Shown in pieces: positions 1 to 64,000 of a stretch of DNA of 64,000 nt. The notes under the pieces are model-generated. The model was not told where the DNA came from. It saw nothing but the letters and a program-made list of their open reading frames with translations, and did no database searches. The stretch is from the human T2T-CHM13v2.0 reference genome, Homo sapiens: assembly GCF_009914755.1 (NCBI RefSeq), contig NC_060927.1; one strand, given 5' to 3'. Numbering within the stretch: the first letter of the stretch is position 1; each line of letters starts with the position of its first letter. Both the position numbers and the translations under genes were made by a program.

Positions 1-1701
1 CAGAGCAGCAGGCATAGTGGCTGGGACTTTAGTCTTTAGAGTCAGATACAATTAGGTTCATTTCCCATCTAATCCTCTTATTAACTGAGCAATTTGGATG
101 TAAATGCCTTGAGAAACTGTTTTTGATCAGTAAATGGGGTTAATAACAGGCATCTCACTGTGTTGTAAAAATAGAAGACTATTTACCACTCAGCACAGTG
201 CCTTGCACAAAATATGAATGCTCAATAAAAGGCAGCCATTACATCAAAGCCAAAGAAGATTTGATCTCTAGCTAATGCCCTTCCCCTTTAAATGCCCTAA
301 GCTTCTCTTAACCCTCCATAGCTATTCTTGATCTCAAGTCAACTAAGCTCTTTCATTCTTTGATATCTTTCTGAGGGTGACAATTTTTTTGTCTTTCTTT
401 TAGAAACCACCAGTGTGATTCCTTATCTAACCAGCAGTGTTTGAGTAGGTGATTTATCTGGGTAACCATTCACTGAGGCTTGAGCCTTATTCATCTAAGT
501 CACAAACCTCACTTTGGTACTTTGCAAGATCCTGCATGGGAAACACAATCAGGTTTTCTGATTCTCTAATGGCAAGGTCCTGTATGTATCCAACCATCTA
601 CTCATCCAAGACATTTTTTATTTTGAAAGTTCTTAAAACAGGATAATCTCTCATTGTTCTTGTGTGTGTTTGAGGTAACTACACATGAAATAATCTCCCA
701 AAATCATCCTCTGTCTCAGAATTTATGTCTGAATGAAGAATGGAGAGTAGGCTTCTAGACAGATCTTCCAATTTATACATTGCTTTTCAGGACAATTAGA
801 ATCTCTCTACTTCTCTGTGCAGTGCATGAAAATTTCATATGGAAAACCAACAAATTAAACACAGTAGTTCATCCCTCTTGAGAATCTTTCCTGGGTAGAT
901 AAATGGATGGGTTGATGGGTTCTAGGTATCCTATGATGCGCCAGAGATATGAATTAATAGGACGTGCCCGTTAAAGAAGTATACAGTCTAGTCTCTAAGG
1001 AATGAGAAAGAGAAATACACTAACAATTACTTACAGCGTAGAGGAATCGGGGGGACAAGCATGAGACCCAACACAGCTAGGAAGTTTGAGTATTCTTCCT
1101 GAAACAGTGATGCTAAAGGTAGGATTTTTCAGAGGAGGGAGATTGTACCTCTCCCTAGAGGGAAAAAAATGGACCAGCTGAGGGAAAAATTTGCATGAGT
1201 GTGGAGACGTAAGACAAACATTTGATGAATCACTTGCTTTGATGTGCCTGAACATAAAGCGATGGAAGTAGTCACAGAAAATGAGGCTGCAGAGGCATGC
1301 AATTCCAACATTTTGAGGGATTTTGCATATTAAGAAGACCTTAAACTTTATTCTGAAAGATATTCAGAATTTCAGACAAAGTGGTAACATCAGCCTGACA
1401 TTTTAAATCTCTCTCTAAAAAGGGTGGAGAATGGATTAGAGGAAGACCTGGCTACAGTTAGGAGAGCCAAGAATTTAGGCAGGATGCAAGATGGGCCTGA
1501 AGGCAAGTAATGGGAATGGAAGAGGGAGGGGTACAGAAAGTAGACAGATTCTACTGTGGGCCTTGTAGCTGAGGGGTTTTGAGAAGTGAGGTAGTGGAAG
1601 GGTCTAGGATAATTCTCAGGTTTCTGGCATGGGTCTCAATGGTAGTAAAGGGTGATACTATTCCTTGATGAAAAGAAAATGAGACTGGAAGCATGATTTA
1701 G

Positions 1702-1980
<279 letters not shown>

Positions 1981-3640
1981 TAATATATGGCTCTGGTGTT
2001 CAGTTGAGTGGTTGGGACTTGAGAGCATGTATTTAGGAGTCATTGTGTAGAAGTGATATGTGAATTCATACGGGTGCCATTCAGGAAGAGGGGATAAAGT
2101 GAGAACAATAAGGCCAGAGGATGGAGCCCTGGGGCACACAGAATTTAAGAGGCAAATAGAATAAGGGGAGCCTTCAAAGGTTCATGAGAGGAGCCTAGAG
2201 AGGGACCAGGAAGACCATGGTTACTTGGTGTGACAGAAGTTAAGGGAAAAGTTTCAAAGAACACATGATCAAACTCAAAAAAGGTGAGGGCAAAAAAGTG
2301 TCAACTGGACTGAACATGAAAGTCAAAGGAGTTAGCTCCATGTAGTGGTGGAAGTGAAAGTTAGAAGGGAATGGGTTGAGAGCTATCTATGGAGGGTGAC
2401 AATATTGAGAATTTTCTTTAAAGATGAAGGAAGTGGGAGAGATAGGGTATTATGGAAAGATTCTTATCTTTGTTAGTAACCAATTTATTGTTCAACAATC
2501 CTTCCTATTAGGAAATTTTTTATGTCCAATGTATTGCTTTTTAAATTTTTTAAAAGATGAAAATGTTAATGTTACAATATTTTTGTTCTGAACGAAATAA
2601 ATTTGCAAGTGTCATGCTCATTACGCAAAGGCTGGTTTATTTACTTTTAAATTACAACAACCATGACGAAAAAATTGTGCAAATGATTTCAGCTCACTGG
2701 GGTTGGGATTATTTACAAATACCTGTAAACAGTTGTACCAAAAGAGATTTCTCTTTCCATATGTTTAGATATCCCAAAGGAAAAATCTGATTCCAAGTGT
2801 TAATAACAGAGGAAGGTAGTTGTGTCATCTCTGAATTGGTATTTTAAAATGTTCAGTCTAAAGTTGTTCCAATGAAACATGCCTTCTAGAATGTTGGAAG
2901 GACTTACTTCCATTATATCTGATAGCTTTTCCATATAGATAGGTGTTATATTTATCATCTGTTTAAGTTTTGCTATGTTCTTCAATAAGATCTTAAGGCT
3001 TTCTTTCTTTAGGTTTTGCATCTTTCTTGATAAATTTATTCTAAGCATTTTACAGTTTTTTTCTTCTTTTGGTAAGTGGGAATTTATTTACATTTACTTT
3101 TCTAACTTATCACTAGGAAAGAGAAAATTATTTCAGAATATTTATCTTATGCTACCTAAACATATCTTATGAACACTGTTTTAGTAAAGTTTCTTAAGCT
3201 TTCTAATATACATATCATATGATTTTCCAATAAAGATCATTTTGTCTTCCAAAAAATGTTTTCTACCAAAGCCAGTCCTTTCTACCAAAGGACAAGAAGG
3301 ATTATAGTTCAAGGCAAATGTCATTTGGAATGGCTTCTTTAAGTGTTAGGCATTTTAACAACATCTGTTCTTAGAGCAAAACAACCTGAAATCACTTTGG
3401 AAGAGAAAACTCACAAGGAAGCACAATTCTTTAGACAACATCTGGCATGAATTACTTTATTAATTTTCTTTTATTTACCAGTCTTTATTTGATGGTGGCA
3501 ATACTTTTTTCCAGAGCAAGGATCGATACAGCCATAACTCTTCTCTCGTCTGTGGTTCACTTTCCTCTTATAAGACAGAGGGTTTGAAGAAAAGTTGCTT
3601 TATGTTTTGCTATATTTGCAAACCCCTTGTTTTGTTTCAG

Positions 3641-3703
3641 GGGCCTCCAGGACCCGGAGGAGAGGCAGGGAATCAAGGCCGTTTGGGAAGCCAAGGAAAT
3701 AAA
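3641..3703 (+). CDS. COL6A6: Collagen VI alpha-6 triple-helix exon (GPPGPGGEAGNQGRLGSQGNK)
   Basis: tttcag|GGG...AAA|gtaggt; 63 nt, phase 0, Gly-X-Y repeat. Confidence 0.93.
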
Positions 3704-4394
3704 GTAGGTCACATTCTTTATACTCACCAAAGTTGAGGTTTTCTGCTCAAGAGAACTGTGTCTAATTGTATTAGCCAGGGCCCTTTCAACACAAACAAGA
3801 ACACATTTTCTGGTCCTTAAACCCTGGCTTGATTCTTAGAGAGCCAACAACCTCTAAGGACATGGGTGTGGACCTGGATGAAATCAGGGATTCCAGCTCA
3901 GTGTAATTTAAGAGGGGAGGGATACACCCTATTGGAGCTGAGGGATCTCAGGGAACAAGGGATATTCTGGGGCAGGCCTTCCTTTCTCTCTTCCAATCTC
4001 TCTTAATTTCCTCCCCCCGCCTACCCCCCCCTTTTTTTTTTTCCTTTCCTCCATTCACACAAACTTTTGGTAAGCACCTTTTAAGACCAAGGCACTGTAC
4101 TGAGCGTTCGGTTGGGCTGAAGAATCAGCTCCAGGAGAGACATCTTTGTTTTGGTCATTGATTCCATCCTCCATGCTTAGAACAGTGCCTGGCATGTAAT
4201 ATGTGATTAGTAAATATTGAATAAATGAATCTGTGGGTGGCATAATATATATGACATGAAACCAACCCCAAAGAATATTTTCATAACAATCTATGACATA
4301 AAATAAAGATAAGGGGCTAAAATGGAGTTTTAAATGGCATTATTAGAAGTATTTCTGGGATGCAAAAAGAGGCATCATAGAAAATACAGACTTT

Positions 4395-4697
<303 letters not shown>

Positions 4698-4883
4698 TTA
4701 AGCAGGACTTAGAAGATAAAAATTTTGGCAAGCAGAGAAGGGAATGGGGGGACTGTAATGAGAAAAAGCGGTGTGAAGGAAGGCACAAGGTTGGAAAATC
4801 CTGAGAGAAGAGGAGGTATCTAGGCATGAAAAATGATCCTGTCTGGCAGGCCAAAAACAACAAGAAAGCCTGTGGTGAATCTA

Positions 4884-5287
<404 letters not shown>

Positions 5288-6828
5288 AATATTATGAAGT
5301 CTGAGAGAATGAAAGCTAGGAGAACAGTTGGTACACTCTTATAGTCTCCAAGGCAAATAGTGATTAGGTGACTTAACGGGGTGAGGACTTAACTTGTGAT
5401 GATTCCATAGAACTCTTCCAATAGGGGACTGATGCAGAGAGGAGTGGGCTAGATGACTTGGGGGCTTCGTGTATGAGGGGTAACCCTATCACAGACATAG
5501 GAAAGTCATTAGGAAGAGTGGGTTTAAGAGGAAAGAAAATCACTTGGGGGATAGAGGAAAGGGTTTAGGTCTGGTTGGAGATGTAAATTTCAGAGTCATT
5601 TGGATTAAAAATAACTCTTGGTGATGCCTCTTTGTAAGAAGTCCAAGAGGAAACAAGACAATGAATTATTAGGAAGGAAGGAAAATCAACAAAAAAGCAC
5701 ACTGGATTTTGAGTAGAGTTCAAGAAGGGAGGTGAAGAGTACCAACTGGTAAAGAAAAGTTAAGGAGGGGAGGAGTGGAGAAGCCATGATATCTGGTGGC
5801 TAAGACATTCTAAAGAACAGTTTCAAAAGTGTAGCAATTGAGAGGAGAGAAAGGGAGACAGGACTGCAAAGGACCGAGAAATGTGCGAGGAGAAAATGGA
5901 TAAAAAGCTGTAAACTACTCTTTGGAAAACCTAGGCCTTTAAGGGGAAGAAGAAGACATTAACTACTCATACTGGCAAGGTCTAGGAAAGGTTGATGTGG
6001 GATATTGGTTTGTTTTTAATGACAGGAGAGACCAGCATGTTTATAATCAGAGGAGAAAGCCAGGGAGAAAAGAGGAGATTGAAAATGTAAGAAAGAGTAG
6101 ACAGAGTAGATGATTAACGGAGAAATTTGGCAAAGAGGATGAGCTTGAGGGCCTGAGAAAAGGGGTTAACTTTGTACTGAAGAATTGTTCAAGGCTGATA
6201 TGATGGAGTCCAGCAGTTGAATGTTGCAAAGACAGTTAATTGGAGGATGTAACAAGATAATGGGGATGACAAGAAGTCAACTGCAAAAGGAAGGGACTTC
6301 TATGGCATGTAGTGTAGCAATATATGGCATGTAATCGGGAAATCAAAGTTTGGAACAAAGACAATGCTGCCTTCTTGTCCCTGAAGAAGGCTCTAGGGGA
6401 AGTGGTGTCACTGGTAAAAATCAAGTTTATCTTACCAAGGATAGACATAGATAAAGGGACCCTAGAGTTGGATAGAGGTGGCCGTGGGGAAGTAGATAAA
6501 CAGGAGCAGGGCAGTTGTGCCTTAGAAGATCATTATTAATACAAAAGACTTGGTCAGGGGTCGGGGGCAGGTCAAGAATTTAGATGGCAAGTGCCCCAAA
6601 GAAAACCCAAATCCTCTGTATTGCCCCAGGGTGGACTGGGCACTCTAGACTCATGATTCACTGAGATAAACCTCAAACACTTACCCCTACCTTACTCCAG
6701 TAAGTTCACATTTCCAGGAGGCAAGCAACCTGGCAGTTAATCCTGGGCTTAACACTTGACTCTACCAATAACCAAGCATGTGGCCCTAGAAAAGCCATAT
6801 GACTTTCCTTGTTTCCTTACCATAAGGC

Positions 6829-6998
6829 AGATGTTCTTAAATTTTAGTGTGCATATGAATCAGCTGAGAAGCTTATGTAAAAGCACATATTGTTGGGTTC
6901 CACTTACCAGAGTCTAATCCAATGGGATCCAAGAATTTTCTTGACACATGAACCCTGGATGTGGCTGTGGTCCCCACAGCACACTTTGAGAACCGCTG
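6829..6998. mobile_element. MER5-like hAT MITE (another at ~45115-45256)
   Basis: gttcttaaatttt...cactttgagaaccgctg terminal inverted repeats. Confidence 0.6.
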
Positions 6999-7129
6999 TC
7001 CTAAAAGGCATCAAGGCAGATGATCTCCTGCTTCCCTTATATAGAATCCTATTCTTCGTTACCCCAGAGTTCAGTGCTGGTGGTCACTTGTCCATTTTCC
7101 CTTATGTTGGTTTTCTGTCCTTAAAAAAG

Positions 7130-7765
7130 ATGTGATGATTCCCCACCTTTTAAGTGTAGGTTGCACATACTTTCACACTTTCTTCCAAAGAGTACAGTAG
7201 AGAAGGGGAGGGAGATGGAGAGTAACTTGGCATTAGGGAAACTTGACTGCCATTATCTCAACCAGAAGATCAAGGTTAACATCAACACTGATGTCATGTT
7301 GATTGTATATACCCTTAATATGATGTGATGAGAATGGCCTTTTACCTGTGTAATGTTCCTCCCCCAAACCCATAAGCCCAGTCTAATCAGAAAAACAGCA
7401 ATGGGGGACTTTCTACAGACTGCCTGGCCAATACTTCTCAAAATGGTCAAGGTTATCAAAAAGTCTGAGAAACTGTCCCAGTCTAAAGGAGCCTACGGAG
7501 ACATACCATGTGGATCCTGGATGGGATCCTGGAACAGGAAAGGAATATCAGGTTAAAAAGAAAAAATCTGAATAAAGTATGGGCTTTAGTTAATAATAAT
7601 AAATCAGTATTGATTCGGTTGTGACAAATGTACCCTACAAATGCAACTAGTGTAATGTAATGTTAAAAATAGGGGCAAATTGATGTGGACATACAGGAAC
7701 TTTCCATATTATGTTCACAACATTTCTGTAAATTTAAAACTATTCCAAAATTAAAATTGTTACCT
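7130..7765 (+). mobile_element. Old L1M (L1MC-like) 3' end
   Basis: atctgaataaagtatgg...tgtgacaaatgtacc...ttctgtaaatttaaaactatt. Confidence 0.6.
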
Positions 7766-8304
7766 TTTTTTAAAAAGGAGTTAACTTTCCTCTGTAAACC
7801 TGTGTTGATTTCCCATGTAGCTGAACTTTCCTCAACATAATACTGAGATTGATTAATAACACACAGTAGATGTTCTACTAGTCAGAAGTTAGAAACTATT
7901 GCCAGGATATCATGCTCCCTTGGTTAACTTGATTCTCCCTCAGAATATTAAAACTAGATTAATCAATCTGCCATCTTTGCAGAGGCCAGATGATTTGCAT
8001 GAATCATCCTGGAAACGATTTTGTTAATTTTTTTAAAACAGTATAGAGCTTTTCTCTTGACTCATTTTCATGGCATTGAGCTGCTAAGATGGCAACTTGC
8101 CCTAAACAATAAATCATGCTTGCTGAGGCTTCACTGATCAATGGAGGACACCTCCCTGGCCAACAACAGCAGTTCCTCTTGTATCACTTGCACGACACAC
8201 AGTTCTGGGCACAAACCCATTGTTGTGTGTGATCCACACAGATGAGCTGAATTAGTGCCATCATTTCCAATTTCCAACCTAAAAACAATCTTTCTGTTTA
8301 ACAG

Positions 8305-8367
8305 GGAGAACCTGGAGATCTGGGAGAAAAAGGAGCTGTTGGCTTTCCTGGTCCTCGTGGCTTGCAG
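8305..8367 (+). CDS. COL6A6: Triple-helix exon (GEPGDLGEKGAVGFPGPRGLQ)
   Basis: aacag|GGA...CAG|gtttgt; 63 nt Gly-X-Y. Confidence 0.93.
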
Positions 8368-9138
8368 GTTTGTATTTTGACACTAGTTTTGATCGGATTC
8401 TTGGAATCTTTTAGTTCAGTAGACATCTGGTGTGGTTCTCTGAAGAGAGTTTTAAGGATACAATCCTCATGAAGTTTTATAGTTTTATAGAAATTAGGAG
8501 GGATATTGTCTTCATCTTAGTTCCTTGGCCAGCTTTCCCAAGGTGGCAATTCCCCAGGTGCCAAACATCATGGCCAGAATGCTTTTGAAGCCAAATAGTA
8601 AAATGAACAAAACTTGTCTTCAGCAATCCCGTAACCCTTTTTCCAGCCTTTCCTTTTATCAGAGCCTCTTCGTCAGAAACCCATTCCATCCTTCCCCCAC
8701 TGCTCAGGGTTTCTACAAGGGTCAGACAGTAGCCAATACTGGGGCATTTACTAGTTGTTTTTGTCTAGCAAACTGAAAATGGTATTAAAATAGAAGTGTT
8801 ATCAGGGAGAGGTAATACTATTATCTCCTCTTATTGAAAGATTATTATATGCCTGATTTTTTGTTCATTTAATCCTCATGACAACCCATGAGTAGGTATA
8901 ATTATTATTCCCAGCTTACAGATGGGAATACCTAGGGACAGTGCATTGTCTGTATCTGTTACTAACAATTGCCTTTAGTACTACTATCATAAAATGTTGG
9001 TGGCCTGCCCTAGAAGGAGGATCCTGTGTCCTGCTTTTCCTTTATCAAACCAAAAAGCTGGCAATGTTGTCCTCTTGAAGAATAAGCCTGTCTCTATCTG
9101 TAGTCTGGGATGTTGGTAATCAATTGCTCTGTTTACAG

Positions 9139-9189
9139 GGCAATGATGGCAGTCCAGGTTATGGTAGTGTCGGACGCAAGGGAGCAAAG
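9139..9189 (+). CDS. COL6A6: Triple-helix exon with imperfection (GNDGSPGYGSVGRKGAK)
   Basis: ttacag|GGC...AAG|gtaagt; 51 nt. Confidence 0.92.
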
Positions 9190-10542
9190 GTAAGTCAAGT
9201 CTGCTGGAAGCTGGACGTTTTCCATTTATTTTTTGTTGCTGGTTTTGTTTGCCACATTTAAGAGAAAAAGGGAAGCAGGGAATAAGGCAATCTTGGACAG
9301 TTAGAAATATATTTCAGTAATTTATTTGCTGCTATCCCATGAGGAATGTGATAGAAAAGAATGTGATGGTTTAAGGTGCAGGCAACAAGTGAAACTTGAA
9401 AATAAATTTTCTGTTTTCTGCAGTGATATGCGGCCCTAGTCTGACTTGTTCCAGCCTGAACAGTGCATGTAATCTTAGCCACTCCAGGCTCAAGTTTACT
9501 CAGGGAAGCATTCCAAAATCAGTCCTCTTATTATTATGTTTGATTTAGCCAGTAATGAGAGGTTGTGCAGGAGTTTTCTAAATGTACTGGCCCAAGCAAT
9601 AACTTAAAAATAAAACTGTATATCAGAAGAGTAATTTGATATTGTCACTGAATATTTAGGTGGCTGGAACTGAGGGATAAGTTTACCAAGACCAGTGATT
9701 TCTGTATACTAGCAATCACCACTAAGAAGTCAGAATGAAAAAGATCCCACCATAATTACAAAATACAAAAAACATAATATAGTTAAGGATATCATGTCTG
9801 CAAAATGTTTGAGACCTGTAACAGTGAATTGCTGAGACAGAAAAGAGAACTTCAATAAATGGAGAGGCATTCCAAGATCTTGTTGGAAAGTCTAAAATAT
9901 TGAAGGATGAACATAATTCCAAGTGAAATCCCAACGGGAATAATGCAAGAGGCCATCTGGAAGAATAAAGGACCAAAAACTAGAACTATTTGAAAAATAA
10001 AACTAATGAATGAGGGATTTCCAGTGAAATGTTCATTAGAACAGAGAACAGTTAATATTCCATAATATAATCCCTTAACATCTTACAAGAAGGGAAATAT
10101 TAAGTAGCCTATGGCATTGGAACATTAGCCACCCTATAAAATGAATGTATATGAAGTTTATAATTATGTAAATAAATTTTTATGTGACACTTTCAAGTAA
10201 AAATTTAGAATATACTCAGAAAAACATTTATCCCAATTGTGTTACATTGCATTTTTAAAAGCTAAAAGGAAATAACAAAATGTATATAATCTTTCTGGGC
10301 AGTAAGATTTTGGTGATTTTTCTTCTTTCTATTTTTTGATTTTATACATGTTTGAGGATTTATTATAATCAGGAAATGAGCTTTATTTTAAATTAATTAT
10401 ATACTTTTTTATCCAGTAGGGATTATTATATCTCTTCAATTATAGTCTTTGAACAAAGTAAGGTAAACAGAGGACCCTAAAATGAATGATCAAGTTTAGA
10501 CTCTCCATAGGCTTTCCAAATTTCTCCAATGAAATCCATTTT

Positions 10543-10553
10543 AAGATCGTGTC
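10543..10553 (+). repeat. L1 5' target-site duplication AAGATCGTGTC (3' copy 16085-16095)
   Basis: Exact 11-bp direct repeat; TT|AAGA matches the L1 endonuclease site. Confidence 0.95.
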
Positions 10554-10759
10554 GAAGATGGCCGAATAGGAACAGCTCCGGTCTACAGCTCCCTGCGTGA
10601 GCGACGCAGAAGACGGTGATTTCTGCATTTCCATCTGAGACCTGCAGCTGAGGGTCCTGTCTGTTAGAAGGAAAACTAACAACCAGAAAGGACATCTACA
10701 CCGAAAACCCATCTGTACATCACCATCATCAAAGACCAAAAGTAGATAAAACCACAAAG

Positions 10760-11776
10760 ATGGGGAAAAAACAGAACAGAAAAACTGGAAACTCTAAAAC
10801 ACAGAGCGCCTCTCCTCCTCCAAAGGAACGCAGTTCCTCACCAGCAACAGAACAAAGCTGGATGGAGAATGATTTTGACGAGCTGAGAGAAGAAGGCTTC
10901 AGACGATCAAATTACTCTGAGCTACGGGAGGACATTCAAACCAAAGGCAAAGAAGTTGAAAACTTTGAAAAAAATTTAGAAGAATGTATAACTAGAATAA
11001 CCAATACAGAGAAGTGCTTAAAGGAGCTGATGGAGCTGAAAACCAAGGCTCGAGAACTACGTGAAGAATGCAGAAGCCTCAGGAGCCGATGCGATCAACT
11101 GGAAGAAAGGGTATCAGCAATGGAAGATGAAATGAATGAAATGAAGCGAGAAGGGAAGTTTAGAGAAAAAAGAATAAAAAGAAATGAGCAAAGCCTCCAA
11201 GAAATATGGGACTATGTGAAAAGACCAAATCTACGTCTGATTGGTGTACCTGAAAGTGATGTGGAGAATGGAACCAAGTTGGAAAACACTCTGCAGGATA
11301 TTATCCAGGAGAACTTCCCCAATCTAGCAAGGCAGGCCAACGTTCAGATTCAGGAAATACAGAGAACGCCACAAAGATACTCCTCGAGAAGAGCAACTCC
11401 AAGACACATAATTGTCAGATTCACCAAAGTTGAAATGAAGGAAAAAATGTTAAGGGCAGCCAGAGAGAAAGGTCGGGTTACCCTCAAAGGAAAGCCCATC
11501 AGACTAACAGCGGATCTCTCGGCAGAAACCCTACAAGCCAGAAGAGAGTGGGGGCCAATATTCAACATTCTTAAAGAAAAGAATTTTCAACCCAGAATTT
11601 CATATCCAGCCAAACTAAGCTTCATAAGTGAAGGAGAAATAAAATACTTTATAGACAAGCAAATGTTGAGAGATTTTGTCACCACCACGCCTGCCCTAAA
11701 AGAGCTCCTGAAGGAAGCACTAAACATGGAAAGGAACAACCGGTACCAGCCGCTGCAAAATCATGCCAAAATGTAA
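10760..11776 (+). CDS. ORF1: LINE-1 ORF1p (338 aa RNA-binding protein)
   Basis: Full-length MGKKQNRK...NHAKM with REKG, ARR and YPAKLS motifs intact. Confidence 0.97.
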   Translation: MGKKQNRKTGNSKTQSASPPPKERSSSPATEQSWMENDFDELREEGFRRSNYSELREDIQTKGKEVENFEKNLEECITRITNTEKCLKELMELKTKARELREECRSLRSRCDQLEERVSAMEDEMNEMKREGKFREKRIKRNEQSLQEIWDYVKRPNLRLIGVPESDVENGTKLENTLQDIIQENFPNLARQANVQIQEIQRTPQRYSSRRATPRHIIVRFTKVEMKEKMLRAAREKGRVTLKGKPIRLTADLSAETLQARREWGPIFNILKEKNFQPRISYPAKLSFISEGEIKYFIDKQMLRDFVTTTPALKELLKEALNMERNNRYQPLQNHAKM

Positions 11777-11815
11777 AGACCATCGAGACTAGGAAGAAAC
11801 TGCATCAACTAATGA

Positions 11816-15667
<3,852 letters not shown>

Positions 15668-15897
15668 ACAATGAGATCACATGGACACAGGAAGGGGAAT
15701 ATCACACTCTGGGGACTGTGGTGGGGTCGGGGGAGGGGGGAGGGATAGCATTGGGAGATATACCTAATGCTAGATGACACATTAGTGGGTGCAGCGCACC
15801 AGCATGGCACATGTATACATATGTAACTAACCTGCACAATGTGCACATGTACCCTAAAACTTAGAGTATAATAAAAAAAAAAAAAAAAAAAAAAAAA

Positions 15898-16033
15898 TGC
15901 CAGTTACATTCTAAATCCCTGTAGCAGCATTTCAGGGAAACAGTTTGTCAATATTACTTTCCTTTGTCAAATCCGTGAAATAGCAGTTGATTTCTTAAAA
16001 TAAATCTCAAGCTATAAAATGTTAAAAAAAAAA

Positions 16034-16064
<31 letters not shown>

Positions 16065-16086
16065 AAAAAAAAAAAAAAAAAAAAAA
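15898..16086 (+). mobile_element. L1 3' transduction (126 bp) plus second poly(A) tail
   Basis: Non-L1 sequence 15898-16023 between two A tails and inside the TSDs; AATAAA at 15999-16004, 19 nt before tail 2. Confidence 0.92.
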
Positions 16087-16409
16087 GATCGTGTCAGAGA
16101 CACATGGCCAAATGACCACCTATGCGGTTATATGCATACAAAAGAAGGAAAGCCGAATTGTAACTCTTCAGATGTATACTTTTAGCCACCTAGGTAGTTA
16201 TGATATGTTGATGAAACCCTTAAATACTTTAACTTATAATTTAGTTTGTTTCTCAAATACTGCTATTTCACTTCCAGATTTCAATTGTTTTGGCCCTTCC
16301 TTAATTCAGAGGTACCAAAACTACACAGGGCAGCAGGTAAATTGAAAATCAATGTAGACTTCATTGGGTGATGTGTGCCTGTATAAATCTTTCCTCCTGT
16401 CCATTACAG

Positions 16410-16445
16410 GGACAAGAAGGATTCCCTGGAGAAAGTGGACCTAAG
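16410..16445 (+). CDS. COL6A6: Triple-helix exon (GQEGFPGESGPK)
   Basis: ttacag|GGA...AAG|gtaccg; 36 nt. Confidence 0.92.
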
Positions 16446-16688
16446 GTACCGTGTGCTTCCTAGTAACTAGAGATCAGTCAGAAATACTCCTGGGGTTTAT
16501 GAAATGTATCCTAGGCCAGTAGAAGAACAGTTAATGATAAATAAATGTCCTACCTTTGTGCGGAGAAGGAGGGAAGAAAGAAATAGACCAATATTTTTTC
16601 AATTTTTAAGATTATACATTTGTTTAGGAGTGTAAGGCTTAAAAAGTATTTCTAGTTTTTTAATTAGTATGAGAAGATAGAAAACTTA

Positions 16689-17072
<384 letters not shown>

Positions 17073-17518
17073 GAAAGAAAAGTGTAATGTAAAGAAAATA
17101 AGAGTTATTTGATTTTACCTGTCTCAGTTTTCCCAATATGTTTATAAATCATCTTTAGATAACTAGTTAGCAATGACATCTTCTACCTTGGAGATACCAC
17201 TTTTTCTAGAAACCCTTACTGAACTCAGTAAATGCCAGGTCCTATGATAGAGTCAGAGGATAAAATAAAGAACAAAGTTCATTTCTCCAAAGAGCCAGTG
17301 TTCTCACTGGGGAGACAGCAGAGTGAAACAATGCTGACGCAGTGTGCTATGTAGAGAGTTACACAAATGGAAACACACACACTCACACTCTTCAAAGATG
17401 ACTGTTAAAAATGCATACGAAAAATGTCTTCATGTTAGAATCAGTTTAAAGATGCAAATATGTTACATATGTATATGTTTGATTTTAATAACTATTTTAC
17501 TTTAATAAATGTATTTAG

Positions 17519-17581
17519 GGTGAGATTGGGGACCCTGGTGGTCCAGGAGAGACTGGGCTGAAGGGAGCTAGAGGCAAAATG
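17519..17581 (+). CDS. COL6A6: Triple-helix exon (GEIGDPGGPGETGLKGARGKM)
   Basis: atttag|GGT...ATG|gtaagc; 63 nt. Confidence 0.92.
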
Positions 17582-18532
17582 GTAAGCTTCTTAGATTCCA
17601 ATTGCTGACAACCTCACTACATTGGGAAGTCCTCCTTTGTGCATTTACAATAATTTGAGTTGTCTTTTGTTACCAGTGACTTGCAAAATGCATGTGTTTT
17701 CTATTAAGGCAAACTTGGGGAAGGGGAATGGATAGTCATCTCTCAATGCCAGTGCAAAAACAATGAACTGTTTGCTTTTAGTGAGCAAGTTCACCTGTTT
17801 TAGCTGCCAGGGTACCATACTTAACACTGGTAATAAGATTTTTTAAAAGAAATCCTTGTGATTCAAAACAGCTTTTACACTGCCAAAATGTAGTTAGTTT
17901 AATCCTGTCTCCCTGGCAGGTTTACTGCAACCTAATGCCCACTGGCATCTTGTCTTCACTATTCAGGTTTTGTTAATCTACTTTTAATGAGATACATGCA
18001 GAAAGGTCTTCTCATTTAGCTCAAGGAGGTTATCTCTTGAGCTTTGTGAGAAAGTTTGCTTACTGTGTAACTGAGTAGGTCTTTATTCTGTAGAGGTTCT
18101 TAGATATTGCCTAGTGCTTTGAGTCACTTGGAATAAACACAGGTCTCCAGTACAATTCATCCTGTAGGCTTGCCTTGGGTTCCTGTGGATTAAGAATGGA
18201 TTTCTTGCATTTGCTGACTCTCTATATATCTTAGACTGTGTATAAGTGAGAATGCTGTTTTAGTTTTTTAAAAGACAGTCCTAAGATAATTGTCTCTTGA
18301 TACAGTGATCATCTTTTTTCTTCAGAACAGCACTGATCAGGCAAACTGGTCTTAATTTATCATGTCAATTAGCAAGAATTTTAAAAGTCTGATAAAAATG
18401 TATACTTGAAATGGTTTTCCAGTTTTGTCTTCATAGCTAATTTTGCTCTGATCTATTTTTGTTTCTACAAACTATACGATCTTTATGTATAGATATTACT
18501 TGTGTAGGTTTTAGGGGTACAAAATAAGGAAA

Positions 18533-18965
18533 CTCCTCTTCTTCTGCCTCTTCCTCCCCTTCCCCCTCCCCTTCCTCCTCCCCTCCCCTCCCCCTCCCCT
18601 TCCTCCTCCCCTCCCCTCCCCCTCCCCTCCCCCTCCCCTTCCTCCTCCCCTCCCCCTCCCCTTCCTCCTCCCCCCCTCCCCTTCCTTCCCTTCCCCTTCC
18701 TCCCCCTCCCCCTCCCCTTCCTCCCCCTTCCTCCCCTCCCCCTCCCCTCCCCTTCCCCCTCCCCCTCCCCTCCCCTTCCCCCTCCCCCTCCCCCTCCCCT
18801 GCCCTTTGTCCCCCTCTCTCTCCCCTTCCTCTCCCTCCCCTTCCTCTCCCTCCCCCTCCTCTCCTTCCCCCTCCCCTTCCTCTCCCTCCCCCTCCCCCTT
18901 CTCTCCCTCCCCCTCCCCCTCCCCTTCTCTCCCTCCCCCTCTCTCCCTCCCCCTCCCCCTCCTCC
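18533..18965. repeat. Polypyrimidine/polypurine low-complexity tract (CCCCT/CCT units)
   Basis: ~430 nt almost entirely C/T on plus. Confidence 0.95.
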
Positions 18966-19706
18966 AATGAGAACTGCTTCCCACCTATAATGCTTGTCCT
19001 CATACATGTTTTTGGATGGCTATCCATTAACATTATGCTCTAAAAAAAAAAGATGAAGACAGATATAATTAGAAAAATAATTGGAAAAGACTTTCAAATT
19101 AATCCAGATGTCATCTGCATTGAACTATCTCTGGATCATTTATTTCCCTTGGCTTATTAATTAAGAAGTTTAACCTTGAACATCAGAAGCACGCTAACAA
19201 GTTCATGGTTGGATCCCTCCCCACAAAGTCACATTATTCATTTTTAAAGACAATAAACGAATGGGAAACATAAACTTTTTCTGTTGGCCTTTGAAAATGT
19301 TTGAAAATTTTTTTTTCTCCATTTTGGACAATTTATCACTGTTCTTAACTTGCTCTTTCCACCCACCCAGCTACTTTTTCCAGCTTTACATTAGTGTTTT
19401 TGGATTTGAAGTTGAAGTTTAGACATTGAAAATATCCAGGTTTTCCCTCTAAAAGAGCTGAAGTTTCTATTGGAAGATTTTGGTAAAACTTCAACTTAAA
19501 TTCTGAATGCTTCGTCAGTTCTCTTTGAATGATTATACTCCTTGTTTAAATTCTCTAAATCTTCACCTTGATTTTTTTTTCCTCAAAAAACATTTTTTAA
19601 ATTTTGCTATGATTTTTAACCTGTTTTATTTTGTGTATATATGTATGTTTGTATGCATTTTGTTTTTCTTTTTCCCACCTTTAAAAGCACGCACATAGTT
19701 TAAAGC

Positions 19707-19946
19707 AGGGTTTCTCCATATCAGCACTGTTGACATTTTGGGCTGGATAAGGCTTTGTTGAGGGGCTGTCCTGTGCCTTGTAGAATGTTTATCCACATCC
19801 TTGGCACCTACCCACTAGATTCCAGCATCAACTACCCTCTGTCCTACCCACACCCCAGGTTATGACAATCAAAAACATCTTCAGACATTGCCATATGTCC
19901 CAGGGAAAAAAAGGAGTCAAAATTCTCCCTTGCTAAGAACCACTGG
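19707..19946. mobile_element. MER20 hAT MITE
   Basis: cagggtttctc...gcactgttgacattttgggctggataa...gaaccactg. Confidence 0.75.
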
Positions 19947-21253
19947 TTTAGAGAGTCAAATAACAAAGTTTGTTATATTAAAAAAAAAAAAATCCTTCAC
20001 CCCCTCACTCACTCCCATTTCCTTCTCCCCAGAAACAACAGCTGTCACTTCTGAACTGATTTGTTTCAGAATTGACAATATGCCTCTAAATATCATACTT
20101 ACCTTCTTACTTTTTTGATTTATAAATTTTAAGCATTATGAACTGATTCCTCCTGCTATAAAAGTTGCTGATGTACCTTTCTTGATTTTCCCTTATCTAA
20201 ATCCTGTCTGAAAACATTTAGATGAGGCAAGTGTTCTCTCCAACTTAATCCCAACGCAGAGCCTTCCAACCTGACCCACCTGATGGAGGTTCGTCTGTGG
20301 CTGGTGCCCAGCTGCCATACTGCAATTGTCCTTCACCTTCACCCTTCCCTTTGCCTCTCTTCTGCGTTGGATCTCTGCTTCTCATTCTTATTCTCAGACT
20401 CCTCTTGTTGGATTTCTCCCTTGTTTCGTGGAAAACTCATCCAGTAGCCTGCTAAGAAGGGGTGAATGAAAGGTATAGTTTTTGAAACAGCTAACATCTG
20501 AAAGGATTTGTAGTACCTTGAGATGTGATTGGATATTTTGGATTGGATATTCCAACAGTTCTGGGTTGGAATTAATTTCTCAGAATTTTGAAGGCTGTCA
20601 TTCCTCCATTATTTCTAACTTCTTTTGTTACTTGGGGAAGCCCAAAGCCATTCTGATTCCTGATGTGGCCAGTGTTCTCTCTCTGGCACCTTATTGCATA
20701 ATTTCTCTGTCTGCAGTGTTTTGATATTTCCTGGGTTTTATGAGTTGATGTCCATTTTTATCCATTTTCCTGGGCATTAGGTAGGTCCTTCATAGGCACT
20801 AGGAGCCTGGAAATATGTGTCCTCCAAAGAAGTGTTGGTCAATTATTTTGATGATTTCTTGCCCTTTATGTTCTCTATTCCCTATTTATAAAATACCTAT
20901 TATTGGGTGTATTAGTATTAATTTTCTTATTTTTTCTGTTCTGTCGTCCAGCTTTTTGTCTTTTTGCTCTACTTTCTGGGAGAGTTCGTTGAGTTTATCT
21001 TACAGTGTTTCATACTTGAATTTTCAAGAGCTTGTTATTGTTCTCTGAATGTTCCTTTTTATAGCATACTGTTTTTGTTTCATGATTAAAATATCTTACC
21101 TTTCTGAAAATATAAATATTTTTGTCTTTTTTGCCCAACATAGTCTGTTTCCTGCATTTTATTTTCCTTTCTGTTTTGAACTCTATTACTCAGATTTTTC
21201 AGGAATGAGCTATTTCTTCATATTTAAGAATTGAAGACAAAAAGACTGATTGG

Positions 21254-21552
21254 GGTCAGGTGCGGTGGCTCACGCCTATCATCCCAGCACTCTGGGAGGC
21301 CTAAGCAGGCAGATTGCTTCAGCCCAGCAGTTTGAGACCAGCCTGAGCAACATGGCCAAACCCCATCTCTACAAAAAATACAAAAATTAGCCACGCGTGG
21401 TGGCATGTACCTGTAGCCCCAGCTACCAGGGGGCTGAGGTGTGAGGATCACCTGAGCCCAGAAAGTCTTGGCTGCATTGAGCTAAGATTGCACTACTGCA
21501 TTCGAGCCTGGGTGAGACTGAGATCCTGTCTCAAAAAAAAAAAAAAAAAAAA
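21254..21552 (+). mobile_element. AluJ
   Basis: Full dimer with J features (gagccca); TSD gactgattgg. Confidence 0.88.
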
Positions 21553-22855
21553 ATGACTGATTGGAAGCTCTGAGAACATGAGTGGGGCTTGTCAACTACC
21601 GGTTTCCCAAAGAGAGTGATCTAGCTAAATTCTTTGTTTAGCAAACCTCTGAAATCAATATCTTTTGGTCTTTCTTCTTTGTCTAGTGAAGTTCTCCTGA
21701 AAAAACTTCTTACAGTTTCCTACCTGGAGAGTAAAGGTCTGGCTGCCAGCTTTCTAGGAGCCATATAGAAAAAGAGAGCTGGAGACTCACACATTTACTG
21801 TACATACCCTCATTTACTCTCCCTGTCTCAGATACTGTAGGTTCTCAACTCAGCCTGGAGTCCCACCTTGGTTTTACCTCTCTTTGTTGCTAGGGTGGGA
21901 AAAGGGACATTCACCCAACCCTTGAGAATAGAGAGGAGATTTGGAGATTCCTAAAATGATTTTCAACTAAACATCTTTACTTCACCTTTTTCCCTCACCT
22001 CCACTTCTGGAGGTTCCCGGTGCTGCCAAATCCTCAGCCTTCTGGGACGTATGATATAAAACACATTGGTTCTTGGCTTTCCCTGCTGCTGGCTTAGGAT
22101 TCAACTTTCTCAGGTCTGTTCAGTCATTTAACACTTACACATTTGCTTTCCAGATTCACATTTTATGGCTGTCATCTCCTTTTTCATTCTCCCCACCATT
22201 GTTTTTTGCCTTTAAAATAATCTACTTACTGTCATTTTAGTAAGATATTGGAAAGGAATGAAAGTAAATATATGTACTCAATCTGCTATTTTCTCCTTGG
22301 AGGTTAACCTTTATCTTCTAAATAAAAATATTTTATTTTTCACTCAACCAAGCACACTGTCAATATCATTGGAATGCCCAAAGGATATCAATCATTATTT
22401 ACTGTTTTATAGGTAATGCTTTTACAAATTAAGTTGATTTTAAACTTCATTTTTTATTCCTGTAAATGTTGTAAATCCTGTGGCATTTTGAATGAAGAAA
22501 GAAATATTCCAATTTTTAAACTAAGTCCTAGCTTTATGATAAACTTATTGTTGAATGCACGTGAAAATATTTCTGACATCTAGTAAGCAGATAACAACTG
22601 TTTTTGTTGCTGTTATTCCCCATTTCATTACAATATTTCCAAATAATGATTGTGTTTCTGTTGTTTTAAAAGTTTTTGTATTTCAATTTTGTTTTTCTAG
22701 ACTTTTTGCTTTTTGTTTTTTCAGTTTAGTTACCTACCACTCCATTTAGATAAAAAGTTTTCCTTTGACCAGCAATTCTAGTCCTAGCAATCTTCCCTAA
22801 GGAAATAATCAGAATTATGCATATAACTTTATAATAGCATTGCCTTATAATAGCA

Positions 22856-23004
22856 TCACCTAATAGTGAAATCAATCACTTGAGAGTCACACGGAACTTT
22901 TTAAAAGATGATTATTAATGCCTGACAGTAACTGACAGAATTGAATTCACCTGGTATGGAAGAAGCAGCTGTGATAATAGGGTGTCCTGGTGGGTGGGGG
23001 TCCT
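22856..23004 (+). repeat. 149-bp direct duplication, copy 1 (copy 2 at 25127-25275)
   Basis: Hand alignment gives 5 mismatches, no gaps. Confidence 0.92.
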
Positions 23005-23494
23005 ATTACCTGTTGCCTATTGCAGCAACAAACAGTAAGGGACTAACTAAATTATCTATTGCCTGTTACAACAACAAACAGTAAGGGACTAACTAAATCA
23101 TGGTACAACCATGTGATGGGATACTATGCAGCTGTGAAAAATGATTTTGCCAAATAATGTTTACTAACTGAAAATGTCCAGAGATATATTTAGTTTAAAA
23201 GGTAACAGAGAAAAGTATGATTCAAATGAGTTTTAAAAAGGAATATATGTCTTAATTCCAAAAAAAATAAGAAAAGACATCAAAATGTTAATGAGGATTA
23301 TTTGGGGAAGAAGGGATTGCTGGGAATATTTTTTCCTTCTTTATGTTTTTTGGAAAACTCTCAATTTTCTAAAATAAAAGTGAAATTTTCACTTTTGAAT
23401 TTTCACCTTTGAATTTTAATTTTTTAAAATTTGAATTTACACACACACATACATATATGTATAAATACAATTTTAAAATAAATTCTCCTTTGAG

Positions 23495-23557
23495 ATATCT
23501 GCTGGGCTTCCAGGAGAGATGGGATCCCCTGGGGAACCAGGACCTCCTGGACGTAAG
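23495..23557 (+). CDS. COL6A6: Triple-helix exon (ISAGLPGEMGSPGEPGPPGRK)
   Basis: tcctttgag|ATA...AAG|gtaagt; 63 nt like neighbouring exons; rare GAG acceptor. Confidence 0.85.
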
Positions 23558-24082
23558 GTAAGTAGAAAAACTATAAACCACAGCAGGTCCTTTTCCATTA
23601 AAAAAAAAAAAGTCAGTGCATGAAATCTTCATTGTCCAAATGTGCATGCCTTCTGTCTCTGCTTCTTGGCCACTTTTTTCCCACCTTTATGGGGGAGAAA
23701 ATACTGATTAAATATTTAGAGGTGAAAAAATACTGATTAAATACATCTCTTGAGAGAGAGGGGAAATTGAAGGAGGAAACCAAAAGTACTTAAACTAAAA
23801 TGGTATTTCTCAATTATCATATTCTGTATCTGTTCAATCTTTCTATATGTAATAAATGATCATTGGATGAATGGAAGTGAAAGGAAATAAATAGTGACTG
23901 TGATCAATGTTGCATTCACATGGAACTTATTTGCTTCAGGAGGTCAGGGGGGGCTCTGTTGCATTTTTTTCTTGGGTGTCTCTCTTTGAAAGAAGCCAGA
24001 CTCCTCTTCTTCTGAAGATGGGATTGAACACATAAGATTAAAACCAGTTCCATTTGTTCTTCTATCCCAAACTCTGACAAAT

Positions 24083-24086
<4 letters not shown>

Positions 24087-24127
<41 letters not shown>
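24087..24127. repeat. (TG)20 microsatellite
   Basis: Perfect dinucleotide run. Confidence 0.95.
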
Positions 24128-24129
<2 letters not shown>

Positions 24130-24672
24130 TTTTTGTTTTGGGAAGGTAGTTGAGATAACCTTTCCAGATGTTCAATTGAGTCCGATCATTTTGTCAGCTA
24201 ACAAATGATGGGAACAGATTAAGGTTCAGCTCTGGCTGCTGTTCAGTGGCTCAGTCAAAGAATGGGGGTTGAAGACCTTGAAACTTCTGCTATGAAAGAG
24301 GGCAACTGCACATGTGTGGCTCACTTTAGCTAGTCCTGAGGCGTAGGCGTGCTCCAGAGCTCTGCGGCAAGTGTCAGGTTGTCAGCTCCATCCTGGTAAT
24401 TCTGGACAATGCTTGTTAGCCAGAGATGGACCCGGAGGAAAGCGGCCTCTCAAGGCTTGTGTGCACCAAGCTTGCTGCTTAAAGTTTGTTCTTTCCAGAA
24501 TGTTACTGTTAATTAGGTAATGAGTACCTACCTGCATTCTTTTTTGCCTCTTACAATTTAATGAGAATAAAACTTTTAAAAGTTATCACTTTCTGAGGGC
24601 AATGTTGGTGCACACTGGCTACTGATGTGTATGTCTAGAGGCATTAAAACAATGTTTTGTTTGTTTTCCTAG

Positions 24673-24708
24673 GGTGTGAAAGGAGCCAAAGGCTTGGCTT
24701 CATTTTCT
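24673..24708 (+). CDS. COL6A6: End of triple helix (GVKGAKGLASFS)
   Basis: tcctag|GGT...TCT|gtacgt; 36 nt. Confidence 0.88.
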
Positions 24709-24827
24709 GTACGTATCTCCCGACTACAACAGAGTGCTCTGAGTGCTCCATTCAATTTACTTATTTTTAAACCTCAGGGCCTAGCAGTTTGTTGTTTAAT
24801 TGTTTCTGTTTTATTTTCGAACTGCAG

Positions 24828-24864
24828 ACATGTGAGCTCATTCAGTATGTGCGAGACCGCAGTC
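24828..24864 (+). CDS. COL6A6: Post-helix linker exon (TCELIQYVRDRS)
   Basis: ctgcag|ACA...AGT C|gtaagt; Cys-containing linker typical of collagen VI; ends in phase 1. Confidence 0.88.
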
Positions 24865-26115
24865 GTAAGTACCCTGCTTAAAATGATCACCCAAGTTGTC
24901 AGCATTCATACAAGAAAAGCAGAGAAACCTACACTCAGAATTGAATTCACCAGCCAATTTCTTAAAATTGGAGATGTCACTGCATGTATTTTTGAGTCAG
25001 CATAGACTGGTGACTTTTAACTCCCTCTCTGGTTGCTATCATGTCTATTGAAACCCATGTCAAGCAGTAAGAAATAATCTATTGAGTGCTTTTAATCTAA
25101 AGAAAATTGAGATTTGATGTCTGAATTCACCTAATAGTGAAATCAATCACTTGAGAGTCACACGGAACTTTTTAAAAGATGATTATTAATGCCTGACAGT
25201 AACTGACAGAATTGAATTCACCTGGCATGAAAGAAGCAGCCGTGATAATAGGGTGTCCTGGTGGGTGCGAGTCCTGACTTTGGTTTATTGTTTGTTATTC
25301 CTTTCCCGGGAAGATATGTTTGATTATTTTTTGTTGGACTGATTGATTTGCTTTAAAAATTCATAGTAATACTCATTCTGCCAATATTTTTTCTTTCTCA
25401 AAATTTTAAAATCAAAATGACATTTTGATTTGGCAAATGCTGATTAGAATTTGTTTTAAACCTTTCTAACAGCTTGTTCTATCAAAATATGTGTTGATAC
25501 CATCAAAAAAAATTTCATGTGCAAGATTAGGAGAGAGTTGACTCTTCAGTGTTCATCTACAAATGCATAATGACTTTCCAAATAACAATATGACAGAAAA
25601 GAGGAGCCAAAAGTTTCCTCCAGATATTTTGGGGGAAGAAAAATAAATTAGAGCCTATTTCAGTAGAGAACATTGGTCTCAAAGACAGACATTTAAAAAC
25701 TTTGAATGCAGTGTCTATTGGAACTCTGTCTTTTTGTAGCAGAATAGAACCATGATGGGAATCAAAACACATGTATACATTGAGTCATGAAGATGGGTTG
25801 TTTTGGGGCTCAGTTAGTGCGGTGGGTTTTATGACATAGGAACCATGTAAATTGTAATGACTCAAGGGCAAATCCAAGTATATTGAGACCTGATATTTTA
25901 AAATTTAAGGGACTCCATAAAAAATCGCAAATCTAAAAGTGGGTGCAAAGGTATTTCAAAAGTAAGTGTTATTTAGAACAAAAAAGAAATCATAACCATT
26001 AACTTTTGCATATTTTATTTTATAAGAGTATGTGATTGTGCGAACAACATGGCTAGGGTTCCTGCCAGGAAAGGCATTGCAAGGGGGGACCCCTGCAAGA
26101 GAGAAGTCTAAAGCA

Positions 26116-26305
26116 GCATTGTCCAATAGAAGTTTCTGCAGTGATGGAAGTGTTCCCTGTGATGTCCAGTACAGTAGCCACAAGACACATGTGGCTTTGA
26201 GCATTTCAAATGTGGCTAGTGCAACTGAGAAGCTGAATTTTTATTTAATTCTAATTAATTTTAATAGCTGCATGTGGCTTGTGGCTGCCATGTTGAACAG
26301 TACAG
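26116..26305. mobile_element. MER3-like MITE (another at ~56030-56205)
   Basis: cagcattgtccaatagaa...gtagccac...catgtggct. Confidence 0.6.
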
Positions 26306-26831
26306 GTCTAAAGCAAGTGTTCATTTAATTCAGAGTAACTCCACCTCTGATACTTACATAACATATAAATATGCATATAATATACATATAGTATACACAT
26401 ATATACTATACAAAGATATAGATACATTTGTGTGTATGTGTGTACATATATATAAATGATAGTTATAGATATCTACATGGGAAAAATTTAGAGTAAAGAG
26501 AGGTTGGATCTTTCAGCTTTCCAAATTCAGCGCACCTCCCTGCAATGTCATTTTCCCTCCCAGGCAAAAAGTCTTTGTTTCTTGACAGCTGGCTGCAGGC
26601 CGCTGATTTATGGCTGTATGTTGTCCCATTTCTCACATCCTCTTCCCTTTGGAAAGAATAGTGCTTTTACCAAGATGTTAGACTCTGTCTGCATTTTCTC
26701 CAAACTCTGTTGCCTTGATTTTTGAGTCATCTACAAAAAGCAGACAGGATAGAACCTTTCTTTCCTGCACGATACAGAACTCTCTTCTCCTACCAAATAA
26801 TAATCCAATCTCCTTTGTTCTTCTTCCCCAG

Positions 26832-26843
26832 CTGGCAGGCATG
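26832..26843 (+). CDS. COL6A6: 12-nt microexon (P-G-R-H-G across junctions)
   Basis: long pyrimidine tract ttcttccccag|CTGGCAGGCATG|gtgagt; phase 1/1 matches flanking exons. Confidence 0.8.
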
Positions 26844-27150
26844 GTGAGTAATCTTTATTTACAGCATGCTTTAATCAAGCTCTAAAATGTCATACATCTG
26901 GAAAGATGAGTTAGAGCAATGTATTGGCTTCCAAATGACACAAATTTTATCTGGGCTTTCTTTGCTGCTGCCTCATACTGGTAGCAGAGTCTTGCCTCCA
27001 ATAAATCACTCAGCTGTAGCTGAGCTTCACAGCTATTTCTCAACCAAGCGATTTGCTTTTTTATTAATAAAAAATCATTAAGATATTAATATCTTAATGA
27101 CTAACATCACCATTCACCTTGCTTTTAAAGGTTTTAAAAATATGTTGGGG

Positions 27151-27494
<344 letters not shown>

Positions 27495-27940
27495 TAAGAT
27501 GCAGAAGGCAGAATAAAAGTGGGGATGATCAGATAGCAAGTAAGTGGAATGTGCAACTCAGATAATGCCAGAATCCATGGAGCTCATGCCTAATGTTAAT
27601 TATCAAGTTGGCTTCATATTTTTCAGTGCTAGTTTTCAGGTATCTTACAAATGCTTCTTACATGATGTTTTTCTGTAAACTTATCACCCTCTTATACATT
27701 TATACACTTTTACCTTTTGTATAAGCCCACAAACCCATGTCCTCTGATTGCTTATCCATGCATTTAAGAATATTTGTTGAAAGCCTAGTAAGTGCCAGTA
27801 TGTGTAGTAGGCATTAGGGATACAGAGTTGAATAATGAATCTGCTTCCTGTGCTCAGAAACTTCCATTCTTATGGAGGATCCAGATCACAAACAAATAAA
27901 CAAAGGGAAGCCCAGCACATTAGGTGCTATTTGAAAGAGA

Positions 27941-28004
27941 TAACCTGCACATTGTGCACATGTGCCCTAAAACTTAAAGTATAATAATAATAAAATAAAA
28001 AATA
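27941..28004 (+). mobile_element. Extremely 5'-truncated L1PA 3' end with TSD GAAAGAGATAA
   Basis: TAACCTGCACATTGTGCACATG.CCCTAAAACTTAAAGTATAATAA plus A-rich tail; TSD at 27933-27943 and 28005-28015. Confidence 0.88.
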
Positions 28005-28098
28005 GAAAGAGATAAAGCATAGGATGCTGTGTCCTGGGATAATGTAAGGGGGGGAGATGTTTTTGGACAGAGGGCTCTTTTTGGGGGCAGTGAAATTA

Positions 28099-28656
<558 letters not shown>

Positions 28657-29558
28657 TTAAAGAGTATGTTGAAAGTATGTAGGGGAGGAGCATGATCTGA
28701 TTTTAAAATATTACTTGGGCTGCTATGGGGAGAGTGGATTGTGGCAAGGGTGAAGGGTAGGAAATGTCAAAGCCAAAGGCCTAGTTTAGAGAGGACTGTA
28801 GTATTCAGGCAAATATGGTGGCGACCTGGATAAGGACCATCAGTGTTGTGTTTAGGTTACATGGCAGTGGTTTGGGCTGATCCTTGCCTCCCTGTTCTTT
28901 TTTTCACCTCCTCTGTGGCAAGTAGCAGTCCTCAGTACATAGTGTGAGGTCACAGAGCCATGTTAGTTGGGGAACCGCACATGGCAATCCTTCCCTTTTT
29001 GAGGAGGGCCTCCTAGGTACCACTGCCATCCAGCCTAGGCTTCTTCAGAATCCTTGGGATTCCTGGCAGCTTGCTTGGTTTTTAGGGCTTGTGTTTTGGA
29101 AGCTGAATTAGTCCTTAGGTTTTTCCCCTAAAAAAACTTGAATTTTTTTTTCATATCTTCAGCCAGTGCTGTGAACCTTCACCCACCCTTCTCTCTAAAT
29201 TGTATCTGAAGCATTTTTGTTGTTGTTTCCATGTGCAAATAACCACCCCCCAAAAAATCAGAAGAATCACTTTCATGTTTAGTTCTACTGACTTTTTTAA
29301 ACGATAAAAGTGACACGTCCATTTATAAAAATCTGTTCAGCCCAGTAATTTAGACTTAGAGACTAATACATGATTTCCTGTCTCCATCGAGATGAACAGT
29401 TTGATTTGGGTTTGAACATTTATTCTCACTGGTACTTCTTTTGCCTTTGAAGGACATGGAGTCAAGGACGGGAGGAGGTCATAGTTTAGCACTAAGGTGG
29501 GCAAGGCCCAGTTGGCCCATGGCAGAGGGATGTCTCCTTGCCAGCCTACGTGAGCCCC

Positions 29559-29923
29559 AGCAAGTCTGAGTTCCTGAGCTTGTTGTAAAGCAAGATGGTC
29601 TTTGCTGTGTTTATTATCTCTGAATCTGACTTGCTGATATCTGAATGAGAGGAGGCACCTCTCCAAGAGAAACACATCACTGGGGTGTCCTTTTACCAAC
29701 CAAATCCCAGCACTAGGCATCTCACGTATTATTAAACTTTTGTTATTTCTATACCTGTTGCAAAGAACTGCTCTTTGTTGAGCTCTTTTTCATTCATTCA
29801 GCATTTGTTAGATATCTGATATATGGCAGGGACTAATAACTTAGAAGGTCAGCAGATCCTCTTCCTATCCATGCATCATAAACTAGGATAAATGAACATT
29901 AATCAGATAATCAAAAATAAGTT
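29559..29923. repeat. ~360-bp inverted duplication, arm 1 (arm 2 at 33912-34270)
   Basis: Reverse-complement match; also visible as near-identical spurious ORFs 29337-29720(-) and 34103-34369(+). Confidence 0.9.
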
Positions 29924-30909
29924 ATCAACTGTGACAAGTGCAAAGTACCGAAATTAGAATGATTTGGAACCAATGAGTATGGATGCATAAATATGCAATT
30001 AACACTTACAGTAGAGTTTACCAACCATAATCAGTTTCTCTAAGTAATAAGGCATATTTATTGAGTAAACTTGCATTTGTAACTGTTAAACAAAAATGTA
30101 TCTGTTAAAGCTTTCCTCAGTCTCCTTTTAGTGATGTATTTCTCACAATGAAAAAGTCTGGAATGATAATTATAACAGCAATGGTTGACATTTATTGAGC
30201 ACCTACTATGTGCCAGGTTCTGTTATTCTAAGTACTTTACCTGTGCTGATTCATTTAATGCTCACCTCAGGCCTATGTAGCAGGTGATGTTATGACTCAC
30301 ATTTTACAGATGAAGAAACTGAGGCACAGACAGGATGAGTAATTCAGACAGGGTCACATGGCTGGTTAGTGATTGGGCCAGGGCGCTAAACTCTACCCTG
30401 TATTGCCTACTCTCTTTGCGTCTCATTCTTTGCTCTGTAAATTATGTCAGTTTTCTTCCAATTTTTCTAAAATTATCAGAGCTTTCACAGCCTTTCCTTT
30501 TTAACTCTTATTACATTTCCTTATTAAGTAAAAAAAGAAATGTGTTTAACTGAGTGAAGTTCCAGCAACAAAACTTGATACTTTTGATCGAGTCTCTGCA
30601 GGTGAAGGGTATTTCCAGGAGCTCTCTATTGTTTAGAAGGAATTTGATAATGAACTTTAACATTTCATATAAAATAAAACTGAATTCCAGATGTTTTCCT
30701 TTTGTGCTTGATTCAAAAGAGCAGACTCAGCTTTTGGAATAACATCTATAATTATTCAAGATTTAAATATATTTTACATGTTTGTTTTAATACTTAAATT
30801 ATTCTCTTTAAGTATTTGAATGCTTAACATTTAAAATTACTTTGCCTTCTATGTATCTTTTTTTTTTTTTAAATAAGGATGCTATGTGTTAAGGGATATG
30901 GTCTTTTAG

Positions 30910-31403
30910 GAAAACCGGAATGCCCAGTGCACCCAACCGAGTTGGTGTTTGCCCTGGACCACTCCCGGGATGTCACTGAGCAGGAATTTGAGCGGATGAA
31001 GGAGATGATGGCTTTCCTGGTGAGAGACATTAAGGTCCGGGAGAACAGCTGCCCCGTGGGAGCGCACATCGCCATCCTCTCCTATAACTCCCACGCCAGG
31101 CACCTTGTGCGCTTCTCAGACGCCTACAAGAAGAGTCAACTTCTCAGAGAAATTGAAACTATTCCTTATGAGAGATCCTCTGCCAGCAGGGAGATTGGCA
31201 GAGCAATGCGGTTTATTTCCAGGAATGTCTTCAAGCGGACGCTTCCGGGGGCACACACGAGAAAAATCGCCACATTTTTCAGCAGCGGTCAGTCCGCGGA
31301 TGCCCACTCCATCACCACGGCTGCCATGGAGTTCGGCGCGCTTGAAATCATTCCCGTGGTGATCACTTTCAGCAACGTGCCCTCGGTCAGGCGCGCATTT
31401 GCG
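30910..31403 (+). CDS. COL6A6: C-terminal VWA domain C1, main exon (KPECPVHPTELVFALD...RRAFA)
   Basis: ttttag|GA...GCG|gtatga; within ORF 30879-31409; VWA beta-strand motif LVFALD. Confidence 0.93.
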
Positions 31404-32181
31404 GTATGAGGATGAAACCTTTCACATGACAATTCTTACTTATCTTGCCTGTATTCAGAAGCCCCTATACTACCTTGCCTTCAAAATCAGGGCCATTTGT
31501 TAGGAAGTTTAAAAAATTCTGGATTGGCAGAGTAGAATAAGTATTTCTTACTGTGTACTGGGAACACGTTAAGCTCTTTCTATTAAATGGGATAATGTCT
31601 ATTATTTACCTGTTTAATTTTCACAAGTAGTATGTATAAAATAGATGATGAGAAAACTGAGCATGCAGAAGTTAAGCCACTTTTCACGGTTCCCACAGCT
31701 AAGAAATGGCAGTGTCAGAACTTTACTCCAAATTTGCTGTTCTAGTGCTTCCCCAAGCTACTCTTTGAGTTGCCTCTGAATCTAAAGATACTGAATCAGG
31801 AGGCCGGTAAACATACATGTCACTTAGGGTAGTAATTGTTGCTGTGTGATGAGAGCCAATTTGCTGATTTTATAACTTCACTAATTATAAAGGAAAAGCC
31901 ATTGCAGTTATAGCTTCTTAGCTTGAGGAGTAAAATCTCAAATGTGTTGCATTCCTAAATAAATTCCCTGGGATTAAGATGACTGATGATAACTTTAAAA
32001 TATCCCGTTAATAGTGGCTCAGTGGCAGGGCTTCATCACTGGGGACCTGCTGGGCCCAGCAAAGGGTCCTTCCAGTTGGCCTCTTGGCACCACATGGTGT
32101 TCTGTTCTCCATGTGGAGACCGTGAAGGGGGGGGCCAGGGAGCAGCAAAGAGGCATTGGAAAATTTAAATTAAAAGTCCAG

Positions 32182-32475
32182 GGCCGGGAGCGGTGGCTCA
32201 CGCCTGTAATCCCAGCACTTTGGGAGGCCGAGGCGGGTGGATCACAAGGTCAGGAGATCGAGACCATCCTGGCTAACACGGTGAAACCCCGTCTCTACTA
32301 AAAATACAAAAATTAGCCGGGCGCGATGGCAGGCACCTGTAATCCCAGCTACTGGGGAGGCTGAGACAGGAGAATCGCTTGAACCCAGGCGGCAGAGCCA
32401 AGATCGTGCCATTGCACTCCAGCCTGGGTGACAGAGTGAGCCTCTGTCTCCAAAAAAAAAAAGAAAAAAGAAAAA
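32182..32475 (+). mobile_element. AluSc/Y-like with small right-arm deletion
   Basis: gagatcgagaccatcctggctaacacgg; missing the ggttgcagt segment. Confidence 0.88.
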
Positions 32476-32986
32476 GGCCAGCCATTTGAAAATTTATTTA
32501 GAGAAAATAAGACAAGAAACAATCATTGTCTTCAAGCGTATGAAAAAGTATTACTGGAGAAAATTAGCCAGCTGAATTCCAAATCTGCAAAATCATAGAG
32601 AAACTAGGGGTGACAGCAGTAGGAAACTTTAGGTTTTAAAAAAGAATTTTTGAAAGGCAATGTTGATTTACTGGGCATGAATTAATGCCAGTAGTCAAGA
32701 TGTTACCTTTATCTGCAGGTCTTTTGTAAGGGTGGTCACTCACCTGTGGAGGGTGACTTCTATTTTTCCTAGATTAGAGGCTAAAAGTGGCCTTTTGAGG
32801 CCATTTCCACTGTTCTAAATTTTCTGTGAAAGTGTTGAAATAAGCATAACAGAGTTGGAATATATTTCTCATCTGTAAAATATGGAAAGCAGAAAGCACC
32901 TGGTTCCTAGAGTTAGTGTGAAGATTAATTTATGCAACACTGCATTAGTGCCAGTACGTAGTGAGCAATCAAGAATGACAGCTTTT

Positions 32987-33311
<325 letters not shown>

Positions 33312-36300
33312 TTATTAGCATTCAGTTGCTTGATCCTGAACAAAAATTTGTTTAATAATAATCTAGGTTGTAAAGGAGCTGAAACTGCTATTATTAATAG
33401 TAGCATCATTGAACTAACCTTAGAATTATGCAAATGAAAGGCTGATGGATCAGGTTCAGATAGGGAAATGCAATAAAGTAGAAAAGAGTGGGGCCGGGCT
33501 ATGCAAATAGAGTTGCTATGAGAAGTAGCAGTAGCTAAAAAATTCAATAAGTGATTTTGGTTACATAGTCCTTGTAATTCCCTTATCCCTTGGTTTTGTT
33601 TAGTCATAAAAGGAGACAACTTTCTCTCCTGATGCAAATTGTGATATAAACTTAAACTGACACAATTCCACTCACCCACTCAAAGGTGTGTGTACAACAT
33701 TTAACTTCTGAAAATGTACTTTGTGTTTTAAACTTTTGAGTGTTCAGTCTCACCTAGAAATTGATGAATCTGGTTTCTTGATTCTACTCAAATCTTCTAG
33801 AAACTCTTAACTCCTTTTTTGAAGAAGTTCATCTCAAAAGAGCACCAATGAAGGTTTAAATTCTTCATAATGACCCCCATTAATGTAAGCAGCATTGGCC
33901 CCCAACACTGCAACTTATATGTGATTATCTGATTATTTTTCCTAATTTATGATGTGTGGCGATAGGAACAGTAACTGCTGATCTTCTAGTTTATTGGTCC
34001 CTGCCATACATCAGATATTTAACAAATGCTGAATGAATGAAAAAGCTCAGCGAAGAGCAGTTCTTTGCAACAGGTATAGAAAGAACAAAAGTTTAATAAT
34101 GTGTGAGATGCCTAATGCTGGGATGTAGGTTGGTTAAAGGAAACCCCAGTGATGTGTTTCTCGTGGAGAGGTACCTCTTCTCATTCAGATATCAGCAAGT
34201 CAGATTCAGAGATGATAAACACAACAAGGACCACATTGCTTTACAACAAGCTCAGGAACTCGGACTTGCTATGGAGTCAGAGATGAAGTCAGAATTGCTC
34301 CCAAGTTTCATCCAACAGATGTTTAATGAGTGCCTCATCTTATACACCAGGTACTGTCCTAGGGTCTGAGGATACAGGAGCAAACTGGAAAACCAAAAGG
34401 CCCACCCTGACGCTGGAAGATGAAACCAAGCAGGGTTGTCTGGAAGGGCTCAAAACAGAGCCATATATGCAACTTGGTTAGAACCCAATGTCTGATATTA
34501 CAGAAGAGAAATTACATTACTACCTCTACTTGCCGCCTTCTTTCTTTTATCCATTCTCTTCCATTGTGCTTTACCTACATTTAAACTGTTGTCCATTATT
34601 TTTTAAGAACAGAACTTGAAAGTCTCATGATACAATGCATTTTTATTGTGGGTCCACATTTTAAAACCCTAGTTTGTTTCATACCTACCAAGGCTTTTCT
34701 AAATCTTGATCCATCTGGGAGTTAAGTAGTCCATCATGAAATTTGGTACCTGTGCAGCCATGTGTGTTGGGACTCAGAAGCACCCGCTCTGACAGCATAT
34801 ACTGATTTCCCTGTTTCTTAGCAAATGGACTGTGATCACCGTCTTGGAAGTTTTTCATGATAGTATGAAGTTGAGTGGCAAGCTGTGCCTTCCTTCACAA
34901 ATGGAGGACCATTTTTTAATGGAAAAACATGTTTTTTGTTTGTTTGCTTATTTTGTCCCTAGGAATTTGCCTTTAGATTTGTTTAGCAATTGCTTCTTCT
35001 GATAAAATTTGACGTGCTGCACATTGAGGCTTCTAATCTAGGGTGAATCTCCCTTTCCAATATTTTGATAAGAAATATGTCTTTTAGCTAGCCTGGCTTT
35101 TTATTTTACACTGCTGTGTGGCGTCGCAGCTAAGAGGAAAATTAAGTGTAGTCTTTGACATTATAGATGATTCTCATGATTAGAGACAGAGTTGAAATGG
35201 GGGGAGACTTCTCATGGAAAACAAGAATTTTGGCACCCAACCTTTTTATTTTGAAGATAATTTTTATTTGTTTATATATAATTGTCTAGAAGAGAATTAT
35301 TCATAATATTCATTGTATTTTTTCTTAGATGTTTAGACATGCCCCATGATGTTTAGAGAAGAAAGAGTAAGGTATCATTCAGAACCCTTTGCTAAATGCC
35401 CCAAACCTCCCATCTGTGAATGTAATAGCTGTGCTTTCATCCAAGCTGGTGCTTCTTTGAATCCACAGGAGAGTGAGCAATAAGAAACATAAATAATAGG
35501 ACCATTTTATTTTAAATCTTTAGCCCACATTCAGTTTAAGGAATTTTTCTGTAATATGCTAACTATACTTATTCCAGTGATATGTGGTAGGATGAATGAA
35601 CTCTAAAACTACATCTTCCAGACTTTATTGACTGAAAGATTACTTGGTCAAGGGGGAAAGGTTGGGGGAAGTGGGGAGGTATTGGGTGAGAGTGCAGACC
35701 CCCTGTGGACTCTCCCCATAAAACAACTCACTAGAATCAATGAGAAGGTTGATGTTGCTCTAAGTTGACACCAATGTGTTGATACGTGATTAAATGTGAG
35801 CCTAAATTATCAGCAGGGACCAACACCAGAAATATGGAAGTGGTCATGTTGTAGACATGTAGAACATGTAGAATAGAAGACTAATTAGCAAATGGCAGCA
35901 ATGTTTGGGCAATGTCTTGAGAAACACTGCTCTAAATTAAGTTAGAGACCTACTGATAAAAAACTCTAATCATAAAGGTAGCTAATACAGAAGATGGAAG
36001 GTAGCCCTTGTTTGGGGAGAGCAAAACTTAAATCGGAGCCTTCCATAATCCACCCCTTCTGAGGCTCACTTGGCTCATCTTTAAATGGTTGCAATAGATG
36101 ACATCATTCCTGATTTCTTCTAGATCAAATGTTCCATGATTTTTTTTTCCCCCTGGATCCTGATCATTGGCAATAAGAAAGCTCTTGGCCCTTCCCAGGT
36201 AGTCTGAGCTATGCTGTCTGAACTGACACTGGGTTTGGTTTCCAGTCATTTACCACAATCCAGATGGAGTGAAGGCATGATTCACTTAAAACATTGCAAA

Positions 36301-36534
36301 GAGACACCTCTTAATAGCTATTAATAATGCAGACTAACTCTCCTGGTGTATAGTCAAGACTACTTTGTTTACAGATCACAAAAACCAATTTAAGCTAGCT
36401 TAGGTATACCCATATACACACATCCTAAGTAGAATTTATAAGTATCTGGAGCCCAGGTGTCCTCTGGTCCTAAGTCCAGATAAGCAGCCTCTGCTTTTAC
36501 CCTGTGCTCATGTAACGTTCCAGTAGGTTCATTT

Positions 36535-36990
36535 TGCCTACTGCCCACATAGAGCTGACTTAGCAAGATGGGGAATTGCAGTAGAGAAAGAGCTTAATTA
36601 ATGCAGAGCCAGCTGAACAAGAGACCGGGGTCTTATTATTACTCAAATCAGTCTCCCTGAGAATTTGGAGGCTAGGGCTTTTCAAGGATAGTTTGGGGGA
36701 AGAGGGGAGTGGTTAGGCAATGGCACTTGCTGCAGATTGGTTGGAAATGCAATCATAGGGGTGTGGAAAATGGTCTTCATACACTCTGAGTCACTTCTGG
36801 GCGGGGCCACAGGAGTGGTTGGTGGGTTCAGGTGGAGCCATTAGTTATCAGAAATGCAAAACAACCTGAAGACATCTCAAAGGGCCAATCATAGGTTCTA
36901 CAGTAGTGATGTTATCTGTAGGAGTAAATTGGGGAAGTTATGTATCTTGCAAGCTCCAGAATAATGACTAGTAATGAGTAATATAGCCCA
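36535..36990 (-). mobile_element. MER4-group/LTR8-like ERV1 LTR fragment
   Basis: ttattactcaaatcagtctccc, gattggttgg and ctacagtagtgatgttatc motifs. Confidence 0.55.
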
Positions 36991-36999
36991 TTGTTCCTG

Positions 37000-39542
37000 A
37001 GGTGTCCAGGATCCCCTTTTTACCCTCCAAAGTGCCTCATAGATAAGCAATTTTGTTTGGGTTAAATCTTTCCCACGGTGGCCACTGTAACTCTTATTTT
37101 TGGTAAGGTTTACCCATTTCTCTAGAAGAGAATAGGTTCCAAGATAGAAGACTTGTTGAATCCAGATGAACCCACTCTTCTCTGTCTTCCTTAATCTTAC
37201 CAACCTACTGGACCCAGTCCAGCTTCTGCCTGACCCAGTCAGACATCTGAGGCCTCTAATTGGATGCAATCCTATTAATTACAGGATCCAATCTGATCTT
37301 GGACCCAGCCAATATAAAAATTACTCAAATAAACTTGAAGAGCTCAAAACACAAGTTCATGGAGCTTGAATCAAAGAGAACTCACCCATGATCCCAGTTG
37401 CTGTGAGAGATCAATGGGCACAGTGGACCAGGCAGGTATATTTACCTGGTCACTTGGTGCGCCTGGGAGTCACTGGAAGTCTACTTTGGATCCCATTTGT
37501 GATACCAAAGTGTTAAAAACTTTAGGCAAGTTAAATTTTGCAGAGTTTATTTGCACTAAGAGCTATTTGTAAATCTGTCATGGGATCTTTGGGGTGTTGC
37601 TCCACCAGCTGGAAACCTCTGTGGCCAGTGGTGCCTTTGCCCAAGTTTTTACTCAGGCCCACTAGGCTTGTTCCACCCATTCAGCCTGGCAGGCTGTGCT
37701 TGGCTCATGCTACCAGCCTGAATCTCATACCTGCCAAGGGCAAGCCAGGCATGGAGCAGCGAGGGGTGTGTGAGCAAGTGATTGTGGGGTGGCAGGGTGG
37801 GCAGCTCCCTGCGAGGCTGTGGCTGGACCAGGTGTACCTCAAGCAGCTTCCACAGCTGGCACTGGGGAACATGGTGGCACCTGGAAACTTGGAGATGCCA
37901 GGAACTGCAGACCCCCAGAGAGGGTATCACAGCCCTGACTTGAGCTCCTAGGTCTGGGCTCCCCAGAGGGCTGCAGCTCTTCTCTCTCCTCTCCTCTCTC
38001 CTCACCTTGTTGTCACCCACAACGTGGTGAAAAAGGAGCATGTTTCAGCCCTGTGTGTGTTACAGCTGTTTTAGCTCTACCATTCAGTGGGTCCTGAGTT
38101 TTTGTCCTGCATCCTGGAAGAATGAGGTACACAGACAAGTGGAGGGTGAACAAGGTGAAGAGGAGCTTTATTGAGTGACAGAACAGCTCAGAGGAGACCT
38201 GCAGTGGGTAGCTCCTCTCTGCAGACAGGGTCTCCTGATGAGTGTCTGGCTCTCAGCAGAGAGGAGGCCCTGGGGTGGGTAGCTCCTCTCTGCAGCTGGT
38301 CAACTGGTGGCCTCCTTGAGTCTGTCCGAGTCCAGGGTTTTTATGGGTTTCAGAGGGGAGGAAGTGTGTGCTGATTGATTAATGGGAGGCCACTGACGGG
38401 CCAGAAAAAGCACCATAAGTTCCCATTTTGGTCAGCCCAGCCCCCAGGCTTCGGGCTCCCCCTGGCTTGAAGGTGGGGTTTCACTGAGGACCCACCCCTT
38501 TCCACACAGAGGCCTGTCTGCCTCCTTCTGTCATCCAGTGGAGCCCAGGCTGTTTGCACTGAGGGGTGCCTACAGGCCAGTACCAAGCTGCCCTGAGAAC
38601 CCCCCTTGGACTCCCTCTCGTGCTTGTTAGCACCCAAACTCGGGAGGGGGCTGAGGCAGTGAGGCTGGCATGTCAGCACTGCCCATGGTGTGTGCACACC
38701 TGGCCGGGTTGCAACAGTGCCTGGGCTCAGCCTCAACTTTGCTCCAAGATCAGAGCAGGTGCTGGAGCAGAGAGAGGCTAGGTAGCAGGAGCAGGCATTT
38801 CGAGCTGGTAGGGGCAAGGGGTTTCCCAGGTCTCCAAGAGTGCAGAAATGCCTGGGCCCACAGCCGCAGCCAGACGGCTGCAACTGCTCCCAGGAGGGCA
38901 GGGCCCCTGCCTACTCCCAGCCCCCAAGAGCACAGGGATGCCTGGGTCTGGAGCCACAGCTGGATGGCCGCAGCTGCATTCAAGGAGCAGGAGGCTCTTA
39001 CCCTGCCAACTCAGAAGCGGGTGGGGCTTCCACCTGTTCCCAGCTCCCAGGGTTCCATGGAGTGTGCAGCCCCGACTGTACTCAGGTAGCATGAACCAAG
39101 CACAGCCTGCCAGGCTGAATGAGTGGGACAAGCCTAGTGGGCCTGACTGCAGCCAGCATCATGGCAGTGGCCACTCCAGATGGGCCACCACTGCCATCAA
39201 ATCGAGCAGCCCTCAGAACCAGAGGAGTTTCAGAGAGCTGTTCTTCACAATGTGGCAGGCAGTGTTTATGGATGAAAATGGAAGTGAACTACAGAAACAG
39301 CTTGACTGATTACGGTTCGGGCTTTGCCTCATTTGAACATGGTCTAATCAGTTGGCCACTTGTGACTAACTGAAGCATAGCCGCTATGATTGGCTAAGAC
39401 TTGGCTATTTGTTTAAAACAACAACAACAACAACAACAACTCCTAAGATAGGTTTTCAGTTAGTACGTACTAAGTTAGGTTGCAGTTGGTTACATGAGGA
39501 CTCAAAATACAGAGGTGTCCTCAGGCCAAATGTACTTTAACA
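37000..39542 (-). mobile_element. MER31/MER4-group LTR (split by the MER52-like LTR) plus adjacent internal fragment
   Basis: TGTTAA ends at 37511 and ~39542; PBS-like TGG... follows the LTR on the minus strand. Confidence 0.55.
37576..39199 (-). mobile_element. ERV1 solo LTR, MER52-like, nested in another LTR
   Basis: TG...CA ends, 4-bp TSD AATC (37572-37575 and 39200-39203), GC-rich ~1.6 kb. Confidence 0.75.
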
Positions 39543-40517
39543 CCATATCTAGTCCAGTCAGCTATGGTTGAAGACAGAGTTACGCCATATAAACAACTGA
39601 TGAAGTTCTACCTCTGTGGATTAATTATGGTGATGGGGGATCTTCCCAGAGAAAGAGGGTAGTCATTAGCTTAGGACAGGAGAATCACAGGGAAAAACTA
39701 AAATATCATCTGACTCATCTCTTAGGCATTAGATAAGGTCATGCCTACAGTTTTTCTTTAATTATCAATGATCTCTGGGTCAATTAGTGAAGCTCATAAT
39801 TCTTGTTCAGAGCCTCCTTATCTTCCCCCTGTTCTCTACCCTCAAGCTCCCCCTGTGGGTTACTAACAATGGGGCCAAGTTGGGAAAGGGTTGGGAGTTG
39901 TTCAGAGAGCTGCATGGACGTAGATCTGAGTGTATTTCAAAGACAGCTTCAATGCCTAGTTTATAGTAGAAACCTAAAGATAGTTTATAAAGGGCATCCT
40001 GTGATTTTACATGGGTCTCTGAGACTTAGGTAGGGGAGAGGAGGTCTCTGATACTCTTTCTTAAATGGCTTCAGTGTCTTTTGATCGGTCCTTTTAACGT
40101 TTCATTGAGCTTCAGTTTCCCCATCTGTAAAATGGGGATGATGAGCATAACTCACTGTATTGCTGCAGTAATAGATATGAAAATGTTTTGTGATCATTAA
40201 CCACCCACACTGTACTGTCTGTGCAAGCGCTTTACAAATATGAACCCATTTAATGCTCACAGTAGTCCTGTTAGGAGGTAGTAGTACTCTTATTTTACAG
40301 ATGAAGAAACATGGAAAATAACTTGTCATATAGTTAAATTGAGAGTCAAGGTTTAAACCCAGACAGAGCTCTTAGCCATGCTTACATGCTGTGCCTCCCC
40401 CGTACCTTCTTAGAAGGAGCAGTGTTACTCTCTCCAGATGTCAGTTCTCTATGTAGTCCTAAGAGGTTCTTGCAGCCCTACCCACTAAGTTCTTTCTGCT
40501 GCTTCTGCTTCTTTTAG

Positions 40518-40614
40518 ATTGACGACACTGGCACATTTCAAGTAATAGTGGTTCCCTCCGGGGCCGACTACATACCAGCATTAGAGAGACTCCAGCGGTG
40601 CACTTTCTGCTATG
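40518..40614 (+). CDS. COL6A6: End of C1 (IDDTGTFQVIVVPSGADYIPALERLQRCTFCY)
   Basis: ttttag|ATT...TAT G|gtaaga; CxxCYD motif of collagen VI long chains. Confidence 0.92.
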
Positions 40615-43478
40615 GTAAGACCCACAGAGAGAAGGTAATTTGGTCAGGCCTATTAAGCATGATGAGTCACCACTGGCAGGGGCAACTGGAACTTGGCAGC
40701 AGGGATACTTATGGCCTTGGGAGGACCTCTCTGGGGTTCTGGGCCCACCCTGTCACACTTCATCTTCCACAGATGAATCCTCTCAGCTCAGCAAACATGG
40801 TCTCTTCCTATATATCCCAGCAAAAGAGTTGCATTCCAGGCCTTTCTACATAGTGCAGCTTACAGGAAACAGTAATGATTCTTAGAAAAACAGCCTATTT
40901 CATTGCCAAGTTTTTATGCTATAAAGTATATTTATGTGTTTTCTAAATCTCAAATGTTCACAGCCACAAAGAAATGCCTGAAAGCAATTCAGCACCCTCC
41001 TACCTGCTTAGGAATATTTTTTAGTACAGTCAAAGTGGAAAATAGCAGAAATTCATACATTTCTCATTGAAAAAAGGCTTCATAGACTCCCAAATATTAA
41101 GCATCAGAAAGATTTGCAGTGTTGATTTATTTGTAGTGTTTTATACGTAATGTATAGGTCTAACTAGAAAACTGGACTCTAATCTTCCATTTGAGTGTTC
41201 TAATAATTACAAAGACAGTGGAAGCCACTGGAATCATTGGTGGCTGTAATAGCTAAGAGATATAAAGCATTTTCTATAGGCCATGCACTGTTCTAATTCA
41301 TGTAATATCAATGATGGTGATAATGACAGTTAATACTTAAACTATTGTGCTTATGTTCCAAGCACTGTTTTAATAACTTTAAATGAATTATGTCATTCAG
41401 TCTTTAAAATCACCCTAAAACATTTAAACTACTATTAGTTCCATTTTACAGAAGAGAAAAATAAAGCTTAGAGATAGTAATTTGCTCAGGGCTTCACAGC
41501 CATATTAAACCCAAGAAGGCTGACTCTAAACCGTCTGCAGTTTATGAAAAACAGGTCTCATTCTTCTGCTCCCTAAACCTCTCCATTTGAGCCTGTAGAA
41601 AATGCTTGATTTTTCTCCTTCACATGTATCAGTGAGATGCAAATGCCTGCCATATAAATGACCTAAATGAGGAAGGTAGTAATTCTGAGGGAGAAGTAGG
41701 GTTTCTGGTCTTCTAATAACCCCTCTTCTTTCTGTCTTCCCTCTGCTCCCCTCTATCAAATTTCCCTCTTTCCCTCTCCTTCTCTTGACTGCACAGAATT
41801 GGTTTAGGCGCTGGCAATCTTACTCAGAACAGTTAAAGTGCTTTACATACTGTGGGGAGATACATTCCACCCTATGTATTCTCAGTTGCTTTTTCAAACA
41901 TGTCAGTTACAACAGTGTGATGGTATGTTGCATAGTCAGAAGTTGCACATGTGTGACTGGGGATAGATTTTGGCTTCATTTCTTGGCTTAAACCCTTGTT
42001 TTGTCTCTTAGGCATATAATAAAAGAGATTTTGGCTGTTGTTTCCTGCAATTAAAAATCCTACAAAACTGAGCAAATGGGCAGCCTGCTGTCCCTGATTT
42101 TAGAAACTGCTTTGCACACAGGTGACTGTTTTATCATCTGACCATTATACAGGACCATAAAATTTTAGTTAACTTCAGTAAGGGAACCATAACTTATCCA
42201 AAGTCACATCTTTATTGAGTCCATGAACAAGACTGTAGTGAGAATTTTCTTACATCTCCTAGGATCAGCACTCTGGTTATTAATCTTTCATCTAAGTTTT
42301 TATTTGTGGCCTCTGCCTATATATCCAGTACCAACTGTCCATACTCATGTTACTCCATTTTTCTTTCTTATCTTTGGTTATTAAAGAGGCTATTTTCATC
42401 CTCAACCATCAACTACTATTGAAAACCCAGGATTACAAAATGTCAGCCCTGAAAGGGGTCTGTAGGTGAGCCTGGTCCTACCACCTAATTTTACAGAACT
42501 ATGCTGAACTGAAGCCCAGTGGTGACTTGGCTAGGGGCACACAGCTTGTTACTGAAACGAGACCAGAACCCAAGCATCCCAGCTCTCAGGCCAAGGGGCC
42601 TCCCCACTACTATACCACCTGGCCTCATCTCTAACAATAAAATACTGACTTCCTATATAGAAACTTCTAGAAATACTGGTGTGTCCTTAGGCAAAATTAT
42701 TTTACTATCCTGGCCACAGTCTCTTCTGTAAAATTACAACATTAAATGACCTTTAAGAACCTTCCATTTCCATTTTTTTATTCCTCTGAATATTCATGGT
42801 GGTCATATTCAATAAAATCCCGTTTTTATTACTATGCATTCTTTTATTAAATGAGATATGCATATTTATAAAATGACCTCATTTAGGAAAGTCCATTAAT
42901 ATCTAATATTCATTTAACAAACATGTATTCAGTTTTCAACTAATGAGCACTATGGAAATGCAAAGATGAGCTTTGTCCTTAAGGATCACTCATAGGTAGA
43001 CACTGAGTTATAAACTTATTTAAATTGAAATAAAAGATATATTACTTTGTTCACTTTTACTTTGTAAGCACTTCTTCATAGTAGAATATAAGCGTAGTGA
43101 TAATATTGTCAATCTAGAGGGATGAGTCACTGTTATGTTGTGATACAGTATACCCTTGCATGCACGAGGCCAATCGTCCACTTCAAATGACATAAACTTG
43201 AGACACAGCCAAGATTAAACTTCTGTTGAAAACAGCCTAATCTTTAAAAGTCTGATAGCATTAGTAAATGGAGTCCAAGACACAAGCTGGGTATAAAATC
43301 TGTACTTTTGGGGGACAGATGCAAACCATGTACTAGGAAATCTTCCTGTTACTATTAAAGTATTTAGTCACTATTTTAACATCAAAGACTATGCAGTTTC
43401 CAAATGTCAAAATATTTGACATGCTATCTTCCCTTTTCTATTTCTACTTAGTAACCCAGAGTAACTTTTGGTTCACAG

Positions 43479-44150
43479 ATGTGTGCAAGCCAGATGCTTC
43501 TTGTGACCAAGCCAGACCACCCCCTGTGCAGTCTTACATGGATGCTGCTTTCCTTCTGGATGCCTCCCGGAACATGGGAAGTGCTGAATTTGAAGACATA
43601 AGAGCCTTCCTTGGAGCACTATTAGATCACTTTGAAATCACCCCAGAGCCGGAGACTTCTGTCACTGGAGACCGGGTGGCCCTATTGAGCCATGCTCCCC
43701 CCGACTTCCTACCCAACACTCAGAAGAGTCCAGTTAGAGCTGAGTTCAATCTTACCACCTACAGAAGTAAGCGCCTCATGAAGAGGCATGTGCACGAGTC
43801 AGTTAAACAACTAAATGGAGATGCTTTTATTGGTCATGCCTTACAGTGGACTCTGGACAATGTATTTTTAAGTACACCCAATCTGAGAAGAAACAAAGTC
43901 ATATTTGTGATATCTGCTGGGGAAACCAGCCACTTAGATGGGGAAATCTTAAAGAAGGAATCCTTGCGAGCCAAATGTCAGGGATATGCCTTATTTGTGT
44001 TTTCCCTTGGCCCTATTTGGGATGACAAGGAACTGGAGGATCTCGCCAGCCACCCTTTGGATCACCACCTGGTCCAGCTTGGCCGAATTCATAAACCTGA
44101 CCACAGTTATGGTGTGAAGTTTGTGAAGTCCTTTATAAACTCAATCAGGC
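43479..44150 (+). CDS. COL6A6: C-terminal VWA domain C2 exon (DVCKPDASC...MDAAFLLDAS...FINSIR)
   Basis: tcacag|AT...AGG C|gtaagt; 672 nt; within ORF 43391-44161. Confidence 0.94.
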
Positions 44151-46844
44151 GTAAGTCATAAAATCTGTTGTTCTCTGCACTTTAAGAATATACTTGGTAT
44201 TACTAAAAAAAGGTTGATGAGCTAACATGGATACTTGGAAACCTCTTGTCTGTCTTCAAGGGCACTTCAGGGTCAGAAAGGAAAATATATAATGACGGAT
44301 GGTAGAAGGGAGGAAACCTCTGATTCCTACACATTTAGTTTTCTGGCTTATTTTTTTTTTATGCCTCTGGTTCCTATAGAGAAGCAATCATAACAAGCAG
44401 CTGTTCACACATCTGTCTTCATGGAGCAGTGCAGTCCGGGGGTGTGAAGTCATAGCCTGGACTTTAGCTACAAAGTAGAAATCCTTGCAGTGTAACCTTA
44501 GCACACTGCCCTTTGATGGAAAGTTTCATCTGTTAAGGCACCAAAAAAGAGAGCCAAAGAAAAATTAAACAGTTCTTGGCTTTGCTTTCACAAGTTCCTG
44601 AGGCAGAGTTTGAAGTGTTAGGAGATACCATTTTACCTGTCAGAATGAAAAATAGAGCCTTGCAAAACTTTCTTAGCCTTGTTAATGGCTCTTTTTATGA
44701 TGCCAGTAATTAGAGTAACTGGTGCCCATAAAAAAGAAACATGGGCTGCATTTCTTGGAGTAAGTTTGCCTTGAAAATATGCAATCCATTTTGAATGCAA
44801 CAGGGTGGATAAAAAGCTGTATCCTAATATGATTCTGAAGGGTGAAAAGCACTTGGTAGGACTTGCAAACGTTTTCATGGTAAATGATCCCTTGCAGTCC
44901 AGATACAGAAAAATGAACACACAGGCAAAAGAGTACCCGGTGTGGTTCAACTGAGGTCCTGATTGTGTCTCAAATGTGCCTCTGATATTACGTGGCAAGC
45001 CCAGTTAAAGCTGTAGAGACACAGACTTATCAGTCAGTGTAGGGTGAGGTCTAAGGAGCCTTGGAGATTGTTGTTGGGGCTGATAGTATATCCTCTATGA
45101 TTCAAACTGACTCTAGAACCAGTAGTACCAGTGTCACTTGGGAGCTTGTTAGAAATGTAGAATCTTAGGACCCAACCCAGTCATTCTGAACCAGAATCTG
45201 CATATTATAAAGATCCCCAGGTGACTCATATGTATATTATGGTTTGAGAAACACTTGGATGGGAACAATAAGCCCCCAGAATGAAATTTATGTGGATGTA
45301 TTCTGGAATAGAAGCCAGAAAGAAGAGCTGAGGAAAAAAAGGAAAAAAACGGGGATGGGGCCATTCTGAAGAAAGGAATCATAAGGCATTTGTAAGGGTA
45401 AAAAAAGTACATCTCTAAAGACTGATAACTTGTAAAGAAACTCTCATCAGGCAAGAAGTTGCAAGAAGTCTTATGATGGAATTTCCTTCCCCACTCCCCC
45501 AAAATTCTTGGTAGTGTTTCATGGGTTATTAGTCAAATTATATTATTAGATAAATGGCACCACCCCACCCCTCAACTGAGGAAAGGTAAAAAGATGTTTT
45601 AAGAAAAAAGTACTTAGGGTACATGAGAGATACATAAAGTGCTTTGGGAAAATTATAACCATGATGAAATTATACACCATTCTTCTAGAACTTAGATCTA
45701 TAAATCTTCAATCTTTAAAATGTAACTATAAAAGTACAAGTCAAGAAAGACTTTGCATAATCATGTTCAAGTCTACATGCTTAATTCCATAGCAGGCTCA
45801 CAGACTTGTACTAACGCATTCAACATTAACATATATTTACTGGGGAACTTCTCTGAGCCACTCACTGTTCTGATGCTGGGTATCAAGGAGTGACCAAAAC
45901 AGTCTTGGTTACTGACTGGTCTTCTGGTCTAGCTCCCTCGCTTTGTGGCTCTTATTTAAATATACTGTTATAATAGAGTTGACTATCAAGCACACTCCAC
46001 ATCAAAATCAACACATTTTCTAAGAGAAACAAAACTGCTGACAAACCATCTGATACTTAACACAGATAAAAAAATTAAAAATCAGGTGCACAATAACAGA
46101 AGCATCACACAGTCTTAGGCCATTCAGTCCAGAGCACACAGTCTTACTTAGAACAGCAGCTCTGGAGACAGTGTTGGGTCACGGTCCAGGACAAACTTGC
46201 TACTTATGATGACCCTGGGTGACCAGGAAGAGATCTAGTTGTGTTTAGCAAATCTATTTGATTTACTGCTTCAAAGAAATAGATAATACATTTTTAAGAA
46301 TTCCCATCAAAAATGGCTTTTAAATCTTTACATGGTATAAAAAGAGGCATGCTTCATTGTTATGAAAAATTAATACACTTCCAAATGAAATGAGCCACTA
46401 ATGAACTGAACCCAAGATGTTAGTGCTATTGTTGCTGTTGTTAGTGTTTCAAAGATCATAAAGAAAATGTCTTTTTTCCTTTGCATTTTGATATTTCAAA
46501 GGAGCAAATAAATAACTACTCTTGTTAGTTTATATCAATTAAAAGCCAGACCTATTAGGACTGGCTCATTGTTATCTCCTCTAATGGTTGACCCGCTTTA
46601 GCAGCTAAGAGGATCTTACTGAAAAGTTAGTTGAATTCACCTATAAATTCAGAAGGGATGTGTTTTCTAAAGTCAGTTTTAAAGATTCCCCTGAGAAATC
46701 TGCTTTCATTTCATGTGATCACCTTAGTTGGTATTTTTCTTGATGGCTATTTAAAACAGTAAAGTGGCACTTTGTGTACAGAGCAGATTGCAGTAATGTT
46801 AACAGTCATGAATACAAGACTTATCACAGACTTTTCTCTTCTAG

Positions 46845-46938
46845 GTGCAATCAACAAATATCCACCAATAAACTTAAAAATAAAGTGCAACAGACTTAAC
46901 TCTATAGATCCAAAGCAGCCCCCACGACCATTCCGAAG
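46845..46938 (+). CDS. COL6A6: Penultimate exon (AINKYPPINLKIKC...PRPFR)
   Basis: ttctag|GT...AG|gtactg; phases match both neighbours. Confidence 0.9.
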
Positions 46939-49066
46939 GTACTGTCTGTTTGGTGTTACTTGATAAATGAGAATGCCCCCTGCCTTTCTTCTATTTTCCT
47001 CCTCCTCCTTTTCTTGCTTTTCTTCCTCCTCCATCTTATTTGGACAAAAATCTATTGCTACATGATATTAAAATATAATTCGAAGGAACAAGAGATAACT
47101 TTTTAAAATGACCATGCTGATCTGAAAAACAAATTGCTTTTTTTTTTAATGGAAAAGCTAAGTGTTGAAATAAAACACCCAAATGGGACACCCCAGTGAC
47201 AATGAGCATGCCTGATAACCACATTGTGGTTTCTAAATACCTTTAAAAGGAACCAGGGTTTCTTAGAGAAAGTCCTAATTCTAGATTGCCCCAGGGAAGG
47301 TACAATATTAGCCTGGAGAAACTTGTTATGCCAGAAAGCAAGAAAATAATTAAAAACCAACAATGTCTTTTCAAAAGGACAAAGGAGTCATCTTGATGGG
47401 ATTCCCACTGGCCTAATTTTGAGTAAGTTGAACGTTAGAAAGTATAAAGATAATGAATTATAACACTTTGAATTTTTAAAATCCGCAAGTCTATATAGAG
47501 GACTTCCAAAAATGGAGGAAGAGAGAAAATGTTCTCTATACAAGAATGCTAGCTAATAAATGTAGAAGGAATGGTAGAATTAGAAAATCACCAGTTTGTG
47601 GTTCACAATGTAATAACAATGTTAATAACATATTACAATAACTGATGATTACAGGGTGCCAAAACCATCGCGTGACAGGTTGTTGGGGAACAGGCTGTTT
47701 AAATAGTCTCACAGAACCACTCACATGTTACTTATTAATTACAAACAGGAAAATGTGCCTTTACGTGGTGAGATCTGGCATTATGTGCCTCCTGAGGGGA
47801 TGCAGTGGGAGGTGCACAACGTCACCTAAATGAGCGTCTTGGTGGACCTCAGATAGGATGTTTAATCCAAGTCTAATAATGAGGAAACCAATGGACAATT
47901 CCAGAATCTAGAATGTTTTTCAGAACACCTTGCCTACATTGTTTATAGGATTCATATCATGAAGAATAGAGGGACATGGGGTACTGTTCTAGAATGGGAG
48001 ACAAATGAGACAAAATGGTCAAATGTAATTGTGTGAATCTTAATTCGATCCAAGATTGGAAAAAAGCTAATATAAATGATATTTGGGGAACAATAGGGAA
48101 AATTTGAGTATGAACAATATGTTGGATGATATTATTGAATTAATGTCAGTATCCTTGTATGTGGTAGTAGTATCATGTTTTTATAAGAGAATGTCTTTGT
48201 TGAGATAGGTATGCTGAAGTACTTAAGAGTAACATGTATGATGGCTGCACCCTACCTTCAGATGGTTTTCCTAAAGGGAAGTAGGATAGGGTGTGTGCGT
48301 GAATGAATATATGTGTACATTATATACATATATACATATAAAGAATAGCAAGATAGTAACAGTTGGAGAATATAGGTGAAAGATATACAGGTTATTTATG
48401 ATTCTGTTCATTCTAATTTTCTGTGAATTTCACAATTAAAACTTGTAAAACTTAGTGAAAGAGTAAACAGTAATAAATGTGTCTGAAGAGAAACATAATT
48501 ACAGAAAATGCTGAAATAGAATGCAGAGATGATCAAGAATTTTAGAGACAAAATGAAATGGGAAGATCTAACCTATATCTAATTGGAATTCTAGAAAGAT
48601 AAAATAGAAATAATGAGAGCCAATATTCAAAGACATAAAGAGATTATCATTTTCTAGAACTTATGAATGACATGAATTCACAGATGAAGAAAAAAGATAT
48701 AACAGGCAAGATAAATAGAAAGCAACAGTTGGACATAGTATGGGGAAATGCAGGACACCAAGACAAAAGCAGCCAAAAAGAAAGGGCAGATTATCTACAA
48801 ATAAATTGTAATTAGGCTGGTAGGTGATTTATCAATTGTAACAGTGGAAACCACAAAACTATTGAATAACTTTAGTGGAAGAAAATTTTGTCAACTTAGA
48901 AAAACTGTCTTAAGACAATTTAGACTTAAACAATAGTTTACTACAAAAAAGTCTTTATTAAAGAAACTTCTACAGTATGTACTTCAAGAAAAATAAAAAA
49001 TAACCACAGAAGAAGGGAATGAGATGCAAGAGGCAATAGTAAGTGATAAAGTTTATCAGTATTTAG

Positions 49067-49396
<330 letters not shown>

Positions 49397-49972
49397 TAAG
49401 TAATATATATTAACTTGTGGGATTATAAAAAAGCTGTACTTGTTAACAAAGCTATGAAAATAAAACATTTCACCTGGTGGTTTTAACAGAAAAAGTTCTA
49501 AGACTATAAATATTAATAAATGTTTTTGATTTATTTAAATATGAGAAAAGACATCAACAAAAATAATCTTGTATTATTAAAAAATGAAGCCTTGGACTTT
49601 AAGGAAAGCAAGGTGGTACTAAAAAGAGGGTAATAATAATGTAAGTCACAGGGAGATAGATGGAGTTAAAAGATTCTAGGAGCTTGTATCATTTGGGCCG
49701 GGGATTAGGCTATTGAAAAACTTGAGATGCTTAAAAAATGCATAACAAATTTTAAGGGCACACATGAAAAAGAAAAATATAAATTAGCTAACTACCAAAA
49801 ATCTAGTGAGGGAAAATAGGATAAAAAAACAACAATGTAATAATTATTTTTTAAAAATAAAAAGCCAAGAAAGTTTCTTTAAAAAGGCCAAAAAAAAAGA
49901 CAAGCAGAAGGCACAAAGACAGCAGAATCAAGTCAATTTAAATATATGAGTAATCACAAAAAAAACAGATTA

Positions 49973-50349
<377 letters not shown>

Positions 50350-50954
50350 TCAAGACACACATCCACAATATAAGGAAATGGAGAGGCAGAAAGTAAAATG
50401 ATGGAAAAAACATACCAGGCAAATATATCAAAAATAAAGGTAGAATAGCTATATTTATATCAGATAATATATACTTTTAAATCATTTTGTAGAGATAAAG
50501 AGGATGACTACATGATGACAAAGTGTTCAATTTATGAGGAAGATAAAACAATTTTAAATTGATGAGGGTCGTAAAACCTTAAAATAGACAAAAGAGAAAC
50601 TGAAAAACCATAAGGAGAAATTGTCATTGAACCATCAAAATTCGAGATTTCAGTATACTAGTTTGAATATTGATAGGTCAAACAGACAAAAATTAGTAAT
50701 GATATAAAAGATGTAAACATAAGTAACAAATGATTTAATAGATACATGCAGAACCCTGGACAGAAAAATTAGACATTCTTCTGAAGAACATATGGAATAT
50801 TAACAACTGTTAAATCAAGGTGGAGTGTTTATAAGTGTTCCTTGTGCAACTTCTAACTTATAAAGCAAGTGTCAACAAATCTCTGAGAACTGGTGTCATA
50901 CAATCCACATTGTCTGACCACAATGCAATTAAGTTAGAAATTAATAATATTTTA

Positions 50955-51344
<390 letters not shown>

Positions 51345-52603
51345 TTAGAACTGTGTAACAATCAAAATGCTATATGTCAAAACTTGTAGGATGCACCAGA
51401 AGTCATGATTTAGGAAATTTTATCTTAATTCTCATGTGAGAAAAGTTATTTAAATTCAAGAAGCTAATGAGCTAAGCGTTGATCTGAAGATGTTATATAT
51501 TTGAAAAAACAGACTATGTTCAAAGAAATGAATGAGTAGAACTTAATATTTTTTAAAAATTAAGATAGTATCAACAAAGGCAAAAGTCAGTTCTTTCAAA
51601 ACTTAAGAATGTGCATATATATTGTATCTTTAGCACGTATGAATATTACTTTTTAAAAATTAGAAATAAGTGAAATCAAATGGGAGTGTCTCTATTTCTG
51701 TGGTAAATTATTCTGTACAAACACACATATACATTACCCAGCCACCAACCACAATCAAATGTGCACCAGCACCTGGAACCCACACTTAGGCAAATACCTT
51801 TGGCGATGTGCCTACTTTTATTGTGTGATGTGTGCATTTCTGCATGGTGATCAAGGCCAGGGAGGCACTCCTAATGCAGTAGCCCCAGCTCTGTCACCTC
51901 TGAGAAGCCTCCACCTGGAATCTCTTGCTTACCTTGACAGGTGAGCTGTCCAGGGAAACTGTCCAGCAGCAAATAATTCCTGAAGTCAAGCCTAAAACAG
52001 GCCTGTGAATTAAGTCCAAGGAGAGCAGGGCTCCCCGTGCTGCAGGTGTCTGGCAGCTTGGAAAAGGGACATAGACAAGATGCCGTGCATGTGACTCTTG
52101 CCGAGGACAGTATCTTTGGCATGGAGGGTACATTAAAGCTGGTGTTAAAGCAGTGTTTTCACCAAGTCAGGCTAAGTGCTACAAGCTGGTTAGCTTGCAC
52201 AGGGCCTGGGTGCTCAGTAGGGCACAGCACTTGGGGTTTAGTGCTCTACAGTCACTATTAGTGTTATTTTTGAATTTGAGTTTTATAGTGAAGTCCAATG
52301 GGATAATAAAGCACGTGTTGGGGAGTCGGAACCTAGAGACTTGGTTCACTTGCCAGTCAACCTCCCTCCACTTCCCCAGGACTGGTTCTCATAGACCACT
52401 GTGTACCTCCCAGTTCCCTGGGGTTCCCCCACCCCACCTACCCTAGACTGGGAGGCTTAGGGTCAGTTATGCTCCCACAGTCTTGGGACAGGGAAGGCAG
52501 CGGCCATCCACCCCAAGCTGGCAGTGCCACGCTGCATTTATCTTTTGCCCACCTACATCGAGGCACCCAGCATGTCCCAGCAAAGAGGCTGCAACACTCT
52601 AGA

Positions 52604-52822
52604 GCAAGTCTGTCCAATCTGTGGCCTACAGGCTGCATGAGGCTCAGGACAGCTTTGAATGTGGCCCAACACAAATTTGCAAACTTTCTTAAAACATGAG
52701 ATTTTGGTGTGATTTTTTGTTTCAAGCTCATCAGCTATCGTTAGCGTTGGTATATTTTATGTGTGGCCCAAGACAATTCTTCCAGTGTCGCCCAGGGAAG
52801 TCAAGAGACTGGACACCCCTCT
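52604..52822 (-). mobile_element. MER30 MITE
   Basis: gctcatcagctatcgttag...ttttatgtgtggcccaagacaattctt...ggacacccct. Confidence 0.7.
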
Positions 52823-54238
52823 GCTGTAGGTTGGGATGGCCAGCCAAGGGAAGAGGGGAGATGCCTGGCTTGACTTCTGGCTGTTGGGAAAAGGAACTCA
52901 ACAGCTGGCCACACACCAAGTAAAGGGGATGGGGAAAGCTTATTGAATGACAAATAGAAACCTCCATGGCAGATGGAGAGATCGCAGAAGGAAGAAAGCT
53001 TTTTTCCCTGCTTTTAGACTTAAGGGCCTGAATTTGCATTTTGCCGTCGGCTCTCCACATATGTAGCCAGCCATGAATGCTGCAAGGACACATGTGGGAG
53101 CCAACCTATGCAATTAAAAGGCATTTTTGAAAACCACTCCTACCATGCTTTATGTTTGCAGAGAAATATGAGTGGGAAGAGGGGATCCACAGTGCTTTTG
53201 GACAGGAAGTTTCTTCCTCTTTCGTCACACTGCCCCAGATTCACTGGATGCTCAGCTTCTCCTATGTATTTGAAATGGTGAAATGTCAGCAAATGGCTGG
53301 GGCATCAAGGAATTGAGACATGAAATCCATACCACTGTCTGTGCATTCGCCAGCCATTCTATAAGTGATCAAAGACTCTAATCAAAAGTTATGAGCCACA
53401 CAGCTGCTTCTGAAACTCCTTACCTGAGCCATTCAAGAGAGGTGAGGCACAATTGAACACACAGGATTGAGGGAGATGAGAATACCTGCTAGGAAAGAGG
53501 TCTGGATATAAAGATGACTCATCAGGTCTTTAGAATGACTTGCATAGGAATTAGGTCATTCTGTGAGATTATGAGAAATACATGTAGAAGCTGGTGCTTA
53601 TCAGATAGAAAAGGAAGGAGCTGAATCAAACCACAAGCTACCAAGGAGACAGGTGGCCCATGAGGATGAGAGAGCAGGGCACCCTCTTTATATAAGCACT
53701 TAGATCTACTCAGAAACAATAAAGGCAGAAAGCCACCTGTTTATTGCTTCATCCAGCCAGGGAAGAACCTGTGCCAGACTTTAAAGCAGTGATAGGCCAG
53801 AGCCAGAACAATTGAATTGTAAAAATGGACATAATCACTAATGCCATATGAATAATGCATCTGTTATAATTCTGCTTTCCAAAGTACGTTTTCTGGGCAC
53901 ACCAAATGTAAAAGAATTCTGGAAATAGAAGCAATCTTGTCTGCATTTTCTATTTCAGTGCATCCAGTCAACTAATAGATGTAGCATGGCTGACTCTTGA
54001 ATATCTGCATAGATGGAGGAATCTGATCACAGAGAACTACAATTAGTCCCACCTAACCTTATCTAGAATTTGTCACATCCATCTTTCCACAAACTTTACT
54101 GGAGCTGAGCACAAGTTGCAAAATAGACGATTTCATTCTTTGTCTTGACAAGCTATTGGAGTTACCAATCAGCAAAGAATTATTTGAACAATATATAGTA
54201 GGATAAAGAGAAACAAAGTCTTACAATTCTCAAATTGA

Positions 54239-54545
<307 letters not shown>

Positions 54546-54571
54546 CAAATGATTTTTATTAAGTGATTATT

Positions 54572-55134
<563 letters not shown>

Positions 55135-55512
55135 TTAATGTTCAACCTTTTGAGAATAAAAATATTTGAGAGGGGAAAAAATATAGCAATATCATGCTAT
55201 ATAAGCACTTACTAATTTAACAATTTTTTCGTAACAAAGATGGGAAGAAAGGTAACAGTAACTAAACCTGCCATAAAAGAAAACAAAGGACCTAACGGAA
55301 AAGGCGGGGAGGTGGGGAGAGGTGCGGGGTAGGGGGACGCAGCGTGAAGGGGCTAGGGAAGAGTCCAGTAAAGGTAAGACCATGAAAACAGCGTGCTTCA
55401 GACTCAAAAGAATGCCCTTCCCATATCAGTGGAGCCAATGTTCTATGCATACAATCGTCACTTTGGGGAATTTGAGTTTATAATGTTCACTCTGCAAGAT
55501 AATAAGGAAATG

Positions 55513-55821
<309 letters not shown>

Positions 55822-57043
55822 CTAGGGGACTTCAGTTGTTGCTCACAACAACAGAAGTTATTTTTCATTCCCATTTTACACCTGAAGAAACAAGGGTCAC
55901 TCTAGTTAAATGATTTGCCCAAAGCTGCTCGGCTAGGGGCTAGAATATTAAAATGTGAAGAATGTGTTTGAACCCAAAACTCTTTCCACAACATCCCTGT
56001 AAAATACGATTGTCTGAAATGGCTCCTTTTTTGTACTGGCCAATACAGTAGCCACCAGCTATATGTGGTTAATTAAAATTAAATTTCAGTTCCTCAGTCA
56101 CACTACATTTCAAGTGCTCAAAAGCCTCATGTGGCTCATGGCTGCCATATAGGTAGTACAGATTCTAGGACACTTCTGTCAGCAGAGGTTTTTTCAGACA
56201 GGCTCTAAGTTCTACTTAGCACTTGGCTTCTATGATTCCCTGATTTCTCAACCTGTCCTGCAAGCCCTTCCAGAGTCTGACTCCAGCTCCTCTTTACTGT
56301 TGGGTTACTCATGATTCCCAGCCAGGCTCTTTCTGTGCCTGCCAGACTGGGCTCTATTTCTATGTCCCCCATTGTACCTAACACCGTGCCTTCTATTAAG
56401 CAGATAGTAAACATATGGATGGATGGACCTATGGAAGAAAGGAAGAGATGAAATAAGGGAATGGCATACATTCATGCTTTCATTAGACAAATACTTATTG
56501 AGTGACTGCTATGTGTTAAGCACTTTTAGGTTCCTGGGATTACTATAGTGAACAGACAAGATCTCATGAACCTTCTGTCTGGTTGGGTGGAAAAGTGAGG
56601 AACAGATCATAAGGAAGTTTACAGGTAAATAAAAGTTCAGATAGTGCCAAGTGTTATAAAGAAAATAGCATGATGTGCTGAGGGACTGTAAGTAGGAGTG
56701 GATCTGGGAAAACTATAGATATGGTGGTCTGTGATGAGGTACCATTTGAACCCAAATCTAAACAATCAGAAGAACCAACCATAGGTAGAAATGAGTGGTA
56801 CATATTCCATGAAGAAACTTTGCTGCTGAAGTAATACTTTTGCATACTTTGATGAGATGTATCATTTGTCAGCTTCTGATATATGAGCCAGTTTAAGTAC
56901 CCAGTTTAATTTTAAAATTACCCTGGAGGAAGGCTGCAACAAGGAAATGGGTGAAACAATTAATTTACTATGACAGATTAATATGTAGTCTATTAAAGTT
57001 GAAATGGCATTTATCTTCTATGATGTTCTCTTTTGTTGTATAG

Positions 57044-57239
57044 CTTTGTTCCTGGACCACTTAAAGCTACCCTCAAAGAAGATGTATTACAGAAGGCAAA
57101 ATTCTTTCAAGATAAAAAATATCTTTCAAGAGTAGCAAGAAGTGGCAGAGATGATGCTATTCAAAATTTTATGAGAAGCACCTCCCATACCTTTAAGAAT
57201 GGAAGGATGATAGAAAGTGCTCCCAAACAACATGATTAA
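57044..57239 (+). CDS. COL6A6: Last coding exon (SFVPGPLKATL...ESAPKQHD*)
   Basis: gtatag|C TTT; phase 2 continues the previous exon; TAA at 57237-57239. Confidence 0.9.
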
Positions 57240-58756
57240 AAAAATGCTTGAACAACTTAGCCTTAGGAAGCATGGTAAGACTCTGGACTTAAATAGTAAC
57301 TAAATCTGCTGCCAGAACTCAAGCAACAGTTTGTAGGTTATCAGGTGACTTGACCCCCTGCATTCATTGGTATTAAGATATATCTTGTTCATTTATTTGA
57401 CCACTCCTGACAATTCCAGCACTCTACGACTGATATGTCGAAGAACTGTTTCATTAGAAGACAGAAGAATGAAAGAAGTGTTTTGAAAAGTCTAATGGAG
57501 ATATAATTTGAAGGTAAAATTTATATGATGTATGCATATGTGTACATGGGTCAATGTTAATTCTTTTATCTCTGTCCAGTTCATTTTCTGCAAACCCATC
57601 CTCCTTTCCTAATTTAGTAATGTCTAATGCTCATCTATTTAGTCAAAGTTATTTTTTAATGTTTTAAGCTACTCCAAAATTTATCCTAGAAATGGATGCT
57701 GTTTATATGTCGTATTTTTTTAAAACGTGACCTTCTATTCCACTTAAACACACCACTGTGGGAGTTGTTTGCTTGGACTGATGAGAAGAGGGTAATTTTC
57801 TCCATCTCTAAATCCTCCTGAACTCACTGAAAAACTCATTAATTCCCGCAGAACATAAATTATTGCTTTTGAGCTGGAAGTTTTCTCTTCATTAGGAAGC
57901 TTACTGCCATTTTGATGGAGCTTGAAGCCCCCATTTTGATGGACTTCTAGTCTGTCTTTCCTGTTATGGTCATTTATTAATTTTCACTAATCCATATATT
58001 CTTTAGACAAGGAGAGTCAAGAAACTACTTGTCATAGATGAAGCTCTGAGTTACTTTTACCCATCAGGTAGCTGTTTAGTCAATAATAAACAGCACCAAA
58101 ACAGGATTAGCAGAGCTCTTAAAAACAGCCTTAAATACACACTGAGTTTAGAAAAATGTAAGAAAATCATTGTTTTAATCTACAAATTCATATGCAGTTG
58201 CAGAGATGCAAAAGAGATCAGAGTAAGTTAAAGTAGGAAAGGTTTTATAAAAGTATTGATGGCTGTGTCCTCATCTGCATTTTTGTTTTTATGATAGGGC
58301 TGATATTTTCAACAACGAAACACCCAATGTTCAGACCTTACCTCAGTCTAAGAGCTGGCTCCACAGTTGGTAGCAATGGCCCTGTTAGGCAGACTGTCCC
58401 CCTCTTTGGGAATGGAAAGAAGCCCTGCCTGGATGCATGGAGCAGATGGATACTGACACCAAGGACATTCAGATTTTCTTTCCTATACCTATTTTCATAA
58501 AATTTGGAAAGAAAAACTATCTGCAGTATTTTTTTAAAACGACTTCTGCTATTCTTACTTAGAGAAATCCAGTGATAGCACCTCATGTCTTCAGAGGAGC
58601 AAGAAGTTCAAGGAGTTAAATGTCACATTCATACTCAGGTAATAGAGAAGAATAAAACACATCAGGTTTGCTTCATCTATCCTAAGTGGTGCTTAGGGGT
58701 TCAGAAAAAATGTTTCAAGTACAGGAAATTAATGAGCAATATTTACAATGTATTTT

Positions 58757-58762
58757 AATAAA
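58757..58762 (+). terminator. Candidate COL6A6 polyadenylation signal (others at 58085, 58651, 59070)
   Basis: AATAAA with upstream TGTA and downstream T-rich sequence; the site actually used cannot be determined from sequence. Confidence 0.45.
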
Positions 58763-59724
58763 AGGGATTTTTCTAGTTAACTCTGAGTTAAGCACGAACT
58801 CCTTTCTTTTGTTAATTGTTGGAAATACCATTAAGATGTATTTGTCTGTTTTTCTGCATTGGCAAGTAAAGAACATAAAACAAATATTCCCTTGGTGACA
58901 GATTATTTTTAGTATTTTGGGCCATCTTTTGAATCACTAATAGGTGAGAGCTCTAAAGCATGCTGCAAATAGAAGTTCCTTTTTAAAAATCCCTAATATT
59001 AGTATTTTCCCTGATTTACCTCTTTCTCCTAAAAGTGGAAACAGCAAAAATTAAGTTGAATATAAATTTAATAAAGCTATATTTAACCCAAGAATCACAC
59101 AAGCCAGGATGCTTCTTGGTTTAAAAATGTGAATTAATCGACTGTAAAGGAACTGCCTCCCATTATCTCTGCACTGAGCTATGAATCAAACTTTTTTTTT
59201 TTAAGTAGAGGTCAAAAGGAGATGCAACTTAACACGGCATCAGATTGTAATACTTAGAATTCAACCAAATAACTTTTTTTTAAAACTGGGGCTTTTCTGT
59301 GGGGCAAGGGGACAGAGAAGAATGGGTGGTAGCAGGAGATAAGGGGAGAAAAGGATCATATCTCTGTCAGCCCACTCCATTTTTTTTTCTTAGCACTTCC
59401 CATATTTATCAGTCTTACAGCTTATCTATCTAATGGCTCCAGGCTGAAGTCCAATCTCAGCATTACAGTTTATATAGCAAAAAAAATTTTCCCCAACCCC
59501 CTTGGAGACTCTAAATCTGACTTAGTAGCTAGAAACCCTGTAAATATGGTCTTAGCAGACATTAAGGGAAACAAAGCCAAGGCAACATGACAATGCCAAA
59601 TTTGCAATTTCTACCAATCCACTAAGCTATCAGGCCTAGTTAGTCCATCATTCCTAACTTTGACATTTCTGAACGACTGGCATTTTCTGACAGTTTTGTT
59701 GTTTACCTGTCTAAAAACTAAGTA

Positions 59725-60057
59725 CAGTTGGCTCTGTATCTGTGGGTGTTCCACATCCATGAATTCAACCGTGGATAAAAAATATTCAGAAAAAGAAGGA
59801 TGGTTGTGTCTGTACTGAACATGTACAGACATTTTTCTTTTCATTCTCTAAACAATAGAGTATAACAACTATTTAGCATTTACAGTGTATTATGTATCGC
59901 AAGTGACCTAGAAATAATTTGAAGTATATGAGAAGATGTGTGTAGATTATATGCAAATACAACGTCATTTTATGTAAGAGACTAGAGCATCTGTGGGTTT
60001 TGTTATCCTTGGGAGGTCCTGGAACCAATGCCCCAGAGATACCTAGGGATGATTGTA
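59725..60057. mobile_element. MER2/Tigger-derived MITE
   Basis: TA-flanked cagttggc...; gtctgtactgaacatgtacagac palindromic core. Confidence 0.7.
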
Positions 60058-60802
60058 TTGAATCATGAAACTAGATATATGCTTCGTAAACTATATGTAC
60101 TGTAACTTAATCATATAATTATAAAAATATAGAAAATTCTTACAGTATTTCTAAGCAAGTAGGCTTTTCCCTTGGCTGAGATTTTTACAGACTCATGTAA
60201 CTAATTTTAAACTAAAATATTCTGAATACCATAAATCCTTCTGCAAGTGGATATGAATTAAATACGGAGTCTGTATGCAAATAGTAATCCATAACCTTGA
60301 AGGGTTTTATCTTAGTGGAAAAGACCAATTTTGGCCTTTTAAAAATGTATATTTTTGGTGTACTTTTTTCTTTTTCATGCATTCAATAGTCTATACTGGA
60401 TAAAAGCAACCTGTTGGGCCAAGTGTCAGAATTTATGGTACAGCCCATAAAAAATAATGATGGCCAAGAGGAGGCACACTTGTATAACTAATATGCAGGA
60501 AATCAATTCTACAGTGTTAAATAAATAACTAATAAGACAGACTGTAAAACACACAGGAAATATTAGAGCAGAAAGAGCACAATATTTAGAGTCCAGAGAT
60601 TTGGACCTAACACCTGGTTCTGTCACTGATTCCTTGTGACATGGACTCCATTTCTTCACCTTAGAACAAATGCTGCTGGAGAGATTATTCCTCTGCTTAA
60701 TGGAGGGATTATTCCTCTGCTTAAATTTACCATTTAAAAATACCACCAAAACCACAAACTCTTAGGATGCATGAATACAGTTTAACTGCTTTGAATAGCA
60801 TT

Positions 60803-60808
60803 TTTAAT
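60803..60808 (-). terminator. Candidate PIK3R4 polyadenylation signal (ATTAAA on minus)
   Basis: tttaat on plus, ~350 nt past the PIK3R4 stop. Confidence 0.4.
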
Positions 60809-61156
60809 AGCAAAAATGTGTTTATACTATAATAGCTTACAACCATCTTTTCAACCATCTTTTTCAATACAAAATAAACATATTCATTTTCATATTTTAC
60901 ATTTCTCACCTCTATAACATATACAATAAAAATCCCAGACATTGTTGGCTGGCTGATTCTTGCAAAGAGATGCATAAGTAAACTAGTCAAGTACATCTTA
61001 ACCATTTTGGGTGTCATTTAGTCAGTCAGTCATGAAACAGTAATATGGAGACATAATTTTGAAAATTAAGCAAATGAATCTGTTCTCTAGAAATGCCTTT
61101 TCTCGAGTTATAGTATTATATTTATAACTATTAAAATTTATACAAATCAGTAGGTT

Positions 61157-61360
<204 letters not shown>

Positions 61361-61637
61361 TTAAAAGTCTGTACCACATTTTTCCTCTCGTCAGTAGTCC
61401 TGCTTCTGAGATACTGTTGTTGTATTTAAGTTAACACCTTTTGTAGTCATGCTTTCACGAATACATTGAGCAAAAGGAGTAGAGGAGCCAAAATGACATT
61501 CTAGGGTCCTAGTCATTGGATTTCATGAGTAGCCACTTATAACTATGGAAAACTTATCTTAGGTCAATATTCTGTGCATATTAACTTTTGCCAACATCAA
61601 AAGAAAAAAGGGATAGAATATAATTAAAAGATGTATA

Positions 61638-61923
61638 GGCCAGGCGCGGTGGGTCACGCCTATAATCCCAGCACTTTGGGAGGCCAAGGCGGGTGGATCA
61701 CAAGGTCAGGAGATCAAGACCATCCTGGCCAACATGGTGAAACCCCGTCTCTACTAAAAATACAAAAATTAGCAGGGTGTGGTGGCGTGCACCTGTAGTC
61801 CCAGCTCCTCAGGAGGCTGAGGCAGGAGAATCGCTTAACCTGGGAGGCAGAGGATGCAGTGAGCAGAGATCGTGCCACTGCACTCCAGCAAGACTCCATC
61901 TCAAAAAAAAAAAAAAAAAAAAA
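61638..61923 (+). mobile_element. AluSc-like in the last PIK3R4 intron (antisense to the gene)
   Basis: Dimer with short deletion cactccagc^aagact; TSD aaagaKgtata. Confidence 0.88.
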
Positions 61924-62448
61924 GAGGTATAAATGACCAAAATATAAAAAATACATAGCAGATATTCTACCACTTCTAAAGCTCATTAATATTTGTCATG
62001 AAGGAAGCACACTTTCATTTACAGAGCACCTACTTTGGCCCAGGTGCTAAAGGTATATTCTCACTTGAAGTTTTTGCCTGAGTCAAGAATACAAACTTTA
62101 CAGTCCCAAAGCCAGGTTTAAATCCCAGCTTTCTGTTTACTAGCTGTGTGACCTTGAACAAGTTACTTAACTTCACTGTGCCTTTTTCATTTGTAAGAGG
62201 ATAATAAAAGTGCTTCCTTACGATGTTATAAAGTACATACTGGTCATTTGAGCTATTACTTATATGCACTTTCTTTATGCTTATTTTACCTTAATAAAAG
62301 TTAATTTTTTTAAATACAGAAAATTCAAGAAAAAATAAATTTCCTAAATTCAAAGTACTCCTCGCTTGGTCAAGCCATTTATTTTAATCAATTCTGTTTA
62401 CAAAAGCCATGTTTGTGCTTACAAAAGGTGAAAGGAATGAAAAGACTA

Positions 62449-62676
<228 letters not shown>

Positions 62677-62799
62677 TCATAGAACAGCATACCATTGGTT
62701 ACAAATAAAGTATTAACAGCTGTCCTTATAAGATGATTTTAAACATTACAGTGCCATCAGTATCTATAATAACAGCTTGTAAAAGTATCCATTTTATTA

Positions 62800-62985
<186 letters not shown>

Positions 62986-63329
62986 TTAACTGTCAGTAGC
63001 TTTACAAGCACCTGGTTAACTGAAGAAATGAGAGACCAGTTATGTATGCCCTATCTACTTCAATCTGGCCTTTTCCTAATTATGCTAGATCTTATTGGGG
63101 TTCCAAAGAGACATCACAAGCTTTATGGGCTAGCAACTTATTTACCCAATAATGCAGAACACTAGCAAGGAAACACTCATGTAGCAATGGCCACATGATA
63201 CTTGATGTTATTAAAAACCCAAATTTAAACATAACCCAAAAGCCCAACAGATACTAGGTTTGATTAAATGCCTGAAAGTACTTAGGATGTGGGGAATAAT
63301 ATCATCCTTTACAGTAAAAACTGAAGTCA

Positions 63330-63581
<252 letters not shown>

Positions 63582-63913
63582 TTACTGAGCCAGTAAATAT
63601 AGTAAATATTTTTACTATGGGCTAGTCACTGCGCTAGGCACTGAAGAAGAGATGGCAAACAAAGCAGAAAAATTCCCAGTTTCATGGAACTTCCATTTTA
63701 GTGGGGACAACAGACAAAAATGCAAAGGCCCTTCTGAAGCAGGAGTGTGCTTAGTTGAAAAAACAAGTCAGTGTGGCAGGAACAGACTGAGAATGGGAGA
63801 TAAGTAGGAGAAAGGGCAGTAATGCTGGTCATTTTCCATTTGCTGCTCTAAATCTGACCTGAATGAACCACATCAACAAGCTTCTGTACTCCCTCTGGCT
63901 GGGTCCGCCAGCC

Positions 63914-64000
63914 TGTGGTAGGCTAAATAATGGCCCCAAAGGTATCCAAGTCCTATCCCCTGGAACCTGTGAATGGTACCTTATGTGGCAAAGTGACTTT
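63914..64000 (+). mobile_element. MLT1 (MaLR) LTR start
   Basis: tgtggtaggctaaataatggcccc...tggaacctgtgaat. Confidence 0.65.

What the first reader, a model, noticed from the sequence alone, without database searches (positions are those of the whole stretch)
10554..10759. Intact-ORF L1HS whose internal promoter was removed by splicing (SpIRE 97/790)
Seen: the 5'UTR is only ~205 nt instead of ~900. It reads ...CCATCTGAG|ACCTGCAGCTGAGGG (junction 10639/10640), 120 nt before the ORF1 ATG. Known: consensus L1HS continues GAG|GTACCG (splice donor near nt 97) and has CAACAG|ACCTG (acceptor near nt 790), so the loss is a clean GT-AG intron. The removed interval carries most of the CpG island, the SOX sites, the antisense promoter and ORF0. 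Inference: a spliced mRNA was retrotransposed, giving a coding-competent element with a crippled promoter and few methylation targets. The SpIRE class is described; combining it with two intact ORFs and a transduction is unusual.
Basis: partly seen in the sequence, partly recalled or inferred. Interest (0 to 1): 0.9.

Follow-up and report, generated by a model that had tools for sequence, protein, structure and literature searches.

The report
Known spliced L1 copy in COL6A6
This is a young human L1 retrotransposon copied from a spliced RNA, so it lacks most of its own promoter while keeping both protein-coding frames open; this exact copy has already been published.

Summary
An L1HS lies at 10555-15897. 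Its 5'UTR is 205 nt, against 905-913 nt in full-length copies of the same genome. The junction is at 10639|10640, 120 nt before the ORF1 ATG. In 4 of 4 full-length L1HS copies compared, the missing 688-695 nt starts with GT and ends with AG. ORF1 (338 aa) and ORF2 (1275 aa) are open. An 11-bp target-site duplication encloses the L1 plus 126 nt carried over from chromosome 4.

The interpretation also holds: a spliced L1 mRNA was retrotransposed. It is not new. Larson et al. 2018 (PMC5860796) list this locus as SpIRE(97-790)-3: L1PA1, COL6A6 intron, same orientation, 11-bp duplication, one untemplated 5' base, a 3' transduction with a chromosome 4 copy, and presence/absence polymorphism in people.

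Small additions made here:
- Both frames are open, and this is the only such copy among the four with this junction.
- The chromosome 4 source site is empty in this assembly.
- No offspring are detectable.
- An annotated alternative COL6A6 end exon runs into the element.

Interest is low.

The parts
10543..10553 (+). 5' copy of the target-site duplication, AAGATCGTGTC; preceded by TTTT, so the cleavage site reads TCTT/A on the bottom strand
   Evidence: same 11 bp in Larson S1 Table/S1 Data
10554..10554 (+). one G that belongs neither to the L1 nor to the target site (untemplated 5' base)
   Evidence: '5' 1 untemplated' in Larson S1 Table
10555..10639 (+). first part of the L1 5'UTR, 85 nt, ending at the splice donor position (L1.3 nt 97 in the paper's numbering); starts about 12-14 nt inside the L1
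   Evidence: 96.5-98.8% identical to the 5' ends of 4 full-length copies, where GTACCG follows
10640..10759 (+). second part of the 5'UTR, 120 nt, starting just after the splice acceptor (L1.3 nt 790 onward)
   Evidence: 100% identical to 4 full-length copies, where CAACAG precedes
10760..11776 (+). ORF1, 338 aa, open; trimerisation, RRM-like and C-terminal domains complete
11777..11839 (+). 63-nt spacer between the ORFs
   Evidence: spacer length as in the paper's introduction
11840..15667 (+). ORF2, 1275 aa, open; endonuclease and reverse transcriptase domains complete
15668..15897 (+). L1 3'UTR with AATAAA at 15870-15875 and the first A-run at 15873-15897
15898..16023 (+). 126 nt of unique DNA carried over from chromosome 4 (3' transduction); its own AATAAA is at 15999-16004, 19 nt before the end
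   Evidence: 99% match to G000:C4:178148658-178148790, the only other copy in the genome
16024..16084 (+). second A-tail, now containing an (AAAT)n run
16085..16095 (+). 3' copy of the target-site duplication, AAGATCGTGTC
10417..12992 (+). annotated alternative end exon of COL6A6 that starts 138 nt before the L1 and ends inside ORF2. It is context only, not part of the element.
   Evidence: hub annotation table; acceptor ...TTTTTTATCCAG|TAG and the in-frame TAG; L1-internal AATAAA at 12979-12984

Best explanation
This is the published polymorphic element SpIRE97/790-3. A young L1HS located on chromosome 4 was transcribed past its own weak poly(A) signal and ended at a genomic AATAAA 126 nt downstream. 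Within that RNA the 5'UTR was spliced from the donor at L1.3 G98U99 to the acceptor at A788G789, which removed about 690 nt. The L1 machinery then copied the spliced RNA into a COL6A6 intron by target-primed reverse transcription at a TCTT/A site. This left an 11-bp duplication, one extra 5' G and two A-tails. The copy keeps both protein frames. It has lost the interval that carries about four fifths of the UTR's CpGs, the antisense ORF and, according to the literature, most transcription-factor sites and the antisense promoter. It is therefore most likely coding-capable but nearly silent on its own, a dead end for further spread. Shown here: the structure, the GT-AG coincidence, the open frames, the origin of the carried-over DNA, and the lack of offspring in this genome. 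Inferred: that splicing happened in this generation, and that promoter activity is very low.
For: Structure and the GT...AG coincidence in 4 of 4 full-length copies. The same junction occurs at 4 places with different flanks, against 0 for the reversed control. The duplication, A-tails and transduction were read directly. The transduced DNA has exactly one other copy, on chromosome 4, and ends 19 nt after an AATAAA. Larson et al. 2018 (sections 6-9, 14, 17 and 24 read, passages searched, S1 Table and S1 Data searched) list this locus with the same flanks, duplication, extra base and transduction. They report 41% filled, 35% heterozygous and 24% empty genotypes, and detected the 97/790 splice by RT-PCR from an L1.3 reporter. 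For the smaller 97/622 deletion the paper gives about 7-fold versus 267-fold reporter activity over a promoter-less vector, and about 7% retrotransposition without an outside promoter. CpG count is 7 retained against 28-33 removed, and the antisense 71-aa ORF lies inside the removed interval. No second copy exists of the upstream flank or of the chromosome 4 tag beyond its source. None was found of the element's three-variant haplotype among the 40 scored of 1764 candidates.
Against: The two-base AG overlap means the breakpoints alone do not prove splicing. The chromosome 4 source site carries no L1 in this assembly, so it cannot be shown that the parent had a full 5'UTR. Promoter activity of the 97/790 UTR was never measured; the paper says so. 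The first 85 nt kept here include the region the paper cites as the YY1 site needed for accurate initiation, so some residual activity is possible. The offspring searches scored only the best candidates in one genome.
Confidence: 0.93

Rival explanations
1. The chromosome 4 parent was itself a spliced copy. The splice would then be inherited, and spliced L1 copies would be able to produce offspring.
For: The parent is absent from this assembly, and Larson's table mentions only the 126-bp chromosome 4 match. Its 5'UTR is therefore unknown. [quoted passage not shown]
Against: The four copies with this junction are not each other's nearest relatives. The chromosome 1 copy is closest to ordinary unspliced copies, at 99%, and the chromosome 9 and 11 spliced copies are not among the 40 best matches. 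One non-reference copy of the same class traces by its transduction to a full-length L1PA1 on X. The related 97/622 UTR supports only about 7% retrotransposition. The junction word has no further copy in this genome.
Confidence: 0.05
2. A full-length L1 inserted here and later lost about 690 bp by a genomic deletion between the two AG dinucleotides.
For: Two bases of microhomology lie at the junction.
Against: The identical junction recurs at three other loci with unrelated flanks, and in four non-reference insertions. It coincides with GT...AG in 4 of 4 unspliced copies. The same splice product was seen by RT-PCR. Population genotyping reported filled and empty alleles only.
Confidence: 0.015
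3. Assembly artefact: a collapsed 5'UTR in this assembly.
For: None found.
Against: The hg38 sequence printed in Larson S1 Data matches the window over the printed part (about 400 nt) in flanks, extra G, junction and private variants. That is a second, independent assembly.
Confidence: 0.005

Closest known systems
SpIRE97/790-3 of Larson et al. 2018 (PLoS Biol 16:e2003067, PMC5860796; S1 Table, S1 Data). According to that paper, the class was first seen by Belancio et al. 2006.
   Same: It is the same locus: chr3 (hg38 130628673), COL6A6 intron, same orientation, TCTT/A site, 11-bp duplication, one untemplated 5' base, and a 3' transduction with a 126-bp chromosome 4 copy. The printed filled-site sequence agrees with the window.
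   Different: Nothing structural differs. The paper's main text does not discuss whether its frames are open (the word 'intact' occurs 0 times). It does not mention the host alternative exon or the state of the chromosome 4 site.
SpIRE97/622, the abundant class tested functionally in the same paper
   Same: Same donor (G98U99), same intra-5'UTR logic, both ORFs untouched by the splice, and promoter loss.
   Different: The acceptor is at 620/621, so a smaller deletion (524 nt). All promoter and mobility measurements were made on that class, not on 97/790.
Ordinary full-length L1HS copies of the same genome
   Same: The window copy shows 10 differences in 4,908 nt to the nearest scored copy on C23, which also has both ORFs open. 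The 3'UTR reads ...GATGACACATTAG..., which I recall as the Ta-type ACA marker (recalled, not tested).
   Different: Those copies keep the 688-695-nt interval of the 5'UTR.

Membership tests
SpIRE97/790 (spliced integrated retrotransposed element) | The 5'UTR joins the base before the G98U99 donor directly to the base after the A788G789 acceptor | tested here: met
   The junction at 10639|10640 aligns to the GAG|gtaccg and ccaacag|ACCTG boundaries in 4 of 4 full-length copies. The numbering is taken from the paper.
SpIRE97/790 (spliced integrated retrotransposed element) | Hallmarks of insertion by target-primed reverse transcription: target-site duplication, A-tail, endonuclease-type target | tested here: met
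   11-bp duplication at 10543-10553 and 16085-16095, two A-tails, and a TTTT|AAGA target.
SpIRE97/790 (spliced integrated retrotransposed element) | Recurrence of the junction at independent loci, which separates splicing from a one-off deletion | tested here: met
   4 places in the genome with different flanks, and 0 for the reversed control.
SpIRE97/790 (spliced integrated retrotransposed element) | Listed in the published catalogue | tested here: met
   Row SpIRE(97-790)-3 in S1 Table and the filled-site sequence in S1 Data.
Retrotransposition-competent L1 | Two open frames of full length with complete domains | tested here: met
   338 aa and 1275 aa, with full-length Pfam domains. ORF2p differs at 5 of 1275 residues from a solved human ORF2p. 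The residues I recall as catalytic are present: E43, D145, N147, D205, H230, FADD and the Cys motif.
Retrotransposition-competent L1 | Working internal promoter in the 5'UTR | not testable with these tools
   About 690 of about 905 nt are absent, including 28-33 of 35-40 CpGs. Activity was not measured here, nor in the paper for this class.
Retrotransposition-competent L1 | Measured mobility, or offspring in genomes | tested here: inconclusive
   No offspring tags were found in this one genome. Only the best candidates are scored, and other genomes were not searched. The effect of the three private substitutions (ORF1p R310T, ORF2p I411M and M429T) is unknown.

The most novel reading that the evidence does not exclude
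The element lies in the sense direction in a COL6A6 intron, and an annotated host exon already runs from 138 nt upstream into ORF2. Host-driven transcripts could therefore supply the promoter that the splice removed. That would make this common allele a tissue-restricted source of L1 proteins, or even of new insertions carrying COL6A6 sequence at their 5' ends. Alternatively, its missing chromosome 4 parent may already have been spliced. Either case would contradict the view that spliced copies are strict dead ends.
Probability: 0.05. Interest if true: 0.5.

Novelty: already known. Interest (0 to 1): 0.12.

Why it matters
The class shows how splicing damages L1 and how host pressure on the 5'UTR changes splice use. 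That point was made in 2018 using this very locus among others. The remaining open question is modest: can a spliced copy with open frames, sitting sense-oriented in an expressed gene and present in about three quarters of people, still be expressed or affect COL6A6 transcripts? Answering it would refine the list of potentially expressed L1 loci. It would not change the picture.

Tried and rejected
- **Source element.** I fetched 7.6 kb upstream of the chromosome 4 match. Only the 133-nt match is shared and there is no L1 there. The site reads CTTT|AAAAAAATGCC, a good endonuclease target, so it is read as the empty allele.
- **Offspring.** Four searches found nothing:
  - upstream flank: self only;
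  - chromosome 4 tag: self plus its source;
  - junction word: the four known copies;
  - three-variant haplotype: self at 100%, the next matches at 97%, among 40 scored of 1764 candidates.
- **A spliced lineage.** I tested whether spliced copies descend from each other. They do not.
- **Literature on this copy's ORF status, expression or mobility.** None was found:
  - 'COL6A6'+'L1HS': 0 papers.
  - 'COL6A6'+'LINE-1'+'retrotransposon': 6 papers, of which 5 were listed; none is relevant by title or abstract.
  - Coordinate strings: 2 irrelevant papers.
  - 'SpIREs'+'intact'+'retrotransposition': 6 papers, of which 5 were listed; none is on this point by title or abstract.
  - Two citing papers mention the term only in their reference lists.
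- **Papers not held.** Belancio 2006, Belancio 2008 and Brouha 2003 are not in the library, so what they say about this copy was not seen.
- **Trialanine-scan data.** The preprint with these data (listing only) keeps them in closed supplements, so the three private substitutions could not be rated.
- **Earlier findings** of this scan were not open.

Full report
**What is there.** The window holds one long repeat at about 10552-15906. Read directly, the flanking sequence ...CCATTTTAAGATCGTGTC is followed by a G and then AAGATGGCCGAATAGG..., the start of an L1 5'UTR. The same 11 bases, AAGATCGTGTC, recur at 16085-16095 after a long A-rich tail. The inserted unit therefore runs from 10554 to 16084.

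The inserted unit contains, in order:
- an L1 with a 205-nt 5'UTR (10555-10759);
- ORF1 at 10760-11776 (338 aa);
- a 63-nt spacer;
- ORF2 at 11840-15667 (1275 aa);
- a 3'UTR with AATAAA and an A-run ending at 15897;
- 126 nt of non-L1 DNA (15898-16023);
- a second A-tail with an (AAAT)n run.

**The junction.** I used full-length L1HS copies of the same genome as the yardstick, because no reference sequence may be typed. A search with 10554-10900 gave two kinds of match. Many copies match only from query base 85 onward, at 100%. Three copies match across the whole query, at 96-97%. In four full-length copies (L005-L008), bases 10555-10639 align to their first 85-89 nt at 96.5-98.8% identity, and 10638-10800 align about 690 nt further on at 100%. 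In all four copies the text after the left breakpoint is GTACCG and the text before the right breakpoint is CCAACAG. The missing interval is 688 nt in three copies and 695 nt in one. The two-base AG on both sides leaves three possible registers, and only one of them is GT-AG. The 30-nt junction word occurs at four places in the whole genome, allowing up to two mismatches, and not once for the reversed control.

**What was lost.** The retained UTR has 7 CpG. Three full-length UTRs have 35-40, and the removed interval has 28-33 in four copies. In the C23 copy a 71-aa antisense ORF lies wholly within the removed interval, at the place and size I recall for ORF0. The loss of the SRY/SOX-family sites, the RUNX3 site and the antisense promoter rests on the literature cited in Larson et al.. 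I did not test it.

**The coding frames.**
- Both proteins have complete Pfam domains.
- ORF2p differs from a solved human ORF2p at 5 of 1275 residues.
- Against the nearest scored genomic copy, a full-length one on C23, the ORF1-to-ORF2 stretch differs at 10 of 4,908 nt.
- Three substitutions are private relative to both comparators: ORF1p R310T, ORF2p I411M and M429T. Their effect is unknown.
- The residues I recall as catalytic are present.

Of the four copies with this junction, only this one has both frames open. The other three show fragments of 847/339/338, 1177/248 and 430/352/281 aa. That fits their age, at about 98% identity. Of five full-length L1HS copies taken for comparison, one has both frames open.

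**Origin.** The 126-nt carried-over stretch has one other copy in the genome, on contig 4, at 99%. That site has no L1 within 7.6 kb upstream. It reads AGCTTT|AAAAAAATGCCAG..., a good endonuclease target exactly where the transduction begins. It also has an AATAAA 19 nt before the point where the transduction ends. The simplest reading is that the parent L1 sat there and its RNA ran through to that signal. This assembly would then carry the empty allele. The parent's 5'UTR therefore cannot be inspected here.

**Comparison with print.** I read sections 6-9, 14, 17 and 24 of Larson et al. 2018 (PMC5860796), searched further passages, and searched S1 Table and S1 Data. The paper defines the donor G98U99 and the acceptor A788G789, and reports four SpIRE97/790 copies in hg38. 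These are the same four places I find.

S1 Table lists SpIRE(97-790)-3 with the following entries:
- PA1, chr3:130628673, 5331 bp;
- COL6A6, same orientation;
- TCTT/A cleavage site, 11-bp TSD, one untemplated 5' base;

The printed filled site agrees with the window over its shown part, about 400 nt, including the private T in CTCCCTGCGTG. [quoted passage not shown] It also detected the 97/790 splice by RT-PCR. Its promoter and mobility measurements were done on 97/622 only, and it states that 97/790 was not tested. It concludes that such copies are generally dead ends, while allowing that one placed downstream of a cellular promoter might move once more.

**Tests of the dead-end view here.**
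- The chromosome 1 spliced copy is nearest to ordinary unspliced copies, at 99%. The chromosome 9 and 11 spliced copies are not among its 40 best matches. This argues for independent splicing events and against a spliced lineage.
- No other copy exists of the upstream flank or of the chromosome 4 tag beyond its source.
- None was found of the three close variants at 13072/13096/13125 among the 40 scored of 1764 candidates.
- These are lower bounds, and from one genome.

**Host context.** The hub's table lists an alternative COL6A6 exon at 10417-12992. The collagen exons are in phase 0, and the alternative exon opens with an in-frame TAG directly after a pyrimidine-rich acceptor. It ends 8 nt after an L1-internal AATAAA, inside an A-run. 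The end could therefore be a true internal L1 poly(A) site or a priming artefact. If real, the filled allele yields a COL6A6 message cut short in the triple helix, with the L1 5' part in its 3'UTR.

**Verdict.** The element is already known, down to its transduction and population frequency.

Noticed in passing
window 10417-12992: The annotated alternative COL6A6 end exon starts with an in-frame TAG and ends 8 nt after an L1-internal AATAAA (12979-12984). The polymorphic insertion may therefore create a truncated COL6A6 message. The end lies in an A-run, so it could also be a priming artefact.
   Followed up: partly
L011 7640-7800 (G000:C4:178148640-178148800): The source site of the carried-over DNA is empty in this assembly. 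It shows CTTT|AAAAAAA at the exact start of the transduced stretch and one C/T difference within it. The parent L1 is thus absent here and probably polymorphic or lost.
   Followed up: partly
window 16024-16084: The second A-tail has turned into an (AAAT)n microsatellite flanked by pure A runs.
   Followed up: no
L012, L013, L014 (G000 C1:40.23 Mb, C9:21.55 Mb, C11:74.69 Mb): The three other copies with the same junction have broken frames. The C11 copy's alignment is split by about 300 nt, which fits the Alu Ya5 interruption noted in the published table.
   Followed up: partly
L015 (G000:C23:11289600-11296100): The nearest scored relative of the window's element is a full-length copy with both frames open, differing at 10 of 4,908 nt.
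   Followed up: partly

What the first reader, a model, noticed from the sequence alone, without database searches (positions are those of the whole stretch)
15898..16023. 126-bp 3' transduction: a barcode for the parent L1
Seen: after the L1 A25 tail comes non-L1 sequence (TGCCAGTTACATTCTAAATCCC...ATAAAATGTT). It has AATAAA 19 nt before a second A tail and lies inside the AAGATCGTGTC TSDs. Known: this is the signature of read-through of the weak L1 poly(A) signal. Inference: the segment comes from the flank of a source L1 elsewhere and defines a transduction family.
Basis: partly seen in the sequence, partly recalled or inferred. Interest (0 to 1): 0.82.

Follow-up and report, generated by a model that had tools for sequence, protein, structure and literature searches.

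The report
Published spliced L1 with 3' transduction
A young, human-polymorphic L1 retrotransposon in a COL6A6 intron carries 126 bases copied from chromosome 4; this is a textbook 3' transduction that was already catalogued in 2018, so the finding is real but ordinary.

Summary
An L1 body is followed by A25, a 126-bp non-L1 tag (15898-16023, AATAAA 19 nt before its end) and a second A-rich tail. All of this lies between perfect 11-bp target-site duplications. The tag has exactly one other copy in this genome, on chr4 (125/126). There it starts right after TTT/AAAAAAA, an L1-endonuclease-type site, and ends at the same poly(A) site. T2T-CHM13 has no L1 body within 20 kb upstream or 10 kb downstream of that chr4 copy, and no sibling insertion carries the tag. 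The parent L1 is therefore inferred, not seen.

The gap runs from GT to AG, so the element was copied from a spliced L1 RNA.

The element is already in print as SpIRE(97-790)-3 (Larson et al. 2018, PMC5860796). That entry records the transduction ("126 bp present on chromosome 4") and presence/absence polymorphism in people.

Verdict: a real 3' transduction, already known, low interest. The one open point is whether the chr4 parent still exists in human populations.

The parts
10543..10553 (+). 5' target-site duplication AAGATCGTGTC, preceded by TTTT (bottom-strand nick site TCTT/A)
   Evidence: The 11-mer occurs only here and at 16085 in the window. Larson S1 Table gives TSD 11 and TCTT/A.
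10554..10554 (+). One extra G between the duplication and the L1
   Evidence: Larson S1 Table: '5' 1 untemplated'.
10555..10639 (+). L1 5'UTR up to the splice donor. It starts about 12 nt into the L1 and ends ...CATCTGAG.
   Evidence: In unspliced copies the next bases are GTACCGGG.
10640..15872 (+). Rest of the L1 after the splice acceptor (ACCTGCAG...): remaining 5'UTR, ORF1 10760-11776 (338 aa), ORF2 11840-15667 (1275 aa), and the 3'UTR with its own AATAAA at the end
   Evidence: One search shows both frames open. (Pfam): Transposase_22 7.2e-66, RVT_1 8.6e-48, Exo_endo_phos 1.6e-20.
15873..15897 (+). First A tract (A25), read as the parent L1's genomic poly(A) tail plus the A's of the chr4 site
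   Evidence: run length 25. The chr4 empty site has A7 at the matching place.
15898..16023 (+). 126-bp transduced tag copied from chr4
   Evidence: 99% identity to G000:C4:178148665-178148790 (+); the single mismatch is at 15941 (C here, T on chr4).
15999..16004 (+). AATAAA poly(A) signal used instead of the L1's own, 19 nt before the end of the tag
   Evidence: On chr4 the homology ends at the same base (...AAAATGTT|TCTCATAGG).
16024..16084 (+). Second poly(A) tail, 61 nt: A10, TAAA repeats, then A's
16085..16095 (+). 3' target-site duplication AAGATCGTGTC

Best explanation
This is one L1 retrotransposition event, made by target-primed reverse transcription, that copied an unusual RNA. A parent L1HS of the Ta type sat on chr4, in + orientation, inserted at the site TTT/AAAAAAATGCCAG.

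One of its transcripts underwent two processing events:
- About 690 nt of the 5'UTR was spliced out, from the donor after nt 97 to the acceptor before nt 790.
- The transcript ran through the weak L1 poly(A) signal. It was cleaved 126 nt into the chr4 flank, 19 nt after an AATAAA.

That RNA was reverse-transcribed into a TCTT/A nick in a COL6A6 intron. The result was: 11-bp target-site duplication, G, spliced L1, A25, 126-bp chr4 tag, new poly(A) tail, target-site duplication.

Shown: the anatomy, the chr4 origin of the tag, the GT...AG borders of the missing 5'UTR piece, the open ORFs, and (from print) the presence/absence polymorphism in people.

Inferred: that an L1 once sat, or still sits in some people, at the chr4 site. 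T2T-CHM13 carries the empty allele there.
For: 1. The whole unit lies between perfect 11-bp duplications that occur nowhere else in the window. The upstream one follows TTTT.
2. The tag has one other copy in 3.1 Gb (2 of 2 scored candidates match, self and chr4).
3. On chr4 the tag is continuous with unique flanks on both sides. It has no A-tail after it and no duplications around it, so the direction of copying is chr4 to chr3.
4. The chr4 homology starts exactly after GCTTTAAAAAAA. On the bottom strand this reads TTTT/A, the L1 endonuclease consensus (recalled). BLAST extends the match through the A7, giving 133 nt at 99.25%. This is what the 3' duplication of a parent L1 would look like in the empty allele.
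5. The chr4 homology ends 19 nt after AATAAA, at the base where the new tail begins.
6. The missing 5'UTR piece starts GT and ends AG in an unspliced copy, L020. A junction-spanning query finds 4 full-length matches among the 40 candidates scored (of 1338). These are chr3 (the window itself), chr11, chr9 and chr1. They fall on the same chromosomes and at similar positions as the four reference SpIRE97/790 of Larson et al. The other 36 match only downstream of the junction.
7. In print, Larson et al. [quoted passage not shown] The main text gives 41% homozygous filled, 35% heterozygous and 24% homozygous empty.
8. 3' transduction is common: about 25% of insertions carry one (abstract of PMC13009371, search listing). 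Non-reference parents are known, for example chr6:13190801 with 21 offspring (PMC9311842 passages).
Against: - No L1 body lies within 20 kb upstream or 10 kb downstream of the chr4 tag in this assembly. One search gave 8 HSPs: one is the A7+tag match, and the other 7 are 29-58-nt matches of the query's A-rich 3' end (tag end and second tail) to L003 on chr4. None comes from the L1 body.
- Larson's table does not say the chr4 copy follows an L1, although it does say so for another element's chrX copy. The parent is therefore probably absent from the reference used in Larson's table (by its coordinates GRCh38, my inference) too.
- No sibling with the tag, or with the next 800 nt of chr4 flank, exists in this genome.
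- The tag differs from chr4 at one base (15941).
- I could not examine any other human or ape assembly.
Confidence: 0.9

Rival explanations
1. Two-RNA chimera. Reverse transcription started on the poly(A) tail of an ordinary chr4 transcript that ended at this AATAAA site. It copied 126 nt. At the A7 run the T-rich cDNA end jumped onto the poly(A) tail of a separate spliced L1 mRNA (or the two RNAs had been ligated) and copied that too. On this reading no parent L1 ever sat on chr4.
For: No L1 lies at or near the chr4 site in this assembly. The junction falls at an A run, which could supply the microhomology for a jump. L1 chimeras with other RNAs are documented (bioRxiv 10.1101/2025.02.02.635956, passages).
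Against: In the documented chimeras the foreign RNA lies 5' of an L1 3' end, so the L1 RNA is the primary template (passages). Here the foreign piece lies 3' of a nearly whole L1 that includes its tail, which is the arrangement that defines 3' transduction. The chr4 junction is also preceded by TTT, which makes a full endonuclease-type site; a jump has no need of that. This rival needs a germline chr4 transcript that I could not show, and trans-mobilisation of a non-L1 RNA, which is rare (established knowledge).
Confidence: 0.05
2. Two successive insertions. A plain spliced L1 inserted first. Later, a heavily 5'-truncated retrocopy of a chr4 transcript (126 nt plus tail) inserted into the L1's own poly(A) tail, and its A-only duplications are hidden in the A tract.
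For: Poly(A) tracts are good L1 endonuclease targets (established knowledge). The structure A25-tag-A tail would look the same.
Against: It needs a rare trans-mobilised retrocopy to land in a 25-nt target inside a young polymorphic element. The coincidence of the truncation point with the chr4 TTT/A7 site stays unexplained. Larson et al. describe filled and empty alleles only, with no intermediate allele, although their genotyping was not designed to see one.
Confidence: 0.01
3. The parent on chr4 was itself already a spliced, promoter-poor L1 (a SpIRE) transcribed from an upstream promoter. On this reading the splice was inherited rather than made in the transcript that inserted on chr3.
For: Nothing direct. 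The parent has not been seen, so its 5'UTR is unknown.
Against: Larson et al. screened 2,453 genomes for non-reference SpIRE97/790 and list four, on chr12, chr9, chr14 and chr12. None is on chr4. One of these has its transduction source directly downstream of a full-length L1 on chrX, which shows that the splice arises anew from unspliced parents. The abstract and text conclude that SpIREs are retrotransposition-deficient.
Confidence: 0.03

Closest known systems
SpIRE(97-790)-3 of Larson et al. 2018 (PLoS Biol 16:e2003067, PMC5860796)
   Same: It is this very element. The gene (COL6A6, same orientation), the 11-bp duplication sequence, the single extra 5' base, the 97/790 junction, the nick site TCTT/A, and a transduction with a 126-bp chr4 copy all match. 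The flanking and junction sequence printed in their S1 Data matches the window.
   Different: Nothing biological. This window is the T2T-CHM13 copy. I add four points: the chr4 site is empty in CHM13 over 30 kb; the chr4 junction is a TTT/A7 site; CHM13 has no siblings; and both ORFs are open in CHM13.
Classical L1 3' transduction (Moran 1999; Goodier 2000; Pickeral 2000; the first recalled, the last two seen only as references in Larson)
   Same: L1 with its own tail, then unique flank sequence, then a downstream poly(A) signal and a second tail, all inside one pair of duplications.
   Different: The carrier L1 is also spliced in its 5'UTR, and the parent is missing from the assembly searched.
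L1 transduction families used as lineage barcodes (RP, AC002980 and LRE3 lineages; Macfarlane 2013, family names recalled, paper seen only as a reference)
   Same: A unique tag that could in principle identify all offspring of one parent.
   Different: Those families have several members and a known parent. This tag has one carrier and no visible parent in this genome.
U6/L1 and other RNA/L1 chimeras (bioRxiv 10.1101/2025.02.02.635956)
   Same: Two sequences of different origin inside one pair of duplications.
   Different: In those chimeras the foreign RNA is 5' of a truncated L1 3' end. Here it is 3' of a nearly whole L1 and its tail.

Membership tests
L1 3' transduction | L1 3' end with its own poly(A) signal and A tract, followed by non-L1 unique sequence | tested here: met
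   The tag has 2 copies in the genome.
L1 3' transduction | The extra sequence ends in a second poly(A) tail shortly after a poly(A) signal | tested here: met
   AATAAA at 15999-16004, 19 nt before the 61-nt tail.
L1 3' transduction | One pair of target-site duplications encloses L1 plus extra sequence, at an endonuclease-type site | tested here: met
   The 11-mer lies at 10543 and 16085 only, preceded by TTTT.
L1 3' transduction | The extra sequence maps to a second locus, where it is ordinary continuous DNA | tested here: met
   chr4 178148665-178148790, 125/126.
L1 3' transduction | A full-length parent L1 lies directly upstream of the second locus | tested here: not met
   No L1 body lies within 20 kb upstream or 10 kb downstream in T2T-CHM13. 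This covers one haploid genome only. The site looks like the empty allele of a polymorphic insertion (TTT/A7). Other human genomes could not be searched with these tools.
Transduction family (several offspring sharing one tag) | At least two independent insertions carry the same tag | tested here: not met
   One search found only this insertion and the chr4 original. In one search, the next 800 nt of chr4 had 135 matches from 40 scored of 173 candidates, and all except the self-match lie in a CA-rich stretch (query 160-247). This covers one genome only.
SpIRE97/790 (spliced integrated retrotransposed element) | 5'UTR deletion whose ends coincide with a splice donor (GT after nt 97) and an acceptor (AG before nt 790) | tested here: met
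   In the unspliced copy L020 the missing 695 nt start GT and end AG. The second copy, L021, shows a gap of about 688 nt. The junction is identical in 4 of 4 spliced copies aligned.
SpIRE97/790 (spliced integrated retrotransposed element) | Hallmarks of retrotransposition (duplications, tail, endonuclease site), showing that the deletion was in the RNA | tested here: met
   The element is listed as SpIRE(97-790)-3.
   The sequence reads GATGACACATTAG and CTTAGAGTAT. It alone lacks one base in GAC-GGTG among 6 copies aligned. This is consistent with Ta-1d, but I had no reference set of subfamily consensus sequences. Larson lists it as PA1.

The most novel reading that the evidence does not exclude
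The unseen chr4 parent was itself a spliced, promoter-poor L1 that was transcribed from neighbouring DNA and still produced offspring. Spliced L1s would then not always be evolutionary dead ends, and this tag would mark such a lineage. A milder and more likely version, at about 0.4, is that an ordinary full-length parent still segregates at the chr4 site in some people and can be tracked with this tag.
Probability: 0.03. Interest if true: 0.5.

Novelty: already known. Interest (0 to 1): 0.1.

Why it matters
Little is new here. The element, its splice, its transduction, the chr4 match and its polymorphism in people were published in 2018.

The residual value is practical:
- The 126-bp tag, the C/T difference at 15941 and the exact chr4 coordinate give a precise place to look in long-read pangenomes for a non-reference parent L1.
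- The element is a clean example of one L1 RNA that was both spliced and read through.
- It sits in the sense orientation in a COL6A6 intron with open ORFs. An annotated alternative COL6A6 exon runs into it, which may matter for COL6A6 transcript structure in carriers.

Tried and rejected
- Siblings or orphan transductions. I searched the genome with the tag and with the next 800 nt of chr4 flank. Nothing turned up beyond simple-repeat hits.
- A parent L1 near the chr4 copy. I BLASTed the whole insertion against chr4 from -20 kb to +10 kb (after fetches). No L1 body was found.
- A splice from a distant upstream L1 into the tag. I rejected this because no AG precedes the chr4 junction and an A tract lies between the L1 and the tag.
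- Literature on a chr4 parent or on COL6A6. A full-text search for COL6A6 + transduction + LINE-1 gave 3 papers, 2 listed, neither relevant. A search for 4q34.1 / transduction / source element listed no paper holding '4q34.1'.
- Main-text look-ups for chr4, chromosome 4 or COL6A6. These found nothing in PMC9311842, PMC7058536 or PMC5668948. A published chr4 parent therefore cannot be ruled out.
- A search for printed Ta-1d diagnostic positions gave nothing usable.
- Earlier findings of this scan were not open.
The only evidence on the empty chr3 allele is Larson's read-based genotyping.

Full report
**What is in the sequence**

Reading 9700-10700 and 15600-16200 and a script check give this order on the + strand:
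- TTTT
- AAGATCGTGTC (10543-10553)
- one extra G (10554)
- L1 sequence from 10555 to 15872
- exactly 25 A (15873-15897)
- 126 nt that are not L1 (15898-16023)
- a 61-nt A-rich tail made of A10, TAAA repeats and more A (16024-16084)
- AAGATCGTGTC again (16085-16095)

The 11-mer occurs nowhere else in the 64-kb window. The 126-nt stretch holds one AATAAA (15999-16004), 19 nt before the second tail.

**Where the tag comes from**

A search of the window's own 3.1-Gb assembly with the 126 nt found two places out of two candidates scored: the window itself and chr4:178148665-178148790, + strand. The two differ at one base, window 15941 C against T.

On chr4 the stretch is ordinary continuous DNA. 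It has unique sequence on both sides, no tail after it and no duplications around it. The copying therefore went from chr4 to chr3.

The two ends of the chr4 homology are informative:
- It begins right after GCTTTAAAAAAA. Read on the bottom strand this is TTTT/A, the L1 endonuclease consensus (recalled knowledge). BLAST carries the match through the seven A's (133 nt, 99.25%).
- It ends at ...AAAATGTT|TCTCATAGG, exactly where the new tail starts on chr3, 19 nt after the AATAAA.

This is what the empty allele of a parent L1 site and its first usable downstream poly(A) site should look like.

**What is not there**

I BLASTed the whole insertion (10554-16084) against chr4 from 20 kb upstream to 10 kb downstream of the tag (loci L003, L015, L002 and L004). 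This gave 8 HSPs. One is the A7+tag match. The other seven are 29-58-nt matches of the query's A-rich 3' end (tag end and second tail) to L003 on chr4. None comes from the L1 body. T2T-CHM13 therefore has no L1 there.

No other insertion carries the tag. The next 800 nt of chr4 flank have no second copy either. That search scored 40 of 173 candidates and gave 135 matches; all but the self-match fall in a CA-rich stretch at query 160-247. In this genome the 'family' has one member and no visible parent.

**The carrier L1**

At 10639/10640 the 5'UTR jumps from ...CATCTGAG to ACCTGCAG....

A 205-nt query across this junction found 1338 candidates, of which 40 were scored. Four matched over the full length: chr3 (the window itself), chr11, chr9 and chr1. 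The other 36 matched only from query base 84 on, that is, downstream of the junction.

In two ordinary copies (L020, L021) the two halves lie about 695 and 688 nt apart. In L020 the intervening piece begins GT and ends AG. An alignment of the four spliced and two unspliced copies shows the same junction in 4 of 4 spliced copies, and GTACCGGG continuing in 2 of 2 unspliced ones. The L1 was therefore copied from a spliced RNA.

Both reading frames are open: ORF1 of 338 aa at 10760-11776 and ORF2 of 1275 aa at 11840-15667. They carry the expected L1 domains (Pfam Transposase_22, RVT_1, Exo_endo_phos).

The 3'UTR reads GATGACACATTAG and CTTAGAGTAT. The copy alone lacks one base in GAC-GGTG among the six aligned. 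I had no reference set to test it properly.

**It is already published**

Larson et al. 2018 (PLoS Biol, PMC5860796) define spliced integrated retrotransposed elements. I saw passages of the main text and supplementary files 1 and 2.

Their S1 Data prints this locus with the same flanks, duplications and junction. Their S1 Table lists it as SpIRE(97-790)-3:
- subfamily PA1, chr3:130628673, 5331 bp
- COL6A6, same orientation
- nick site TCTT/A, TSD 11, '5' 1 untemplated'
[quoted passage not shown] The other three junction-spanning matches in CHM13 fall on the same chromosomes, and at similar positions, as their other three reference SpIRE97/790.

[quoted passage not shown] For this one it says only that a copy is on chromosome 4. 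This suggests that the reference they used also lacks the parent.

**Mechanism**

The best-supported account is a single target-primed reverse transcription event that copied an RNA from a chr4 parent L1. That RNA had been spliced in its 5'UTR. It had also bypassed the weak L1 poly(A) signal and used the AATAAA in the chr4 flank instead.

Shown here are the anatomy, the donor locus, the splice-site borders and the open frames. Shown in print is the population polymorphism. The parent's existence is inferred.

The inference is reasonable on three grounds:
- About a quarter of L1 insertions carry a transduction (abstract of PMC13009371 in the listing).
- Thousands of L1 loci are polymorphic: 7103 in 3,202 genomes.
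- Prolific non-reference parents are known, such as chr6:13190801 with 21 offspring (PMC9311842 passages).

**Rivals**

1. *A two-RNA chimera made by template jump or ligation.* The empty chr4 site and the A-run junction allow it. But documented chimeras put the foreign RNA 5' of an L1 3' end (bioRxiv 10.1101/2025.02.02.635956 passages), which is the opposite arrangement. This rival also leaves the TTT before the A run unexplained. I give it about 5%.
2. *A second, tiny retrocopy inserted into the L1's tail.* The structure allows it, but the prior odds are extremely poor. About 1%.
3. *A parent that was itself spliced.* Not excluded, because the parent is unseen. However, Larson's screen of 2,453 genomes lists four non-reference SpIRE97/790 and none is on chr4. 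About 3%; this varies the nature of the parent and does not contradict the transduction.

**Limits**

The source-element tables of the population and cancer surveys could therefore not be read.
- The main texts of those surveys do not mention chr4 or COL6A6. Two full-text searches gave nothing relevant.
- A published chr4 parent may therefore exist in tables I could not see.
- Earlier notes of this scan were not open.

**Verdict**

The parent and any family remain unshown in this genome, and the whole structure is already catalogued. Interest is low and the novelty class is 'already known'.

Noticed in passing
window 10639/10640 (L1 5'UTR): The carrier L1 lacks about 690 nt of its 5'UTR between a GT donor and an AG acceptor, so it is a spliced L1 copy (SpIRE97/790). 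The finding as given did not mention this. CHM13 holds four junction-spanning copies among the 40 candidates scored (of 1338).
   Followed up: yes
window 10417-12992: The hub's gene table lists an exon of another COL6A6 transcript at 10417-12992. It starts just after an AG preceded by a T-rich tract (TTTTTTATCCAG|TAGGG), 126 nt upstream of the 5' target-site duplication. It then runs through the L1 5'UTR remnant and all of ORF1. It ends in ORF2, 8 nt after an AATAAA (12979-12984), inside an A-rich stretch. The sense-oriented, polymorphic L1 thus appears to supply an alternative terminal exon. The end inside an A run could also be an internal-priming artefact.
   Followed up: partly
window 10760-15667: Both L1 reading frames are open in the CHM13 allele (338 aa and 1275 aa), even though most of the promoter region is missing. 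The element could supply L1 proteins if transcribed from COL6A6.
   Followed up: partly
window 16024-16084: The second poly(A) tail has turned into a TAAA microsatellite flanked by pure A runs. Larson's table gives 186 bp for tag plus tail against 187 here, so the tail length may vary between assemblies.
   Followed up: no
window 10594 and 15941: This copy has two differences: T in CCCTGCG of the 5'UTR, where 5 of 5 other copies aligned have A, and C at 15941, where chr4 has T. These could serve as lineage markers when a parent candidate is found.
   Followed up: no
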